Shown here in pieces: positions 1 through 64,000 of a stretch of 64,000 nt of DNA (its first letter is position 1; the number at the start of each line of letters is the position of its first letter). This stretch comes from a bacterium (GTDB lineage Bacteria; UBA8248). The position numbers and the translations under genes are program-made. The notes beneath the pieces were generated by a model. It saw only the letters and a list, made by a program, of their open reading frames with translations, had not been told where the DNA came from and made no database searches. The stretch is from positions 2,144,001 to 2,208,000 of the forward strand of contig OZ253442.1 of the NCBI GenBank assembly GCA_965261085.1, given 5' to 3'.

Positions 1-1361
1 GACTCGAACGCCCGCCCCAGAATGAAGGTGATGATGAGGGGGGCGACCGGGAAATCGAATTTTCGAAGAAAATAGCCCACCACCCCGAAAACCAGCATCA
101 CCTTCACGTCGAAGAAGCTGTTGTTCAGGGCGTATGTCCCCACCACGCAGAACGCCGCCACCACGGGGAAGACCGCCTTCTTCGGAAACCGCGCGATCAG
201 GGCCACGTAGCGCAGGCTGAAGAACCCGAGTACCAGCATGAGGACGTTGCAGAGCAGCATGGCGATCAGGATGCTGTACACGATCGCGCCGTGATCCTCG
301 AAGAGGCGCGGCCCCGGCCGGAGCCCCTGCACCATGAAGGCGGCGAAGAGCACCGCGGTCACGACGTCGCCCGGGATGCCGAAGCTGAGCAGGGGGATGA
401 GGCTCGAGCCGTTGACCGCGTTGTTTCCGGTCTCGGCGGCGGCCACCCCCTCCAGCGATCCTTTCCCGAACCGCTCGGGCTCCTTGGACCCACGGTACGC
501 CAGGCCGTAGGAGACGAACGCGGATACCACCTGACCCAGGCCCGGTATCGCGCCGATGATTGTGCCGACCACCGCCGAGCGGGAGATCGTCCGGCCGCAG
601 CTCTTGAACTCCTCCAGGGTCAGGGGTTCGTTGCCCTCGGCTTGCCACGCGGTCTTGTGCTTCTCGTCCTCGGTGTTTCGCTCCTCTCGGGACCTCTCTG
701 CGTAGAGGAAGATCTCCGAGAGCGCGAAGATTCCGATAAGCATCGCGATGAACGAGATTCCCCCGGTCATGTCCACCGAACCGAAGGTGAAGCGCCGCAC
801 CCCGATCAGGGGGTCGAGGCCGACCGAGCTCAGAAATAGCCCGAGGGCGGCGGACATCAGCCCCCGAATCACCGAGCGGCCCGTGACGCAGCTGATGATG
901 GCGAAGCTGAATACGAAGATGGCGAAATATTCCGGGGGGCCCACCAGGATGGCGACCGCCGCGATGGCGCCCGCGATGAAGATGGTGACGAGATCGCTGA
1001 AAGTGTCCCCGATGACGGAGGAATAAAGAGCCATCTCGAGGGCCTTTCTCGCCTTTCCCTGCTGGGCGAGGGGGTAGCCGTCCAGGACGGTGGCCGCGGC
1101 CGCGCCCGTCCCCGGAGTGTTGATCAGGATCGCGGGTATCGAACCGCCGAATATCGCTCCCTTCGTGATGGCCAGGAGGAAGGGAATCCCCAGAACGGGT
1201 TCGACGAAGAAGGAGATCGGCAGCAGAACCGCCACCGCCATGGCGGCCGTGAGGCCGGGGAGGCCGCCCACCACGATCCCCAGCGACATTCCGAGCGCCA
1301 GGACCGCGAGCACGTCGAAGCGCAGGCACAGGAGCAGGCCTTGCGCCAGCTGGGCCCACAT
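1..1361 (-). CDS. tctA: Tripartite tricarboxylate transporter large permease TctA (3' end runs off the window)
   Basis: Not in the ORF track. My translation from ATG 1361: MWAQLAQGLLLCLRFDVLAVLALGMSLGIVVGGLPGLTAAMAVAVLLP...GGSIPAILINTPGTGAAAATVLDGYPLAQQGKARKAL, carrying TctA signature motifs. Confidence 0.9.
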   Translation of the reverse strand, partial: MWAQLAQGLLLCLRFDVLAVLALGMSLGIVVGGLPGLTAAMAVAVLLPISFFVEPVLGIPFLLAITKGAIFGGSIPAILINTPGTGAAAATVLDGYPLAQQGKARKALEMALYSSVIGDTFSDLVTIFIAGAIAAVAILVGPPEYFAIFVFSFAIISCVTGRSVIRGLMSAALGLFLSSVGLDPLIGVRRFTFGSVDMTGGISFIAMLIGIFALSEIFLYAERSREERNTEDEKHKTAWQAEGNEPLTLEEFKSCGRTISRSAVVGTIIGAIPGLGQVVSAFVSYGLAYRGSKEPERFGKGSLEGVAAAETGNNAVNGSSLIPLLSFGIPGDVVTAVLFAAFMVQGLRPGPRLFEDHGAIVYSILIAMLLCNVLMLVLGFFSLRYVALIARFPKKAVFPVVAAFCVVGTYALNNSFFDVKVMLVFGVVGYFLRKFDFPVAPLIITFILGRAFE

Positions 1362-1362
1362 T

Positions 1363-1845
1363 TTAGAAGACCCCGCCCGAAAGTCTGCCCTCCGGCAGCA
1401 CGACGCCCAGGAAACGTTCGAAGAAGACCCAGATGAAGAGCGGGGTGAGCAAAGCGATTAACGCGAGGGTCCGCCATTCCCGCAGCCCGAGCTGAAAGGC
1501 GAACAGGGCGACCGCGACGAGGGTGGCGGGTAGCATCCCGAACCACTCGACGAGAAGGATGTAGAGGGCGAAGGTGGCGACCGGCACCAGGGCGCGGGTC
1601 CGAAGCGGCCCGCCGGGAGGGCCCTCACTCCCGGCGGAGGGGGAGAACCAGTTTCGCGCGGCCATCAGGGCGGCCATGAGCGCCAGAAAGGAGAGGGCGA
1701 GAAAGGGAAAGGCGCTGGGCGGGAACGGGATGGTCCGCTCCCCCACCTTGCGGGTCAGCACCTGGCTGGGTATCAGCGCCAGTCCGGCCAGGCTGATGAC
1801 GAGAACGGCAAGCCCGACCCACGTCTCCCATTGGAATCGCTTCAC
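1363..1845 (-). CDS. tctB: TctB-family small membrane subunit
   Basis: Four hydrophobic segments, a PSAFP motif and C-terminal F..FLGVVLPEG; abuts tctA. Confidence 0.85.
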   Translation of the reverse strand: MKRFQWETWVGLAVLVISLAGLALIPSQVLTRKVGERTIPFPPSAFPFLALSFLALMAALMAARNWFSPSAGSEGPPGGPLRTRALVPVATFALYILLVEWFGMLPATLVAVALFAFQLGLREWRTLALIALLTPLFIWVFFERFLGVVLPEGRLSGGVF

Positions 1846-2160
1846 TGTGCTCGGCCTCCAGCTAAGCGCTCACGACCTCAAGGCCCGCTCTCAGAGCAAA
1901 GCGGCGCAACTATCAATGGAACGATCTCCCGCGGAAGGACGCCCGGCGAAGGGCCTCTCTTCCGTCGACCTCTTTGAGAGGCAAGGGAGCCGTCATTTCG
2001 ATTTATGCTATACCCGCAGAATACGGGACGGCGTCCTACGGGTCAAACGAGGGGTGCCATATACTTAGCTAGCCAACAATATCAATCCAGTCATTATGAT
2101 ATCCGGTAACGTCCCAGACGTGCTCCGGTTCAATCTCAATGACGACTCGGTTGATCGTGA

Positions 2161-2364
2161 ATCGCCGGGATCGTCGCCCTCTCGGCTACCCTCCAGGGTT
2201 TTCTTGTGCGGCGGCTTAAAATCGGAGCGCGCGTGACTCTTGGGGTGGTGGCGCTGGCCCTCTCTTGGCCGGCGCCCTGGCTGAACGTTCTGGGCGCGGG
2301 GGTGCTGGCAGCGATGGCCTTTCAGCAGCGTCGCCAAACGCGCGCCAAAAGTTATTCTCTCTAA
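2161..2364 (+). pseudogene. Probable orphan 3' fragment of a TRAP 4TM/12TM fused permease gene
   Basis: Frame reads IAGIVALSATLQGFLVRRLKIGARVTLGVVALALSWPAPWLNVLGAGVLAAMAFQQRRQTRAKSYSL*. It resembles fused-DctM C-termini, has no start codon, and follows an in-frame TGA at 2158. Confidence 0.4.
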
Positions 2365-2389
2365 TTCAAGCCGGTTCGGCCAGCCCGTC

Positions 2390-3424
2390 TCAGGCGCGCT
2401 GCCCGGCCGCGGGGCGCTGGAAATGGGGGAGGACTTCTTCGCCGAGCAGCCGAATCGAGTTGAGTATCTTGCCGTGATCAAGCCCTGGAAACTGAATGCG
2501 GAAGTGCATGGAGGTCGTTCCGAGTTCCTCCTGATATCGTTTGATCTGGCGAATGCAATCATCCGGCGAGCCCACAATAAAGCGCCGGCGAAGATTTTCC
2601 ATAGCTTCAGCGCCCTGCTTCACCGGCCTCCCCTCGTCGTCCACCAAATGCCCCCAATCAAGATACTCCTGGTAGTTATAGAGCATGGGTTCTCGCGCCT
2701 CCTCCCAAGCTCGCTCGCTCTCTTCGGCCACGTAGGCTTCGCGTCTCAGGGGGAACTCCACCTGGGATGCGTCCTTCCCCGTCTCGGCCAGGGCATCGAG
2801 ATAGACTTGTTTTCGCTCCTTGAGCACCTTGAGCGGCGTGACCGGATCGGCGAGCCATGCGTTTCCCATGCGTGCGGCGCGGCGGATAGCGGCGGGCAGC
2901 TTGGCCGCCACCCAAATGGGAGGGCATGGCTTCTGCACCGGGCGAGGCATGAGGGTGACATCCTCCATGGGAAAGTAAGGGCCCGTGTGTGTCACGCCCC
3001 GCTCCGTCATTAACCGGCGAACCAGTCCGAGAGCCTCCTCAAAACGGGCGGCCCGTTGCTCGAAAGGAACATTAAAAGCCGCGAATTCCTCCCGCCTGTA
3101 GCCGAGTCCCACCCCCAGCACGAAGCGGCCCCGGGACATGATGTCCAGGACCGCGGCGTCCTCGGCCACCGCCAGCGGGTGATAGAAGGGAAGGAGGAGG
3201 ACGCAGGTGCCGATGCGCATCTTCTCCGTCCGGGTAGCGATGCCGGCGCAGGTCACCATGTTGGAGGGAAAATAGCCGTTATCCTCCACCATGTGGTGTT
3301 CGCTCGTCGTCACCATGTCGAAGCCGTACTTCTCCGCCAGGGCGATCTGCTCCAGGGAATTGTGATAGGCATCCACCCAGTGCCCAGTGCGAGACTGATA
3401 GCTGTAGTGCAAGGCGAACTTCAT
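2390..3424 (-). CDS. LLM-class (luciferase-like) flavin-dependent oxidoreductase
   Basis: Motifs AEKYGFD..SEHH, HPL.VAEDAA.LD..S.GRF.LG.G.GYR.EF and P.PVQKP.PPIW; GGAGG RBS upstream. Confidence 0.9.
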   Translation of the reverse strand: MKFALHYSYQSRTGHWVDAYHNSLEQIALAEKYGFDMVTTSEHHMVEDNGYFPSNMVTCAGIATRTEKMRIGTCVLLLPFYHPLAVAEDAAVLDIMSRGRFVLGVGLGYRREEFAAFNVPFEQRAARFEEALGLVRRLMTERGVTHTGPYFPMEDVTLMPRPVQKPCPPIWVAAKLPAAIRRAARMGNAWLADPVTPLKVLKERKQVYLDALAETGKDASQVEFPLRREAYVAEESERAWEEAREPMLYNYQEYLDWGHLVDDEGRPVKQGAEAMENLRRRFIVGSPDDCIRQIKRYQEELGTTSMHFRIQFPGLDHGKILNSIRLLGEEVLPHFQRPAAGQRA

Positions 3425-3587
3425 AGCTCCATCCTCCTAAACGATCCGGTTCGTTGGCCACTCACATCTACGCTCCAGACAAAACACATATAAGCCGAAA
3501 TATCCCGGCCCTTGAAATGACTCGTTTCGGAAATGGAGATGGGAAATCGCCTGAGCCGTGTTTTTCAGAGAACTCTTCAACATGAAT

Positions 3588-5003
3588 TCAAGATTCGATC
3601 GTGTATTTGGACAGGACGCCCCCGGACTTGCCGCGCGGGACGAACTGGCCGTAGCCCGGTTGTTGCATGAGCTCACCCTCCCGGAGGACCACCTTTCCGC
3701 GCAGGAGACTGAGCTCCAGCCGGCCGCTAAGCTCCCATCCCTCATAGAGCGTGTAATCGGAATTCGTGTGCTGCCCCGCCGCCGTCACGGTCGAACGCCC
3801 ATCCGGGTCGATGACGACGAGGTCGGCGTCGGAGCCGACGAGAAGCCCTCCTTTCTGCGGGTAGAGACCCAGGGCGCGCGCCGGATTCTCACTCGTGAGC
3901 TGCACGAGGCGCTCGGCCGAAATCCTCCCGCGGGCAACGCCCTCGCTGAAGAGAACCGGAAGGAGGGTCTCGATGCCGGGAGCCCCGAAGGGCGCTTCGG
4001 TGAAGGGCGGGTCATTCTTCTGCGCCTGGCTACAGGGGGCGTGATCGCTCCCGATGACGTTGATCCATCCGTCCTGGATGCCCTTCCAGAGAGCGGAGAC
4101 GTCCGCCTCCTCCCGCAGCGGAGGCGCCACCTTGGCCAGGCTTCCCCGCTCCCGCACGGCCGCCCCCGTGAGGGTCAGATACTGCGGGCAGGTTTCCACG
4201 ACGATGTCCTTCCCGGCCGCCAGCGCGCGCCGCGCCTCATCGAGGGCTTGCGCCGCCGTGAGGTGGACGATGTAAAGCGGGCAGCCCGCAAGATCCGCGA
4301 GGTGGATCGACCGCGCTACCGACTCGGCCTCCAACTGGGGCGGGCGTGTGTATTCCAGGAATTCGGCGCCGTCCATTCCGGCATCGAGGGCCTTGTTCTC
4401 CAGGTAGTCGATGACCAGGCCGTTTTCGGCGTGGACGAGCACGGTGCCGCCATGACGCCCCACGATATCGAGCGCGGCGTAGAAGTAGTCGTCCGGGATG
4501 CATCGGCCGCGGCCCCGCTTTCGGTAGCCCATCATGACCTTGAAGGTGGTGACGCCGCTATCGATGGCCTTGGGGATCTCGGCGAGATACTCGAAATCCT
4601 CGAAGATCCAGGCGTGCAGCGAGAAGTCGATCACGCTCTGCGCTTCGCCCTCCTCGCGGCAACGCTGCAGCGTGGAGAGCATGGTCTCATTCTCCTCGCC
4701 CGTGGCGAAGGGAACCATGGTCGTGACTCCTCCGTGCGCGGCGCTCCGCGCAACGTCGGACAGGGAATCGACATGGGAGGAGTACGCCCTGAAGTGGACA
4801 TGGGGGTCGACGACACCCGGAAGAATGAGCTTGCCCGGCACCTCCAGGACCTCCTCGGCGGCGGGCATACTTTCCGGCGCGCCCACACAGGCGACCCTCC
4901 CGTCTCGAACGCCGAGAGCAGCCTCCTGCCGGCCGTGACCGGATACGATTGCGCCGCCTTTCACGAGCAGGTCGAGCGGTTTCTGCTGGGACCTATCTGT
5001 CAT
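3588..5003 (-). CDS. Cyclic amidohydrolase (dihydropyrimidinase/hydantoinase/allantoinase family)
   Basis: PG.VDPHVH, A.HGGVTT, FKVMM (candidate carbamylated Lys), VHAEN, IVHLT, ETCPQYL, GSDHAP and G.L.VGSDADLV. Confidence 0.88.
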   Translation of the reverse strand: MTDRSQQKPLDLLVKGGAIVSGHGRQEAALGVRDGRVACVGAPESMPAAEEVLEVPGKLILPGVVDPHVHFRAYSSHVDSLSDVARSAAHGGVTTMVPFATGEENETMLSTLQRCREEGEAQSVIDFSLHAWIFEDFEYLAEIPKAIDSGVTTFKVMMGYRKRGRGRCIPDDYFYAALDIVGRHGGTVLVHAENGLVIDYLENKALDAGMDGAEFLEYTRPPQLEAESVARSIHLADLAGCPLYIVHLTAAQALDEARRALAAGKDIVVETCPQYLTLTGAAVRERGSLAKVAPPLREEADVSALWKGIQDGWINVIGSDHAPCSQAQKNDPPFTEAPFGAPGIETLLPVLFSEGVARGRISAERLVQLTSENPARALGLYPQKGGLLVGSDADLVVIDPDGRSTVTAAGQHTNSDYTLYEGWELSGRLELSLLRGKVVLREGELMQQPGYGQFVPRGKSGGVLSKYTIES

Positions 5004-5384
5004 GAAAACCTCCCTTGCGGACAGTCGCCGACGCCGGATGAAACAGCCGTTTCACGCCGGCTCCTCCTTTGTGAAATGACCCGGCCATGAAGCGGTAATC
5101 GAACTTTGATACTTCAACTGATTAAGACGCAGCATACTATATATCGCGGGCGCGCCAAAACCCGGGTGCATCCATTCGGTTTCTCAAAAATACAAATCAA
5201 TCGATAAAGAGGGGCCGAATACCGTTCTTGGGCGAGGCGGAAATCGGCAAGGCGGCCCTGCGCAAAGCTCTTATCGAAAGTGAGCAGTCCGTGGCCCGCA
5301 AACATACACAGGGCCGTTCGCGAACGGTGGGGCAGGCGCATAGGCGGCAGGCATGTATGTCCGCCCGTGCGATTTCTTTCTTTT

Positions 5385-6701
5385 TTAATACTCGAACACC
5401 GTGGGGCCGTCCACCTTTTCGGTCAGCGCCGCTACGGCCGCGCGGGCTGCGCCGAGGCGCCATTCGCGCTCGGCCTCGGGCGTCCGGGAGGGATCGCCGA
5501 AAGGATGGTGAAAATGTCCGGCGCGGTTGTTGACGATTCGGTTGACCCCGATGTCACGCGCCACGTCGGGCAGACAGGTGACGATGACGGTGGGGATGGC
5601 CTCCCGCTCCAAGGCTCTCGCCAGCGCAGCCCCGCTGCGCGTGCCGGTTCCTCACGTGGCGGGGAGGACGACGCCCTCGACCCCGGCCTTTTTGAGCTCC
5701 GCGGCCCAGGCGCGGCCGATGCCGTCCATCTCGGCGAAGGCGCCGCCGTTCCCGCAGGTGCTCAGAAAATCATCGTGGAGCGCGGCGATTTCGCCCTCGT
5801 TTTCTAACCGCCGGAAGGCGTCCACGGCGAGCATGCGGTCGGGCTCCTCGTTCACGAACACGGTGTTGAAGCCCCCGTGGATCGAGATGAAGGCGCCGCC
5901 CGGAAGGGCGTCTTTCCCCTCGAAGGAGTAGGTGGCCCAGTTCTCGTTCCTTGAGCCGGCGAAGCGATCCGGGTTGCCGGGGGGCACCATGCCGCCTTCT
6001 GATACGATGGCGATGCGGGCCTTTTTGAGATCGGCGATAGGCTTAGGCGGAGCTATCTCTTCCAGAACGGGCACTTCGAGTTCCGTCTCGTAGGGCTCGC
6101 CCTTGATTTTCTGGAGAACCATATCGACGGCGCGCCGCGAAGTCGGAAGCTCGGCGATTTCGTTGTAGCGGATGCCGCGCGGGAGGTAGCCATCGTCTGC
6201 GGCATTGCCGACCTCCTCGCCCCGGGCGAGCTTGAGCCCCAGGCGGGCGGCGGCTTCTAAGGCCTCTTCCATCCCGGCGGCGGACGCGGCTGCGGGGACG
6301 GTGTGAACGCTGATTCCGGCGGCGGGAAAGCCCGGATTCTCAGGGTGCATGGCGGTGACGACGGGAATGCCCGCCTCCTGCGCTGCGCGGCAGACGGCGG
6401 CGCAGGCGAGCCCGAAGCGCCCGGCGTTGAAAGCGGGCCCGGCGAGAACGAGATCGGGAGAAAACGCCATCACCAGCGCGATGGCCTCGGCGGCGCATGT
6501 TTTTTCATTCTCGGCGAAAAGACCGTCTCCCGCAAAGACGGTGCCGATGACTTCGGCGTCCTCGCCCAGGATTTTATCGAGCAATACGCCGGGGCCGACG
6601 GGGCCGGGCCGGGTGGATACGGGATGATCGCTTTTCTCCTCGCCCCCGACACCTGCGAAAAACTGGTTCAAGTAGTGAACGACCCGAAGTTTAGTGCTCA
6701 T
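5385..6701 (-). CDS. grdB: Glycine/sarcosine/betaine reductase selenoprotein B-like, 438 aa with in-frame UGA (Sec350) at 5654-5652
   Basis: ORFs 5652..6701 and 5385..5612 are in one frame. Readthrough gives ...VVLPAT-U-GTGTRSGAALARALEREAIP...GVNRIV...HPFGDP...TVFEY. GrdB motifs: VHYLNQFFAGVGGEE, GPAFNAGR, PENPG, GNPDR, HGG. Confidence 0.9.
5624..5640 (-). promoter_or_regulatory. Candidate bacterial SECIS hairpin of grdB
   Basis: mRNA: UGA, 11 nt, then GCGCAGC-GGG-GCUGCGC (perfect 7-bp stem with a G loop). Confidence 0.65.
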
Positions 6702-6915
6702 AGCCTGGCCTCCTCGTATGAATTCCTTGAAACATATAGGAAATTACACGTGATTATATACTTAATAAAGTGAGCCTCAAGATGTATATTTCTTTGAATG
6801 GGTACTTTATCAACAATCAAAGGTAGAGAGTTTTTCATCGTAGTTCCTGATTCTGGTTTTTTTGTCGATGACCTGCCTGAGTTCATCAATGACCCTAGAA
6901 ATATCATCCCCCTGT

Positions 6916-7239
6916 TCAATTCGTTAGGTAGATAGTGCTTTCATCTGTCTTGCCGTCTTCTTTTAGTTTGTTATATTCGGCTTGCGGCATCGACTCTATA
7001 TGCGTGATAGTTTTGGACTTAACGACATGCTCTTTTTCGTTAAGTGACACGCTACGAGAATCTACTTGGTTGATGATATTGACAGTCGGCTGTTTCTCTA
7101 TCCCGTCAATTTTTTCGCGTAGTTCGCGAAACTGCTTCTTATGAAAGAGCCAACCAATCATCAAACCAACAGCCACAGCTATACCGTAGGATAGTGCTTC
7201 CCTTGCAATAAACTTGACCAACGATTCAGGAAGTTCCAT
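6916..7239 (-). CDS. Hypothetical single-TM protein in an AT-rich insert
   Basis: 107-aa ORF with one hydrophobic segment (ALSYGIAVAVGLMIGWLF); composition much more AT-rich than the flanks. Confidence 0.55.
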   Translation of the reverse strand: MELPESLVKFIAREALSYGIAVAVGLMIGWLFHKKQFRELREKIDGIEKQPTVNIINQVDSRSVSLNEKEHVVKSKTITHIESMPQAEYNKLKEDGKTDESTIYLTN

Positions 7240-7414
7240 GTTCTCTTACCACCAGTTGTGCCTAGCTTAGTCAAGTTTATAATCACGCATTCTTAAATCT
7301 GCAAAAGTAGGCGTGAAATTTGCTTTAGTTTTCAAAATACAATTCCCGCCAAACATTTTAGCCCCGTGTCGAACACCCGGCAGGGCGAATATCCCGATCA
7401 ACGATCCCCCAACC

Positions 7415-8698
7415 TCAGTACGCCTTGCCCACCATGTTGTTGATGTCCTTCGCCCACTCGCTGGCGTAGTAGTCGCTGTCGACCAGGGTAAAGGCCTCGC
7501 GGACGTTGCATCTCTTACCGTTGTAGAATTCGACGACCTCGGAGCCGATGACGCGCTCCACCGCAGGGGCGGCGATGCGCTCCCCCTGCATACCCTTGGA
7601 AATGACGGCGTCGGCCTCGGGCACATGAAAGACGAGCGGGAACTCGCCCGACCCCGGACGGCCCACCTCGTAGATGATCGGAACGGCGCTCACGCCCATC
7701 TGCTCGAGCGCCTGGACGGTGAGCCAGTAGTCCACCGTGGAGTTGCCGCCGCCCTCGAAGGCGAGAACCGCGCCGTCGGCCTTGAGGAGGGTGGCGAGCT
7801 TGGCCACGTATTGCGCCGAGCGCTCCTTGAGCGCCTGGTTGTCGTGGTGGCCGCGCGTGATGACCATGCCTGCGAAATTGAGGTCCACCCCGTGGCGGCG
7901 GTAGAGCTCGTATATGAGCGGCATGTTGCAGTGCAGATAGGTCGGCGCCTTCTGCTGCGTCTTGTAATTCGCCCCCACCACCGCGCCGTCGAGCATCTCG
8001 TTCGGGTGAATGAGCGTGGGAAGCGAATCCCCCAGATTTTTGCCGTACATGAAGGTCTGAACCATGGACGCCTGGTGCATGACCTGATCGACGAAAATCA
8101 CCCGGGGAAGGCCGGGGTCGACGTCGCCGATCTCGAACCTTTCCAAGCTAACGGGTTCGAGCTCCGCCGTGTGCGCGGCCAGCCGGGACGCCACCTTCAG
8201 CGTCGCCAGGCGCACGGCGTCGTCATGCGCTTCGTTCGAGGCGCCATCCAGCGGCTCATAGCAGGCGACGAGATTCGCGGTCTCTGAATTCGTGCAGTGC
8301 ATCGCACCAGGACCGGACATATCGATAATCCCCTCGCGAAAGCTCATGATGCCCGTCATGGGACCGAGGAAATGGGTGGTGCTGATGACGCACATCCCAG
8401 CGAGCTTGTGGGTGCGGCCTTGGCCTGCGGTCTTCGCCGGGCCGAGGAATCCGGGGAAAGCGCATGAGCGCCCGCTTACCTTGTAGAGAGGCTCCACCGC
8501 ATCTAAGACGTTGGTGATCCGCACCGAATCTCCCGGCATGGCGGCGTGAAAGCTGACATCCTTGAGCGTGCCGTCTTCGAGCGCCAGTTCACGGAGGGCA
8601 TCGGCATCCACGGTGAGCGTTTTATCCCGGTACGCGAAGCGCTTTCCGAGGATGATTTTTGATACGGGAAATATACCCATCTCCAATTTCATGGACAT
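7415..8698 (-). CDS. grdE: Glycine/sarcosine/betaine reductase component B proprotein (GrdE/GrdG/GrdI family)
   Basis: PGDSVRIT.V.D.VEP..KV, FPG, G.G.TH.L.G, FREGIIDMSGPGA, HP.E.LDGAVV, LY.RHG.DLNF.G and EG.GN motifs. GGAGG RBS just past the grdA stop; exact ATG (8701/8698/8692) uncertain. Confidence 0.85.
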   Translation of the reverse strand: MSMKLEMGIFPVSKIILGKRFAYRDKTLTVDADALRELALEDGTLKDVSFHAAMPGDSVRITNVLDAVEPLYKVSGRSCAFPGFLGPAKTAGQGRTHKLAGMCVISTTHFLGPMTGIMSFREGIIDMSGPGAMHCTNSETANLVACYEPLDGASNEAHDDAVRLATLKVASRLAAHTAELEPVSLERFEIGDVDPGLPRVIFVDQVMHQASMVQTFMYGKNLGDSLPTLIHPNEMLDGAVVGANYKTQQKAPTYLHCNMPLIYELYRRHGVDLNFAGMVITRGHHDNQALKERSAQYVAKLATLLKADGAVLAFEGGGNSTVDYWLTVQALEQMGVSAVPIIYEVGRPGSGEFPLVFHVPEADAVISKGMQGERIAAPAVERVIGSEVVEFYNGKRCNVREAFTLVDSDYYASEWAKDINNMVGKAY

Positions 8699-8709
8699 CA
8701 TCGCCTCCA

Positions 8710-9162
8710 CTACCTCGCCGTGCGCATTTCGGCGAGATCGCTTTCTATCTGCTCTAAATCGAGCACCATTTCCATCATGAGAAGTTTATCGGCGTACAGG
8801 TCCTCGGGAACCTGGGATCGCACCTTCTCCTCGAGGATGTGAAAAACGGGGAGTCCCAACGAGACTCCCGCCAGGGGCCCGGCCCAACTGGGGTCCCCGG
8901 TGGTCAGCGTTTCGGCCGCGAGCCGAAGGCCTTCACCGGGCATTCCCAATACCACCATCAAATTTTCCGGCCCGACCTCATCCGCAATCGATTTGATGGC
9001 GGCCTGGTTTTCCAAGTCCATGGCGCCAGCGGAGGTTCAGACGAAACACTCCGTCTTCTGGAATACGATCTCCGCTCCCGCCGCCTCGAGGCATTCGGCA
9101 ATCAGCGGACCGGGAACGCCGTCCCGCTCGCCCAGCGCAATCACCTTCTTGCCCTTGAACAT
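8710..9162 (-). CDS. grdA: Glycine reductase selenoprotein A, 150 aa with in-frame UGA (Sec42) at 9039-9037
   Basis: ATG 9162 follows GGGAGG. Translation: [25 protein letters not shown]...[18 protein letters not shown]...[23 protein letters not shown]...MMEMVLD, with the canonical CxxU motif. Confidence 0.93.
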
Positions 9163-9198
9163 GAATATCCTCCCGCTTGCTACAAAAAAACGAACGAA

Positions 9199-10617
9199 TC
9201 ATGCTTCTATCAATACCGAAGCCCCGTCGGCCTGCTGGGACATCCGGCCCAGAAACAGACTCCCTTTCGCCACCACCATTGTACTCTGAAGGTGGCCCGC
9301 CCGCATCCTCTTAAGAGCGTGGCCGAGAAAGGGAACGCCTGCGGGAATGTGCCCCTGCGTAGGCGCGAATCCGGGCATCCCGTGCGCCTCGATAAAATCC
9401 GGAATCTCCTCGCGGGCTATTTCCCCGCCCATGACCGCCATGGCGGCCAGCATTCTGTAATTCGTGGCCGCAACGTCTCCCGCCCCCGCAGGCAGCATGA
9501 CCTCGGGGTTATGCAGTTCGACGGCATACTTATCGACGCTTCTCAGCTTGCGCCCGGCCCGGGCCAGCGGGTCCCGCACCAGAGCCTCGGCCAACCCCTG
9601 GGGGGTGGAGGGCCTTCCCGCCGCGTGGCGACCCGCGATTTCAAGATTCACCCGGGGGCCGTCTTCCGAATTTTTAGTGAGAAAGAACGCCACCCCGCCC
9701 AATACGTCTTCGAGAACGGGCATCTCTTTTCCCAGATGGTAGTACGCCTTCATCCCGAGCTTCGCCATCGAACCGCCTCCTACGACGACGGCGTTTCCCA
9801 CGACACCCGCCTGAATGAGGGCCGCCGCGTGTATGAGCGCGTACACCGGCGCCGCGCAGAAAGACTTCACATCGACGCCGGCCGCATTCACGCAACCCGC
9901 CATCTCGGCGATTGCCTTGGCGAGATTGCCTCCGCCGCGATTGTAGCGATCTCCGACCGCCTCCTCGGAGCAACTGATGACGTACTCTATTACGTCCGGA
10001 GCGATGCTCTCCTGCACCAGAAGCCGGCTGAGAGCGTATGCGCCGCTGGCCTTGGCCGCCAAGTTTTCCAGAAGAATACGGGCATTGAGCGATTCGTCGG
10101 AATCATGATCGCGGCGAATGCACCCGATGAGTCCTTTATTCTGAAAAAGCGGCAGGGCCTCTCCTCGCTCGATGCGCCGGAAAATGTCTTCCTGGGGATA
10201 TTCCTTTGGGGGTTTTTCTGTTTTGAGAAGAGCGGAGGTGGATTCCGAACCTATGACGCCCGAAACATGACGCTCCTTGTTGCGCATGATCAATCCAAAC
10301 TGATCGGCCGCTTCGAGAAGGGAGTAGAAAGAATTCTGCGGGAGGATTTCCCCGAAAACGCCCTCAGGCGAAGCGCCTGCGAGGGAATTTTCGTACCACG
10401 GAGAAGGAATTTCATTCAACTTCTCGGGCGCGAGATTGCCGATGAAAACCTGGTTCGGCGCATAGCCGACCACTTCGTCAAAAGACCGCAGATTTGTGAA
10501 TACGTCGCCAGGCGCCTGATTGTTCCGGATAGCCTCGCGCCAGGGTTTCGAGCCGTAGCGAACCAGATCGGGAACATGAACGAGAACGTTCGCCGCCGCA
10601 CGTAAATACGCAGTCAT
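9199..10617 (-). CDS. grdC: Glycine reductase component C large subunit (FabH/thiolase-like)
   Basis: LVHVPD, LRSFDEVVGYAPNQVFIGN, CSEEAVGDRYNRGGGNLAKAIAE, FCAAP, ELHNPE, GFAPTQGHIP and KGSLFLGRM. Confidence 0.9.
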   Translation of the reverse strand: MTAYLRAAANVLVHVPDLVRYGSKPWREAIRNNQAPGDVFTNLRSFDEVVGYAPNQVFIGNLAPEKLNEIPSPWYENSLAGASPEGVFGEILPQNSFYSLLEAADQFGLIMRNKERHVSGVIGSESTSALLKTEKPPKEYPQEDIFRRIERGEALPLFQNKGLIGCIRRDHDSDESLNARILLENLAAKASGAYALSRLLVQESIAPDVIEYVISCSEEAVGDRYNRGGGNLAKAIAEMAGCVNAAGVDVKSFCAAPVYALIHAAALIQAGVVGNAVVVGGGSMAKLGMKAYYHLGKEMPVLEDVLGGVAFFLTKNSEDGPRVNLEIAGRHAAGRPSTPQGLAEALVRDPLARAGRKLRSVDKYAVELHNPEVMLPAGAGDVAATNYRMLAAMAVMGGEIAREEIPDFIEAHGMPGFAPTQGHIPAGVPFLGHALKRMRAGHLQSTMVVAKGSLFLGRMSQQADGASVLIEA

Positions 10618-10845
10618 ATCACCCGCCAAAAAAGGAGGAAGGAAAGATTACACGAGCATTCGTACCGGAAATTACATGCCACATCATCTCACCCGGCAAA
10701 AACCATTCACCACGCGTTTTTTCAGCACCCGCCCTGTTCTTCAATAAACACATCCAGGCCAGGGCTTCATCATAAAGAAACGGGAATGATATGCGAAACG
10801 AACAAACTCTTTGCACTTCGATCTTTCATTTCGTTGAGCAGGTTA

Positions 10846-11107
10846 CCGGCTCGCCCCGAGCTTCGCTCAGTCGGGATTGACCCGGCATTTCCCCGCATTT
10901 GCGCTTCTCGCGCGTGGCGGGGGTTTCGCTATGGTGGCGAAGCGAGCCGGCCCCTTCACGAAGACGGGGCGGGCGAATCTCTCGCAGCCCTCTCATGAGG
11001 AAGACTCGATGACAAGGCGTACTTCAAGCTATCCTTTCATGCGGACCCAGGCGGCGAGCCTCACGGGCTCCCTCATGGGGACGGGGCGGAGCGATGGAAC
11101 GGCCCCG
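10846..11107. ncRNA. Candidate structured non-coding RNA or leader upstream of the grd cluster (family unidentified)
   Basis: Closing stems CCGGCTCGC/GCGAGCCGG (10846-10854/10942-10950) and CATGAGGAAG/CTCCCTCATG (10994-11003/11068-11077), each enclosing several sub-hairpins; no credible ORF here. Confidence 0.45.
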
Positions 11108-11144
11108 AGGGGGAGGAGAGGTGAGGATTCGGAATTCCTGAAAA

Positions 11145-11192
11145 ATACGATAAAATTAGATAAATTCACGGGGTTTTTCGATAAATTTCTGA
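11145..11192 (-). promoter_or_regulatory. 48-bp motif with phased TTTATC boxes, copy 1
   Basis: Its reverse complement matches 23723-23770 at 43 of 48 positions. Confidence 0.6.
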
Positions 11193-11373
11193 AAATAAAT
11201 CGCCCGGAAGAAGCCTTGCAAGGTGTTGAAATACAATGATATTCAATCAAAATATGAGTGTATGCCGCTCAAATAAAAGACCGAAAAAAATTTAGCGTTC
11301 CGCATTTGCCCGCAAATCCGATGAGATGGGCGCAGTTCCCGGTATTATCCCGCAAATCCTCACCCCCCCCATG

Positions 11374-11401
11374 TTGACATTTGGGCGCAGTGGCGTAATC
11401 T
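11374..11401 (+). promoter_or_regulatory. Putative sigma70 promoter of tal
   Basis: TTGACA-N16-TAATCT about 60 nt upstream of the ATG. Confidence 0.35.
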
Positions 11402-11459
11402 TCATAACAGCGGGGCATGACCCCGTGGGGGGGAATGAACACGTCCAGCGGGAGAGAAC

Positions 11460-12110
11460 ATGAAGATATTCATTGATACGGCGAACGTGGAAGAAATCAT
11501 CGAAGCGGCGTCCACCGGCATTCTGGACGGCGTGACGACGAATCCCTCGCTCATAGCGAAAGAGGGAGCGGACCACCACACGAGAATCAAGGAGATATGC
11601 GAGGTGGTCGACGGGCCGGTGAGTGCGGAGGTCATCGCCACGGAGGCGAACGAGATGGTCGAGGAGGGCCGTGAACTGGCCGCTATCCACGAGAACGTCG
11701 TCGTGAAGGTTCCGGTGGGCGTCGAGGGCCTGCGCGCCGTCAAGGCCATGCGCGAGGAGAACATCAACACGAACGTCACCCTCATCTTCAGCCCCGTCCA
11801 GGCCATGCTGGCCGCCAAGGCGGGAGCCTCGTTCGTGAGCCCCTTCGTGGGCCGGCTGGACGACATCTCGAGCCCGGGCATGGAGATGGTGGCCGACATC
11901 GTGCAGATCTTCGAGAACTATGATTACGCCACCGAGGTATTGGTGGCGAGCGTGCGAACGCCTATCCATTTGCTCGAAGCCGCGAAAATGGGAGCGGACG
12001 TAGCAACGGTGCCTTTTCAGGTGATTGCGCAGCTGCTCAAGCATCCATTGACCGATATCGGGTTGGAGAAATTTTTGGCGGATTGGCGCCGCGCCAATGA
12101 AATGCGCTGA
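11460..12110 (+). CDS. tal: Transaldolase / fructose-6-phosphate aldolase (TalC/Fsa)
   Basis: [30 protein letters not shown] and SPFVGRLDD. Confidence 0.93.
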
Positions 12111-12133
12111 TCCTCCGGGAGGGTAGAACGATT

Positions 12134-12367
12134 ATGCCGATGTATGAATTTCTTTGCGGAAACTGTGAAAAAGATTTCGAGACCATCGTTTCATCCGCGC
12201 AAGCCGTCGATCTGGTGGAATGCCCTGAATGCGGCTCACGGAAAGTGCGCAAAAAACTTTCCTTGTTCGCCAAATCCACTTCCGGCGCTGCGGCGTCGAC
12301 GTCGGCTTTTGGCGGTGGATACGCAGCCGGCGGGGGTGGTTGTGGAGGTATGTGTTCGTGCCACTAA
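12134..12367 (+). CDS. FmdB-family zinc-ribbon protein
   Basis: MPMYEFLCGNC...CPECGS...S pattern with a Gly/Cys-rich tail. Confidence 0.85.
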   Translation: MPMYEFLCGNCEKDFETIVSSAQAVDLVECPECGSRKVRKKLSLFAKSTSGAAASTSAFGGGYAAGGGGCGGMCSCH

Positions 12368-12446
12368 CCCCTCGGGGTTGCGTTTAGATTCTCTCGCCAA
12401 GCTGCCTGCGCTCTATCCTTTGGAAAATTTTTGAGAGGGGGACAAT

Positions 12447-13697
12447 ATGCCGCAACACGAGCGAGTCAGTGTATTCGAAACCGCCGGCGCACAGTTCGAC
12501 CGAGCGGCGGACCTCATCGATTTAGATGATGAAATGCGGTTTCTCCTCAAGACCCCTTTCCGGGAAATGAAAGTCGAAATTCCCATCCGCAGAGACGATG
12601 GCTCCCTGGGCGTTTGGCAAGGCTACCGCATTCAGTTCAATGGCTCCCGAGGCCCTTTCAAGGGTGGAATCCGCTACCACCACGAAGTGGATATGGACGA
12701 GGTGCGCGGACTCTCGGCTCTCATGGCCTGGAAGACGGCTTTGGTCGATATTCCCTTTGGTGGCGGAAAAGGCGGCATCAGCGTCAACGTGAAAGAACTC
12801 AGCGTTTATGAGTTGGAGCGGCTGACCAGAAAATTCATCGCGCGTATCGACCACATTCTGGGACCATACCGCGATATTCCCGCCCCTGACGTGAACACGA
12901 ACGCGCAGGTGATGGCGTGGATTTTTGATGAATACAGCAGCCGGCACGGGTATGCGCCGGGTTGTGTTACCGGGAAACCCCTGGCCATAGGCGGCTCCCC
13001 GGGGAGGGAGGCCGCTACGGGGCGCGGCGCCGTGATGGTGTATCAGGAGATAGCCAAAAGGGAAGGCTGGGACCCCGCATCCATGACGGCGGCGATACAG
13101 GGTTTCGGGAATGTCGGCTCTTTCGCCGCCAGGTTCATGGGTGAACTGGGAGTGAAGGTGGTGGCGATTTCGGGCAGCAGGGGCGCCTATTTCAATGGCG
13201 ACGGCATCGACGTCGAAGCAGCGGCGGCGCACCGGAAAGAGACGGGTGGGCTGGAAGGTCTCGGCGGAGTCGAGGCGATCACCAATGAAGAGCTTTTGGC
13301 GCTAGATGTGGACGTCTTGATTCCGGCGGCTCTGGGCGGCGCCATTCATGCCGGTAATGCGGCGAACGTAAAAGCCCGGATTATTCTGGAAGTGGCCAAT
13401 GCTCCGGTAACCGAAGGGGGCGAAAACATTCTGGCCGATGGCGGTGACGTCATGCTGATCCCCGACGTATTGGCGAGTTCGGGCGGCGTGACGGTCTCGT
13501 ATTTCGAGTGGGTGCAGAACATCCAGCAATTCGGCTGGGATGAAGAGCGGGTGAACCGCGAGTTGGGCAGAATCATGGCGCGCGCCACTACGGAGGTGTA
13601 TGAACTGGCAAGGGCGAAAAACGTGTCTTTGCGCACGGCGGCCTTTATCATTGCGGTTCAAAGAGTGGCGGAGGCGGAGCGCCTTCGCGGTTTGTAG
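12447..13697 (+). CDS. gdhA: Glutamate dehydrogenase (Glu/Leu/Phe/Val family)
   Basis: GPFKGGIRYH, GGGKGG, DIPAPDVNT, GREAATGRG, QGFGNVG and GGVTVSYFEW. Confidence 0.95.
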   Translation: MPQHERVSVFETAGAQFDRAADLIDLDDEMRFLLKTPFREMKVEIPIRRDDGSLGVWQGYRIQFNGSRGPFKGGIRYHHEVDMDEVRGLSALMAWKTALVDIPFGGGKGGISVNVKELSVYELERLTRKFIARIDHILGPYRDIPAPDVNTNAQVMAWIFDEYSSRHGYAPGCVTGKPLAIGGSPGREAATGRGAVMVYQEIAKREGWDPASMTAAIQGFGNVGSFAARFMGELGVKVVAISGSRGAYFNGDGIDVEAAAAHRKETGGLEGLGGVEAITNEELLALDVDVLIPAALGGAIHAGNAANVKARIILEVANAPVTEGGENILADGGDVMLIPDVLASSGGVTVSYFEWVQNIQQFGWDEERVNRELGRIMARATTEVYELARAKNVSLRTAAFIIAVQRVAEAERLRGL

Positions 13698-13708
13698 GCC
13701 CAGTCATA

Positions 13709-14638
13709 TTGGTGGAGTTTTCGTTGTCTGGATTCGTGATAGACGCTCAAGGCATCGAAAAATCCTTCGGAACCCTCAAAGCCGTCGATGGCGTCTCGCT
13801 TCAGGTGAAGCCCGGGGAGTGTTTCGGGATTCTGGGCCCGAACGGAGCTGGCAAAACCACGACAATCAAGATGCTGCATGGAGCCGTTCATCCTGATGCG
13901 GGCAGCCTGAGGGTGCTGGGGAGAGACGTAATAACCCAGAGCCGGCTCATTCGCGTGCAGATGGGCATCGTATCGCAAGAAGATACCCTGGACCGCGATC
14001 TGACGGTATATGAAAATCTTTGGGTCTATGCCGGGTTTTTCAGCATCTCCAGGAAGGCGTCATTATCCCGCATCGAGCATCTGCTCGATTTCATGCAGCT
14101 TCGCGAAAAATGGAATTCACAGATCAAGACCCTGTCCGGCGGAATGAAGCGGCGCCTCCACATCGCGCGAGCCCTGATCCATGAGCCGAAATTCCTGATT
14201 CTGGATGAACCCACCACCGGCCTGGATCCGCAGGCGAGGCATCTTGTCTGGCAGAGGCTCCGGGAACTCAAGGCGCAGGGCCTGACCATTCTTCTCACTA
14301 CGCATTACATGGAGGAGGCGGCCCAGATGTGCGATCGCATCGGCATCATGGATACGGGAAAATTTCTGATTGAAGGTGAGCCACAATCCCTGGTGCAGGA
14401 AAAAGTGGGTGATGAGGTATACGAGCTCAAGGGCGGTGCTTCAGAAGAATTGCTCCATTCATTACAAAATCTCCCTGTAACCACCGAAGTCGTTGCCGAT
14501 ATATTGTACCTGTACAGCCACAACGGGATGCGGGTGATGGAGCATTTGATTTCTCACGGGAGGAAGGATTTTCTGAGGCGGCCGGCCACCCTGGAGGATT
14601 TATTTTTAAGGCTCACGGGCCGGGAGCTTAGAGATTGA
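13709..14638 (+). CDS. ABC-2 exporter ATP-binding protein (NodI-like)
   Basis: Walker A GPNGAGKTT, signature LSGGMKRR, LDEPTTGLD and TTHYMEEA. Confidence 0.9.
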   Translation: MVEFSLSGFVIDAQGIEKSFGTLKAVDGVSLQVKPGECFGILGPNGAGKTTTIKMLHGAVHPDAGSLRVLGRDVITQSRLIRVQMGIVSQEDTLDRDLTVYENLWVYAGFFSISRKASLSRIEHLLDFMQLREKWNSQIKTLSGGMKRRLHIARALIHEPKFLILDEPTTGLDPQARHLVWQRLRELKAQGLTILLTTHYMEEAAQMCDRIGIMDTGKFLIEGEPQSLVQEKVGDEVYELKGGASEELLHSLQNLPVTTEVVADILYLYSHNGMRVMEHLISHGRKDFLRRPATLEDLFLRLTGRELRD

Positions 14639-15411
14639 TGTTCCTCCCCCAGGCTCCGAGTCATCGCGCCTTTCGTGTCTGGGTTCGTCATCTGGTGTAC
14701 TACCGCTCTTTTTACCTGGCGGAATGGGCGGGCAACCTGGGTGAGCACATTTTGTGGCTGGTGGCGTTTGGTTACGGCCTGGGCCGGTTGGTGCCGAGTC
14801 TGGACGGTATCTCGTACGCGCAGTTCATCGGCCCTGGTCTGATGGTTTCCGTCGCGATGTGGAACGCCACATATGAGTCCACATACGGGGCTTATTCAAG
14901 AATGCGAATTCAGAATATCTATGAGTCCATGCTGATGGCCCCGCTCACGGTGGGAGACATCGTGCTGGGCGATCTTCTCTGGTGCGCCAGTCGTGCGTTG
15001 ATTGGCTCGACGTTGATGCTGATCGTTTTGAGTTTGTTCGGTTTGGTCGGCTCATGGTGGGCGGTGGCGATTCTTCCGGTTCTGTTTATCGAGGCGGTGA
15101 TGTTCGCGGCCCTGGGGCTCATTGCGACATCATTGGCCCCCAGCTTCTCGTTTTTCAATTTTTATTTCTCCGCCATCGTCATGCCCATGTTTTTCTTTGC
15201 AGGCACCTTGTTTCCCATCAAAGGGCTTCCGGTGTGGGTGGAACGGTTATCGGACGCTCTCCCGCTTACCCATGCGGTGAGAATCTCACGCGGCTTGTTT
15301 ATTTATGGACATGTCGAGAATTTCATCTGGCATTTTTCTTTTCTGCTTGGCTTTACGCTTTTATTTTTGGTCGTCGCTTGTATTTTAGTGAGCAGGAGGA
15401 TGGTGGAATAA
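14635..15411 (+). CDS. ABC-2 exporter permease (NodJ-like)
   Basis: About six TM segments, Y..FIGPGL, PMFFFAGTLFP and PLTHAV; overlaps the ATPase stop. Confidence 0.88.
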   Translation: MMFLPQAPSHRAFRVWVRHLVYYRSFYLAEWAGNLGEHILWLVAFGYGLGRLVPSLDGISYAQFIGPGLMVSVAMWNATYESTYGAYSRMRIQNIYESMLMAPLTVGDIVLGDLLWCASRALIGSTLMLIVLSLFGLVGSWWAVAILPVLFIEAVMFAALGLIATSLAPSFSFFNFYFSAIVMPMFFFAGTLFPIKGLPVWVERLSDALPLTHAVRISRGLFIYGHVENFIWHFSFLLGFTLLFLVVACILVSRRMVE

Positions 15412-15412
15412 C

Positions 15413-16348
15413 ATGGGGTCCATAACCAAAATCCTGCATCCCCCAGAACCTTTCTTGTTTCATGAGAGTTTGTTGCGTTTTCGCGTCTCCAATGAGGAGT
15501 TCATCAACTCCTACGAGGGCGGGGTGTACCGCAGGGTCGTGGAGGATGCCGATGGCAATCTGGTTTTCCTGGAAGCTGAAGTCGAAGGTGAGGGCAGGGG
15601 CGCGGTTCGCCTCCGGATAGCCACCGAAGGACGGATGACGAAATCGGCCCAGAGCAGGGGCCTGGACGCCATCGAACACGTTTTGGCTTTTGACCTTGAT
15701 TTGAAGCCATTTTACAGGATGGCGAGGGGCGACGCGGATCTGGCTCCTATGGTGAAAAAATTCAGAGGCCTCAAGCCGGTACGGTATTTGAGCGTATTCG
15801 AGGCTCTTGTTACGGCCATTACGGCGCAACAGGTGAATTTGACGTTCGCCGGCGCCATACGGCGGCGGATGGTGAAGCGATGGGGAAGAAAATTGCGCAT
15901 CGACGGGCAGACGCATTACGCTTTCCCGCACCCGGAGCGTTTGGCCCGGGCGCGCGTATCCACCTTGCGGGGGATGCAATTCTCGGAACGAAAAGCGGAA
16001 TATGTGATTGGTGTGGCGCGCGCCGCTATGGAGGGTCGATTGAATGAGAGCGAACTACGGGTTCTCCCCATCGATGAGGCGGTGGCTCGCCTGACCGAGA
16101 TACGGGGCGTGGGTCGCTGGACGGCCGAGCAAATGCTTTTTCGGGCGCTCGGCCGCGTGGAAGTGTTTCCCGGCGGTGATTTGGGAGTGCAAAAGGTCGT
16201 GGCGCGTTATTGTTTCGGGAAAGAGCGTGTGGATGAGGAGACTGCGCGCAAACGAGCAGACGGGTGGCATCCGTGGGCCTCTCTGGCGACGACCTACTTG
16301 TTCGCCGCATGGCGCGCGGGCGTCGCGTCCGCTCATGAGACAGCATGA
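15413..16348 (+). CDS. alkA: DNA-3-methyladenine glycosylase II (AlkA, HhH-GPD)
   Basis: FEAL..AI.AQQV, FP.PE.L, HhH motif LTEIRGVGRWTA, FPGGDLGV and W.PW.S.A. Confidence 0.9.
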   Translation: MGSITKILHPPEPFLFHESLLRFRVSNEEFINSYEGGVYRRVVEDADGNLVFLEAEVEGEGRGAVRLRIATEGRMTKSAQSRGLDAIEHVLAFDLDLKPFYRMARGDADLAPMVKKFRGLKPVRYLSVFEALVTAITAQQVNLTFAGAIRRRMVKRWGRKLRIDGQTHYAFPHPERLARARVSTLRGMQFSERKAEYVIGVARAAMEGRLNESELRVLPIDEAVARLTEIRGVGRWTAEQMLFRALGRVEVFPGGDLGVQKVVARYCFGKERVDEETARKRADGWHPWASLATTYLFAAWRAGVASAHETA

Positions 16349-16370
16349 TTCTTGAGAGTCAAGTGAATAT

Positions 16371-17513
16371 ATGAACAACACCCGGGTTTCCATCGAGGAG
16401 CGGGAAAAGAATCTGCTGGCGCCTTTTGCCGCCCATAGCGCCGATAGTCTCGGGCGGAAGCATCCGGAGCCCGAGCACGACATGCGGACGGCTTTTCAGC
16501 GCGATCGCGACCGGATCATCCATACGCAAGCGTTCAGGAGGCTTGAATACAAGACCCAGGTTTTTGTGAATCATGAGGGGGATCATTACCGGACGCGTTT
16601 GACGCACACGATAGAGGTGAGCCAGATCGCCCGTTCCATCGCGCGCGCTCTCGGCCTGAATGAAGAACTCGCCGAGGCCGTTGCCCTGGCGCACGATTTG
16701 GGACACCCCCCTTTCGGTCATGCCGGAGAGATGGTTCTGGATGAACTCATGGAAGGCCATGGGGGGTTCGAGCACAATTTGCAAGCCTTGCGAATCGTCG
16801 AGGTTTTAGAGAAGCGCTACCCCTCGTTCCCGGGCTTGAACCTGACGTGGGAGACACGCGAGGGAATCATAAAATATCTTCATCGCTACGAAGGCCCGAT
16901 GCCTCCGGGTCTGACGAATAGAATCTCTCCCAGCCTCGAAGCGCAGGTGGTCGATGTGGCGGATGAGATCGCATACAACAACCATGATTTGGACGACGGG
17001 CTGTCATCTCGGTTATTTGGTCTCGAAGATTTGCAGGATACGCGCCTTTGGCGTGAACATTATGAAAGCTCAAAAGAATCTTTTCCCAACTCTTCCAGGC
17101 GAGAGAGTAAGCACGACACCATTCGCCGAATTATAAACTCACAGGTTCAAGATATTATCACATCCACATGCGAGCGTATTAAGACTCGGAAGCTTCGAGA
17201 TATTTCGGATGTCAGAGAGAATGGACACGATGTGGTTGTTTTTGCTGAAGAGATGAATGAGAAAAACATCGAATTAAAACGTTTCTTGATGGCGCGGATG
17301 TATAAGAACCAGCGTGTCATGAAATTAGAAAAAAGCGCTCGAAAAATATTAAGTGGGTTGTTTCATTTGTATATCGACGATTCTCATAAAATTCCAGAAC
17401 ATGTTCGCAAACTCGAGGATATGGATGGGCGACATCGAATGGTTTGTGATTATGTCGCCGGGATGACGGACCGCTACGCTTTGCAGCAATATGAGCGATG
17501 GTTGGAAGTATGA
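16371..17513 (+). CDS. dgt: dGTP triphosphohydrolase (HD domain)
   Basis: RTAFQRDRDRIIH..AFRRL..KTQV, RLTHT.EV, HDLGHPPFGH and DY.AGMTD. Confidence 0.95.
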   Translation: MNNTRVSIEEREKNLLAPFAAHSADSLGRKHPEPEHDMRTAFQRDRDRIIHTQAFRRLEYKTQVFVNHEGDHYRTRLTHTIEVSQIARSIARALGLNEELAEAVALAHDLGHPPFGHAGEMVLDELMEGHGGFEHNLQALRIVEVLEKRYPSFPGLNLTWETREGIIKYLHRYEGPMPPGLTNRISPSLEAQVVDVADEIAYNNHDLDDGLSSRLFGLEDLQDTRLWREHYESSKESFPNSSRRESKHDTIRRIINSQVQDIITSTCERIKTRKLRDISDVRENGHDVVVFAEEMNEKNIELKRFLMARMYKNQRVMKLEKSARKILSGLFHLYIDDSHKIPEHVRKLEDMDGRHRMVCDYVAGMTDRYALQQYERWLEV

Positions 17514-17613
17514 TGTTTAAGTTCTTCTTCTAGTTCGGGAAAGAGAGAACAGAAGAAAAAATCTTGGGGTGATGGTAATTTTGAGCCGTCTCTTTAAGGC
17601 TGTTGAGAAGATC

Positions 17614-19023
17614 CTACTTAATTTGAAGAGCAGCAAAGAGGTTGGTTTCTTTTCTCTTCAAGAGGAGGAGTACGGAGCCATCAAGATGGGATTTGTCTAT
17701 GATCGCCTGAAATTCTTCTATTGTTTTTACAGGTATGTGGTTAACCTCCTCGATTTCATCGCCGGGCCTGATTCCACTAAGCTCAGCAATGCCCCCTCTG
17801 AGAATCGAGGAGACCACCAATGTCTTCTCCTCATAAGGCAACTCGAAGCGCTGGGCTAGATGCGGGGTAAGCACCTCTACCTTCATTCCCATGTAAGTAT
17901 GGTTCGTCATCATTCGCGAATGGGGCGCTTCAGGCCGTCTTCCTATACGTAAATAGACACTCTCAAGGCGCTTTTCTCGGTAATACTTTACCAACACAAG
18001 GGAATTTGGCTTTGTGCGGGCCACTATGCGGGGAAGGCTCTGCCATGTGCTGACAGATTTGCCGTTGAATTCAACTACGACGTCTCCTCGACGCAAGCCG
18101 GCACGATGGGCAGGGCCGCCGCGAGTAACTTGTGTGAGCTTGGCGCCCTCGAACCGAGAAAGGCCCAGGCTCTTTCCCTCTTGCCGGGGGACTGCCGATA
18201 TAGCCGCACCCAAGCGGCCTCGCACCGGATAGCCTTTGTGGCGAAGGGAATCGATAACGGCTTTGGCTTGATTAATCGGAATGGCGAAACCAATGCCTAA
18301 ACTCCAGGCGCGCGACCCGCTGGAAAATATCGCTGTGTTGACACCGATTACAACGCCTTTCGTATTTGCAAGTGGCCCACCGGAGTTGCCAGGATTGATC
18401 GATGCGTCGGTTTGGAGATATTCATCAAAAGGACCTTCTTTCAAATCCCGAGCCTTGGCGCTGATTATTCCCACAGATACGGAATTTGCCAAGCCAAATG
18501 GACTGCCAATTGCTATAACCCATTGCCCGACATCTACTTCATCGGAATCTCCTAGAGATGCTTCCTGGAGTTTTTGAGTCGGTTTTATTTTTAGTAATGC
18601 AAGATCTGTTTTATCGTCCACGCCAAGCAAACGGGCTGATAATTCCTCTCCTTCATGGAGTTTGACCATAATTTCTTGTGCGTTTTTAATAACGTGGTGA
18701 TTAGTTAAGATATGACCTTCTTGTGAGACAATGATTCCAGAGCCCACGTTGTAGTGGCCGCTAAAGGGCACGTTGCCCTGATCAAATTTTGGAGGATTGT
18801 CTTTTTGGCGACCTCTACCGAAGAGGTTAAGCAGTGGATTGCCCTCGGTGCCTTTTGGTTTTACACGAATATGTACAACCGAAGGTTGTAACTTTTTGGC
18901 TGCATTGATGATGAGGCGACTACCAAATGGATGAGATGTCGCCGCCGACATGGGTGAAGCGCCTATTAACCAGAAGGGCAATAAGCAGATGTAGATAGAA
19001 ATATGTAGACTGCGGCAGCGCAT
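17614..19023 (-). CDS. degP: DegP/DegQ (HtrA) serine protease with two PDZ domains
   Basis: Signal peptide, GSG.I, LTNHHV, DLALL and QTDASINPGNSGGPL. Confidence 0.92.
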   Translation of the reverse strand: MRCRSLHISIYICLLPFWLIGASPMSAATSHPFGSRLIINAAKKLQPSVVHIRVKPKGTEGNPLLNLFGRGRQKDNPPKFDQGNVPFSGHYNVGSGIIVSQEGHILTNHHVIKNAQEIMVKLHEGEELSARLLGVDDKTDLALLKIKPTQKLQEASLGDSDEVDVGQWVIAIGSPFGLANSVSVGIISAKARDLKEGPFDEYLQTDASINPGNSGGPLANTKGVVIGVNTAIFSSGSRAWSLGIGFAIPINQAKAVIDSLRHKGYPVRGRLGAAISAVPRQEGKSLGLSRFEGAKLTQVTRGGPAHRAGLRRGDVVVEFNGKSVSTWQSLPRIVARTKPNSLVLVKYYREKRLESVYLRIGRRPEAPHSRMMTNHTYMGMKVEVLTPHLAQRFELPYEEKTLVVSSILRGGIAELSGIRPGDEIEEVNHIPVKTIEEFQAIIDKSHLDGSVLLLLKRKETNLFAALQIK

Positions 19024-19308
19024 GGTTTAGTGTACCCTAATCGTTGGGCCTGAACTACGCATAAACGGCTGAAACACCGCACTTTGCATATGTTAGCATC
19101 GTGTATTTCCGGGAGCAATCAATTTGACCAAGGTTGGACAAGTTTGATATAGCGTGATCGCTCGATCACCTGTGAATTTAGCAGGCTTATCTATTGTGGT
19201 TTTTTCTTAGACGCTCGGGAATCGAAGAACACCTATGAGATTTTCAACTAGACTCACGCGGTTCCGGCAGTCGCGCCATTCGCTTTCCCAGAGAGATTTC
19301 TTCTAGCC

Positions 19309-21111
19309 GTGAACATCGGTCGAATCAGAAACTTTTCAATCATCGCGCATATAGACCATGGGAAGTCCACCCTGGCAGATCGCATTTTGGAAAAGACCGG
19401 GGCGCTTTCAAAGCGTGAAATGACTTCCCAGGTCTTGGATTCCATGGCCTTGGAGCAGGAGCGGGGCATCACCATCAAGGCGGCGACGGTTCGTATACAG
19501 TATAAATCACTCCAGGGCGAAGAATATATCTTTAACCTCATAGATACGCCCGGTCATGTGGATTTCAGCTATGAAGTTTCAAGAAGCCTCCAGGCTTGCG
19601 AGGGTGCTTTGCTACTGGTAGACGCGACCCAAGGTATCCAGGCCCAAACGATGGCGAATGCATACCTTGCTTTAGAGCAGGATTTAGCCATTATCCCAGT
19701 GATCAATAAAATCGATCTGCCAGCGGCGGATCCTGAGCGCGTGATGAAGCAAGTGGAGGACATAATCGGAATTGATGGAGATGAATGCCTGCTGGTAAGC
19801 GCGAAACAAGGCGAAGGAGTGGATTCGCTACTTGAAGCAATCGTTGAGCGAGTTCCACCTCCAAACGGAGATCCCGAGGGTTCTGCACAAGGGTTCGTGA
19901 TAGATTCTTGGTATGATTCCTACCAGGGAGCCATTTCGTTATTTCGCATGTTTGAAGGAACCATTCGCAAGGGTGATATCGTCCGCTTTATGTCGACTGG
20001 TCAGGAATATCAAGTTCTGAGTTTAAGCACTTTTACGCCTCATGAAGTGAAAATAAAAGAACTTGGGCCGGGCGAAGTGGGAATTTTATCTGCTTCGATA
20101 CGAGAGGTGAGCGATACTCGAGTGGGTGACACTATTACGCTTGCCAAAGACCCTGCACGTGAGGCCATCCAAGGCTTCCAGGAGCCGAAAGCGATGGTGT
20201 TTAGCGGTTTGTATGCGGTGGATAGTGCCGAGTATGAAGATTTGAGGACGGCGCTAGAGAAACTCAGGCTGAACGATTCGGCCTTTACCTATGAGCCCGA
20301 GACGTCGGTTGCTTTGGGGTTCGGTTTTAGATGTGGGTTCTTGGGTCTTCTTCACATGGAAATCATTCGCGAGAGACTGGAGCGTGAATATGATCTGACA
20401 CTCATCATCACAGCCCCGACAGTGATTTTTCGCGTTCTGCTCAGTGATTCTACAGTGGAAGAAATCGATAGCCCAGCGAAATTGCCCGAACTCTCGAGGA
20501 TTGAGACGATCGAGGAACCGTTCATTTTGGGCACAATTCTTGTGCCCTCGGAATATGTTGGCGCCGTTCTCAAATTAGCACAGGAGAAGCGTGGCATTCA
20601 GCGCTCTATGGAATATATCGATACGACAACAGTGCAAATCGCCTACGAACTACCATTTAGTGAGATTCTCTTTGATTTTTACGACAAATTAAAATCCGTT
20701 TCTCGTGGGTATGCGAGTTTCGACTATGAGCACCTGGATTTTCGCTCAGCGGAGGTCGTAAAGCTGGATGTCCTGCTCAACGGCCAGCCGATAGACCCAT
20801 TTTCGACGATCATTCACAAAGAGAAAGCCTACTATCATGGCCGGGCACTGGTGCAGAAGATGAAAGAAATCATCCCGAGACAAATGTTTGAGGTCATCAT
20901 ACAGGCCGCGGTTGGAAACCGGGTAATTGCGCGGGAGACGATTCGAGCGTTGAGAAAAGATGTGACTGCGAAATGCTATGGTGGTGATATCACGCGGAAA
21001 CGAAAGTTGTTGGAAAAACAGCGAGAAGGAAAGAAGCGCATGAAGAATATCGGAACTGTAGAAGTGCCTCAAGAAGCATTTATGGCTGTTTTGGATGTGG
21101 GCAAGGAGTAA
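19309..21111 (+). CDS. lepA: Elongation factor 4
   Basis: [38 protein letters not shown] and [14 protein letters not shown]. Confidence 0.98.
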
Positions 21112-21114
21112 AAC

Positions 21115-21843
21115 GTGTCGGATGCCAGTCTGGTTACACGCAAGAGCGCGAAGCGAAAGCGCAAATCCAAATCAACTTTTCGCGAATATGCTGAGGCGAT
21201 CATCATCGCTTTGTTATTGGCTATGTTTGTGCGCACCTTTGTGGTGCAAGCATTTAAGATACCCTCGGGTTCGATGGAAAATACTCTTCTTGTTGGCGAC
21301 CATATACTCGTCAATAAATTCATCTTTTGGTTCCGCAAGCCTGAGCGCGGGGATATTATTGTATTCAGGTTTCCTAAGGATGAACGACGAGATTTTATTA
21401 AGCGCGTCATTGCTTTACCGGGTGAGGAGGTGATGGTTCGCGGAGAAAAAGTGTTTATCAACTGCGCTTCGCCGAATACACCGGAAAAATGTGTGGCGTT
21501 GGATGAGAAATATGTGCGTTTTAAGCCAATTGGCGCCGCTGTAGGCTTTGAGAGTAAATGGGGGCCACAGAAAGTCCCGCCGGGACATCTATTCATGCTG
21601 GGGGATAACCGAAACAATAGCCAAGACAGCCGTTTTTGGGGTTTTTTGAAAATAGGTGAGCGCGTGAATCATATACCTGTCCGTTTTGCGGGTTATGCTT
21701 TTAGATTGCCTTTTCCTTGTTCTTTATGGTCTGCGCCGTGTTGGGACGATAAACTCCGTGGCTCCGCTTTCATGATTTATTGGTCTTGGAACGGCGATTC
21801 GGGTTCACCGCGCTGGGGCAGGCTGGCCAACTTTATTAGTTGA
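21115..21843 (+). CDS. lepB: Signal peptidase I
   Basis: IPSGSMENTL.VGD, FIKRVI and GDNRNNSQDSR; follows lepA. Confidence 0.95.
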   Translation: MSDASLVTRKSAKRKRKSKSTFREYAEAIIIALLLAMFVRTFVVQAFKIPSGSMENTLLVGDHILVNKFIFWFRKPERGDIIVFRFPKDERRDFIKRVIALPGEEVMVRGEKVFINCASPNTPEKCVALDEKYVRFKPIGAAVGFESKWGPQKVPPGHLFMLGDNRNNSQDSRFWGFLKIGERVNHIPVRFAGYAFRLPFPCSLWSAPCWDDKLRGSAFMIYWSWNGDSGSPRWGRLANFIS

Positions 21844-21912
21844 TTTTTGTTTTTGTTGGGGTTTCGTCTGTCTTGGCAAAAATAGACTCAAAGAATAAAA
21901 AGACTCAACCCC

Positions 21913-22797
21913 TCATATTGTTTCCCATGGAACACAGCGCGTGTGAGAACCTATGGGGTGCCAAACCCGCATGTTGGAATAAGGGCCATAAAGTATCGTG
22001 GCGTCCGGCGCATAAAGAGACGCGAGATGAGAAACGCCGGAATCCCCTCCAAAATACGCGGAAGATTTTGATAAAATAGCGCTTAGAACTTTGGGTGGAA
22101 TATCGTTGATATTGGTGATGGAATCGTCCCAAAGCCTTTGAAATTCCTCGCTAGCCACTGAATCTGCTGGCCCTTCTATCACGACGGGCCACTGGCCTGT
22201 TTCATCAGCATGCCTTCGCGCCATAGTGGCGAGAATCTGAGGAGGAATCCATTTGCCCTTTCCCCCTCCACCCGGATGGATGATGAAGAACTTATCCTCT
22301 ATGCCACATTTATTCAATACTTTATTTGCTAAAATTAAATTATCATGTGAAGGCTGCAGAGTGATTTTCTCGCTCTCGGGAACACCCAAAGATGACCAAG
22401 GATGCATCATCCACTCGCAGATATGAATTTCTGCTGAGACAGGAGGAAAAGGCGGGTGGATCTGATATTTATTCAACCCATTTGAATTCAGCCGTTTAGC
22501 GAGTTCTCCTGAATCATCCGAAGTGTAAAACATGCACGTATCGTAGGGCTCGATGAGTTGAAATAACGCGTCATTTTCCTGTGGTTGGTCGTGATACAGG
22601 AGGTGAAAAGGGGCTGCTCCCCCATCGAGAATTTCGTGAATCAACCCCGAGTCGAGTAGTGGGGCTGCATAATGGGGGTTTGCTGCCAGGGAGATGTGAG
22701 CGTTTTCATAATGGGCACGTAAATGTTTGAATAATAAAACCAATAGCAGGGTGTCCCCGAATGCTCCCATTCGGTAAATCAAGATTCTGGTTGCCAA
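21913..22797 (-). CDS. Glycosyltransferase family 9 (heptosyltransferase-like)
   Basis: R.GAFGD.L, IHPGGG..KW, GGDSGVSHLA and LYGP. Confidence 0.85.
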   Translation of the reverse strand: MATRILIYRMGAFGDTLLLVLLFKHLRAHYENAHISLAANPHYAAPLLDSGLIHEILDGGAAPFHLLYHDQPQENDALFQLIEPYDTCMFYTSDDSGELAKRLNSNGLNKYQIHPPFPPVSAEIHICEWMMHPWSSLGVPESEKITLQPSHDNLILANKVLNKCGIEDKFFIIHPGGGGKGKWIPPQILATMARRHADETGQWPVVIEGPADSVASEEFQRLWDDSITNINDIPPKVLSAILSKSSAYFGGDSGVSHLASLYAPDATILYGPYSNMRVWHPIGSHTRCVPWETI

Positions 22798-22800
22798 TGT

Positions 22801-23634
22801 CTACACACCACCCATGAGTGATTCCATGGCTCGGGTAATTCTCGCGAATTCGTAAGCGTCCAGGGTTTCCGCGCGCCGGTCGGGGTCGATGTCTGCTCTT
22901 TCAAGAAGGTTTCGCAAAGCCTCCGGGTTTGAGAAGAGTTTTTTCGTATCATTTAACTCATATAGATTCAATGATTTGAGATTGTTGAACAGGGTTTTCC
23001 TGCGGTGCGCGAAACCTGCCTGGATGATCCGGAAATAGAGTTTCTCATCTCCTACATCTACCCGGGGCTTCTCTCTCGCCTCTAGTCGTATGATCGCGGA
23101 GTCGACTTTTGGTGGTGGCCGAAAAGCGCCTGGGGGCACCACTAGGCATAGCTTCGCCTTATAGCGATGCCCTACCCAGAGAGTGAGTGAACCATAGTCC
23201 TTCCCGCCTGGTGCAGCGCAAAGCCTCTCACCCACTTCACGTTGCACCATCAATACCATGAGAGGAAATCGTTCAATCTTTTCAGTGAGTTGTGAGATTA
23301 TGGCCGAAGCGACCTGGTAGGGCAAATTCGCCACCAGTTTCATCTTTTTGGGGAGGGTGGCGTAGTCGATTTCGAGCGCGTCGCCGTGAATCAGATGAAA
23401 TCTCTCGTGCTCATCCTCCATCTTCTTGAGCGCGGGTATGAGCGCCTCGTCTATCTCGATGCCGTGGACGATGGCGCCGGCATCGAGGAGGTGCCGCGTG
23501 AGGGCGCCTTCGCCCACGCCGATTTCAAGTACATCTTCTCCGGTCGTAATTCCTGCTAAATCAATGATATGAGAGAGATACCTCTTCTCGTGAAGGAAGT
23601 GTTGACCGAGTTTTTGTCTGGTGCGATGCGCCAT
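22801..23634 (-). CDS. rsmA: 16S rRNA m6(2)A dimethyltransferase
   Basis: LGQHFL, VLEIG.G.G.LT, ANLPY, MVQREV, F.PPPKVDS and RRKTL.N. Confidence 0.96.
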   Translation of the reverse strand: MAHRTRQKLGQHFLHEKRYLSHIIDLAGITTGEDVLEIGVGEGALTRHLLDAGAIVHGIEIDEALIPALKKMEDEHERFHLIHGDALEIDYATLPKKMKLVANLPYQVASAIISQLTEKIERFPLMVLMVQREVGERLCAAPGGKDYGSLTLWVGHRYKAKLCLVVPPGAFRPPPKVDSAIIRLEAREKPRVDVGDEKLYFRIIQAGFAHRRKTLFNNLKSLNLYELNDTKKLFSNPEALRNLLERADIDPDRRAETLDAYEFARITRAMESLMGGV

Positions 23635-23722
23635 GGGAAACCGGGTGTCGGGGGAGGATAACTACTTGACTTTGGATGAGTTTTATGAGAATGTTCTTGG
23701 TGTAGCGCGCCTCAGTAATCCC

Positions 23723-23770
23723 TCAGAAATTTATCGAAAAACATCGTGAATTTATCGTATTTTATCGAAT
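23723..23770 (+). promoter_or_regulatory. 48-bp motif with phased TTTATC boxes, copy 2 (rsmA/icd divergent spacer)
   Basis: TCAGAAATTTATCGAAAAACATCGTGAATTTATCGTATTTTATCGAAT; 43/48 identical to the reverse complement of 11145-11192. Confidence 0.6.
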
Positions 23771-24085
23771 TGTTCACGTTTACCGACAAGCGTCGCGACA
23801 CCTGAAAATCAACTCCACCCTATCAGAATCCACATCGGAGTTCCAGCCGAATTTCCAGACCTCGGGGAGATGAAAAATCTTCTCCTCCCGGCTGGCGTAG
23901 GAGCGGGGGACGTGATATGGAGAGGGCGGTAAAGTTCGTTTGAATGCGCCATGAACATTTTACCCCAACAATTATTTCCGGGGGCCGTTCGGCGAATTTC
24001 ATGTGAGAACGGAACCTTTATTCCGTTTTGCCCGCATTTTCGGCGACGTATTTTGTCGCGTGACGAAACTTAAGGGGAGCATTGA

Positions 24086-26286
<2,201 letters not shown>

Positions 26287-26328
26287 GCGCGCTGCTGCAC
26301 CGAAGAATAGTTGAGGGATGGACGTGCG

Positions 26329-27171
26329 ATGCGAACGATAGACGCAGGCGAGGTGACGGCCAGGATTCGCGAAATGTCCATCGAGTCGAACTACCATGTC
26401 GACCCCGCCTACGTGCGGAAGATCGAAGAGGCGAAAGCCGGTGAAACCTCCTCTCTCGGCCTCATGGTGCTCGACCAGATCACCGAGAATGCGGCGCTGG
26501 CGTCCGCCGAGCGCGTGCCCTATTGCCAGGACACGGGCGTTTCCATCGTCTTCGCCGAGGTGGGCCAGGACGTCCACGTAGAGGGCGGGCTTCTGGAGGA
26601 CGCCATCAACGAGGGGGTTCGCCAGGGCTATCGGGACGGCTATCTGCGCGGCTCGGTTGTCAACGACCCGCTCCGCCGCGTGAACACCAAGGACAACACG
26701 CCCGCCGTTATCCACTACCGCGTCGTCGAAGGCGACAGGCTGAAACTTTATTTCGCCGCGAAGGGAACGGGCGCTGAAAACATGAGCATGGCGCGTATGC
26801 TCAAGCCCTCAGATGGCCGCGAGGGTGTGATTCAGACGATTGTCGACCATGTTTTCAAATCGGGGGGAAACCCATGCCCCCCCATTCTGTTGGGTATTGG
26901 TCTGGGCGGTTCTATTGAAAAGGCGGCGCTTCAGGCGAAATGGGCATTGTTTCGCGAACTGGGCGCGCCCAACACCGATCCCCTCGTCGCCGAACTCGAA
27001 CGCGATATACTCGAGGCGGTGAACAGGACCGGCGTGGGGCCGATGGGCATGGGCGGGGATACCACCTGCATCGCCGTGCACGTCGAAACCTACGCCTGCC
27101 ACATCGGAGCGCTGCCGATTTGCGTGAACGTGGAGTGTCACGCGCACCGCCACGCCGAGGTGGTTCTCTAA
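26329..27171 (+). CDS. Fe-S fumarate hydratase / tartrate dehydratase alpha subunit
   Basis: CQDTG, GYLR.S.V, NT.DNTP, KG.G.EN, GNPCPP and C.AHRH; sits in the TCA operon. Confidence 0.92.
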   Translation: MRTIDAGEVTARIREMSIESNYHVDPAYVRKIEEAKAGETSSLGLMVLDQITENAALASAERVPYCQDTGVSIVFAEVGQDVHVEGGLLEDAINEGVRQGYRDGYLRGSVVNDPLRRVNTKDNTPAVIHYRVVEGDRLKLYFAAKGTGAENMSMARMLKPSDGREGVIQTIVDHVFKSGGNPCPPILLGIGLGGSIEKAALQAKWALFRELGAPNTDPLVAELERDILEAVNRTGVGPMGMGGDTTCIAVHVETYACHIGALPICVNVECHAHRHAEVVL

Positions 27172-27172
27172 A

Positions 27173-27718
27173 ATGCGGACGATTGACCTCCCGCTCGACC
27201 AGAAGGTGGTGGAATCCCTCTCGATGGGCGACATATGCGAGTTGAGCGGCGTCCTCTATACGGCGCGGGATGCGGCCCACAAACGGATGCTCGAAGAGGC
27301 CGCGCGCGGAGAAGCCCTGCCCATCGAAGTGGCGGGCCAGGTGCTCTTCTATGTCGGGCCGACGCCGCCCAAGCCGGGGGCCATCATCGGCTCGGCGGGA
27401 CCCACGACGAGCGGCCGCATGGACGCCTACACGCCCAGGATGCTGGAACTCGGCCTCACCGGAATGATAGGCAAGGGGGGCAGGAGCCCGGCGGTGGTGG
27501 AGGCCATCGCCCGGCATCGCGCCGTCTATTTCGCCGCCATCGGCGGAACGGCCGCCCTGCTGGCGAAACGCGTCAAAGAAGTCGAGTTGATCGCTTACGA
27601 AGATTTGGGGACCGAGGCGATTCGCAGGCTCGTGGTCGAGAAATTTCCGGTCGTGGTCGCCGTGGACAGCCGGGGGCGGGATATTTTCGCGGAAGGTTTC
27701 AAGAAGTTTGCAAAGTGA
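27173..27718 (+). CDS. Fe-S fumarate hydratase beta subunit
   Basis: TARDAAHKR, GPTTSGRMD, IGKG and DLGTEAI. Confidence 0.92.
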   Translation: MRTIDLPLDQKVVESLSMGDICELSGVLYTARDAAHKRMLEEAARGEALPIEVAGQVLFYVGPTPPKPGAIIGSAGPTTSGRMDAYTPRMLELGLTGMIGKGGRSPAVVEAIARHRAVYFAAIGGTAALLAKRVKEVELIAYEDLGTEAIRRLVVEKFPVVVAVDSRGRDIFAEGFKKFAK

Positions 27719-27828
27719 GGCCCGCTCGTGCGTTTCTGTCTTGGTGTTCATGGCGCGATTTTTAGGGAATTATGTATGTGATTTGACGTTGCTATTTCGG
27801 GTTCCGGATGCGAAAGGGAATAATGTAA

Positions 27829-28057
27829 TCACTCCCCCCTTGAGGGGGAGTCGGCAAGGTAAGGGCGAAGCCCGCAACCGCGCCGGTGGGGGGTGAATTC
27901 CGACTGAAGAAGGAGGAATTCTCCTGACCGAAGAGGGGGTGTTGCGAACGAGGAAAACATCGGCCCCAATTCCTCGCTCCTCGCTCAGCATTGTCCCCCC
28001 ACCGCATTAGCCTTCGCAAGGCTCGGCTTCTGCGACTCCCCCTCAAGGGGGGAGTGA
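27829..28057. mobile_element. Non-autonomous palindromic element (MITE/REPIN-like), copy 1
   Basis: Perfect 25-bp terminal inverted repeat TCACTCCCCCCTTGAGGGGGAGTCG, itself a hairpin; related copy at 41044-41287. Confidence 0.75.
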
Positions 28058-28230
28058 GAAAAACCCGAGCAGGGGAGAGTGGTTTTGGAGAAGGAATTAT
28101 GAATTTAACTGGTCGCAGCTTTGTGAATTGACCGGCAAAAAAGGTTTGTCAACCGAAGTATTATGATTCTTTTTTGTGCTTAAAATTTCAGCGTTAGAAT
28201 GTATTCATCGCATTGATTCTGGAGGGTTGG

Positions 28231-29391
28231 ATGAACATCCACGAGTACCAAGGCAAGGAATTGCTCGCGAAATACGGCGTGGCCGTCCCGAGGGGCGGGG
28301 TCGCCGAGACGACGGACGCGGCCGAGCGCATCGCTGCGGATCTGGGCGGCGCGGTGGTCGTCAAGGCGCAGATTCACGCCGGCGGGCGCGGCAAGGGCGG
28401 CGGCGTCAAGCTGGCCGGGACGCCTGCGGAGGCGAAAGAAGCGGCCTCGGAGATTCTCGGCATGACGCTGGTGACGCACCAGACGGGGCCGGAAGGTCGT
28501 CTGGTCAAGAAGGTATGGGTGGAGGAGGCGAGCGACATCGAGCGCGAACTCTATCTCGGCATCGTGCTCGACCGCGCCACGGGCCGCCCCACTATCATGG
28601 CCAGCACCGAGGGCGGTATGGACATCGAGGAGGTGGCCGCGAAAACGCCCGAAAAACTCCTGAAGGTTCCCGTCGACCCGGCGCTGTCCGTTTGGCCCTC
28701 GACCGCGCGGCGCGTCGTTTATGGTCTGGATTTACCCGCCGGCCTCGTTCGCGAGGGGGTCAAATTCGTCACGAATCTCTACCGGTTTTATGACGAAATG
28801 GACGCTTCCCTCCTCGAGATCAACCCCCTGGTGCAGACGAAGGACGGCCGCATCCTCGCGCTCGACGCCAAGGTGAACTTCGACGACAACGCGCTCTACC
28901 GCCACGAGGAGGTGGCCGCGATGCGCGATGAAGACGAGGAGGACCCGCTCGAGGTCGAGGCCTCGAAATTCAACCTCAACTACATCAAGCTCGACGGCTC
29001 GGTCGCCTGCATGGTGAATGGTGCGGGCCTCGCCATGGCGACGATGGACATCATCAAACTCGCCGGGGCGTCCCCCGCGAACTTCCTCGACGTGGGCGGC
29101 GGCGCGAGCAAGGAGATGGTGGAGAACGCCTTTCGCATCCTCATGGACGATCCGGACGTGAAGGCCGTTTTCATCAACATCTTCGGCGGCATTCTGCGCT
29201 GCGACGTTCTCGCCGAAGGCGTCGTGGAGGCCGTCAAGACCGTGAACGTGAACGTGCCCATCATCATCCGCATGGAGGGGACGAACGTGGAGAAGGGCCG
29301 CGAGATCCTCGAAGGCTCGGGTCTCGATTTCACCGTGGGCAATACCATGGCCGATTCCGCCGAGAAGGTGGTCGCGGCCCTTAAGCGCTAG
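28231..29391 (+). CDS. sucC: Succinyl-CoA synthetase beta subunit
   Basis: [40 protein letters not shown] and NIFGGI.RCD. Confidence 0.97.
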
Positions 29392-29402
29392 GGGGTCTGG
29401 TT

Positions 29403-30299
29403 TTGAGTATTCTGATCGACAAGGAGACGCGCATCCTCGTGCAGGGCATCACCGGGCGCGAGGGAGGCTTTCATGCCGCGCAGTGTCAAAAATACAGCCG
29501 TGAGTTCGCGGGCGGCGGCGGCGCGGTGGTGGCCGGCGTGACGCCCGGCAAGGGCGGGCAGGAGGCGGACGGCGCGCCCGTGTTCAACACGGTCGCCGAA
29601 GCGGTGCAAGAGACGGGCGCAAACGCCTCGCTCATCTTCGTGCCGCCCCCCTTCGCGGCGGACGCCGTCGTGGAGGCCGTGGACGCAGGGTTACCCCTCG
29701 TGGTGTGCATCACCGAGGGCATTCCGGTGCGCGACATGGTGTACGTCAAGCGCCACATGGAAGAGGGCGAAGCCGTGCTCATCGGCCCCAACTGCCCGGG
29801 CGTCATCACGCCCGGCGGCTGCAAGATGGGCATCATGCCGGGCCACATTCACAAGGAAGGCACCATCGGCGTCATCTCGAAGAGCGGCACGCTCACCTAT
29901 GAGGTCGTCGCCCAGCTCACCGAACAGGGTCTGGGCCAGACGACTTGCGTGGGCATCGGCGGCGACCCCGTCATCGGCACGATGTACATCGATCTTCTGC
30001 GCATGTTCGAGGACGACCCGAAGACCGAGGCCATCATCATGATCGGCGAGATCGGCGGCTCCGCCGAGCAGGACGCGGCGCGCTGGGCGAAGGAGAACGT
30101 CACGAAACCGCTCGTGGGCTTCATCGCGGGCCAGACGGCTCCTCCGGGCCGGCGCATGGGCCACGCGGGCGCGATCATCTCCGGCGGGGAGGGCACCGCG
30201 GCCGAGAAGATGCGGGTCATGGACGAATGCGGCATTCACGTCACCGAAAGCCCGGCCGAGATGGGCCTCACCATGGCCAAGGCGCTGGGCAGGGCATAA
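29403..30299 (+). CDS. sucD: Succinyl-CoA synthetase alpha subunit
   Basis: [27 protein letters not shown] and RMGHAGA; TTG start. Confidence 0.97.
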
Positions 30300-30326
30300 C
30301 GCCACACACGGAAAGGGAAACAGCAC

Positions 30327-30749
30327 ATGGAACGCACGTTCGCGATGATTAAACCCGACGCCACCGAGCGCGGCCTTAGCGGCAGGATTCTCTCGCGCAT
30401 CGAGGAGGAGGGTTTTCAGGTTCTGGGCATGAGGCTCGTCCACATGTCGAAAGCGCAGGCCGAGGGTTTTTACGCCGTTCACAGGGAGCGCCCCTTCTTC
30501 GGCGATCTCACGACGTTCATGTCCTCAGGCCGCACGGTGGTGCTGGCTCTCGAGCGCGAGGACGCCATCAGGCGCTGGCGCGACGTAATGGGCGCCACGA
30601 ACCCCGCGGAGGCTGATTCGGGAACGATTCGCGCGGAATTGGGCGAGAGCATCGAGCGCAACTCCACGCACGGCTCCGACGCGCCCGATACCGCCGCTTT
30701 CGAGTTGGGTTTCTGGTTCCCGGGAGTGGAACTGCCCGCGGCGCAATAA
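30327..30749 (+). CDS. ndk: Nucleoside diphosphate kinase
   Basis: ERTF.MIKPD, FY.VH..RPFF, GATNP and N.THGSD. Confidence 0.97.
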
Positions 30750-30793
30750 TACATTCATCCACTCGGACTCGAATCAACGGGAGAAGCCTGAAA

Positions 30794-31567
30794 ATGCGTT
30801 TGAAGGATAAAGTCGCCATCATCACCGGGGCGGGGCAGGGTATCGGAAAAGTCATCGCCCTGACGTTTGCGCGCGAGGGGGCCAAGGTCGTGCTCGCCGC
30901 GCGCACGCTCGCGAATCTGGAGGACACCGCCGCCGGGATGCCCGACGGCGCCTCCCTCGTCGTGCCCACCGACCTCACGGATGAGGCCGCGGTTCAGGCC
31001 CTCGTGGAGAAGACGCTCGCCGAGTTCGGCACCATCGACATTCTCGTGAACAACTCCGGCATCGCAGGCCCCACGCAGGCGTGCGAGGACGTGACGCGCG
31101 AGGAGTGGGAGGAGTGCTTCGGCGTCAACGTCACGGGCACCTTCCTGATGAGCAAGCACGTCATCCCCACGATGAAGAAAAACAAATACGGGCGCATCCT
31201 CAACATCAGTTCGATGAGCGGCAAGCGGCCCCTGCCGAACCGCACGCCCTACACGGCTTCGAAGATGGCGGTCATCGGCTTGACGCGCACCCTCGCGTTC
31301 GAGCTCGGCGAATACGGCGTCACGGTGAACGCGATTTGCCCCGGGGCCACCTCGGGTCCCAGGATCGACAGCGTCATCGATAACATGTCGCAGAGTTTCG
31401 GCACGACCTTCGAGGAGGCGAAGCAGACCTTCACCGCGCCGGCGGCGCTGAAGACGCTCGTCGACGCGGAGGATCACGCCGCCTTGTGCGTTTTTCTGGC
31501 CTCTGAGGAGGCCGCTCACATGACCGCCCAGGACATCAACGTGACGGGCGGGCTCATCTGGTACTAG
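30794..31567 (+). CDS. Classical SDR oxidoreductase
   Basis: [17 protein letters not shown] and VNAICPG. Confidence 0.92.
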
Positions 31568-31632
31568 CCCGCTCATCGTCTCGCTCTTTGCGAGGCCCCG
31601 CCCCCGCGCGGCGGCGCGCGCCGGGAGAGTTC

Positions 31633-34497
<2,865 letters not shown>

Positions 34498-34508
34498 CCG
34501 CTTTGCCG

Positions 34509-35309
34509 ATGAACGCCGAAAATACCCGCTGCCTCGTCCTGTGGATAGAATACGAGGGTACGAATTTTCACGGTTGGCAGACCCAGCCCGGCCAGCGAAC
34601 CGTACAAAGCGAAATAGAAAACGCGCTCACGAAGATGTGCGGAGAGCCGATACGCATCATCGGCTCGGGACGCACCGACGCCGGCGTCCACGCATGGGGA
34701 CAGGTGGCGCACTTTCATACGCTCTCTCGAATCGAACCCTACAAGGTGCGCATCGGCCTGAACACCATGATGGGCCGTGACGTCTCGATTTTCGATTGCC
34801 GGGAGGCGCCCGGCGGTTTTCACGCCCAGTTCGACGCCGTTCGCAAGACCTACCGCTACTGCATCCTCAATCGCCGCTCGCCGAGCGCCATCCGCCATCC
34901 TTACACCTGGCACGTGCGAAAACGCCTCGAAGTCGAAGCGATGCGCCGGGCGGCGAAAATACTCGAGGGCGAGCATGATTTCGCCAGCTTTTGTCGGGAG
35001 AAGGGGAGGCCCGAGAACACCGTGCGCCGCCTCGAGCGCCTGGGCGTGGAGCGCGCGGGCGATGAGGTGGTTATCGAAGCGACGGCGGAGGGATTTCTGC
35101 GCCACATGGTGAGAAACCTGGTCGGCGTCCTGGTGGAGGTGGGCAGCGGTGAGCGCGAGGCCGATTCCGTGCGGGAGGTGCTCGCGGGCAGGAACAGAGC
35201 TCTGGCGGGCGTCAATGCGCCGCCCCAGGGGCTTTCCCTGGTCTGCGTAGACTATGGCGACAAGCTGCCGCCCGAGGCCGTTCCGGGGCCTGAGGAAACC
35301 GACGCTTGA
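34509..35309 (+). CDS. truA: tRNA pseudouridine(38-40) synthase
   Basis: Y.GT.FHGWQ, GRTDAGVHA.GQ, FL.HMVR and APPQGL. Confidence 0.96.
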   Translation: MNAENTRCLVLWIEYEGTNFHGWQTQPGQRTVQSEIENALTKMCGEPIRIIGSGRTDAGVHAWGQVAHFHTLSRIEPYKVRIGLNTMMGRDVSIFDCREAPGGFHAQFDAVRKTYRYCILNRRSPSAIRHPYTWHVRKRLEVEAMRRAAKILEGEHDFASFCREKGRPENTVRRLERLGVERAGDEVVIEATAEGFLRHMVRNLVGVLVEVGSGEREADSVREVLAGRNRALAGVNAPPQGLSLVCVDYGDKLPPEAVPGPEETDA

Positions 35310-35375
35310 CCAATTCTCCCAAATTTGGGTATCTTCGGCGAAGCAGCGGAATTCTCAATTATGGGGATAGCACGA

Positions 35376-35447
35376 ATGAGAACGCGGGAAACATGCAGAG
35401 AGGCTTGGCCCTGGCGATGCCCCGCCAAATCTGGAGGTGCGCCATAA
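35376..35447 (+). CDS. trpL: Putative trp leader peptide MRTRETCREAWPWRCPAKSGGAP (alternative in-frame ATG at 35361)
   Basis: Short ORF with Trp-Pro-Trp about 100 nt upstream of trpE, followed by a terminator. Confidence 0.7.
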   Translation: MRTRETCREAWPWRCPAKSGGAP

Positions 35448-35482
35448 GGGTTGTTGTCTGAGTTTTTTGGAAGCGAATCCCC

Positions 35483-35519
35483 AAGCCATGGCGGCCTGTT
35501 TGGTCCCGTGGCTTTTTTT
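35483..35519 (+). terminator. Attenuator (intrinsic terminator) upstream of trpE
   Basis: AAGCCATGG-C-GGCC-tgttt-GGTC-CCGTGGCTT followed by a T-run. Confidence 0.75.
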
Positions 35520-35549
35520 GTATGGAGGCGAGGCATCGCTTGAAAGACG

Positions 35550-37085
35550 ATGTCTCGAAGAAAAATGAACCCAGAAAATCATGCGCCGGACAAGGAAACC
35601 TTTCTCCGCCTCTGTGAGCGAGGCAACATTATTCCGGTATATCGGGAGATACTCGCCGATCTCGATACGCCGGTGTCGGCCTATCTGAAAATCGCCGACG
35701 GCCCCTACTCGTTTTTGCTCGAAAGCGTCGAGGGCGGGGAGAAGTGGGCGAGATACACCTTTTTGGGCAGCGAGCCTTCCCTCATCTTCGAGAGCAAGGG
35801 GAAGCGGGTGCGCACCACACAGGATGGGGAGAGCGAAGAATTCACCGTCGATGATCCCATCGATGCTCTCAGGCAGTTGATTCAGCCGTACGTACCCGTC
35901 GATCTTCCCGGTCTGCCGAGGTTCTGGGGAGGCGCTATCGGTTACATGGGCTATGACGCGGTTCGCTTCATCGAACGCCTGCCCGAGAATGCGCATGACG
36001 ATCTCGAACTGCCCGAACTGCTTTTCATGATCACGAAGTCCCTGATCATCTTCGACAACGTGGCGCAGAAGATGTACGTCCTCGCCCATGCGCACATACG
36101 CGACGACGGCCCCGAGGCCGTCTACGAGGATGCGTGCGCGCGCGTCGATGCGCTCATCGAAAAGCTGAGAGGTCCTTCCGTCGCCCCGCCTTACGAGCCT
36201 GAGGAACCGCCCCATGATGACGGGAGCGGGCATCCAGTCGAGAACATGCCGGGCCTTTACTCATCTTTTACGCGCGAGGGGTTCGAGAAGGTCGTCGCCG
36301 ATACGGTGGAGCTCATCCACGCGGGCGAGGCGATTCAGGTCGTGCTCTCACAACGCCTCGAAAGCGCTCTGGACGTGCACCCTTTCGCCATCTACCGGGC
36401 GTTGCGGACGGTCAATCCCTCTCCTTATATGTTTTATCTGGAACTCGGCGACGTGACCCTTGTTGGCGCATCGCCCGAGGTGCTCGTTAGGCTCGAGGGG
36501 GATAAGGTCGAGGTGCGCCCCATCGCCGGTACGCGCCGGCGCGGAGGCGATGAGGCGGAGGATCGGGCACTGGCGGATGAACTGCTCGCCGATGAGAAGG
36601 AACGGGCCGAGCACATCATGCTCGTCGACCTGGGCCGAAACGACATCGGCCGCGTGTGCGAGCGCGGCACGGTCCGGGTCACCGAGCAGATGGTGGTGGA
36701 GCGCTATTCCCACGTCATGCACATCGTGAGCAACGTGGTGGGAAAACTGGCCGAGGGCAAGGATGCGTTCGACGTGCTGCGGGCCTCGTTTCCGGCGGGC
36801 ACCGTCTCGGGCGCGCCCAAGGTGCGCGCCATGGAGATCATCGACGAAATGGAGCCGGTGCGCCGGGGTCCCTATTCGGGCGCAGTAGGGTATTTCGGTT
36901 TTGGTGGAAGCATGGATACCTGCATCGCGATACGCACGCTCTACGCGCGCGAAGGCAAGCTCTACCTCCAGGTGGGGGCGGGTGTCGTGGCGGATTCAAA
37001 GCCCGATTTCGAATACGAGGAAACCATCAACAAGGCCCGAGGCTCCCTCCGCGCTCTGGACGTGGCGCGGGGCGGACTTCCCTAG
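35550..37085 (+). CDS. trpE: Anthranilate synthase component I
   Basis: TPVSAY, LLESVEGGE..ARY, NPSPYM, PIAGT, EH.MLVDLGRND and GT.SGAPKVRA. Confidence 0.97.
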   Translation: MSRRKMNPENHAPDKETFLRLCERGNIIPVYREILADLDTPVSAYLKIADGPYSFLLESVEGGEKWARYTFLGSEPSLIFESKGKRVRTTQDGESEEFTVDDPIDALRQLIQPYVPVDLPGLPRFWGGAIGYMGYDAVRFIERLPENAHDDLELPELLFMITKSLIIFDNVAQKMYVLAHAHIRDDGPEAVYEDACARVDALIEKLRGPSVAPPYEPEEPPHDDGSGHPVENMPGLYSSFTREGFEKVVADTVELIHAGEAIQVVLSQRLESALDVHPFAIYRALRTVNPSPYMFYLELGDVTLVGASPEVLVRLEGDKVEVRPIAGTRRRGGDEAEDRALADELLADEKERAEHIMLVDLGRNDIGRVCERGTVRVTEQMVVERYSHVMHIVSNVVGKLAEGKDAFDVLRASFPAGTVSGAPKVRAMEIIDEMEPVRRGPYSGAVGYFGFGGSMDTCIAIRTLYAREGKLYLQVGAGVVADSKPDFEYEETINKARGSLRALDVARGGLP

Positions 37086-37100
37086 GGCGGAGAATACGAC

Positions 37101-37685
37101 ATGACGCGCGTATTGATGATCGATAATTACGATTCGTTCACCTACAACCTCGTTCAGTATCTGGCCGAACTGGGCGCGGATGTGACGGTGTGGCGAAACG
37201 ATCAGTTCGAACTCGATGAGGTGGCCGAACTCGCTCTCGAGTTGATCGTCATATCCCCGGGGCCGGGGCGGCCCGAATCCGCGGGCCTCTCGATGCCGCT
37301 CGTCGAGAGATATGCCGGTGAATACCCCATACTTGGCGTATGCTTGGGTCATCAGGCCATCGCATCTGTCTTCGGAGGCGAGGTCGTTCGCGCCGAGCGA
37401 ATCATGCACGGGAAAACTTCCGAGATTAGACACGATGGGCGGGGCGTCTTTCGCGGGTTGTCGAATCCGATGACGGCGACGCGATACCACAGCCTCCTGC
37501 TTGCGCGCGAGAACATGCCTCCCGAAATCGAGGTATGCGCGGAGACGGACGAGGGGGAGATCATGGCGCTTCGTATCCGGGGTATGGCGGTCGCGGGTGT
37601 TCAGTTTCATCCTGAATCCATACTCTCGCCCGAAGGTAAGGCGCTGCTCAAAAATGCGCTCGAAGGCGCCATCGAGCAGCCTTGA
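37101..37685 (+). CDS. trpG: Anthranilate synthase component II (glutamine amidotransferase)
   Basis: IDNYDSFT, SPGPG, GVCLGHQ, RYHSL and QFHPES. Confidence 0.96.
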   Translation: MTRVLMIDNYDSFTYNLVQYLAELGADVTVWRNDQFELDEVAELALELIVISPGPGRPESAGLSMPLVERYAGEYPILGVCLGHQAIASVFGGEVVRAERIMHGKTSEIRHDGRGVFRGLSNPMTATRYHSLLLARENMPPEIEVCAETDEGEIMALRIRGMAVAGVQFHPESILSPEGKALLKNALEGAIEQP

Positions 37686-37839
37686 GGGAATGAGCGCGGA
37701 CGCGGTATGGTAGCCCGGAATCGACGATGTTCATGTACTTTTCGGCGTCCATGTTTCCCCGGGAGTGCACGTCTATCGCTGAGGCTGTAACGCAGAGGGA
37801 ACAAATGAAAACCCTACAACTTGGTGAGGATATGCGTTC

Positions 37840-38850
37840 ATGATTCAGGAAGCCATCGGAAAGCTCGTGGAAGGCCGGCACTTAAGCGCGGATGAGGCGG
37901 AAAAAGTGATGGACCTCATCATGACGGGCGAGGCCACCCAGGCCCAGATCGGCGCCTATCTGGTGGCGCTTCGCATGGCGGGAGAAACACCGGAAGAAAT
38001 CGCGGGCAGTGTCCGCTCCATGCGCGCCAAGGCGACGTGGGTGAAGACGAAACACCCCTTCGTCATCGACGTGGTCGGCACGGGCGGCGATGGTACGCAC
38101 ACCTTCAACATCAGCACGAGCGCCGCCCTCGTCGTGGCGGCGGCGGGCCAGCCTGTGGCGAAGCACGGCAACCGCGCGGTGTCGAGCAAATCGGGCGCCG
38201 CCGACGTGCTGAAGGCGCTGGGGGTGAACATCGAGGCCTCGCCCGAGAAGGTGGGCGAGTGCATCGACGAGACGGGCGTTGGCTTTCTGTTTGCGCCCAT
38301 GCTGCACGGCGCGATGAAGCACGCCATCGGCCCGAGACGCGAACTCGCCATGCGGAGCATCTTCAACGTCATGGGACCGCTCACGAACCCCGCGCGCGCC
38401 CAGAGCCAGTTGGTGGGCGTATACGCGCCCGAACTTACCGAGCTGGTGGCGGACGTGCTGCGCCAGGTGGGTTGTCAGAAGGCGCTGGTGGTGCACGGAT
38501 CGGACGGGATGGACGAGTTGACGCTCACCGGCCCCTCGCGCGTATCGGAGTGGGACGGGAGCGAAATCAGGACGTATGACGTCACGCCCGAGGAGGCGGG
38601 TCTCGAGCGCGCGGATGCGGATGCGCTCAAGGGGGGCGAGCCTCCCGAGAACGCCGATATCACGCGCGCCATCCTCGCGGGAGAAAATGGCCCCAAGCGC
38701 GACATCGTACTCTTGAACGCCGCCGCCGCCCTCATCGCCGCGAACAAGGCGGAGAATTTAAGAAAGGGCGTCCAGCAGGCGGCCTCGGCGATAGATTCGG
38801 GCAAGGCGGCCAGTGTTTTGTCGCATCTCGTGGAAGTGTCCAATTCCTGA
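37840..38850 (+). CDS. trpD: Anthranilate phosphoribosyltransferase
   Basis: GTGGDG, NIST, KHGNR..SS.SG.AD and GPL.NP. Confidence 0.97.
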   Translation: MIQEAIGKLVEGRHLSADEAEKVMDLIMTGEATQAQIGAYLVALRMAGETPEEIAGSVRSMRAKATWVKTKHPFVIDVVGTGGDGTHTFNISTSAALVVAAAGQPVAKHGNRAVSSKSGAADVLKALGVNIEASPEKVGECIDETGVGFLFAPMLHGAMKHAIGPRRELAMRSIFNVMGPLTNPARAQSQLVGVYAPELTELVADVLRQVGCQKALVVHGSDGMDELTLTGPSRVSEWDGSEIRTYDVTPEEAGLERADADALKGGEPPENADITRAILAGENGPKRDIVLLNAAAALIAANKAENLRKGVQQAASAIDSGKAASVLSHLVEVSNS

Positions 38851-38976
38851 GTGAAAGGCGGGCGGCTTCGCTTACCGCGCGATAGATGTTCACGACGAAG
38901 AGGAATGAAACCCCTTCAGTCTGAAGCAGATGTGGCTCTGTCCGGCTTTGCGGGTTGGCGTTTCCGGTAGAGGAGT

Positions 38977-39825
38977 ATGAAAATTTTGACGATTGCGACG
39001 GATACGGTTCTCGACAAACTCGTGGAAGGCGTCCGCGAGGACATCGCTTCGGACAAGAGGAAGCGCTCCGAAGCCGATATCAAGTCCATGGCGAAGGACG
39101 CGCCGCCGACATTGGATTTCGCGGGCGCGCTCAGGCGGCCCGATTCGGGTGAGGACACAGGTGGCGGCCTGATGCGCGTCATCGCCGAAGTGAAACAAGC
39201 CTCCCCCTCCCAGGGCCGGATAGCCGAGCGCTTCGAGCCGGCCCGAATCGCCGCAGCCTACGAGGAAGGAGGTGCTGCCGCCGTTTCAGTTTTGACCGAG
39301 CGGAGGCGCTTCCTGGGCGAGATGGCGCATCTCGAACAGGTGCGCGCAGCGGTGGGCCTGCCCGTTCTCAGAAAAGAGTTTATTTTCACCGAATATCAGA
39401 TTCTTGAGGCCCGCGCGGGCGGGGCGGACGCCGTCTTGCTGATTGCGGCCATCCTCGAGACGACGCAGATGGAGGATTTGCGCGCGCTCGCCGAGGAACT
39501 GGAGATGGACGCGCTCGTGGAGGTGTATGCGGAGGAAGAACTCGGGCGCGCCCTCGAGGCGGGAACCCGCGTGCTCGGCGTGAACAACCGGAATCTCAAG
39601 ACCTTCGAGGTCGATACGGAGCATACCGCCTCGGTGTTTGGGCAACTCACGCCCGAGCAGAGAGCGGAACTCGTTCTGGTTTCAGAGAGCGGGATTTTCG
39701 GGTGGCGGGAGGTGGCTCCCCTGGTGGATGAGGGGGTGGACGCCATCCTCGTCGGGGAGGCGCTCATGCGCGCGCCCGACACCGGAGAATTGTTGCGCGA
39801 ACTCAAGGGTTTGCATCGCGAATGA
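38977..39825 (+). CDS. trpC: Indole-3-glycerol phosphate synthase
   Basis: IAEVK.ASPS.G, SVLTE, LRKEFI, GVNNRNL and VSESGI. Confidence 0.96.
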   Translation: MKILTIATDTVLDKLVEGVREDIASDKRKRSEADIKSMAKDAPPTLDFAGALRRPDSGEDTGGGLMRVIAEVKQASPSQGRIAERFEPARIAAAYEEGGAAAVSVLTERRRFLGEMAHLEQVRAAVGLPVLRKEFIFTEYQILEARAGGADAVLLIAAILETTQMEDLRALAEELEMDALVEVYAEEELGRALEAGTRVLGVNNRNLKTFEVDTEHTASVFGQLTPEQRAELVLVSESGIFGWREVAPLVDEGVDAILVGEALMRAPDTGELLRELKGLHRE

Positions 39826-39921
39826 TAGCCGAACGGCCGGAGTCGTATAAGCCGGTGGGGTTTTCTTATTAAATTTCATTAAGTCCGGCGCCCAGCGTCG
39901 TTGCCTGGAGGGGAAACCTGC

Positions 39922-40812
39922 ATGTACGAAGAAATTGTTTACTACAGTGACGGCCTGAAAATCGCATCCCACCTCTATGCGCCCAAAGGCTGGCGAGAGG
40001 GCGACCCGCCCAGGCCCGCCATCATCTGCCTGCACGGCTACAGCGGGATGAAGGATGTCTACGGGATGGACGTTCCCAGGAGGCTCTGGGAGGAGGGCTA
40101 CTTCATCTTGGCGCCCGATCATCGCGGCTTCGGCAAGAGCGAGGGCGAGCGCGGCCGCCAGCGGCCCCTGGAGCAGGCGCAGGACACCTACGACGCCATC
40201 TCCTACATGGAGACGGTCGGGGGCGTGGACCCGGAGCGAATCGGCATTTTCGGCACGAGCTTCGGCGGGGCGAACGCCATCTGGGTGGCGGCCTTCGATG
40301 AGCGCGTGAAGGTGTTGGTCTCCTCCGTGGGAGTGCACGAGGGGGAGCGCTGGATGCGCTCGGTGAGAAGGCCGCACGAGTGGGACTCGTTTCACAAGAC
40401 AGTGATGGAGGCCGCCCGCAAGCGCGTCACCACCGGTGAGCCGACCATGATGCCGCTGCCCGAGATCATGCTCTGCGACCCCCACACGCTGAAGGTCATC
40501 CAGGAGAATCACCAAAAACACGGGGACTACGTGAAGGACTACGACTTGCAAAGCGCCGAGGCCTGCTGGCGCTACAAGCCCGAGTGGGTGGCGGAGAGAA
40601 TCGCGCCGCGCCCGGTTTTGTTCATCTACTCGGAAAATGATTTTCTGGTGCCCGTGCAGGAGCAAATCAGTTGCTATGAAGCATGCGGGGAGCCGAAGAA
40701 GATAGTCAAGCTCCCGGGCGCGCAGCATTACGAGTCGTATTATTTCTGTAGCCCCGAACACCACGAAATCGGCATGGTCGAGGCCATCGACTGGTTCAAG
40801 AAGTATCTATGA
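39922..40812 (+). CDS. Alpha/beta-fold hydrolase
   Basis: LHGY, DHRGFGKSEG, nucleophile elbow GTSFGG, D..VP and a late His; ATG 39922 follows GGAGG. Confidence 0.88.
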   Translation: MYEEIVYYSDGLKIASHLYAPKGWREGDPPRPAIICLHGYSGMKDVYGMDVPRRLWEEGYFILAPDHRGFGKSEGERGRQRPLEQAQDTYDAISYMETVGGVDPERIGIFGTSFGGANAIWVAAFDERVKVLVSSVGVHEGERWMRSVRRPHEWDSFHKTVMEAARKRVTTGEPTMMPLPEIMLCDPHTLKVIQENHQKHGDYVKDYDLQSAEACWRYKPEWVAERIAPRPVLFIYSENDFLVPVQEQISCYEACGEPKKIVKLPGAQHYESYYFCSPEHHEIGMVEAIDWFKKYL

Positions 40813-41043
40813 CGGCTGAACCTGTGGCCTGACTGCCGGAGTCGGCGGAGCGATATGTCCTTGCGTTTTCAAAAGTAGGAACGCCAGCCCCGCGTTTTCC
40901 GCTGGACGCCCAGTGATCTCGGACGACTACCCGTAATGCTCCCATATTGGGACCGCTAAAAAAAACTTGATTTCGTAATCCTGTGCATGTAGCCGACCGG
41001 GGTGGGAGGAGACGTCACATTCTCCTGTAGTGCACTCAACAAC

Positions 41044-41287
41044 CACTCCCCCCTTGAGGGGGAGTCGAAGAGCTAAGGGCGAATGCCCGCAAGCGATTCG
41101 GTGGGGGGTCAAACACGATGAATGAGTGTTTGACGCGTCTGATGAAGGAGCAATTGTGCTATTTAAGTCAAACAGCCCCTCCTTCCACAGTCGGGAAATC
41201 CTCGCTTCTCGCTCGAATTTCACCCCCCACGCATCAGCCTTCGCACAAACCGCTCGGCTTCTGCTACTCCCCCTCAAGGGGGGAGTG
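41044..41287. mobile_element. Non-autonomous palindromic element (MITE/REPIN-like), copy 2
   Basis: Terminal inverted repeat CACTCCCCCCTTGAGGGGGAGT. Internal blocks shared with copy 1: TAAGGGCGAA.CCCGCAA, GGTGGGGGG, TCCTCGCT.CTCGCTC, GCCTTCGCA, GCTCGGCTTCTGC. Confidence 0.75.
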
Positions 41288-41349
41288 TTTTCCTTGTTTC
41301 TCGTCGGTCGCGTCGAACCCTCATTTATCGGGCTTTTTCAACGGCTCCC

Positions 41350-42094
41350 TCACGCAATCCGCGTTCCGAACTTCTCTATCGCCTCTTCAGAGAGCGTGAG
41401 CCCGAGACCCGGCGCATCGTTCAGGTAGAGCGTCCCGTTCTCGATGCGGGGCGGGTTCTCGAACAGTTCGGCCTGGAGCGGATCGCGCTCGGGGTCCGTG
41501 AAGGACTCCACGATGCAACCCGCCGGCGAGGCCGCCACGATGTGGGCGTGGATGAAGCAATCGTGGTGCGGAGCGATTTCCACGTGGTTGAGTTCCGCCA
41601 GGGCCGCCAGTTTTTTCCCCATGGTGAATCCGCCCATGCGCGTGCAGTCGAACTGCACGATGTCTATCGCCTGCTCCTCGAACAGCGCGCGGACGCCGTG
41701 CCCCGTCTGCTCGCTCTCCCCGGCGGAGAGGGGGATGTTTGTTTTTCGGGCCAAAATCCTGAGTTCCCGCCTGTCGTCGAACCAGCGCACGGGCTCCTCG
41801 AGCCACCGGGGACGAATCTCCTTGAGCAGGCGTGCTCCCTCGATGGCGGTGGGCAGATCCCAGGCGCCGTTCACGTCGAGCATGAGTTCGGCTTCATCGC
41901 CGATAACCTCACGGATGACCCGCAGCCGCGCCATATCCTCATCAAGCGCCGCGCCGCCGATTTTCGCCTTGAACGCCCTGTGCCCTTGAGCCTTTAGCAT
42001 TTCCATCTCCTCGCGCAACTCACCCAAATCCTTTCCGTCACGGTAATAGGCGCAGGTGACGTAGCAGGGAACTTCCTCCCGATATCCGCCGAAG
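41350..42094 (-). pseudogene. 5'-truncated duplicate of the mandelate racemase/muconate lactonizing enzyme gene
   Basis: Matches 43901-44645 at a constant 2551-bp offset and lacks the N-terminal ~133 aa. The 13 residues before FGGY in the ORF call are unrelated sequence. Confidence 0.8.
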
Positions 42095-42172
42095 CTGAGT
42101 TTGTCCTCCCATTCGTAAATGAGTATGATGTTCAACGATCCTGCCTTCCCCTAATGAGAGCCGTTATCTGCA

Positions 42173-43495
42173 ATGATTAGGCAACTGCACCTCAATTTGT
42201 TCGTCCAATCTCGGGGCCACCACGAAGCAGCCTGGAACCATCCCGATTCTTCGACAGCCTCGCTTACCGATGTAAACTACTATGTGGATTTAGCTCAACG
42301 TGCGGAGACGGCGCTTTTTGATTCGATCTTTTTCGCTGATTCACTGATGTTGACACCGGATGCTCCGCGGTCCGGGCGAATCTGGCTTGAACCAATAACT
42401 TTATTAGCGGCGCTCGCCGTCGCAACCGAGCGGATCGGGCTGATCGCGACGGGGTCGAGCACATATTCTGAGGCCTTTAACCTTGCGCGGCAGTTCAGCT
42501 CGATTGATCACATTAGCAATGGCCGTGCCGGTTGGAATATCGTCACCACTTGGATGGCGAAGGTCGCGCGCAATTTCGGTGATGCGGGTCAGGATAGTCA
42601 TGCGGACCGCTACATGATGGCCGAGGAATTTGTCCAGGTCGTCAAAGATTTGTGGGACAGCTGGGCCGATGACGCCGTGGTTGATGATCGTAACGGTGGC
42701 GTCTACGCCAAAAATGATCGAATTTGTTCAATCGACTTTAACGGCAAGTATTATTGCGTCGCGGGGCCGCTGACCCTGCCGCGCAGTCCGCAGGGGCGAC
42801 CGGTGCTGGTGCAGGCAGGATCGTCGGATGCCGGACGTGATTTTGCTTCGCGTCACGCCGAGGCAGTATTTACAGCCCACCTTGAAAAAGCGACGGCACA
42901 GAAGTTTTACACGGATATCAAGAAGCGAGCGGTTGCAGCAGGTCGTGATGCAAACCAAGTCCTGATTCTGCCTGGTCTGAGCCCAATGATTGCGTCGACC
43001 GAGACCGAAGCAAAACGAATGGAACAGGATCTCAATGAGAATACTGACCCGGAGAGCGGTCGCCGTACTCTCTCTTCACGGTTTGACGGACATGATTTCT
43101 CGCATTTGCCGCTAGACCGGCCGCTGACGCCGGACGATTTCCCTCCACCCTCCAGTGTCGAAACCATGCGTAGTCGGTCCGAGTTGGTCGTCAATCTTGT
43201 GCGTAACGAAGGCCTTACTTTGCGCCGGCTTCTTGCTCGTTTTGCCGGTGCTCGTGGCCACTTTACTTTTGCTGGCACGCCCGAGCAGGTCGTTGATATG
43301 ATTGAGGACTGGTTCCGAGATGGTGCCGCCGATGGTTTCAATGTGATGCCGCCGCTTTTTCCCACGATGCTGGATGTTTTTGTTGAAGAGGTGGTTCCGA
43401 TTCTTCAGCGTCGCGGGTTGTTCCGGACAGAATATAAAGGCAAGACGTTGCGAGAACACTATGGACTCGATCGACCCGCTGGGCGGTTTTGGTAG
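42173..43495 (+). CDS. NtaA/SnaA/DszA-family FMNH2-dependent monooxygenase
   Basis: FFAD, LEPITLLAALA..T.RIGL, DHISNGRAGWNIVT, SPQGRPVL.QAGSS, ADGFN and P.LQ.RGLFR.EY.G.TLRE. Confidence 0.92.
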   Translation: MIRQLHLNLFVQSRGHHEAAWNHPDSSTASLTDVNYYVDLAQRAETALFDSIFFADSLMLTPDAPRSGRIWLEPITLLAALAVATERIGLIATGSSTYSEAFNLARQFSSIDHISNGRAGWNIVTTWMAKVARNFGDAGQDSHADRYMMAEEFVQVVKDLWDSWADDAVVDDRNGGVYAKNDRICSIDFNGKYYCVAGPLTLPRSPQGRPVLVQAGSSDAGRDFASRHAEAVFTAHLEKATAQKFYTDIKKRAVAAGRDANQVLILPGLSPMIASTETEAKRMEQDLNENTDPESGRRTLSSRFDGHDFSHLPLDRPLTPDDFPPPSSVETMRSRSELVVNLVRNEGLTLRRLLARFAGARGHFTFAGTPEQVVDMIEDWFRDGAADGFNVMPPLFPTMLDVFVEEVVPILQRRGLFRTEYKGKTLREHYGLDRPAGRFW

Positions 43496-43900
43496 ATTAA
43501 AAGACGCGGAATTTTCCAGGCACCGCGAACCCTTTATTGCTTTATGCAGAGATTCCGTAGCATTGAAAAACTGGCAGGTGAACAACCGCTTTGAAACTCG
43601 ATGGAATCTGGGGGTTCGGTAGGGTAGAAAGTTTGTTTGTCAATCTTTTGGGGCGAAGGAACCACCTGAAACAAAACACGTCGGAGCAAATACTGTTCCT
43701 TCACCATCATATTTAGACTAGTTAAATATTTGTGGGATTCGAACATAAAGGGGGGCAAAAGAGCTACTGTCAAATATGATGTATGACCATCCTAAATCAA
43801 TCGGCCCTCCTGCCCGTATCTCTTTCGTCCACCCCTTCGATGAACCTCTCAGCCTATAGACCAATTCTGGTAGCAGCTCGTTTATAGCTCCTTATTCCCC

Positions 43901-45046
43901 TCACGCGATGCGCGTTCCGAACTTCTCAATCGCATCTTCCGAGAGCGTAAGCCCGAGACCCGGCGCATCGTTCAAATGAAGCGTCCCGTTCTCGATGCGG
44001 GGCGGGTTCTCGAACAATTCGGCCTGGAGCGGATCGCGCTCGGGGTCCGTGAAGGACTCCACGATGCAACCCGCCGGCGAGGCCGCCACGATGTGGGCGT
44101 GGATGAAGCAATCGTGGTGCGGAGCGATTTCCACGTGGCTGAGTTCCGCGAGGGCCGTGAGTTTTCTCCCCATGGTGAATCCGCCCATGCGCGTACAGTC
44201 GAACTGCACGATGTCTATCGCCTGCTCCTCGAGCAGCGCGCGGACCCCGTGCCCCGTTTGTTCGCTCTCCCCGGCGGAGAGGGGGATGTCCGTTTTTTGA
44301 GCCAAAATCCTGAGTTCCCGCCTGTCGTCGAACCAGCGCACGGGTTCTTCGAGCCACCGGGGGTGTATCTCCTTGAGCAGGCGAGCGCCCTCGATGGCGG
44401 TGGGCAGATCCCATGCGCCGTTCACGTCGAGCATGAGTTCGTCCTCATCGCCGATGACATCGCGGATGACCCGCAGCCGCGCCATATCCTCATCGAGCGA
44501 CGCGCCGCCGATTTTCGCCTTGAACGCCCTGTGCCCCTGAGCCTTTAGCATTTCCATCTCCTCGCGCAGTTCGCCCAAATCCTTTCCGTCACGGTAATAG
44601 GCGCAGGTGACGTAGCAGGGAACTTCCTCCCGATATCCGCCGAAGAGCCGAAACAGGGGCTGACCGGAGGCTTTTCCGAGAATATCCCACATGGCGAGGT
44701 CGATGGCCGCGCTGGTGATGAGCAGCCCGTTCCGGGACCACTCCTTCAGAAAGGCCATCTTTTGATGAGTGATGGAGAAAATCTTTTCATAGAGCCTCTC
44801 GGGAGCGAGGGCGTCTTCGCCGATGATGATTTCCTTGAGCCCTTCGTTGAACATTTCGGCCGCGCCTTTGATGAGGAGGCGGCTGCTGCCCAGGCCGAAA
44901 CCCTCCAGCCCATCGTCGGTTTTCAGACGAATCAGTAGCTCGTTCGCCTGGTGGACGGGGTAATGGCTGACCCAGTGGCCGCGCTCCTCGGGTGGGCCGG
45001 TGAGCATGTATGCTTCCACGTCTGTAATCTTCATGTTTTTCCTCAT
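43901..45046 (-). CDS. Mandelate racemase/muconate lactonizing enzyme (enolase superfamily)
   Basis: L.TDDG.EG.G, AAIDLAMWDI.GK, KAK, LDVN, WLEEP, AGE, APHH and PGLG. Confidence 0.92.
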   Translation of the reverse strand: MRKNMKITDVEAYMLTGPPEERGHWVSHYPVHQANELLIRLKTDDGLEGFGLGSSRLLIKGAAEMFNEGLKEIIIGEDALAPERLYEKIFSITHQKMAFLKEWSRNGLLITSAAIDLAMWDILGKASGQPLFRLFGGYREEVPCYVTCAYYRDGKDLGELREEMEMLKAQGHRAFKAKIGGASLDEDMARLRVIRDVIGDEDELMLDVNGAWDLPTAIEGARLLKEIHPRWLEEPVRWFDDRRELRILAQKTDIPLSAGESEQTGHGVRALLEEQAIDIVQFDCTRMGGFTMGRKLTALAELSHVEIAPHHDCFIHAHIVAASPAGCIVESFTDPERDPLQAELFENPPRIENGTLHLNDAPGLGLTLSEDAIEKFGTRIA

Positions 45047-45183
45047 GAATTCGTATGAACGGATGGACTTTGTCTGAAGACCCGAGCTAGTTTGCCAGAG
45101 CTTTTAGGCGTTCACAATCGCCGGGCCTTGGGGTAGGATAGCGCGATTTCTGAGGCGTCTTCTCTAAATCGGAGCATTGCGTC

Positions 45184-46023
45184 ATGAACGATTTACCGAG
45201 AGTCAGCTATCTGGGGCCGGAAGCCACCTTCACGCACGAGGCCGCCATTTTGCGCTTTGGCGATGGAGCCACCCTCACGCCCGAGCCGAGTATCGATGCC
45301 GTGTTCGATGAGGTGGAAGGTCGTCGCTCCCGGTGGGGAGTAGTGCCGATAGAGAATGCGATCGAGGGTACGGTCAACATTACTCTGGACAGGCTGCTGG
45401 AATCCCCTTTGCTGGTGGAGGGCGAAATCCGGTTGCCTATCGACATCCACCTGCTCACGAACGCAGGGTCGGTACGGGAGGTGGAGCGCATTCTCAGCCA
45501 TCCCCACGCAGTGTCCCAGTGCAGGCGCTGGCTTCGGGAAAATGCCTCGGGCGTCAAGACGGAAGAGGTGTTGAGCACCTCGCTGGCGGCGAAGATGGCG
45601 GCGGGGGACTCGCGGCTCGCGGCCTTGGGCAGCCGGCTGGCGGCCGAGCACTATGGCCTGAATATTTTGGAGGAAAAACTCGATTCCGAGAGCATCAACG
45701 TGACGCGCTTTTTCGTCATCGGAACCGAGAAGCCCGAACGCGCGGCGCATTCGAAGACGAGCCTGCTCTTCGGCCTGCCGAACGAATCGGGCGCACTCCA
45801 TAAAGCGCTTGAGCCGATTGCCGAGCGAAAGCTGAACATGACGAAAATCGAATCCCGCCCATCGCGAAAAGAGGCGTGGGAGTACGTTTTCTACATGGAA
45901 ATCGAAGGCTATGGAGAAGATGAAGCAATCTCGCAAGGTATTTCGGAACTGAAAAATCGGGTGGACTTTATTCGCGTGCTGGGTTCGTATCCCGTGTTGC
46001 AGAAAGAGCGTACAAGAATTTGA
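45184..46023 (+). CDS. pheA: Prephenate dehydratase (PDT+ACT, no chorismate mutase domain)
   Basis: YLGP.ATFT, VVPIEN.IEG, SHP.A.SQC, N.TRF and TKIESRP. Confidence 0.95.
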   Translation: MNDLPRVSYLGPEATFTHEAAILRFGDGATLTPEPSIDAVFDEVEGRRSRWGVVPIENAIEGTVNITLDRLLESPLLVEGEIRLPIDIHLLTNAGSVREVERILSHPHAVSQCRRWLRENASGVKTEEVLSTSLAAKMAAGDSRLAALGSRLAAEHYGLNILEEKLDSESINVTRFFVIGTEKPERAAHSKTSLLFGLPNESGALHKALEPIAERKLNMTKIESRPSRKEAWEYVFYMEIEGYGEDEAISQGISELKNRVDFIRVLGSYPVLQKERTRI

Positions 46024-46091
46024 TATTGCCAGATTTGGGAGATTTTGAGGACCTACAGGCGTGTTGCGCCGTTGGCTCATGAGGAGGGGGA

Positions 46092-47174
46092 ATGAAATAT
46101 AAAAGGGCGCGGCCCGTTTCGGACATCGTCGTCTACCAGCCGGGAAAGCCGGTGGAAGAACTCGAACGCGAACTCGGCATCGCCGATTCCATCAAGGTGG
46201 CCTCGAACGAAAACCCCCTGGGGCCATCGCCCAAGGCGGTGGAAGCCGTGAACCACGCCATCGAGGAATTGCACCGCTATCCCGACGGCGGGGGTTTTTA
46301 TCTCAAAAACACGCTGGCCGAACATCATGGGTTGCAGCCTGGAAATTTCGTGTTGGGCAATGGAACGAACGAGGTTTTGGAGATTCTGGCGCATGCGTAC
46401 CTGGACCCTGGAGACCCCGTGGTTTATTCCGAGGGCGCCTTTATCGTCTACCATATCGTCTCTCAACTCTGCTCTTGCGAGATCAGGCGCGCGCCGATGC
46501 GCGATTATCACCAGGACCTCGACGCCATGGCGGACCTGATTTGCGAGAAAACGAAAATCGTCTTCCTTGCGAATCCCAACAACCCCACGGGAACGGCGGT
46601 TGGCGAAGGGAAACTCCGGGAGTTTCTTGAAAAAATTCCGCAGACCACTCTCGTGGTGATGGACGAGGCCTATTGCCACTACGCGCATTTGGAGGATTAT
46701 CCCGATGCAGCGCGGATGCTGGCCGAATTCTCGAATCTCGTCGCCATGCGCACCTTCTCGAAGGTTTATGGCCTGGCCGGCCTGCGCGTCGGCTACGCCG
46801 TGGCGGATGAGGAAGTCGCGCAGGCTATGGAGAGCGTCCGCGAGCCGTTTAATGTGAATTCCCTGGCCCTCGTGGCCGCTCAAGCCGCTCTCGGAGACGT
46901 CGAGCACGTCGAAAGGACACTAGCGGTGAACGCCGAGGGCCGGGAGTATTTCGTGTACGAACTATCGGCCATGGGCCTCCCCTTCGTGCCCACGCAGGGG
47001 AATTTCATGATGGTCGAGGTGGGCGAAGCGATGCAGGTATACGAAGAATTGCTCAGGGAGGGCGTCATCGTCAGGCCCGTGGCGGGATACGGCTTTCCGC
47101 GCCATTTGCGAATTTCCATCGGCACGCCGCAGGAGAACGAGCAGGTTGTATCCGCGTTGTCAAAAATTTTATAA
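46092..47174 (+). CDS. hisC: Histidinol-phosphate / aromatic aminotransferase
   Basis: Y.PGK, ASNENP.G, RYPD, NPNNPTG, DEAY and RTFSK.YGLAGLRVGY. Confidence 0.95.
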   Translation: MKYKRARPVSDIVVYQPGKPVEELERELGIADSIKVASNENPLGPSPKAVEAVNHAIEELHRYPDGGGFYLKNTLAEHHGLQPGNFVLGNGTNEVLEILAHAYLDPGDPVVYSEGAFIVYHIVSQLCSCEIRRAPMRDYHQDLDAMADLICEKTKIVFLANPNNPTGTAVGEGKLREFLEKIPQTTLVVMDEAYCHYAHLEDYPDAARMLAEFSNLVAMRTFSKVYGLAGLRVGYAVADEEVAQAMESVREPFNVNSLALVAAQAALGDVEHVERTLAVNAEGREYFVYELSAMGLPFVPTQGNFMMVEVGEAMQVYEELLREGVIVRPVAGYGFPRHLRISIGTPQENEQVVSALSKIL

Positions 47175-47243
47175 TTATAATTATAACAACTAGATACATA
47201 TGTTATTTAATGTGTTTTATAGATAAATGAAAAGGATGGCAGA

Positions 47244-48104
47244 GTGCTTTTCGAGCAGATGACCATAATCGGCGTGGGGCTCATCGGCGGGTCTCTGGCC
47301 AGAGCCGCCCGGGAGAAAGGTCTCGTTTCGAGATTCGTCGGCGCAGGCCGCAGTCTGGGCAACCTTGAGCGCGCGCATGAACTTGGCGTCGTGGGTCGCT
47401 TCGAGACGGATCATCTGGAGGCGGTGCGTGATTCGGATCTGGTAGTGGTATGCACCCCGGTGCGTGCGGCGGTGCGGGTGACGGAGGCGATTTTGCCCGA
47501 GATGGCTCCAGGGGCTGTGCTTACCGACGTGGGCAGCGTAAAGGCGCCCTACGTGCGGGCGGTGGAGGCGATGGATTTAAGAGATGTGAAATTCCTGGCG
47601 AGCCATCCCGTCGCCGGAGGCGAGAAATCCGGCGTGGAGGCGAGTTTTTCCTCTCTCTTCGATGCGCAGCAGACCATCTTGACGCCAACTGAGAGAACGG
47701 ACCCCGGAACCATCGAACACCTGCGCGCGCTTTGGGAGGGAGTGGGCGCAAACGTCGATATTCTCGACCCTGAAACTCATGATCGCGTGATGGCCGACAT
47801 CAGCCATCTCCCACATCTGGTGGCCTACGCCATGATGAACACCGCCCTTGAGGGCGAGGCGCTCCGGCATGCGGCGAGTGGGTTTCGGGACTTTTCGCGA
47901 ATCGCATCCTCAGGAGCGGAAATGTGGCGCGAAATCTGCGAGGACAACCAGGAGGCGCTGCTGGGCGCGCTTGACAGGTTCGAGAGAGAATTGGCGGGGT
48001 TTCGCCGTTTGCTGGAAGATTCGGATTCCGAAGCGCTCGAGCGCGCATTTTTGAGGGCCAAGGACGGCCGGGACGAATGGGCGCGGAAAAAGGGCTGGGA
48101 TTGA
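47244..48104 (+). CDS. tyrA: Prephenate/arogenate dehydrogenase
   Basis: G.GLIGGSLA, TDVGSVK, HPVAG.E, HD...A.ISHLPH and RD.SRIA.S. Confidence 0.95.
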   Translation: MLFEQMTIIGVGLIGGSLARAAREKGLVSRFVGAGRSLGNLERAHELGVVGRFETDHLEAVRDSDLVVVCTPVRAAVRVTEAILPEMAPGAVLTDVGSVKAPYVRAVEAMDLRDVKFLASHPVAGGEKSGVEASFSSLFDAQQTILTPTERTDPGTIEHLRALWEGVGANVDILDPETHDRVMADISHLPHLVAYAMMNTALEGEALRHAASGFRDFSRIASSGAEMWREICEDNQEALLGALDRFERELAGFRRLLEDSDSEALERAFLRAKDGRDEWARKKGWD

Positions 48105-48814
48105 GAGAGAAATCGCGCCGAAAATCAGCCGGCATTGTCATTCCCATCGATGGCCCCGCAGGTTCGGGCAAGAGCACGGCGGCCAAAAGGATCGCGGAGA
48201 GGTTGGGTTTCGACTATCTCGAGAGCGGCGCGCTCTACCGTGCCGTAGGCTATCAGGTATTGAATGAAAATCGAGAAGGTGATTTTGAAAGTCGCGCCAT
48301 CGGCTCCGCGTGTGATTTGCGTTTCGAGTGCCGCAAGGAGGGGAACGTCTGGAAGAACATTCTGGGTGGAGAAGACGTTACCGATGCGCTCCGGGACGAA
48401 GAAATAAGCGATATGGCGTCGCAAGTGTCGGCGATACCCGGGGTGCGGGCGGCGCTGCTCGAATTTCAAAGGAATTTTGGACGAGAGGGCGGGGCAGTCA
48501 TTGATGGGCGCGATATAGGCACGGTCGTTTTCCCGGAGGCCAGACTCAAGTTTTTTCTCGACGCGGACATCGAGGTGCGAATCCAGCGGCGCTTCGCCGA
48601 ACTCAAGGCGAGGGGAGTCCCCTTTCATCCCGATCATCTGCGTGAAGACTTGAAGCGCAGGGACGAGAGGGATCGCCACAGAGCCAGCGCGCCGCTGCGC
48701 AAGGCCGAGGACGCCGAAGAAATCCAAACGAGCAATATGGGCGTTGACCAGGTGCTTGAGGTCATGTTAGAGAAAATCCGCCTAGTTTACGGGGAAGTCA
48801 TTGAGGATGCTTGA
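48101..48814 (+). CDS. cmk: Cytidylate kinase
   Basis: IDGPAGSGKST, GALYRA, DGRDIGTVVFP and RD.RD..R..APL; start codon uncertain. Confidence 0.95.
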   Translation: MREKSRRKSAGIVIPIDGPAGSGKSTAAKRIAERLGFDYLESGALYRAVGYQVLNENREGDFESRAIGSACDLRFECRKEGNVWKNILGGEDVTDALRDEEISDMASQVSAIPGVRAALLEFQRNFGREGGAVIDGRDIGTVVFPEARLKFFLDADIEVRIQRRFAELKARGVPFHPDHLREDLKRRDERDRHRASAPLRKAEDAEEIQTSNMGVDQVLEVMLEKIRLVYGEVIEDA

Positions 48815-48949
48815 GTTGCGAGTTGATTCTCTCCTTTCTCGGGTGTAATATGATTTTTTCCACCCATTTTTTGCCGATGTCTGCGATAGCGATGGGCGCT
48901 TGAGCCGTGGCGGCAATTCTCTTTTCTCAGAACGAGGTAATTCAAACAG

Positions 48950-50815
48950 ATGAATGAAACTTCCTCTAACGAATCCGAGACTCTTCCCGACTTCTCATCG
49001 AAGGTGGCCGAATTGCTCCCGGACGAGGTTGACCCCGACACCCTTTCTCCTGAACAAATGGATGATTTATACGCTTCCACGATGAAGGTGAAGGATGGAG
49101 AAATCATCGAAGGAACGGTTGTGGGGATGGAAGGCGAATATGTGCTAGTGGACGTAGGATATAAATCAGAAGGTTTGGTGCCTCGTTTTGAATTCCCGAG
49201 CCGCGGGCGGGATCTCAAGCCTGGAGACAGGGTGGAGGTTTTCGTCGAAGAGCGTGAGGCTGACGATGGCCTCATCGTGCTCTCGAAGGAGAAAGCCAAC
49301 CGAATCAAGATATGGGACGAGATCAGCAAAGCCCATGACAACGACGAGATTATCCAGGGCGTGATCGTCGCCCGCATCAAGGGAGGCCTTACGGTCGACA
49401 TCGGACTCAAGGCCTTTTTGCCGGGTTCCCAGGTCGATCTGAGGCCGGTGAGGAATCTCGATCAGTTTATCGGCAAATCCTTTGACATGAAGATCATCAA
49501 GCTCAATAGAAAGCGCGGGAACATTGTTCTCTCCAGGCGCGTGCTGCTCGAGGATGAAAGAGCGGAACTCAAGCGCGAGACGCTCGCGAACCTCACGGAA
49601 GGCATGGAGAAGGTGGGCGTCGTCAAGAACATTACCGACTATGGAGCGTTCATCGACCTCGGCGGAATAGACGGCCTGCTTCACATCACGGATATGTCCT
49701 GGGGGCGGGTGAGCCACCCGAGCGAACTTCTCTCCATCGGGGACAGCGTCAAGGTCACCGTGCTCAAATATGACAAGGAGCGCGAGCGCGTCTCCTTGGG
49801 CCATAAGCAAATTACCCCGGATCCTTGGGAGAACGTGGAAATCAAATATCCCATGACCGGCAAGGTTCGGGGGCGCGTCGTCTCCATCACCGATTATGGC
49901 GCTTTCGTCGAACTCGAACAGGGCGTCGAAGGGTTGGTGCATGTGTCGGAGATGTCATGGACGAGACGCGTTCGCCATCCATCGAAATTCGTCGCGGTGA
50001 ACGATGTGGTCGAAGCCGTCGTTTTGAACCTGGACAAAGAAGGCCGCAGAATCTCCCTGGGTATGAAACAGGTGGAGGCCAACCCGTGGACCACGGTGGG
50101 GGAGAAATACCCCGTGGGAATGCGCGTGACGGGCAGTATCCGGAATTTGACGGAATTCGGCGCCTTCGTCGCCTTGGATGAGGGGATCGACGGCCTGATC
50201 CACATTTCGGACATTTCCTGGACCCAACGCTTCAAGCACCCCTCTGAAGTCCTGCGCAAGGGCCAGGATATCGAGGCGGTTGTTCTGAGCGTGGACGTCG
50301 AGAAGGAGCGTCTCTCCCTCGGCGTGAAGCAAATCACCCCGGATCCATGGGACGACATCAACGACCGTTATGCGCTGGATGACGATATCGAGGCGAAAAT
50401 CACGAAAATTACGAACTTCGGCGTCTTCGCCGCTCCGGAGGAAGATTTGGAGGGGCTGGTCCACATCTCCGAACTCGACCCGGATAAGGTGAAAGAACCA
50501 CAGGACGTGGTGCATGTGGGCGACGTGTTCAAAATGCGCGTCATCAAAATCGATCGGGAGCAAAGAAGGCTGGGTTTGAGCATCCGCGCCTATGTGGAGT
50601 CCACCGGTGAAGACCCGCTCATCAGCCGGGCGCCAAAGCCCCCAGAGCCGATCGAAGAGAAAAGCGCGCCCTCGGACGAGGTAGTAGAAGCAGTAAAGGT
50701 AGTAGAGGTAGTAGAAATTGAAGACGAACCCGAGGCGGAAGTTGTTGCGGAAGCTGCGCCCGAGGCGGAAGTCGTTGCGGAGGCTGCGCCCGAGGCGGAT
50801 GAGCAAGCGGAATAA
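48950..50815 (+). CDS. rpsA: 30S ribosomal protein S1
   Basis: Six S1 repeats (VDVGYKSEG, AFLPGSQVD, DYGAF.DLGG.DGLLH, EFGAFV) plus an acidic low-complexity tail. Confidence 0.97.
   Translation: MNETSSNESETLPDFSSKVAELLPDEVDPDTLSPEQMDDLYASTMKVKDGEIIEGTVVGMEGEYVLVDVGYKSEGLVPRFEFPSRGRDLKPGDRVEVFVEEREADDGLIVLSKEKANRIKIWDEISKAHDNDEIIQGVIVARIKGGLTVDIGLKAFLPGSQVDLRPVRNLDQFIGKSFDMKIIKLNRKRGNIVLSRRVLLEDERAELKRETLANLTEGMEKVGVVKNITDYGAFIDLGGIDGLLHITDMSWGRVSHPSELLSIGDSVKVTVLKYDKERERVSLGHKQITPDPWENVEIKYPMTGKVRGRVVSITDYGAFVELEQGVEGLVHVSEMSWTRRVRHPSKFVAVNDVVEAVVLNLDKEGRRISLGMKQVEANPWTTVGEKYPVGMRVTGSIRNLTEFGAFVALDEGIDGLIHISDISWTQRFKHPSEVLRKGQDIEAVVLSVDVEKERLSLGVKQITPDPWDDINDRYALDDDIEAKITKITNFGVFAAPEEDLEGLVHISELDPDKVKEPQDVVHVGDVFKMRVIKIDREQRRLGLSIRAYVESTGEDPLISRAPKPPEPIEEKSAPSDEVVEAVKVVEVVEIEDEPEAEVVAEAAPEAEVVAEAAPEADEQAE
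50679..50799 (+). repeat. Coding tandem repeats in the rpsA tail (9-bp units, then 30-bp PEAEVVAEAA x ~2.3)
   Basis: GTAGTAGAR-like units, then CCCGAGGCGGAAGTYGTTGCGGARGCTGCG repeated. Confidence 0.8.
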
Positions 50816-51171
50816 TCGAGTGGATGGCATGAAGCCCATCCGATGAATTTTGTGAAATGCAGGATTGCGAGACGCCTCATCGTGTAAACATTCACAGAGG
50901 AGGCGGAATTTACTCTCGATTGTATCTATTGCTACTGCATATTTTCGCCGGGTATACCATGAATGGTTGGCATACGAGGCATGTATTTATCAGGATCGCC
51001 CGCGCCGTTGGGGCGGCGCGATGTCATCACAGCCATGAAACATAATGGGTATGTTTTTCTTGTTTGATTCTGTGACTACACTGGATGGAAAGCTGAGTCT
51101 AAAAGACCGAAGCGTGGGTTCTCCGTAACGCGAATGTATCCATTGTGCTCGCAGGGAGGATGATGATTCTC

Positions 51172-51564
51172 ATGACTAAGGCCGAGTTGGTTGAGCAGAT
51201 AGCTGAGAAAATCAATCTCACGAAAAAAGACACCGAGCGCATCGTGAACATCGTGTTCGGGAGCATCATGAGTTCATTGTCGGATGGCGATAAGGTGGAG
51301 TTGCGTGGATTCGGGAGTTTCCGCGTGCGCTCGAGAAACAGCCGTGATGGCCGCAACCCGAGAACGGGTGAGGCGGTGGCGATTCCGCCCAAGAATGTGC
51401 CGTTCTTCAAGGCGGGGAAAGAATTGAGACAGATGGTCGATCAATTCGGAGCGGCTTCTTTCGAAGATGATGATGGAACGAGCGAGCCCTCAGGTAGAGG
51501 CGCTTCGGCGACGGCCGATTCCGATGTGCATGGGGAATCGTCGGAGGATGATTCTCTCTTCTAA
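51172..51564 (+). CDS. ihfB: Integration host factor beta / HU family protein with acidic C-terminal extension
   Basis: MTKAEL, VELRGFGSF, RNPRTGE and PFFKAGKEL; located after rpsA. Confidence 0.9.
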   Translation: MTKAELVEQIAEKINLTKKDTERIVNIVFGSIMSSLSDGDKVELRGFGSFRVRSRNSRDGRNPRTGEAVAIPPKNVPFFKAGKELRQMVDQFGAASFEDDDGTSEPSGRGASATADSDVHGESSEDDSLF

Positions 51565-51624
51565 TAAAGCGGTTTCAGGCAGTACGTCCCCTGGGACAAT
51601 CCCGCCCAATCGGAACTTTTTCTC

Positions 51625-52152
51625 ATGAATAAAAAGCGCGTCGGTCGTGGATGCGTGGTTCTTCGGCAGGGTGACATCACCGAATCTGGTGTTGATGCCA
51701 TAGTGAACGCGGCCAACAACCATCTCTGGATGGGTGCGGGCGTGGCGGGCGCCATCAAGAGAAAGGGCGGGAAGGCGATAGAGGCCGAGGCGGTATCAAA
51801 AGGGCCGATTCGTGTCGGGGATGCCGTAATCACGGATGGCGGTAAACTACCCGCCCGGCACGTGATTCATGCGGCGGGGATGGGAACGGACCTTAGGACA
51901 TCGCCCGAAATCGTGGAGGCCTGCACTCGGGCGAGTCTCGCGGTGGCCGAGGAGAATTCGCTGAACAGCATCGCGTTTCCCGCCATCGGGACGGGTGTCG
52001 GGGGCCTCGATGCGCAGGACGTCGCATCCCGTATGCTCAAAGCCTGCTCGGCGCACCTGCAGACGCCGACGGGCATGCTTACCCACATAGAGTTCGTGCT
52101 GTTCTCGGATGCCGACTTGGCCGCGTTTCGAGACGCACTCGAAGCGCTTTGA
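51625..52152 (+). CDS. Macro-domain (ADP-ribose binding/hydrolase) protein
   Basis: GDIT..VDAIVNAAN..L..G.GVAGAI, VIHA and SIAFPAIGTG. Confidence 0.92.
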   Translation: MNKKRVGRGCVVLRQGDITESGVDAIVNAANNHLWMGAGVAGAIKRKGGKAIEAEAVSKGPIRVGDAVITDGGKLPARHVIHAAGMGTDLRTSPEIVEACTRASLAVAEENSLNSIAFPAIGTGVGGLDAQDVASRMLKACSAHLQTPTGMLTHIEFVLFSDADLAAFRDALEAL

Positions 52153-52266
52153 TTTTGAAGCGAGGCGACCCTGCGCTCGCTCTCGTGCCCAGTTTGGAAA
52201 TGAGACGCTTCCGAGGCGTTTTCATCTTTTGACGAGACGACCCCCTCCGCCTGAAGTGCCAAACCC

Positions 52267-53256
52267 ATGAGCCGCAAGCAATCGAGAAACCCACACCCCA
52301 TCATCCTTGTTGTAGGAACGACATGTTCGGGGAAAACGGATTTTGGCGTGGCGCTGGTCAAGCGTTTCCGGGAAGAGGGGGCATCCCTCGAAATAGTCGG
52401 CGCCGACGCCAGGCAGATTTATCGAGGTATCGGCGTGGGCACCGCCAAGCCCAGGTTGGATGAGCGTGGCGGCGTGACGCATCATATGATGGATGTAGCG
52501 GAGTTGGGGGAGACTTATAGCGCCGCGCGCTATGCGGATGAGGCGATTCTGTGCATAGAGGATATATATCGCAGAGGTGCATACCCGCTCGTAGTAGGAG
52601 GGAGCGGTTTATATATCCGCGCTTTGGTGGAAGGATTTTTCGATGGGCCTGAGGCGCAGCCGGAAATAAGGGGCCGATTGGAGGCGGAGGCTTCAAAGCA
52701 GGGGCATATGGCCATGTACGAGCGCCTCGCTGCGGTCGACCCCGAAACAGCCGCGAAACTACACCCCAACGACCTGCGGCGGGTGGTTCGCGCCCTGGAG
52801 GTCTATGAAGCGACGGGGCGGCCGGTTTCACGCCTGCGGGCCGAGCAAAAAGGGCCCAGGTTCGCGTCTCCGTTGTATATTGGTCTCAGGTATCCGGCAT
52901 CAATCCTCGCCGAGTTGATCGAGCACAGGGTGCGGCGGATGCTAGAGAACGGGATGCTGGACGAGGTGGCGATGTTGGCCGAGATGAATCTCACCGACGC
53001 CCGGGTATTCGAGGGTCTCGGGTTTCAGGAGGCCCTCGCGTTGCGCAGGGGACAGATGACCGAGGATGAGGCGGTTCGGGAAATATCCAGGCTGCACCGC
53101 AACTACGCGAAACGACAGCGCACCTGGTTTCAAAAGATCGAGGGGGTGAACTGGTATGAACCCCTGGAAAAGGATTTCGGGGTTATATTGGAAAAAGCCC
53201 ATGATAAGGTGTCCCGATATCTGGATTTAGATTCTCGTGTGGAGGGTTCCTCTTGA
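52267..53256 (+). CDS. miaA: tRNA dimethylallyltransferase
   Basis: G.T.SGKT, D.RQIY...GTAKP, VGGSGLY, R..RALEV and YAKRQ.TW. Confidence 0.95.
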   Translation: MSRKQSRNPHPIILVVGTTCSGKTDFGVALVKRFREEGASLEIVGADARQIYRGIGVGTAKPRLDERGGVTHHMMDVAELGETYSAARYADEAILCIEDIYRRGAYPLVVGGSGLYIRALVEGFFDGPEAQPEIRGRLEAEASKQGHMAMYERLAAVDPETAAKLHPNDLRRVVRALEVYEATGRPVSRLRAEQKGPRFASPLYIGLRYPASILAELIEHRVRRMLENGMLDEVAMLAEMNLTDARVFEGLGFQEALALRRGQMTEDEAVREISRLHRNYAKRQRTWFQKIEGVNWYEPLEKDFGVILEKAHDKVSRYLDLDSRVEGSS

Positions 53257-53792
53257 GCGTAGTACTCATCGGCTTTAAGGGATGTGGCAAATCGACCATC
53301 GGACCTTTGCTCGCCGAAAAAATGGGTTTCTCTTTTCATGACCTCGACCATTTGATAGAGCAGAAACATTTCGAGGAAACAGGAGAACGGCTGGGGTTTC
53401 GCGAAGTTTTCAGAACGAGAGGAGAAGAATCCTTCCGTGCGATGGAGAATCACTTGCTGCGCGAGCAATTGGTCCGGGAGCACCTCGTTCTCGCCCTCGG
53501 CGGTGGAACCCCGATGGCGCAGAGTGTCGATTCACTGCTTGTTCCCCATTGCGTCGTTTATCTCCAGGTGCCGGAGAATGATATCATCGAGAGGGTGCGA
53601 GCCGATGGCTGGCCCGCTTATCTCGAAAACGAGGCGAACCCCGAAGGAGCGTTGCGTCTGCTTTTCAAAAAGCGCGTTCCGCGCTATGAAGAACTCGCGA
53701 AATTGATCGTGAAGAATACGTGCGAGCCGGAGGAAGTGGTTGAAACGGCCCTCCCCGGGATACGTGCGGCATTGTCGAAAACTGAAGTGTAG
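53253..53792 (+). CDS. aroK: Shikimate kinase
   Basis: LIGF.G.GKSTIG, DLD, GE..FR..E and LGGG. Confidence 0.92.
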
Positions 53793-53803
53793 AGAGGGAA
53801 ATC

Positions 53804-54886
53804 GTGTCGAACACGTTTGGCCGCTTGTTTCGCTTTACAACCTGGGGTGAGTCGCACGGTCCCGCTTTGGGCGTCGTGGTGGACGGTTGTCCGGCAGGCC
53901 TGCCACTTGATGAATCTGATCTTCAGCGGGATTTGGATCGCAGGCGGCCGGGCCAGAGCCGTGTGACGACCCAGCGAAAAGAAGAGGATCGGGCGGAGAT
54001 ATTATCCGGCGTCTTCGAGGGCGAGACGACCGGGCATCCCATCTCGGTGCTCATTCGAAACAAAGACGCCGATTCGAGCAAATACGAACCCTTGCGCAAC
54101 CTGTATCGTCCGGGGCATGCGGATTTCACCTACATCCAAAAGTGGGGGATACGAGACCACCGGGGCGGTGGGCGTTCCAGCGCGCGGGAGACGGCCGCGC
54201 GCGTTGCGGCGGGAGCGATAGCCAAGAAACTCCTCGCCCGCCTCGGCATCTCGATCTTGGGCTACGTCGATCAGGTGGGAGAGATTCGCTGGGACGGCGC
54301 GCGCTTCGACGCGGACGAGATAGAGCGAAACATCGTTCGTTGCCCGGATACGGAAACGGCGTCTCGGATGGAGGCGGCCATTCTCGAGGCCCGCAAGGCG
54401 GGCGATTCAGTGGGCGGCGCCATCACCATTCAGGCCGATGGCGTTCCCCCTGGCTGGGGAGAGCCGCTTTATGGGCGTCTCGACTCCGATCTTGCGGCTG
54501 CGATGATGAGCATCAACGCGGTGAAGGGGGTGGAAATCGGCTCCGGCTTCCGGGCCGCCGGAATGCGGGGTTCAGAGAACAACGATCCGTTCGAGATGAA
54601 AAACGGAGAGCCGAGGATGAGGACGAACAACGCGGGCGGAATTTTGGGCGGCATATCCACGGGCGCGCCGGTGGTGGTTCGATTTGCTGTAAAGCCGACT
54701 TCCTCCATTTTGATCGAACAGGACACGGTGACGACGTCGGGTGAGAAAACGACCGTGAAGGTGGAGGGGCGGCACGACCCCTGCGTGGCGACGAGGGCGG
54801 TGCCCATTGGCGAGGCGATGATGGCGCTCGTGCTGGCGGATCATTGGCGTCTCGGCTTGGGGAGTCGCATCGGTGAGCCCGATTGA
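53804..54886 (+). CDS. aroC: Chorismate synthase
   Basis: [34 protein letters not shown] and GRHDPC. Confidence 0.97.
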
Positions 54887-55017
54887 GAACCGTTGGAAGC
54901 AAAATCATCGGATTCTGGGGATTATTCGGGTTTAAGTGTCGTAGAGAGTGCCATCAATCTTCGCTTTATAGGGCAAGGGATATCGGTTAGGGTCATTACA
55001 ATTACTTCCGTTTCCTC

Positions 55018-55827
55018 ATGGAGCGTGTCATGAAACTCGGGGTCGTGGGTCTGGGCGTCATAGGCAAGGCCGTGGTGAAGGCGGTGGATGAAGGAAAAAT
55101 ACCCGTCGATATACCGGTCGCCGTGACGCGGACGGTCGAAAAAGTGGAAGATTTTCTGGCTAGTCTTAAAAATCCGCCGCGCATGACGGATCTGGCGGGC
55201 GTGGCGCAGGAGGCGGACGTCGTAATGGAAGCCTCGGGCGGAAATACCGTGGAGGCGATTTGCCATGAATGTTTCTCCAGAGGAAAAGACGTGATCGTCA
55301 ATTCCGTGGGCGCGCTTCTCGATCGGGAGGATTTGATCGAAGAGGCGAAGCGGGGAGGTTCCCGCATATTCGTTCCCTCGGGCGCCATTATCGGTTTGGA
55401 CGGTCTCAAGGGGGCCTCGGCCGGCAGCATGGAATCCGTCACCATGACGACGCGAAAACCGCCCGAGAGCCTCAAAGGCGCCCCCTATATCGAGGCCCAG
55501 GGGATTGACCTCGACGCCATTGATGAGCCGACGGTGATTTTTGAGGGTAATCCCCTGGAAGCGTGCAAAGCGTTTCCAGCGAACGTGAACGTATCCGCCG
55601 CCGTAAGCTTCGCGGGAATCGGGCCACGCAGGACGAAACTACGGATTGTGTGCGACCCCACGGTCAATCGGAACATCCACGAGGTCGAAGCGGTGGGGGA
55701 ATTCGGGCGCTCTTTTATCCGTATTGAAAACGTGCCGTCTGAAAATCATCGAACGGGCATATTGACGTATCTCTCGACTTTTTCCTTCCTCAGAGATCGA
55801 ACATCCACATTGATTGTCGGCACATAG
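55018..55827 (+). CDS. nadX: L-aspartate dehydrogenase family protein
   Basis: G.G.IG, SVGAL, PSGAI.GLD, TTRKPP, FPANVNV and N.H.V. Confidence 0.85.
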   Translation: MERVMKLGVVGLGVIGKAVVKAVDEGKIPVDIPVAVTRTVEKVEDFLASLKNPPRMTDLAGVAQEADVVMEASGGNTVEAICHECFSRGKDVIVNSVGALLDREDLIEEAKRGGSRIFVPSGAIIGLDGLKGASAGSMESVTMTTRKPPESLKGAPYIEAQGIDLDAIDEPTVIFEGNPLEACKAFPANVNVSAAVSFAGIGPRRTKLRIVCDPTVNRNIHEVEAVGEFGRSFIRIENVPSENHRTGILTYLSTFSFLRDRTSTLIVGT

Positions 55828-55849
55828 CCGCTTGACGAGCGGTGCTTGA

Positions 55850-56848
55850 ATGGAGGGTGGTTTTTTGAACCAGAACGTCGTTTTTTTCGTGCCGGAGACG
55901 CGCGCGCCCATCGAATCGTTGCGAAACATGCTGGAGCCGCATGGCGAATTCCGCGACGGCGGCCGCCAAAAATGGTCGGAAGACGAATTGGTGCGCGATG
56001 CCCATGAATGGGACGTCTTGTTGGTGACTTCGAGAGAGCAAATCACCGAACGGGTGATCGAGGCCGCGACTCGCATGAAGCTCATCGCCAAGATTGGCGT
56101 CGGGGTGGAGAATATCGATATTCCCGCGGCGACGAGGCGAAAAATCCCGGTCACGAACTGCCCTGGCGCCAACGCCGTCGCCGTGGCGGAAGCGTCACTG
56201 GGACTGATGCTGGCCGCGAGCCGCCGGATTCCCCAGGGGATGGAAAAGCTGCGACAAGGGGGATGGCGCGAGGGCATCTGGATTGCCAACGAGATGAGCG
56301 GGGCCACGTTCGGTATCGTCGGCTTCGGGAACATCGGGCGGGAACTGACCCGGCTTTTGGCTGGCTTTCAGGGCCGCATCCTGGCGTATGACGCGTTCGT
56401 GCGTGATGAGGCGATACGAGAAGCGGGTGTGGAGCCGGTGGATTTGGATAGGTTGACGAGCGAGTCTGATTTCATATCGCTTCATTGCAGCTTGACGCCC
56501 GATACGCGCCACATGTTCGATGTCCACAAGTTTCGGATGATGAAAAAATCGGCGGTGCTCGTGAACTGCGCGCGTGGCGCGATTATCGATGAGGCGGCGC
56601 TGGTTCACGCGCTCAGGGAAGGGGAAATCGCCTCGGCCGGTATTGATGTCTTCGAGGAAGAACCTCCGAACCCGGACAATCCGCTTTTCAGTCTGCCGAA
56701 TGCGGTGGTGACGCCGCACTTCGCCGGAGCGAGCCACCAGGCCCGCGAACGGGTGAACCGCCTGGCCGGAGAGAACGTACTCGCCGTATTGAAGGGAGAG
56801 CGCGTGAATCCTAAGACATTGCTCAACCCCGAGGTATACGAGGCCTGA
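55850..56848 (+). CDS. D-isomer-specific 2-hydroxyacid dehydrogenase (SerA-like catalytic domains)
   Basis: GVG.ENID, N..AVAE, G.GNIG, N.ARG, DVFEEEP and TPH. Confidence 0.9.
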   Translation: MEGGFLNQNVVFFVPETRAPIESLRNMLEPHGEFRDGGRQKWSEDELVRDAHEWDVLLVTSREQITERVIEAATRMKLIAKIGVGVENIDIPAATRRKIPVTNCPGANAVAVAEASLGLMLAASRRIPQGMEKLRQGGWREGIWIANEMSGATFGIVGFGNIGRELTRLLAGFQGRILAYDAFVRDEAIREAGVEPVDLDRLTSESDFISLHCSLTPDTRHMFDVHKFRMMKKSAVLVNCARGAIIDEAALVHALREGEIASAGIDVFEEEPPNPDNPLFSLPNAVVTPHFAGASHQARERVNRLAGENVLAVLKGERVNPKTLLNPEVYEA

Positions 56849-56976
56849 TGACGGGCGGAAAGTGCGCATGATTTATTTGTCTCGGAGGCTTGCGCCCATC
56901 CGCATCAAATCACTATACTTGCGCGGTTGTTCGAGACTCCGGACTTCAAAATCCCACAGTGCTGGAGGATGTTTTT

Positions 56977-57891
56977 TTGGAAGGCGCAACAGATAAAATT
57001 TGGATGGACGGAGAATTCGTTCCTTGGAATGAAGCCAAAATTCATGTCCTCACGCATTCGCTGCACTATGGATTGGGGGTATTCGAGGGAATCCGTTGCT
57101 ATCAGACCGAGCGTGGCTCCGCCGTTTTCCGCCTGGAGGAGCATATGCGGAGGCTCTATGATTCTGCGCGGATTGTGGGTCTCACTGTGCCCGTCACGAA
57201 GGATGACTACACCGAAGCGATATTGGAGACGATACGCATCAACCAAATGAAGGCGTGCTACATCCGCCCGCTCATCTGGCTCGGTTACGGGTCCATGGGG
57301 GTGAACCCCAAAGGAGCGCCCACTCATGCGATGGTTGCCGTATGGAGCTGGGGGGCGTATCTTGGGGAGGAGGGATTGGCGAAAGGCATTCGGGTCAAGG
57401 TCTCGTCTTTCACGTCTCATCACCCGAACAGCTATATGACCAAGGCGAAAACCACGGGCAACTACGCCGTCAGCCAGATGGCGAAGCTCGAAGCCGTGGG
57501 TGCGGGATATGATGAGGCGCTCATGCTGGACCCGGAGGGTCTGATCACCCAGGGATCGGGCGAGAACATCTTCATCGTTCGGGACGGTGTGCTCAAGACG
57601 CCGCCGCTTCATGGCGTGCTGGCGGGTATCACGCGCGACACCATCGTTCAACTCGGCGATGAGCAGGGTGTGGAGGTGCAGGTTGCTCCCTTCGCCCGGG
57701 ACGAAGTCTATGTGGCGGATGAGGCCTTCTTCACCGGTACGGCCGCCGAGGTGACTCCCATTCGGGAGGTGGACGACAGGACCATCGGTTCGGGAGAGCC
57801 CGGCCCGGTGACGAAGAGAATCCAATCCTCATTCTTTGAGATCGTGAACGGGCGCGATGAGAGCAAGCTCGATTGGCTTACATTTATTTAA
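56977..57891 (+). CDS. ilvE: Branched-chain amino acid aminotransferase
   Basis: IW.DG, LHYG.GVFEG, YIRP, AK..GNY, GITR and GTAAEVTP; TTG start 8 nt after GGAGG. Confidence 0.95.
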   Translation: MEGATDKIWMDGEFVPWNEAKIHVLTHSLHYGLGVFEGIRCYQTERGSAVFRLEEHMRRLYDSARIVGLTVPVTKDDYTEAILETIRINQMKACYIRPLIWLGYGSMGVNPKGAPTHAMVAVWSWGAYLGEEGLAKGIRVKVSSFTSHHPNSYMTKAKTTGNYAVSQMAKLEAVGAGYDEALMLDPEGLITQGSGENIFIVRDGVLKTPPLHGVLAGITRDTIVQLGDEQGVEVQVAPFARDEVYVADEAFFTGTAAEVTPIREVDDRTIGSGEPGPVTKRIQSSFFEIVNGRDESKLDWLTFI

Positions 57892-57910
57892 CGACGAGGA
57901 GAAATTCGAA

Positions 57911-58243
57911 GTGCCGATTTACGAATATGATTGCAGCGGATGTGGAGATGAGCACGAAGTTATACAGAAAATGGGAGCCGGCACTCTGCGGAAATGCCCG
58001 AGTTGCGGCGCCCTCAGGCTCAGGCGCAAAATCTCCCGCTCCGCCTTCCACCTCAAAGGTGATGGCTGGTATGTGACGGATTACGCCTCGAACGGCAAGA
58101 GCAAAGAGACGGACTCTGAGACTGCCGTTTCCGATTCGAAATCAGAGAGTAAATCCACTGAAAAGAAAGAAACGACCGCCACGAATGGCGCAGCATCGAA
58201 ACAGGACAGCAAGAAAAACCCCGAGCCGGTAGCTGCGGGTTAG
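57911..58243 (+). CDS. FmdB-family zinc-ribbon protein
   Basis: GTG start, (M)PIYEY.C..C...CP.CG...F.LKG.GWY.TDY plus a S/K/E-rich tail. Confidence 0.88.
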   Translation: MPIYEYDCSGCGDEHEVIQKMGAGTLRKCPSCGALRLRRKISRSAFHLKGDGWYVTDYASNGKSKETDSETAVSDSKSESKSTEKKETTATNGAASKQDSKKNPEPVAAG

Positions 58244-59013
58244 TTTTTCGGTAAAAACGCGACCATCCTCACGATGCAGCCATCGCCGCCCGTCCAGCGC
58301 CAGGGAAATGCGGCCAGCGCGAATCGTTTGCCTACGACTTTGTCGATGTCTCCACCCACGTTCTCGAAACCGACGATTCCATTCCCCAGAAGCGCCCGGT
58401 GGCAGGGCTCCCAATAGGGGAAATCCTCGCTCGTGGGGCGACCGAAGCGTTCTTCGTATTCCTCGAGAGTGAACGGACAGATGGGCTGAGGTCCCCATGC
58501 TATTTTCGTTCCCAGCGGATGGTCGAGCGCCTGTTGGTCCACGCCCACGCCCTTCACGCCGCGTTCCACGAACCATTCGCCCGCCTCCTTGTAGAGACCG
58601 GGGGAGTAGATGAAGTATTTGGTGTTGTCGCCGTAATAATGGTGCCATCCGGTATGCACGATGACGATGTCGCCCGGTTGAATCTTCGGCCTTGCGTTTT
58701 CCAAATCTTCAGGTGTAATGACTTCCCATTCTTCTTTTGGAATATCGACGCACACGGCGTTGCCGAAATAGCTTTGCAGCGGCACTTCATCCATGAACGG
58801 CGTGCCCTCGATGACGTGCGCCGGGGCGTCGGTGTGGGTTGTGCAGTGCATGAACGTGGTGATCTGCTGACTCAGCACCTGACTTTTTGCGTGATAGTGA
58901 AATCGCTCGATCTTGACATCCGGAAAGTATGGCCAAAGCGGGGCGCCGTGCCCCCAGGGGTGACTCAAATCGATGATGTCGTAATCATCCAGACGGTCCG
59001 TGTCGATTATCAT
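58240..59013 (-). CDS. Cyclase family (kynurenine formamidase-like) metal hydrolase
   Basis: DLSHP, HCTTHTDAPAH, GDIV..HTG, G.D..A.D, H..LL..GI..EN and GDG..R. True start is ATG 59013; the longer ORF call overlaps the tRNA. Confidence 0.88.
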   Translation of the reverse strand: MIIDTDRLDDYDIIDLSHPWGHGAPLWPYFPDVKIERFHYHAKSQVLSQQITTFMHCTTHTDAPAHVIEGTPFMDEVPLQSYFGNAVCVDIPKEEWEVITPEDLENARPKIQPGDIVIVHTGWHHYYGDNTKYFIYSPGLYKEAGEWFVERGVKGVGVDQQALDHPLGTKIAWGPQPICPFTLEEYEERFGRPTSEDFPYWEPCHRALLGNGIVGFENVGGDIDKVVGKRFALAAFPWRWTGGDGCIVRMVAFLPKN

Positions 59014-59136
59014 GGTATATTCGTCCTTCAACGAAAGAAGCGATGAGTTTGATGACTTTGGATTGAGGCGTAATGTAGCAAATATCACGTGACGCCGCCA
59101 TGAAAGCGTACTTGGCTCGGCGATGAAAGGGAAGAT

Positions 59137-59373
59137 GTGGAAACTAATGAGTGCCCCGCATGCGGGTTGCGATTTCGGCATGCGCATCCCAATGCGTGCA
59201 CCGCCTGCAGCCGGGTGCATTGCCGCAATTGTCTCAAAATATTCAGGGACGAGGTGGAAGAAGAACCAGAGGGACGCTTTATCGTTTTGTGCCCCGATTG
59301 CGAGGATTCCGTCTCCTGGCGAGTCGAAGCGCAGGAGGTTTCGGTGTCGAGCTGGGCGGAATATGATGGATGA
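59137..59373 (+). CDS. Small Cys-rich putative zinc-finger protein
   Basis: 78 aa with four CxxC pairs (CPAC, CTAC, CRNC, CPDC); GTG start after purine-rich AAAGGGAAGA. Confidence 0.65.
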   Translation: METNECPACGLRFRHAHPNACTACSRVHCRNCLKIFRDEVEEEPEGRFIVLCPDCEDSVSWRVEAQEVSVSSWAEYDG

Positions 59374-59449
59374 GTCTCGTTTGTGAGAGAAAATGCGAGA
59401 CGCATCTTGCCAGAAGGTATGCGTAGAGGCTAAGTTACATCTTCTTTCT

Positions 59450-59536
59450 GCCGGAGTGGCGGAATTGGTAGACGCAGTGGACTCAAAATCCACCGGGGGC
59501 AACCCCTTGCCGGTTCGAGTCCGGCCTTCGGCACCA
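59450..59536 (+). tRNA. tRNA-Leu (anticodon CAA)
   Basis: GCCGGAG acceptor stem pairing with CTTCGGC-ACCA, D-loop GGAATTGGTAGAC, anticodon arm GTGGA-CTCAAAA-TCCAC, long variable arm, GGTTCGAGTCC T-arm. Confidence 0.97.
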
Positions 59537-59583
59537 ACATATGTTTCGTCCAAGAGGATTTCCATCAGGACAAGAAAGTCTCC

Positions 59584-60693
59584 ATGCGCGTACCCCTTTA
59601 TGATTTGAAAGCCCAAAACGGGCCGCTGAAGGCGCAGATTTTGGCGGCAGTCGAAAACGTGATGACCCACCAAAGGTTTCTCATGGGTGAGGAGATCGGC
59701 GCTTTAGAGTCCGAGATGGCGGCGTATTGTGGCGCGGGATACGCCATCGCCGTTTCATCGGGAACGGATGCCCTCCTGTTGGCGCTGATGGCGAACGACG
59801 TCAGCCCGGGAGATGAAATCATCACGTCGGCGTTCACGTTTTTCGCTACCGCGGGCGTCATCCATCGCCTGGGCGCGAAACCGGTGTTCGTGGATGTCGA
59901 CCCCGACACGTTCAATCTCGCGCCAGGGCGGCTTGAAGAGGCCATCACGCCGAATACGAAGGGGGTAATACCCGTTCACATGTACGGACGCTGCGCGCCG
60001 ATGGCGGAAATTCTCGAAATCGCCGACCACCACCACAGACTTTTTGTGGTGGAAGACGCCGCTCAGGCCGTCGGCTCCAGAACGAGCCTGGGTGTGGCCG
60101 GCGCCATGGGGGATGCGGGTTGTCTGTCGTTTTATCCCACCAAAAACCTGAGCGCGCTCGGCGACGCCGGCATGGTTTTGGCCAAGGACGGCGCACGGGC
60201 CGAGCGCATGCGGAGGCTCAGGGTTCACGGCTCGCCCGATAATTCCGAGTATTCCGAGGTAGGCGGAAATTTCAGGATGGATACGATGCAGGCGGCTGTT
60301 TTGTCCATCAAGCTAAATCGCCTGGAGGAATGGAACGCAAAGAGGCGGCAAAACGCGCAGAAATACCAGGAAAGATTCGAGGCCGGTGGGATTATCGGGG
60401 AGCGGTTCGCACCTCCCTCGATTCCAGGTGAGGGACATGTGTTTCACCAATACGCGGTTCGGACGCCCGAGCGGGATGCGCTACAAGAGCATTTGTTACG
60501 AAACGGCGTTGGTTGCGCCGTGTATTATTCCTCTCCCTTGCATCTCCATCCCTGCTTTGAAGGGTACCAGAAAGGGGATTTTCCCGAGAGCGAGGCCGCG
60601 GCGGCCCAGGTTTTGTCGCTTCCCGCCTATCCGGAATTGCCGGATGCCGACCTCGATTTTGTGGCGGACAACGTGATTCGGTTTTTCGGATAG
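59584..60693 (+). CDS. DegT/DnrJ/EryC1/StrS PLP-dependent sugar aminotransferase
   Basis: SSGTDAL, TF.AT, PVH.YG, EDAAQA, SFYPTKNL...GD.G and N.R.D..QAA. Confidence 0.93.
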   Translation: MRVPLYDLKAQNGPLKAQILAAVENVMTHQRFLMGEEIGALESEMAAYCGAGYAIAVSSGTDALLLALMANDVSPGDEIITSAFTFFATAGVIHRLGAKPVFVDVDPDTFNLAPGRLEEAITPNTKGVIPVHMYGRCAPMAEILEIADHHHRLFVVEDAAQAVGSRTSLGVAGAMGDAGCLSFYPTKNLSALGDAGMVLAKDGARAERMRRLRVHGSPDNSEYSEVGGNFRMDTMQAAVLSIKLNRLEEWNAKRRQNAQKYQERFEAGGIIGERFAPPSIPGEGHVFHQYAVRTPERDALQEHLLRNGVGCAVYYSSPLHLHPCFEGYQKGDFPESEAAAAQVLSLPAYPELPDADLDFVADNVIRFFG

Positions 60694-60725
60694 AATTCTA
60701 TAATGGCTTTATGCGGCTTGAGCGT

Positions 60726-61091
60726 TCAGTTTTTCAGGGTCATGTAGAGCAGAGCTAGAAGAAGTCCGGCCACGCCGAACCAGAGGATTTTCCCCTCCGT
60801 TTTCAGATATGTCTGCCATTCCGTCCTATCGTCTTCGGTGAATAGTTCCCTGCGCGCCCCGTCGTCGTGCGGGCCGGTGATTTCCTGATATAAATCCTTT
60901 CCCCGCGGGGTGTCCGATTCTTGTTTTTGGCGGTTTTGCGCCGTCCAGTTCAAAAGGGCGAAGTAGGCGAGAAAAACGGTTATCGCCAAAAGCCCCGTGA
61001 TGCGAGCGGCCGTATGATCTCCAAACATCCAACTCCCGATTCCCACGCCTAGAATGACGAGAAGAAAAACCGGGGAACAACCGGTGAGCAT
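60726..61091 (-). CDS. Hypothetical membrane protein
   Basis: 121-aa ORF with three hydrophobic segments and a GGAG RBS, co-oriented with plsY. Confidence 0.6.
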   Translation of the reverse strand: MLTGCSPVFLLVILGVGIGSWMFGDHTAARITGLLAITVFLAYFALLNWTAQNRQKQESDTPRGKDLYQEITGPHDDGARRELFTEDDRTEWQTYLKTEGKILWFGVAGLLLALLYMTLKN

Positions 61092-61157
61092 GTTTTCTCC
61101 AATGGCTTAAGAATGATGATTTTCGGTGACCAGATATCCTTGCGTCTTGGAAAAGCC

Positions 61158-61763
61158 TTACTCTTTTTTCCGCCCGATGCGGTTCTCCTCCCCTCGCATC
61201 AATCGTCCGATATTGTCCTGATGTTTCCAAATCACCAACAAGGAGATGAGGGCGGATGAGGTGTATACCACCACAGGGTAGTTCATCCAAAAACCCGCGA
61301 GCGGCACCGCCGCCGCGGCGAGCATGGAGCCAAGAGAGACGTATCGCGTCACAGCCACCACGAGGATAAAGACGAGCGCGGCGAGGGCCGTCGGCCCTGG
61401 GGTCAGAAGGGCGAACACGCCAAGTCCGGTGGCCACGCCCTTGCCCCCGCGAAAGCCCGTGAACGGCGAATACATGTGCCCGAGCACCGCCGCAAGGGCG
61501 GCGATAGGCTCCAGAGTTGGGGCGGAGACGCGCGAGGCCACATAACGGGCGAAAAGAATGGCTGCGACGCCTTTGAGCACGTCGAGCAGAAGGGTGAGAA
61601 CACCGCTTTTCCAGCCACTCGTCCTCAAGACGTTCGTCGCGCCGATGTTGCCGCTTCCCGATTTTCGCGGGTCTTCGGCGCCAAGCAATCGGGTGATCAG
61701 CACTCCGAAGGGGATGGCTCCCAGGAATCCACCGACCAGGATGACGAGAAAAAAAGATCCCAT
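61158..61763 (-). CDS. plsY: Glycerol-3-phosphate acyltransferase PlsY
   Basis: G.IP.G, GSGNIGATNVLR, D.LKG, GH..SP...FRGGKGVAT, YVSLGS and H..NI.RL..G.E. Confidence 0.96.
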   Translation of the reverse strand: MGSFFLVILVGGFLGAIPFGVLITRLLGAEDPRKSGSGNIGATNVLRTSGWKSGVLTLLLDVLKGVAAILFARYVASRVSAPTLEPIAALAAVLGHMYSPFTGFRGGKGVATGLGVFALLTPGPTALAALVFILVVAVTRYVSLGSMLAAAAVPLAGFWMNYPVVVYTSSALISLLVIWKHQDNIGRLMRGEENRIGRKKE

Positions 61764-62377
61764 CAAGAGATGGCTCGGATGATTTGCCGAAAATAATCAA
61801 CTGCAGAAATCACAGCCGCTATCATGGCGGCCCAAATCAAAATGGTGCCCAGCGGCGGAAAAATACTCAGGATGAGGAAAAAAATTGCCGCGACCTCCAG
61901 GCCCATCTTGATTTTGCCGAGAAAGCCCGCCGGCACCACCAGCCCTCGGCGCATGGCCACGGCGCGAAAGGCCGTCACCAGAAGCTCCCGGCCCAGCAGT
62001 ATGCCCACAACCCAGGCGTCCACTTTCCCAAGCGATACCAAGGGGATCAAAGCAGCGACGATGAGCAGCTTGTCGGCAACAGGGTCGAGAATCTCACCCA
62101 GAGGGGTAACCTGGTCGCGCGTTCTGGCCAGGTGACCGTCGAGCCAGTCGGTAAAGGCCGCCATGACGAACAGACCTGCCGCGAAGTATTGCGCAGGAGG
62201 CGAACCCTGGAGCAAGAACATGACGAGCAATGGAACCATCAGGATACGGGCTAAGGTGAGGCTGTTGGCGAGCGTGAATTTTTCTCCGGTTCCACTCGCG
62301 ATGAGGAGCGAGATCGCCTCCCGCCAGCCTGCGGGAGAAGCGTCAGATTTTTGTGATTTTGCCTTGGACATCGTCAA
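61763..62377 (-). CDS. pgsA: CDP-diacylglycerol--glycerol-3-phosphate 3-phosphatidyltransferase
   Basis: N.LTLARI and TD.LDG.LAR....T.LG.ILDP.ADK signatures, plus GKIK. Confidence 0.93.
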   Translation of the reverse strand: MTMSKAKSQKSDASPAGWREAISLLIASGTGEKFTLANSLTLARILMVPLLVMFLLQGSPPAQYFAAGLFVMAAFTDWLDGHLARTRDQVTPLGEILDPVADKLLIVAALIPLVSLGKVDAWVVGILLGRELLVTAFRAVAMRRGLVVPAGFLGKIKMGLEVAAIFFLILSIFPPLGTILIWAAMIAAVISAVDYFRQIIRAIS

Positions 62378-63363
62378 CTCAAAAAATCATGAAGCGTTTG
62401 GTTGCTGCCTTGCGCGCGAAAACGGCTGATCACTTTTTTTTCAATTTGCCTGATTCTTTCGCGCGATAGCCCGAGTTTGCTTCCGATTTCTTCGAGTGTC
62501 ATCGCCTCTCCGTCGAAGCCATAGCGCATGCGAATAATGTCACGCTCCCTGGGGTCGAGTTCTGCGAGCAAGTCCTCTACCTCCTCTTCCAGAGAGTGTT
62601 GCACCACGTTTTCTTCCACGGATACGGCGCTTTGCTCTTCGAGTAAATCGAGGTAGCTGGTGTCGTCGTCGGGAGAGATGGTAGCGTCGAGAGAAAGATA
62701 ATTCCGATTAGCGCGTCTGAGTTTCTCGATGTCCGTCACTTTTATGTTCAACCGTTCGGACAGTTCATATGTCGTTGGTTCTCGCTTGAATTCCTGCCGG
62801 AGCTTCTCGTACATGATGGAGATTTTATGGAGAAGACCGGCCTGTTTGACAGGCAGCCTGACGGTGCTCCTCTGATCCGCGAGAGCGTGCATGATGCTTT
62901 GGCGAATCCACCATACGGCGTAGGTGATGAGTTTTACGCCCCGTTCCGGATCAAAGCGTTTGATCGCATTGATCAGCCCAATGTTTCCTTCATTTATCAA
63001 ATCTTCGAGTGAAAGCCCGAAGTTTTTGTAGCGATTCGCCACGCTGACGACGTATCTCAAATTCGAACGAACGAGTTTATTGAATGCTTCTTCATTCCCC
63101 TCTCTTGCCGCAAGGGCTAACTCGTGCTCTTCATCGCGCGTGAGAATGGAATGGGCGCCGATGTCTCTCATATAGAGGGACAGCGTATCTACAGAGGGGG
63201 AAGCCGGCGCGCCTTCATCAGAATCACCCGGTGAATCGGAAAACGTAGGCGCATTGTCCGTTTCATTTATAGTGTAGGAATCCGTTTCTTTCGTATCGGG
63301 AGCCTCGTCGCGCCCGGCAGGTGAATTTCTGTGTTCGGACTCGCCTTCGTTCGGCTCAGTCAT
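62374..63363 (-). CDS. Sigma-70 family factor (group 2/RpoS-like; no region 1.1)
   Basis: NLR.V.S.A..Y, DLI.EGN.GL, FDPERG, TYAVWWIRQ and TLEEIG..LG.SRERIRQIE. Confidence 0.92.
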   Translation of the reverse strand: MTEPNEGESEHRNSPAGRDEAPDTKETDSYTINETDNAPTFSDSPGDSDEGAPASPSVDTLSLYMRDIGAHSILTRDEEHELALAAREGNEEAFNKLVRSNLRYVVSVANRYKNFGLSLEDLINEGNIGLINAIKRFDPERGVKLITYAVWWIRQSIMHALADQRSTVRLPVKQAGLLHKISIMYEKLRQEFKREPTTYELSERLNIKVTDIEKLRRANRNYLSLDATISPDDDTSYLDLLEEQSAVSVEENVVQHSLEEEVEDLLAELDPRERDIIRMRYGFDGEAMTLEEIGSKLGLSRERIRQIEKKVISRFRAQGSNQTLHDFLS

Positions 63364-63416
63364 AGAGAATTACTCGCATGTGGCTAGGATGTTTGGCAAA
63401 GAAATGAGTCGGAAAA

Positions 63417-64000
63417 TCATTTTTTCCCAGTGAGCGCGAGGAGCCTGCTATATGCGGTTGAAGCGTACTGGTCATCAGGATACGACTCCAACAGTGAACG
63501 ATAGGCCTTTCCTGCTTTTTTGAAGCTCTCTTCTATTCTGTAGCTTTCCCCCAGCTTGTACATGGCTTCAGCGCGAACGTAGGGAACATCTTCAAAATCT
63601 CGAATAATTTCTTTGTAGCGCGGAATCGCGGAGACTCGCAGGTTTGTCCTGAAGTAAAAATTCGCGACAAACAAAGCGTTTTTGCCGAGATGTTCCCTTA
63701 GTTCCGATACATTCTCTTTCGCATCGGCTGTGTGTTCCGAGCCGGGGAAACGACGCACGAGGGTTTGGAAGTTTTCGAGCGCGTCTCTCGCAACGGATGC
63801 GTCCTGGTCGATATCGAGATTTCTCTGATAATCGCTCATGGCGAGGAAATAGTACGCTTTCGGTGTTCCGGCGCTCACGGGATAGAGGCGCACGTATTCA
63901 GCGTATTGCAACTTCGATTCGATGTACTCTTCTGCGTGGTAGTATGAATCTCCGAGGCGCAACAGCGCACTTCGGCGGTGTTTGCTGTCGGGGTATTCCT
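63417..64000 (-). CDS. bamD: Outer membrane assembly factor BamD (5' end outside the window)
   Basis: TPR-like helices, Y..LYP, DQ......A...F..L...FP.S, and VA.FY. Confidence 0.8.
   Translation of the reverse strand, partial: EYPDSKHRRSALLRLGDSYYHAEEYIESKLQYAEYVRLYPVSAGTPKAYYFLAMSDYQRNLDIDQDASVARDALENFQTLVRRFPGSEHTADAKENVSELREHLGKNALFVANFYFRTNLRVSAIPRYKEIIRDFEDVPYVRAEAMYKLGESYRIEESFKKAGKAYRSLLESYPDDQYASTAYSRLLALTGKK

What the first reader, a model, noticed from the sequence alone, without database searches (positions are those of the whole stretch)
5385..10617. Hidden two-selenoprotein Grd-type reductase cluster (grdC-grdA-grdE-grdB) with non-canonical catalytic features
Seen: two apparent stops are in-frame UGAs at the Sec positions of GrdA (TECFVU) and GrdB (codon 350), with family homology continuing on both sides. 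Known: Grd systems are best studied in Stickland-fermenting Clostridia, where they reductively cleave C-N bonds of glycine, sarcosine or betaine to give acetyl phosphate. Inference: this cluster is in a diderm that encodes TCA enzymes and flavin monooxygenases, and it deviates in GrdB motif, GrdE processing site and gene content. It may be an uncharacterised Se-dependent reductase or lyase with a different substrate.
Basis: partly seen in the sequence, partly recalled or inferred. Interest (0 to 1): 0.85.

Follow-up and report, generated by a model that had tools for sequence, protein, structure and literature searches.

The report
Pyruvoyl-less, GrdD-less selenoprotein Grd reductase
This is a real four-gene, two-selenoprotein relative of clostridial glycine reductase. 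It belongs to a large uncharacterised branch that lacks the catalytic groups needed for glycine and the subunit that makes acetyl phosphate, so its substrate is probably a different carboxylic acid.

Summary
On the minus strand lie grdC (9199-10629), grdA (8710-9162, Sec TGA 9037-9039), grdE (7415-8710) and grdB (5385-6701, Sec TGA 5652-5654). Homology, purifying selection (dN/dS 0.05-0.25) and SECIS-like hairpins continue past both UGAs. The genome has selA, selB, selD and tRNA-Sec.

The deviations are real and go together:
- GrdE has Tyr249 where canonical GrdE has the Cys that becomes the pyruvoyl group.
- GrdB reads U-GTG-TRS instead of U-GTC-TRC.
- No grdD exists in this single-contig 4.27 Mb genome.
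- GrdB and GrdE score below every NCBIfam cut-off for glycine, sarcosine, betaine and fluoroacetate types, and GrdB branches outside the canonical clade.

This is not a one-off. A paralogous cluster sits 0.95 Mb away. GrdE relatives were found in 37 of 51 genomes of the phylum. All 78 metagenome loci fetched with the Tyr motif show the same GrdB change and no GrdD.

Best reading (0.6): a Grd-type reductase that needs no Schiff base, as in betaine GrdHI or fluoroacetate FarBE, acting on an unidentified imported carboxylate. The scan met this variant before on other DNA. I class it as a new variant of a known kind.

The parts
9199..10629 (-). grdC (protein C, beta subunit; thiolase/KAS-like). 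TTG start at 10629, alternative ATG at 10615-10617. Cys258 codon at 9856-9858.
   Evidence: NF040746 scores 576.1 bits against a cut-off of 450, and PF19364 matches. The FCA Cys258 is invariant in 92 of 92 GrdC genes.
8710..9162 (-). grdA (selenoprotein A), 150 codons, motif C39-F-V-U42. Sec TGA at 9037-9039.
   Evidence: NF040748 scores 205 bits against 130, and PF04723 covers 2-147. dN/dS after the UGA is 0.11-0.25. Coordinates checked.
8996..9021 (-). Candidate grdA SECIS hairpin (AUGG-ACUUGG-AAAA-CCAGG-CCG-CCAU), 18-43 nt after the UGA.
   Evidence: Folds of the window and six relatives show the same inner stem CCUGG/CCAGG. Weaker evidence than for grdB; no covariation count was made.
7415..8710 (-). 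grdE-like subunit of protein B. The true start may be 8692-8710. Asn248-Tyr249 (7964-7969) stands where canonical GrdE has Asn-Cys, the pyruvoyl precursor.
   Evidence: PF09338 scores 350.6 bits. The best NCBIfam match, GrdG, scores 253 against 780, and FarE 125.7 against 675. Site comparison.
6702..7414 (-). AT-rich insert (41% GC, against 62-66% in the flanking genes) between grdE and grdB. It holds a 107-codon ORF (6916-7239) with an N-terminal hydrophobic stretch and no family match.
   Evidence: Absent from relatives. One RNA-library contig of a relative joins 6725 to 7413 without it.
5385..6701 (-). grdB-like selenoprotein B, 438 codons. Sec TGA at 5652-5654. Motif PAT-U-GTG-TRS-GA: Gly at U+3 (5643-5645) and Ser at U+6 (5634-5636). 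Extra Cys316 at 5754-5756.
   Evidence: TIGR01918 scores 411.5 against 65. Scores are below cut-off for glycine (393 against 602), sarcosine (412 against 800) and betaine (349 against 775). dN/dS after the UGA is 0.05-0.14.
5624..5640 (-). grdB SECIS-like hairpin GCGCAGC-GGG-GCUGCGC, 14-30 nt after the UGA.
   Evidence: 741 of 784 pair cells are paired over 112 distinct sequences, the loop is always GGN, and there are compensatory changes.

Best explanation
The cluster encodes a working selenocysteine-dependent reductase of the glycine-reductase (Grd) type. It belongs to an uncharacterised subfamily that uses no pyruvoyl group and no GrdD.

Proposed mechanism (all steps inferred by analogy, none shown):
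1. A carboxylate with a leaving group on its alpha-carbon is bound by the uncleaved GrdE/GrdB pair. The leaving group needs no Schiff-base activation, as in betaine for GrdHI or fluoroacetate for FarBE. The invariant Tyr249 stands in the place of the pyruvoyl group.
2. Sec350 of GrdB displaces the leaving group and becomes Se-carboxyalkylated.
3. The group passes to Sec42 of GrdA.
4. GrdA's Cys39 closes a Se-S bond while the acyl group lands as a thioester on Cys258 of GrdC.
5. Oxidised GrdA is re-reduced by the thioredoxin system, which is encoded elsewhere in the genome.
6. Because GrdD is missing, the acyl group is released by hydrolysis or to CoA rather than as acetyl phosphate.

The substrate is unknown. 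Carboxylate uptake systems next to related clusters point to an imported organic acid.
For: Shown:
- Both selenoprotein genes are intact, under purifying selection past the UGA, and followed by SECIS-like hairpins. The Sec machinery is present.
- GrdA and GrdC pass NCBI's equivalog cut-offs. GrdB and GrdE fail all substrate-specific ones.
- Of 63 variant GrdB, none reaches the cut-offs. The best E-values are 3.9e-171 (glycine), 7.8e-181 (sarcosine) and 2.1e-150 (betaine), which by my conversion are about 571, 603 and 502 bits. Five canonical GrdB in four control genomes pass TIGR01917.
- In 64 GrdE(Tyr)/GrdB pairs, U+3 is Gly in 61, Ser in 2 and Cys in 1. In 69 canonical pairs it is Cys in 68.
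- GrdD is absent from the own genome: best 19.4 bits against a cut-off of 350, and no tblastn hit. It is also absent from 5 of 5 further genomes holding such clusters and from 0 of 78 metagenome loci. By contrast, 52 of 81 genome loci, all of the canonical type, have it beside grdC.
- A true betaine GrdH (824.6 bits) has a GrdI with Phe at the same site.
- PMC10838667 (passages read) states that farB lacks CxxC and that farE lacks the processing cysteines, like grdI.
- Tyr is invariant in 25 of 25 aligned Tyr-type GrdE, which suggests it has a function.
- Neighbours in 23 related loci include TctC next to grdE (4 loci), TRAP transporters (2), DASS (1) and IclR regulators (5). The paralogous cluster has an IclR regulator and tctCBA.
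- trxB and a thioredoxin gene are in the genome.
Against: - No biochemical datum exists for any member.
- The pyruvoyl group's exact role is debated. PMC9908766 (passages read) cites a view that a second carbonyl in GrdB binds glycine, so loss of the Cys does not strictly exclude glycine.
- Neighbours of the Nitrospinota-type clusters are not conserved: no neighbour family occurs in more than 4 of 18 loci. They therefore give no hint of a substrate.
- The groups counted are related sequences, so the Tyr/Gly co-occurrence is not a set of independent events.
- A 713-nt AT-rich insert separates grdE from grdB in this genome and might disturb co-expression.
- Both trees are quick searches with a midpoint root.
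Confidence: 0.6

Rival explanations
1. It is an ordinary glycine (or sarcosine) reductase, for example for glycine catabolism or a reductive glycine route. The Tyr, Gly and Ser replacements are tolerated, and acetyl phosphate formation is taken over by another enzyme.
For: - GrdA and GrdC pass the equivalog models shared by all Grd systems.
- GrdB's highest substrate-specific scores are to the sarcosine and glycine models (412 and 393 bits).
- The role of the GrdE pyruvoyl group is not settled (PMC9908766, passages read).
- A weak PlsX-like match to the GrdD model exists (19.4 bits).
Against: - No Cys, Ser or Thr stands at the processing site; it is Tyr.
- CxxC is lost.
- Scores are far below the cut-offs, while 5 canonical controls pass.
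- The window's GrdB branches outside the clade of validated glycine types.
- The one diderm with experimental support for glycine reductase, D. desulfuricans G11, is described as having both C subunits, alpha and beta (PMC7547702, figure legends read).
- No glycine riboswitch or any other Rfam match lies in 5000-11600.
Confidence: 0.15
2. It is a betaine (quaternary amine) reductase proper, a distant GrdHI that yields trimethylamine.
For: - GrdI, like this GrdE, has an aromatic residue (Phe) at the processing site and is not cleaved (PMC10838667, passages read).
- Close relatives come from marine metagenomes by their contig names.
- PMC9321204 (passages read) cites grdH homologues in open-ocean proteobacteria.
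Against: - The validated GrdH keeps U-GTC-TRC.
- The window's GrdB scores lowest against the GrdH model (348.6 against 775), and the best of 63 variants reaches only E 2.1e-150.
- In the tree GrdH sits inside the canonical clade, away from the window.
- Among the neighbours scanned, no Pfam betaine/choline (BCCT) transporter was reported. TTT, TRAP and DASS carboxylate systems were found instead.
Confidence: 0.12
3. The cluster is a decaying or silent remnant. The AT-rich insertion between grdE and grdB has uncoupled the genes and the system no longer works in this strain.
For: - A 713-nt insert at 41% GC with an unrelated small ORF lies between grdE and grdB.
- The same spot holds other low-GC cargo in relatives.
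- Six genomes of the same genus gave no GrdE match, four of them 98-100% complete, so the trait is dispensable.
Against: - All four frames are intact, with dN/dS of 0.05-0.25.
- Relatives with inserts of 0.5-3.8 kb also keep intact genes.
- Contigs from RNA libraries of 4 runs in 2 studies cover parts of all four genes at 90-99% identity. This is only a hint, because DNA carry-over is not excluded.
Confidence: 0.06

Closest known systems
Glycine reductase complex GrdA / GrdB-GrdE / GrdC-GrdD of Stickland-fermenting Clostridia (EC 1.21.4.2). The example compared here is the Caloramator fervidus locus L091: grdX-trxB-trxA-grdE-grdA-grdB-grdC-grdD.
   Same: - GrdA with CxxU.
- GrdB with Sec at the same aligned position and the same SECIS hairpin.
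- A GrdE-family partner.
- GrdC with its invariant Cys.
- 41-45% identity in GrdB and 33-41% in GrdE.
   Different: - GrdE has Asn-Tyr instead of Asn-Cys, so no pyruvoyl precursor.
- GrdB has U-GTG-TRS instead of U-GTC-TRC.
- No grdD, grdX, trxA or trxB in the cluster, and no grdD in the genome.
- Gene order is C-A-E-B.
- The host is a Nitrospinota-like diderm.
Betaine reductase GrdH/GrdI. The example compared is locus L117, where GrdH scores 824.6 bits.
   Same: The E-type subunit lacks the processing Cys and carries an aromatic residue there (Phe in GrdI, Tyr here). This fits a substrate that needs no Schiff base (PMC10838667, passages read).
   Different: GrdH keeps the CxxC after Sec and lies inside the canonical clade. 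The window's GrdB is far below the GrdH cut-off.
Fluoroacetate reductase FarB/FarE of Cloacibacillus porcorum (Synergistota); NCBIfam NF053623.
   Same: The paper reports the same two losses together: FarB without CxxC and FarE without the processing cysteines (PMC10838667, passages read).
   Different: - The window's GrdE scores 125.7 bits against the FarE cut-off of 675.
- The Far operon's radical-SAM and antiporter genes were not seen among the window's neighbours.
- Far works with a host that has GrdC and GrdD, according to the paper's figure legend.
- I did not fetch a Far sequence, so the site residues were not compared directly.
Earlier notes of this scan on GrdD-less, pyruvoyl-less Grd clusters in other phyla (e1-888633, e1-1068891, e1-1068654, e1-1495820).
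   Same: The same architecture and the same missing features are reported. These are AI notes, not independent evidence.
   Different: They concern other genomes (actinobacterial, rokubacterial and others). This is a Nitrospinota-type member with a second paralogous cluster and an insertion hot spot inside the operon.

Membership tests
Glycine/betaine/sarcosine/D-proline family reductase selenoprotein B (TIGR01918, broad subfamily) | Full-length match over the curated cut-off, with Sec at the conserved position | tested here: met
   411.5 bits against a cut-off of 65.45, residues 6-437. The TGA aligns with TGA in 138 of 138 genes.
Glycine reductase complex (EC 1.21.4.2) | Selenoprotein A with the CxxU motif | tested here: met
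   NF040748 scores 205 against 130. C39-F-V-U42 is present.
Glycine reductase complex (EC 1.21.4.2) | GrdB passes the glycine equivalog model TIGR01917 | tested here: not met
   393.2 bits against a cut-off of 602.2. Five canonical controls pass.
Glycine reductase complex (EC 1.21.4.2) | U-x-x-C-x-x-C after Sec in GrdB | tested here: not met
   The window has U-G-T-G-T-R-S. Canonical U+3 is Cys in 68 of 69.
Glycine reductase complex (EC 1.21.4.2) | GrdE proprotein with the Asn-Cys processing site that yields the pyruvoyl group (Cys242 in C. difficile; PMC9908766, passages read) | tested here: not met
   The aligned site is Asn248-Tyr249.
Glycine reductase complex (EC 1.21.4.2) | Protein C made of GrdC plus GrdD | tested here: not met
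   GrdC is present (576 against 450). GrdD's best match in the whole single-contig genome is 19.4 bits against 350, and there is no tblastn hit.
Glycine reductase complex (EC 1.21.4.2) | Glycine- and thioredoxin-dependent formation of acetyl phosphate | not testable with these tools
   This needs an enzyme assay.
Sarcosine reductase GrdF/GrdG | NCBIfam exception models NF040794 and NF040793 over their cut-offs | tested here: not met
   412.5 against 800 and 253 against 780.
Betaine reductase GrdH/GrdI | GrdH model NF040795 over its cut-off | tested here: not met
   348.6 against 775.
Betaine reductase GrdH/GrdI | Unprocessed E-type subunit (no Cys at the site) | tested here: met
   Tyr here; Phe in the GrdI next to a validated GrdH.
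Fluoroacetate reductase FarB/FarE | FarE equivalog NF053623 over its cut-off | tested here: not met
   125.7 against 675.
Bacterial Sec-decoding trait | selA, selB, selD, tRNA-Sec, and a SECIS hairpin after the UGA | tested here: met

The most novel reading that the evidence does not exclude
The window is one member of a very large, phylum-spanning class of selenoenzymes built from GrdE(Asn-Tyr), GrdB(U-G-x-G), GrdA and GrdC, without GrdD. On this reading the class reductively cleaves a carbon-heteroatom bond next to a carboxylate in substrates that are not amines at all, for example an oxygen-, sulfur- or halogen-substituted acid. The conserved Tyr acts as the catalytic acid in place of the pyruvoyl group. 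The acyl group is handed to GrdC and then on to CoA or water. That would be a carbon-assimilating or detoxifying reaction in non-fermenting diderm bacteria, not a Stickland energy reaction.
Probability: 0.4. Interest if true: 0.8.

Novelty: new variant of a known kind. Interest (0 to 1): 0.6.

Why it matters
- Grd enzymes are among the few enzymes that use two selenoproteins in series. All biochemistry so far comes from a handful of fermenting anaerobes and four substrates.
- In the 50%-identity representatives nearest this GrdE, the canonical Cys is the minority: 8 of 146, against 64 with Tyr (the ranking favours the query's own kind). Much of the family's diversity may therefore do chemistry that has never been assayed.
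- No relative of GrdB, GrdE or GrdC has a solved structure.
- Finding the substrate would add a reaction to carbon and selenium cycling in marine and soil bacteria.
- It would also correct the automatic names 'glycine reductase' and 'betaine reductase' that sources give these genes.

Tried and rejected
- **Rfam** scan of 5000-11600 on both strands at E up to 1: no match, so no riboswitch clue.
- **PDB** sequence and profile searches with GrdB, GrdE and GrdC: nothing below E 0.1.
- **Literature.** 'glycine reductase' + 'Nitrospin' gave 0 papers. 'grdB' + 'Nitrospin' gave 0. A five-term search for GrdD-less systems gave 1 unrelated paper.
- **Link to the downstream amidohydrolase, luciferase-like oxidoreductase and TctBA genes.** These are not near grd in L027-L032. 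The luciferase-like gene recurs downstream in only 3 of 18 loci. I do not count them as part of the system.
- **Conserved neighbours of Nitrospinota-type clusters.** No protein family occurs in more than 4 of 18 loci.
- **Is the host a nitrite oxidiser?** The best TIGR03479 match is 139 bits against a cut-off of 985, which is inconclusive, so no such claim is made.
- **Trees.** The careful searches did not finish in the time allowed, so both trees are quick searches.
- **RNA evidence.** Only assembled contigs could be laid and no silent control stretch could be added, so transcription is not shown. The gaps over 6809-7411 and 9824-11000 prove nothing.
- **My own errors.** The first grdA dN/dS was out of frame through an indexing error and is void; one search is the valid one. 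The six 'V' rows are an alignment offset at GNCV sites, and I counted them as canonical.
- **Not attempted:** structure or complex prediction.


Full report
**1. What is there**

Reading the window with TGA as Sec joins split frames into four minus-strand genes:
- grdC, 9199-10629.
- grdA, 8710-9162, with TGA at codon 42 (9037-9039).
- grdE, 7415-8710.
- grdB, 5385-6701, with TGA at codon 350 (5652-5654).

NCBIfam and Pfam assign them as follows:
- GrdC: NF040746, 576 bits against a cut-off of 450.
- GrdA: NF040748, 205 against 130.
- GrdE: PF09338, 350.6 bits.
- GrdB: TIGR01918, 411.5 against 65.

In GrdA and GrdB the match runs across the UGA.

A 713-nt stretch at 41% GC (6702-7414) separates grdE from grdB. 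It holds an unrelated 107-codon ORF with no family match.

**2. Are the UGAs read as Sec?**

The window is part of a single 4.27 Mb contig, 96% complete. It carries selA (579 bits), selB (384), selD (336, with its own in-frame TGA) and tRNA-Sec (75.9 bits against a gathering score of 47).

In six close relatives, dN/dS downstream of the UGA is 0.05-0.14 for grdB and 0.11-0.25 for grdA. This is as low as upstream of the UGA (the grdA figures are void because of my frame error).

All 138 GrdB genes that I could align have TGA at the site.

A hairpin 14-30 nt after the grdB UGA (window 5624-5640) is kept in 112 distinct sequences. 741 of 784 pair cells are paired, against 137-521 with slid partners, and the loop is always GGN. 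Where the U+6 codon changes from TGC (Cys) to AGC (Ser), the pairing base changes from A to T, giving TA in 75 sequences and AT in 37. grdA has a comparable but less well tested hairpin.

**3. The deviations**

I compared the window with 80 genome loci found with a GrdB alignment.

| Feature | Canonical | Window and six Nitrospinota-type relatives |
|---|---|---|
| GrdB after Sec | TST-U-GTCTRCGA | PAT-U-GTGTRSGA |
| GrdE processing site | SGN-C-VSACDK | GAN-Y-KTQQK |

The canonical Cys in GrdE is the pyruvoyl precursor. It is Cys242 in C. difficile, and peptide 242-266 carries the cofactor (PMC9908766, passages read).

grdD is absent from the genome. The best match is 19.4 bits against a cut-off of 350, the same weak match seen in six control genomes such as E. 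coli. tblastn with a validated GrdD (L091, 616 bits) finds nothing. That same GrdD query hits 52 of 81 genome loci, all of the canonical type. It hits none of L026-L032, L037, L040, L044, L066, L089 or L106.

trxB and a thioredoxin gene lie elsewhere in the genome. grdX was not found.

**4. It is a family, not an accident**

- A paralogous grdA-C-E-B cluster (41-51% identity) lies at G000:C1:1202842-1207413, with the same Tyr and U-GSG-TRS features.
- GrdE relatives occur in 37 of 51 genomes of the phylum, and in 30 of 41 genomes of the family.
- In the 1.84-billion-protein representative library, GrdE has 1085 relatives at E up to 1e-3. I aligned 146 of the best 150, dropping four that were shorter than 330 aa. 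The site residue is Tyr in 64, Phe in 16, and Cys in only 8. Counts with the three added reference rows are Y 66, F 16, C 9, S 9, H 8 and others. The list is ranked by likeness to a Tyr-type query, so it is biased toward that type.
- A metagenome scan with the Tyr motif gave 78 loci. Every visible GrdB partner reads AT-U-G[TS]GTR[SC]G, GrdD is found in 0 of 78, and several loci have two E-B modules sharing one grdA-trxA-grdC.
- Pooled over all loci, the 64 Tyr-type pairs have Gly at U+3 in 61, Ser in 2 and Cys in 1. The 69 canonical pairs have Cys in 68 and Asp in 1. These are related sequences, not independent events.
- GrdD is also missing over the cut-off in 5 of 5 further genomes that hold such clusters.
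- GrdC keeps its thiolase-type Cys258 in 92 of 92 genes, with or without GrdD nearby.

**5. Placement**

None of 63 variant GrdB reaches a substrate-specific cut-off. The best E-values are 3.9e-171 (glycine), 7.8e-181 (sarcosine) and 2.1e-150 (betaine), which by my conversion are about 571, 603 and 502 bits. Five canonical GrdB in four control genomes pass the glycine model, and one GrdH passes the betaine model.

In two quick maximum-likelihood trees the window groups with Nitrospinota-type sequences and its own paralogue. All canonical CxxC rows, including the validated glycine and betaine types, lie on the other side of a branch. Support is SH-aLRT 94 in the 84-row tree, and 93 in the 44-row tree, where the window sits in an all-variant group of 15 with support 97. 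Caveats: long branches, midpoint rooting, and unfinished careful searches.

**6. How it probably works**

The validated betaine system has Phe at the GrdE-type site. [quoted passage not shown] It cites Andreesen 2004 for CxxC as protecting the Sec (I did not read that review).

Both precedents act on substrates whose leaving group needs no Schiff base. I therefore infer the same for this subfamily. The Se-carboxyalkyl relay would run GrdB to GrdA to a thioester on GrdC. Release would not be as acetyl phosphate, because GrdD is absent. That GrdD is the subunit that makes acetyl phosphate, through Cys359, is recalled from Kohlstock et al. 2001, which I did not read.

Neighbours of related clusters are carboxylate uptake systems and IclR regulators. 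TctC is directly beside grdE in 4 of 23 loci, TRAP in 2, DASS in 1 and IclR in 5. The own paralogue has IclR plus tctCBA, with a TauE/SafE-family gene upstream. Neighbours of the Nitrospinota-type cluster itself are not conserved, and the downstream amidohydrolase, luciferase-like and TctBA genes are not linked to it in relatives. The substrate remains unknown.

**7. Rivals**

- Ordinary glycine reductase (0.15). This fits poorly with the missing Cys, CxxC and GrdD. The experimentally supported diderm case, D. desulfuricans G11, is listed with both C subunits (PMC7547702, passages read).
- Betaine reductase proper (0.12). GrdH keeps CxxC and branches elsewhere.
- A decaying cluster (0.06). This is contradicted by intact frames under selection. 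Contigs from four RNA-library runs in two studies cover parts of all four genes at 90-99% identity, but this is only a hint.

**8. Novelty**

Three library searches found no paper on this variant or on Grd in Nitrospinota. PMC12827605 (passages read) treats the five-subunit complex in Desulfobacterota only. Sources name these genes 'glycine reductase', 'betaine reductase' or the broad family name.

The scan has reported the same GrdD-less, pyruvoyl-less architecture before on other DNA (e1-888633, e1-1068891, e1-1068654, e1-1495820). It has also reported two other selenoprotein genes in this genome. I class this as a new variant of a known kind and rate interest at 0.6. The enzymology is entirely open and the family is very large, but the function is inferred only, and partial precedents (GrdI, FarBE) are in print.

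Noticed in passing
window 6702-7414; L028:7194-9000; L141:5402-9163; L032:7087-9000; L140:9291-12694; L029:8506-9000: The grdE-grdB spacer is a hot spot for low-GC cargo (43-51% GC against 61-65% in the flanks). The window has a 107-codon ORF with a membrane-like start. L028 and L141 have a two-gene pair ending in a PIN-domain protein. L032 has a DNA methylase-like gene. L140 has a 3.4-kb insert bounded by a duplicated grdB 5' end (77 residues match PF07355). Other relatives have spacers of only 100-300 nt.
   Followed up: partly
G000:C1:1202842-1207413 (= L026:8834-13413) and flanks: A second, paralogous grdA-grdC-grdE-grdB cluster (41-51% identity) has the same Tyr and U-GSG-TRS features. 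It is preceded by an IclR-family regulator and followed by tctC-tctB-tctA. Upstream lie a TauE/SafE-family membrane protein, an ABC transporter, an IS1595 transposase, a DsbA-like protein and a CMD-family protein.
   Followed up: partly
L158, L162, L165, L170, L164 (metagenome loci): Two different GrdE-GrdB modules stand in tandem, and in L158, L162 and L165 a grdA (followed in L158 by trxA and grdC, in L165 by grdC) lies beside them. This suggests several substrates feeding one shared A/C core, as in clostridia.
   Followed up: no
window 5754-5756 (GrdB Cys316, motif STCGNGG): A Cys at this position occurs in 43 of 64 Tyr-type GrdB and in 0 of 69 canonical ones (Val or Thr there). It always comes with the U-G-x-G-T-R-S form. 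It may be a relocated partner thiol for the Sec.
   Followed up: partly
window 9892-9894 (GrdC Cys246): Cys at GrdC position 246 is found in 31 of 40 GrdC from loci without GrdD, but in 11 of 52 from loci with GrdD. The sequences are related, so this is only a lead.
   Followed up: no
G000:C1:3459-4421: The selD gene of this genome has an in-frame TGA, so selenophosphate synthetase is itself a probable selenoprotein.
   Followed up: no
window 2390-3424 and genome-wide: The luciferase-like (LLM) oxidoreductase downstream of grdB has 30 further tblastn matches across the genome at E up to 1e-3, an unusually large paralogue family. A second LLM gene lies at window 42173-43492.
   Followed up: no
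window 24086-30296: A run of TCA-cycle genes: isocitrate dehydrogenase, malate/lactate dehydrogenase, class I fumarate hydratase, and succinyl-CoA ligase beta and alpha.
   Followed up: no

Follow-up and report, generated by a model that had tools for sequence, protein, structure and literature searches.

A GrdB-like selenoprotein with glycine and serine in place of the UxxCxxC cysteines belongs to a widespread, conserved subfamily

Proteins of the GrdB/GrdF/GrdH group carry a selenocysteine (Sec, U) followed by two cysteines, a UxxCxxC motif credited to Wagner 1999 in the consulted parts of PMC6778437 and of the 2026 review PMC13188914. The window analyzed here, a stretch of 64,000 nucleotides of bacterial DNA, contains a grdB-like gene whose product would keep the Sec and lack both cysteines, and the question raised by this locus is whether such a protein can be a working GrdB-type subunit. 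The features discussed below are collected in Table 1.

Table 1. Positions, in the window, of the grdB-like gene, its neighbors and the sites discussed in the text
Feature	Position	Strand	Remarks
grdB-like gene (selenoprotein B)	5385..6701	minus	438 aa, Sec350; frame read through one TGA
TGA codon read as selenocysteine (U350; predicted)	5652..5654	minus	single in-frame TGA
Codons U+1 to U+6, G-T-G-T-R-S	5634..5651	minus	Gly353 and Ser356 in place of Cys
Gly353 codon GGC	5643-5645	minus	
Ser356 codon AGC	5634-5636	minus	
SECIS-like hairpin	5620..5644	minus	7-bp core stem 5624-5640, 3-nt loop, begins 11 nt past UGA
Cys376 codon TGT (VTCLP)	5574..5576	minus	directly after strand 371-375
Cys316 codon TGC (STCGNG)	5754..5756	minus	directly after strand 311-314
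Ala57 codon	6531..6533	minus	site of near-invariant family Cys (CGD)
Low-GC spacer between grdE-like and grdB-like	6702..7414		713 nt, two small ORFs
Small ORFs in spacer region	6698-6919 and 6916-7239	minus	
grdE-like subunit	7415..8692	minus	425 aa; PF09338 350.6 bits; without pyruvoyl-forming Cys
Tyr243 codon TAC of grdE-like	7964-7966	minus	site of pyruvoyl-forming Cys in canonical GrdE
grdA, selenoprotein A	8710..9162	minus	150 aa; NF040748 198.7 bits (cut-off 130); one TGA
Sec42 of grdA	9037-9039	minus	motif C-F-V-U
grdC, component C beta subunit	9199..10629	minus	476 aa; NF040746 576.1 bits (cut-off 450)

The minus-strand codons around the Sec site read ACG TGA GGA ACC GGC ACG CGC AGC, that is, T-U-G-T-G-T-R-S, and past the TGA the frame runs on for another 88 residues up to a TAA at 5385-5387. 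The initial annotation had reported this motif in place of UxxCxxC, had pointed out that the codons of Gly353 and Ser356 each lie one base from TGC, and had located cysteines near the Sec in STCGNG and VTCLP; the codon reading bore out all three points, the two cysteines being Cys316 and Cys376. Its statement that STUGTCTRC is the canonical form also proved right, since a profile scan found U-x-x-C-x-x-C in 68 of the best 80 of 579 family loci, nearly all of them as STUGTCTRC.

Searches with residues 1-437 of the protein as the query placed it firmly in the family, with 398.5 bits against PF07355 (cut-off 22) and 411.5 bits against TIGR01918 (cut-off 65.45), the latter over positions 1-431 of 431. 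It thus shares full-length homology with the GrdB, GrdF and GrdH proteins known from Peptoclostridium acidaminophilum and Acetoanaerobium sticklandii, and likewise the position of the Sec, where a helix begins behind a beta-strand, a SECIS element directly downstream, and an operon with GrdA (CxxU), GrdC and a GrdE-family partner. It fell below all three equivalog cut-offs, however, scoring 393 versus 602 bits for GrdB (TIGR01917), 412 versus 800 bits for the sarcosine-specific GrdF (NF040794) and 348 versus 775 bits for the betaine-specific GrdH (NF040795), the last being its lowest score of the three. The canonical proteins also carry U-GTCTRC where the window protein has U-GTGTRS. Among the GrdB/GrdF motifs given in the consulted part of PMC9751293, YxNx6GGE and GPxFNAGR[YF]G were retained in the translation, whereas CGD, [AI]HGGxD/IHGGYDR and TxGNxTxV or TTGTGT were replaced by AGD, IHGGFN and TCGNGGAF. 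The change from CGD to AGD is a trait of this genus: Ala57 was found in the window and in all 16 same-genus orthologs, and cysteine occupied the position in both same-family orthologs and in all more distant full-length relatives. The loss of so conserved a cysteine in the genus counts against the reading favored below.

PrdB and the environmental PrdB-like proteins have a homologous C-terminal domain and the same Sec position but are half the size of the window protein, which scored only 78.5 bits against the PrdB model TIGR04483 (cut-off 300). All three PrdB-like selenoproteins of this genome keep the cysteine at U+3 (UxxCxxS). Proline reductase works without protein A.

GrdA, with its CxxU motif, and GrdC are encoded in the same cluster as the grdB-like gene, as expected of a textbook Grd complex. 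The gene order C-A-E-B and the absence of trxA and trxB from the cluster set it apart from the known GrdB/GrdF/GrdH systems. The spacer in front of the grdB-like gene has a GC content of 0.41, versus 0.578 for the window, and its two small ORFs had no Pfam or NCBIfam match. Because 713 nt of foreign-looking DNA separate the grdE-like and grdB-like genes, their coexpression is not assured; a consensus match to a promoter on the minus strand (TTGAGG-16-TATAAT at 6780-6753) suggests that the grdB-like gene may be expressed separately. The grdC-grdA-grdE-grdB core was conserved in three further loci (L057, L061 and L063), with different flanking genes. The hydantoinase, LLM oxidoreductase and TctABC genes, considered as clues to the substrate, were dropped, as they did not adjoin the operon in those loci.

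The partner subunit and the downstream enzyme both depart from the textbook. The GrdE-like protein scored 253 bits against the GrdG model (cut-off 780) and 125.7 bits against the FarE model (cut-off 675), and when it was aligned with nine sequences of the GrdE/GrdG type from named Bacillota that ferment glycine, its GANY fell opposite their SGNC. The pyruvoyl-forming cysteine was absent from the window protein and from the orthologs and the paralog examined, and all nine UxxGxxS genes examined together with their neighbor adjoined a GrdE-like gene without that cysteine, eight of them with N-Y. Unlike in the known GrdB/GrdF/GrdH systems, GrdD (component C alpha, NF040747), the producer of acetyl phosphate in the textbook enzyme, was not found in this genome, where the best match reached 19.4 bits (cut-off 350), nor did any of 41 genomes (this one and 40 relatives) give a match at E<=1e-10; as a positive control, two of five other genomes (DCMF and a Pyramidobacter MAG) yielded 558-600 bits. 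Since GrdD was not found in this genome or in 40 relatives, the downstream chemistry cannot be textbook, a point against the reading favored below.

Two known reductases offer parallels. In betaine reductase, as in the window, the partner is not a proprotein and the cysteine is replaced (SGSF in GrdI, GANY here), implying that the leaving group of the substrate can depart without a Schiff base. GrdH keeps U-GTCTRC (L284, L285 and L308), unlike the window protein, and GrdI differs from the window partner in the replacement residues and in a one-residue deletion. The fluoroacetate reductase FarB/FarE of Cloacibacillus and Pyramidobacter (FarE, NF053623) comes closer: according to the consulted part of PMC10838667, FarB has a Sec without the conserved CxxC pair, which is described there as guarding Sec against oxidation; the GrdE-homologous partner lacks the pyruvoyl-forming cysteine; carboxymethyl transfer to GrdA is proposed; and the far operon is induced by fluoroacetate. 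FarB genes found beside a FarE above its cut-off read UGTSSRC in three loci and UGTSSRG in three, and we count these variants as support for a CxxC that may be dispensable. FarB nonetheless formed a separate clade in the tree and differs from the window protein in its motif; the antiporter and radical SAM genes of far-type operons were both absent from the window cluster; and the Synergistota hosts studied possess GrdD, which was not found in the window genome. Synergistaceae genes with UGTGTRC were considered as FarB and rejected, FarE exceeding its cut-off in none of the five genomes; the true FarB was found elsewhere.

The initial annotation had left room for the variant being already described, and it is so in part. 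Loss of the CxxC pair is in print for FarB (PMC10838667) and for a DCMF copy (PMC6778437), which was called a likely pseudogene; the consulted parts of both papers contain neither the Gly/Ser form nor a UxxGxxS clade. No members of that clade were found in the literature searched, and the main text of the Tectomicrobium metaproteome paper (PMC6081418) does not mention selenoproteins, sarcosine, betaine or Grd.

Taken together, these data favor, with a probability of roughly 0.65, the reading that the gene encodes a functional, Sec-containing, substrate-side protein B of a divergent glycine-reductase-type enzyme, encoded by the four-gene operon grdC-grdA-grdE-like-grdB-like. From the sequence comparisons we infer that the replaced cysteines next to the Sec are nonessential, and the enzyme probably acts on another substrate. 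Under this reading, UGA350 would be decoded as Sec by means of the hairpin downstream, SelB and tRNA-Sec, components that are all present. The protein would then pair with a GrdE-like subunit that appears unable to form the pyruvoyl group; given the tyrosine in place of the cysteine, Schiff-base activation of a primary or secondary amine would not take place. Such nonpyruvoyl pairing resembles that of GrdH/GrdI and FarB/FarE. Following the published GrdB and FarB schemes, the Sec350 selenolate would attack a carboxymethyl-X substrate, which carries a good leaving group, at its alpha-carbon and hand the carboxymethyl group to Sec42 of GrdA, and the two-electron redox step, with its Se-S bond, would take place on the C-x-x-U of GrdA, to be recycled by thioredoxin. 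The roles of Sec and CxxC in GrdB are themselves a published proposal; GrdB's own CxxC would be a protective extra that can be lost without halting turnover, and Cys316 and Cys376 may supply a local back-up thiol in this clade without being a requirement of the subfamily.

As matches in the protein database end at the Sec, a survey of positions U+3 and U+6 at that level was uninformative, and surveys were made at the DNA level instead. A first pattern scan of species genomes gave at least 22 UxxGxxS genes among the 97 genuine family loci listed, and a scan for UxxGxxS only gave at least 103 genuine ones among the 119 loci listed, distributed over many phyla. UxxGxxC genes numbered at least 75 among the matches listed. 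In several large clades glycine thus stands in place of the first cysteine, and both cysteines are replaced in a clade that spans at least a hundred species-level genomes of many phyla. The Sec, the recoding hairpin and the GrdA/GrdC partners are retained throughout. In the trees, 25 of the 26 UxxGxxS rows fell into one clade (FastTree local support, 98; IQ-TREE SH-aLRT, 90), in agreement with the earlier suggestion that the motif could define a subfamily. The tabulation of U+3 and U+6 that had been proposed as a check showed UxxGxxS to be widespread, the close homologs keeping GTGTRS and not CxxC.

A broader proposal, which we regard as tentative and less likely than not, would make a separate class of selenium enzyme out of GrdA, GrdC, a GrdB-like protein of the UxxGxxS kind and a GrdE-like subunit of the Tyr type, with no GrdD. 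Its carriers would be environmental and sponge-associated bacteria, aerobic or microaerobic for the most part (Tectomicrobia, Entotheonella, Binatia, Dehalococcoidia, Acidimicrobiia and others). Enzymes of this class would use a selenolate without a thiol partner on the same chain to cleave a nonamine carboxymethyl-X, for instance a haloacetate or an onium compound, and the product would be released without the acetyl phosphate of GrdD.

Among the competing explanations, the best survivor is the suggestion in the initial annotation that the partner thiols have been relocated: Cys316, Cys376 or both, on loops flanking Sec350, would replace CxxC by bonding reversibly to the selenium (Se-S), thereby protecting or resolving it. 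In the alignment, cysteine occupied column 316 in 13 of 26 UxxGxxS rows and column 376 in 21 of 26, at least one of the two being present in 23 of 26, versus none of the 153 other rows for either column. Both cysteines were also present in all 42 listed loci of the window's clade (L007-L024 and L040-L063). In an AlphaFold2 model (pLDDT, 89.6), Cys316, Sec350 and Cys376 directly follow the consecutive beta-strands 311-314, 343-348 and 371-375 of a Rossmann-like domain, an arrangement that, as modeled, would suit such a role. A PDB sequence search gave no matches, and Foldseek returned only weak ones, the best being type-I periplasmic-binding-protein domains (TM about 0.19). In domains of that type, consecutive strands are usually neighbors.

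Against relocation as a general rule, 42 of the at least 103 UxxGxxS genes, among the matches listed, had neither Cys316 nor a cysteine at U+25/26, so that substitute thiols are not required for UxxGxxS proteins; whole lineages lack both, such as the Dehalococcoidia of the ITAM/ITAL types and the Acidimicrobiia of the VTAL type. Moreover, the association comes from essentially one clade and is thus equivalent to roughly a single evolutionary event for each site. The neighboring Cys375 already occurs in canonical proteins (56 of 73 UxxCxxC rows), so there is nothing new in having a thiol where that strand ends, and the idea of a compensating gain at 375/376 after loss of the U+3 cysteine was rejected for Cys375. 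The relocation claim thus held for the distribution of the two cysteines and failed as a rule, and we consider it improbable, at about one chance in a few, as an account of the whole. The exclusiveness of Cys316 and Cys376 to UxxGxxS rows would fit a compensating role, which is optional in the main reading.

Less probable still is that the enzyme is no carboxymethyl-transferring reductase and catalyzes some other Se-dependent reaction in a mostly aerobic host, such as a detoxifying dehalogenation or a thiol/selenol relay. Three or four textbook hallmarks are missing (the pyruvoyl group, CxxC and GrdD among them), the carrier lineages, judging by record titles, are largely not classical amino acid fermenters, and the flanking genes are not conserved and so give no pathway context. 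Yet GrdA and GrdC both exceed the cut-offs of their equivalog models, the C-x-x-U of GrdA is kept, and throughout the clade the four genes remain clustered, which makes the relay of the known Grd enzymes the simplest explanation.

The main reading also depends on the TGA being decoded. RNAalifold predicted nine pairs for the SECIS-like hairpin from 17 sequences, two of them compensated (CG to UA in three sequences and GC to AU in one). The single-sequence fold was no better than those of shuffled sequences (z, -0.33), and the comparative fold is the only informative one for this putative element. The genome encodes SelB (384 bits; cut-off 242) and a tRNA-Sec(tca), which, together with the in-frame UGA at the conserved site and the hairpin, places the gene among the Sec-containing members of the family. 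It is very unlikely that the TGA is a true stop and that the product is the 349-aa database protein, the following 88 codons being untranslated. It is true that, of 41 database relatives retrieved with the C-terminal region, 40 have lengths of 348-363 aa and so were called no further than the TGA, but these truncated entries stem from gene callers unable to read Sec. The frame past the TGA is open, its conservation extending to 35-40% identity within the family, the full-length homolog P0027 carries cysteine at the Sec position, TIGR01918 is matched from end to end, and the Sec machinery is in place.

The motif itself is strongly conserved. Every one of the 18 orthologous loci in other genomes (16 of the same genus and 2 of the same family) carried PATUGTGTRSGA, which rules out chance or sequencing error. 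Of the 25 named MAG loci, which extend down to 59% identity, 24 kept U-GTGTRS. A single in-frame TGA stood at the same place in each of the 18 orthologs and in all the more distant relatives that were examined. Among 23 distinct ortholog and paralog sequences the Gly353 codon varied between GGC, GGT, GGA and GGG with the amino acid unchanged, and the in-genome paralog (47% identity) has U-GSGTRS. The weakest alternative, private decay, a pseudogene or a two-codon base-call error in an ordinary GrdB, might appeal to the single base that separates each replacement from TGC and to the treatment of the DCMF copy in the consulted part of PMC6778437, but it is refuted by the identical residues in independent assemblies, the synonymous variation, the conservation past the TGA, the compensated hairpin and the recurrence of the motif in more than 100 additional genes from other phyla. 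As part of the favored reading, and at its strength, the GrdB-like protein would thus be an intact Sec-containing subunit and its motif the fixed active-site mark of a large subfamily, not damage.

Published work has taken UxxCxxC as a criterion for calling a GrdB-type gene functional, and in one genome paper a copy without it was called a pseudogene. Since the Sec, the hairpin and GrdA/GrdC are kept where the cysteines are replaced, the role of CxxC, protective or catalytic, becomes directly testable with natural variants. The finding also flags a widespread predicted selenoenzyme in organisms that are not classical Stickland fermenters, sponge symbionts included, in a family that has been largely invisible to protein-level surveys because nearly all of its database entries end at the TGA.

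The active-site codons of the grdB-like gene, ACG TGA GGA ACC GGC ACG CGC AGC (T-U-G-T-G-T-R-S), matched exactly the string and reading of the initial annotation, and the replacement of both motif cysteines was confirmed, the sites being occupied by Gly353 (GGC) and Ser356 (AGC). The cysteines it had listed near the selenocysteine were also present, the first being Cys316 (STCGNG) and the second Cys376 (VTCLP). The protein scored 398.5 bits against Pfam GRDB, and its match to the NCBIfam subfamily model TIGR01918 spanned the full length (411.5 bits); scores were well below the curated cut-offs for glycine reductase B (393 versus 602 bits), sarcosine reductase B (412 versus 800 bits) and betaine reductase B (348 versus 775 bits). 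At codon 57 (6531-6533), the window and 16 of 16 same-genus orthologs have alanine versus the near-invariant Cys57 of the CGD motif; Cys57 is kept in same-family orthologs and beyond, and the loss of this third conserved cysteine is confined to the genus.

Features of the grd operon and of the selenocysteine site in the window
Feature	Position	Strand	Description
grdC	9199-10629	minus	operon member
grdA	8710-9162	minus	motif C-F-V-U
grdE-like	7415-8692	minus	operon member
grdB-like gene	5385-6701	minus	one 438-aa frame, sole in-frame TGA read as selenocysteine
TGA (Sec350)	5652-5654	minus	in-frame codon
SECIS-like hairpin	5624-5640, outer pairs to 5620-5644	minus	7-bp core stem, 3-nt loop, starts 11 nt past UGA

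Tabulation of residues U+3 and U+6 in homologs, as the initial annotation had suggested, bore out UxxCxxC as the canonical state. Among the best 80 of 579 family matches in species genomes, 68 were UxxCxxC (mostly STUGTCTRC, mostly Bacillota), seven UxxGxxS, three UxxGxxC and one UxxDxxC, and one locus ended before the site. A scan of species genomes with the pattern U-G-[TS]-G-T-R-x-G yielded at least 120 loci, at least 97 of them genuine family members: at least 75 UxxGxxC, one from a genome flagged as unpublished (G256), and at least 22 UxxGxxS. The UxxGxxC titles among the matches listed were from Actinomycetota, Acidimicrobiales, Solirubrobacterales, Synergistaceae, Methylomirabilales and strain DCMF. 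When serine (AGY) was required at U+6, at least 119 loci were obtained, including at least 103 genuine UxxGxxS genes; the titles among the matches listed covered Tectomicrobia/Nitrospinota, Entotheonella, Deltaproteobacteria, Binatia, Thermodesulfobacteriota/Desulfobaccales, Dehalococcoidia/Chloroflexota, Acidimicrobiia, Candidatus Spongiisociaceae, Rokubacteria, Planctomycetaceae, Acidobacteriota and DCMF. The GrdE family profile matched 27 times in an 8.3-Mb Deltaproteobacteria MAG (G045, with locus L080). Many of these matches adjoin GrdB-like genes with a further motif, UGTCTRS (UxxCxxS); protein-B-type modules seem to have expanded greatly in this genome.

Trees were built from the C-terminal half of the protein (179 rows merged at 93% identity), with the trait columns excluded and PrdB-like genes as the outgroup. 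One clade held 25 of the 26 UxxGxxS rows (FastTree local support, 98), in agreement with the earlier suggestion that the motif could define a subfamily; the remaining row, from Dehalococcoidia, was placed elsewhere on a long branch. A mixture-model IQ-TREE analysis of 73 rows recovered the same clade (SH-aLRT, 90); the sister of that clade is a UxxGxxC group made up of Actinomycetota sequences and a DCMF copy (support, 80). FarB, a fluoroacetate reductase subunit, formed a separate clade of its own. UxxGxxC arose by five to six changes on the trees, at least three of them forced by well-supported FastTree branches; therefore, the cysteine pair was lost repeatedly. For the UxxGxxS clade, the order UxxCxxC, UxxGxxC, UxxGxxS is plausible.

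Cys316 and Cys376 may stand in for the lost CxxC as partner thiols of Sec350, as the initial annotation had proposed. Of the 26 UxxGxxS rows in the merged set, 13 have Cys316, 21 have Cys376 and 23 have at least one of the two; the 153 other rows have neither. An AlphaFold2 model (mean pLDDT, 89.6; 29-sequence alignment) predicts a helix at 351-366 and three consecutive strands (311-314, 343-348 and 371-375), with Cys316, Sec350 and Cys376, respectively, at their C-terminal ends; such ends would usually be adjacent in a Rossmann-like domain, the fold class suggested by weak Foldseek matches. However, Cys375 is already found in canonical proteins (56 of 73 rows), approximately one clade lies behind the association, and 42 of the at least 103 UxxGxxS genes from the serine-restricted scan had neither Cys316 nor a cysteine at U+25/26. 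The restriction to UxxGxxS rows of the merged set thus stood, but not the generality of the proposal, and the two cysteines are possibly a lineage-specific back-up rather than a requirement.

Sequencing error or private decay of an ordinary GrdB was ruled out by conservation in orthologs and named records and by synonymous codons for Gly353; the UxxGxxS motif is genuine. Six-frame searching of 40 related genomes yielded 18 orthologous loci: 16 belong to the same genus (identity, 86-95%) and two to the same family (77% and 68%). PATUGTGTRSGA was present in all 18, close homologs keeping UGTGTRS and not CxxC; the ortholog was absent from 6 of the 22 other same-genus genomes. Among 25 loci from named public records, 24 carried the identical motif, at identities down to 59%; these 24, labelled as Nitrospinota, Nitrospinaceae or Candidatus Tectomicrobia MAGs, overlap with the relatives' genome set. 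The 25th, from a Rokubacteria MAG (48% identity), has UGSCNRC. Gly353 was encoded by GGC, GGT, GGA or GGG across 23 distinct nucleotide versions, the amino acid being unchanged. A second grdB-like copy in the genome of the window (47% identity, U-GSGTRS) is present also in two relatives.

This genome encodes SelB (above its cut-off), tRNA-Sec and two grdA genes with one TGA each. Compensatory changes preserved two of the nine hairpin pairs among 17 sequences, CG becoming UA in three of them and GC becoming AU in one, and one such change came at the cost of an Ala-to-Thr replacement in the protein; in this GC-rich DNA, the single-sequence fold was no better than shuffles. Three half-size PrdB-like selenoprotein genes (L003, L004 and L005) lie on contig C1 near 320 kb, 813 kb and 505 kb, with the motifs UPLCNRS, UPLCMRS and UGLCNRS, respectively, and nearly all relatives carry genes of this kind. 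A full-length 426-aa homolog in the database (P0027) has cysteine for selenocysteine followed by GTGTRC; thus, Cys forms of the Gly variant exist.

The operon core grdC-grdA-grdE-like-grdB-like was kept in three distant orthologous loci (L057, L061 and L063), whose flanks otherwise differ. Downstream of the grdB-like gene (2390-5003) lie genes for a dihydropyrimidinase/hydantoinase-type amidohydrolase (392 bits, just below the 393 cut-off), an F420/LLM-class oxidoreductase and a TctA/TctB transporter; more distant orthologs do not keep these genes next to the operon. Across this genus, the grdE-grdB spacer is a hotspot for insertions. In the window (6702-7414) it spans 713 nt (GC, 0.41) and contains a pair of small unassigned ORFs, with a promoter-like site lying immediately upstream of grdB; of 22 orthologous loci measured, 14 have spacers of 36-162 nt and 8 have low-GC spacers of 398-2037 nt. 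Cargo differs among the long spacers: L040 has a DNA methylase and an IS1595 transposase fragment, L041 a PIN-domain gene with a 247-aa partner, and L052 HicA plus DUF1902. A paralogous cluster 0.94 Mb away (L185, G000:C1:1198000-1216000) comprises genes for an IclR-type regulator, grdA, grdC, grdE-like (SGNY) and grdB-like (U-GSGTRS, with Cys316 and Cys376 kept) and adjoins polyamine/phosphonate-type ABC transporter genes.

The Cys of SGNC in GrdE/GrdG-type proteins gives rise to the pyruvoyl group. Aligned with nine such proteins from named glycine-fermenting Bacillota, the GrdE-like protein had GANY versus SGNC and also lacked the second conserved GrdE cysteine. The pyruvoyl Cys is likewise absent from GrdI of betaine reductase and from FarE, concluded on that basis not to be proproteins in the portion of PMC10838667 available. 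All nine UxxGxxS genes with a readable neighbour adjoined a Cys-less GrdE-like gene, eight with Asn-Tyr there. For the UxxGxxC state this link is not absolute: a Pyramidobacter UxxGxxC gene (L310) adjoins an SGNC-type GrdE. GrdD was not found in the genome of the window (best match, 19 bits versus a cut-off of 350), in any member of the 41-genome relatives set that includes it (E≤1e-10), or, by the same search, in an Entotheonella, an Acidimicrobiales and a Deltaproteobacteria MAG; the positive controls gave four matches in DCMF and one in a Pyramidobacter MAG. The relatives set that gave no GrdD match includes genomes with canonical UGTCTRC GrdB, and genes for GrdC, GrdA and protein B are present.

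Full-text searches covering main texts returned no account of the Gly/Ser form or its clade and no description of glycine-reductase genes in Tectomicrobia. Loss of CxxC itself is in print for FarB, in the part of PMC10838667 available, so the variant was partly anticipated. FarB shares this loss, but the replacements differ: six Synergistota loci adjoining FarE (over cut-off) had UGTSSRC (three) or UGTSSRG (three) versus UGTGTRS. In the sections available, GrdB and PrdB appear in selenoproteome surveys simply under the label UxxC (PMC2398784), and a DCMF copy without the motif was judged a likely pseudogene (PMC6778437); DCMF has both a UxxGxxC and a UxxGxxS copy, in grd-like clusters. The UxxCxxC motif has been read as protecting selenocysteine or contacting GrdA (PMC6778437, PMC10838667 and PMC13188914, in the excerpts available). 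Judged from sequence, the selenolate would most likely act as nucleophile and transfer catalyst with GrdA as its redox partner, and the neighbouring CxxC would then be dispensable. We infer that the putative substrate of the grdB-like enzyme would not be an amine needing a pyruvoyl group.
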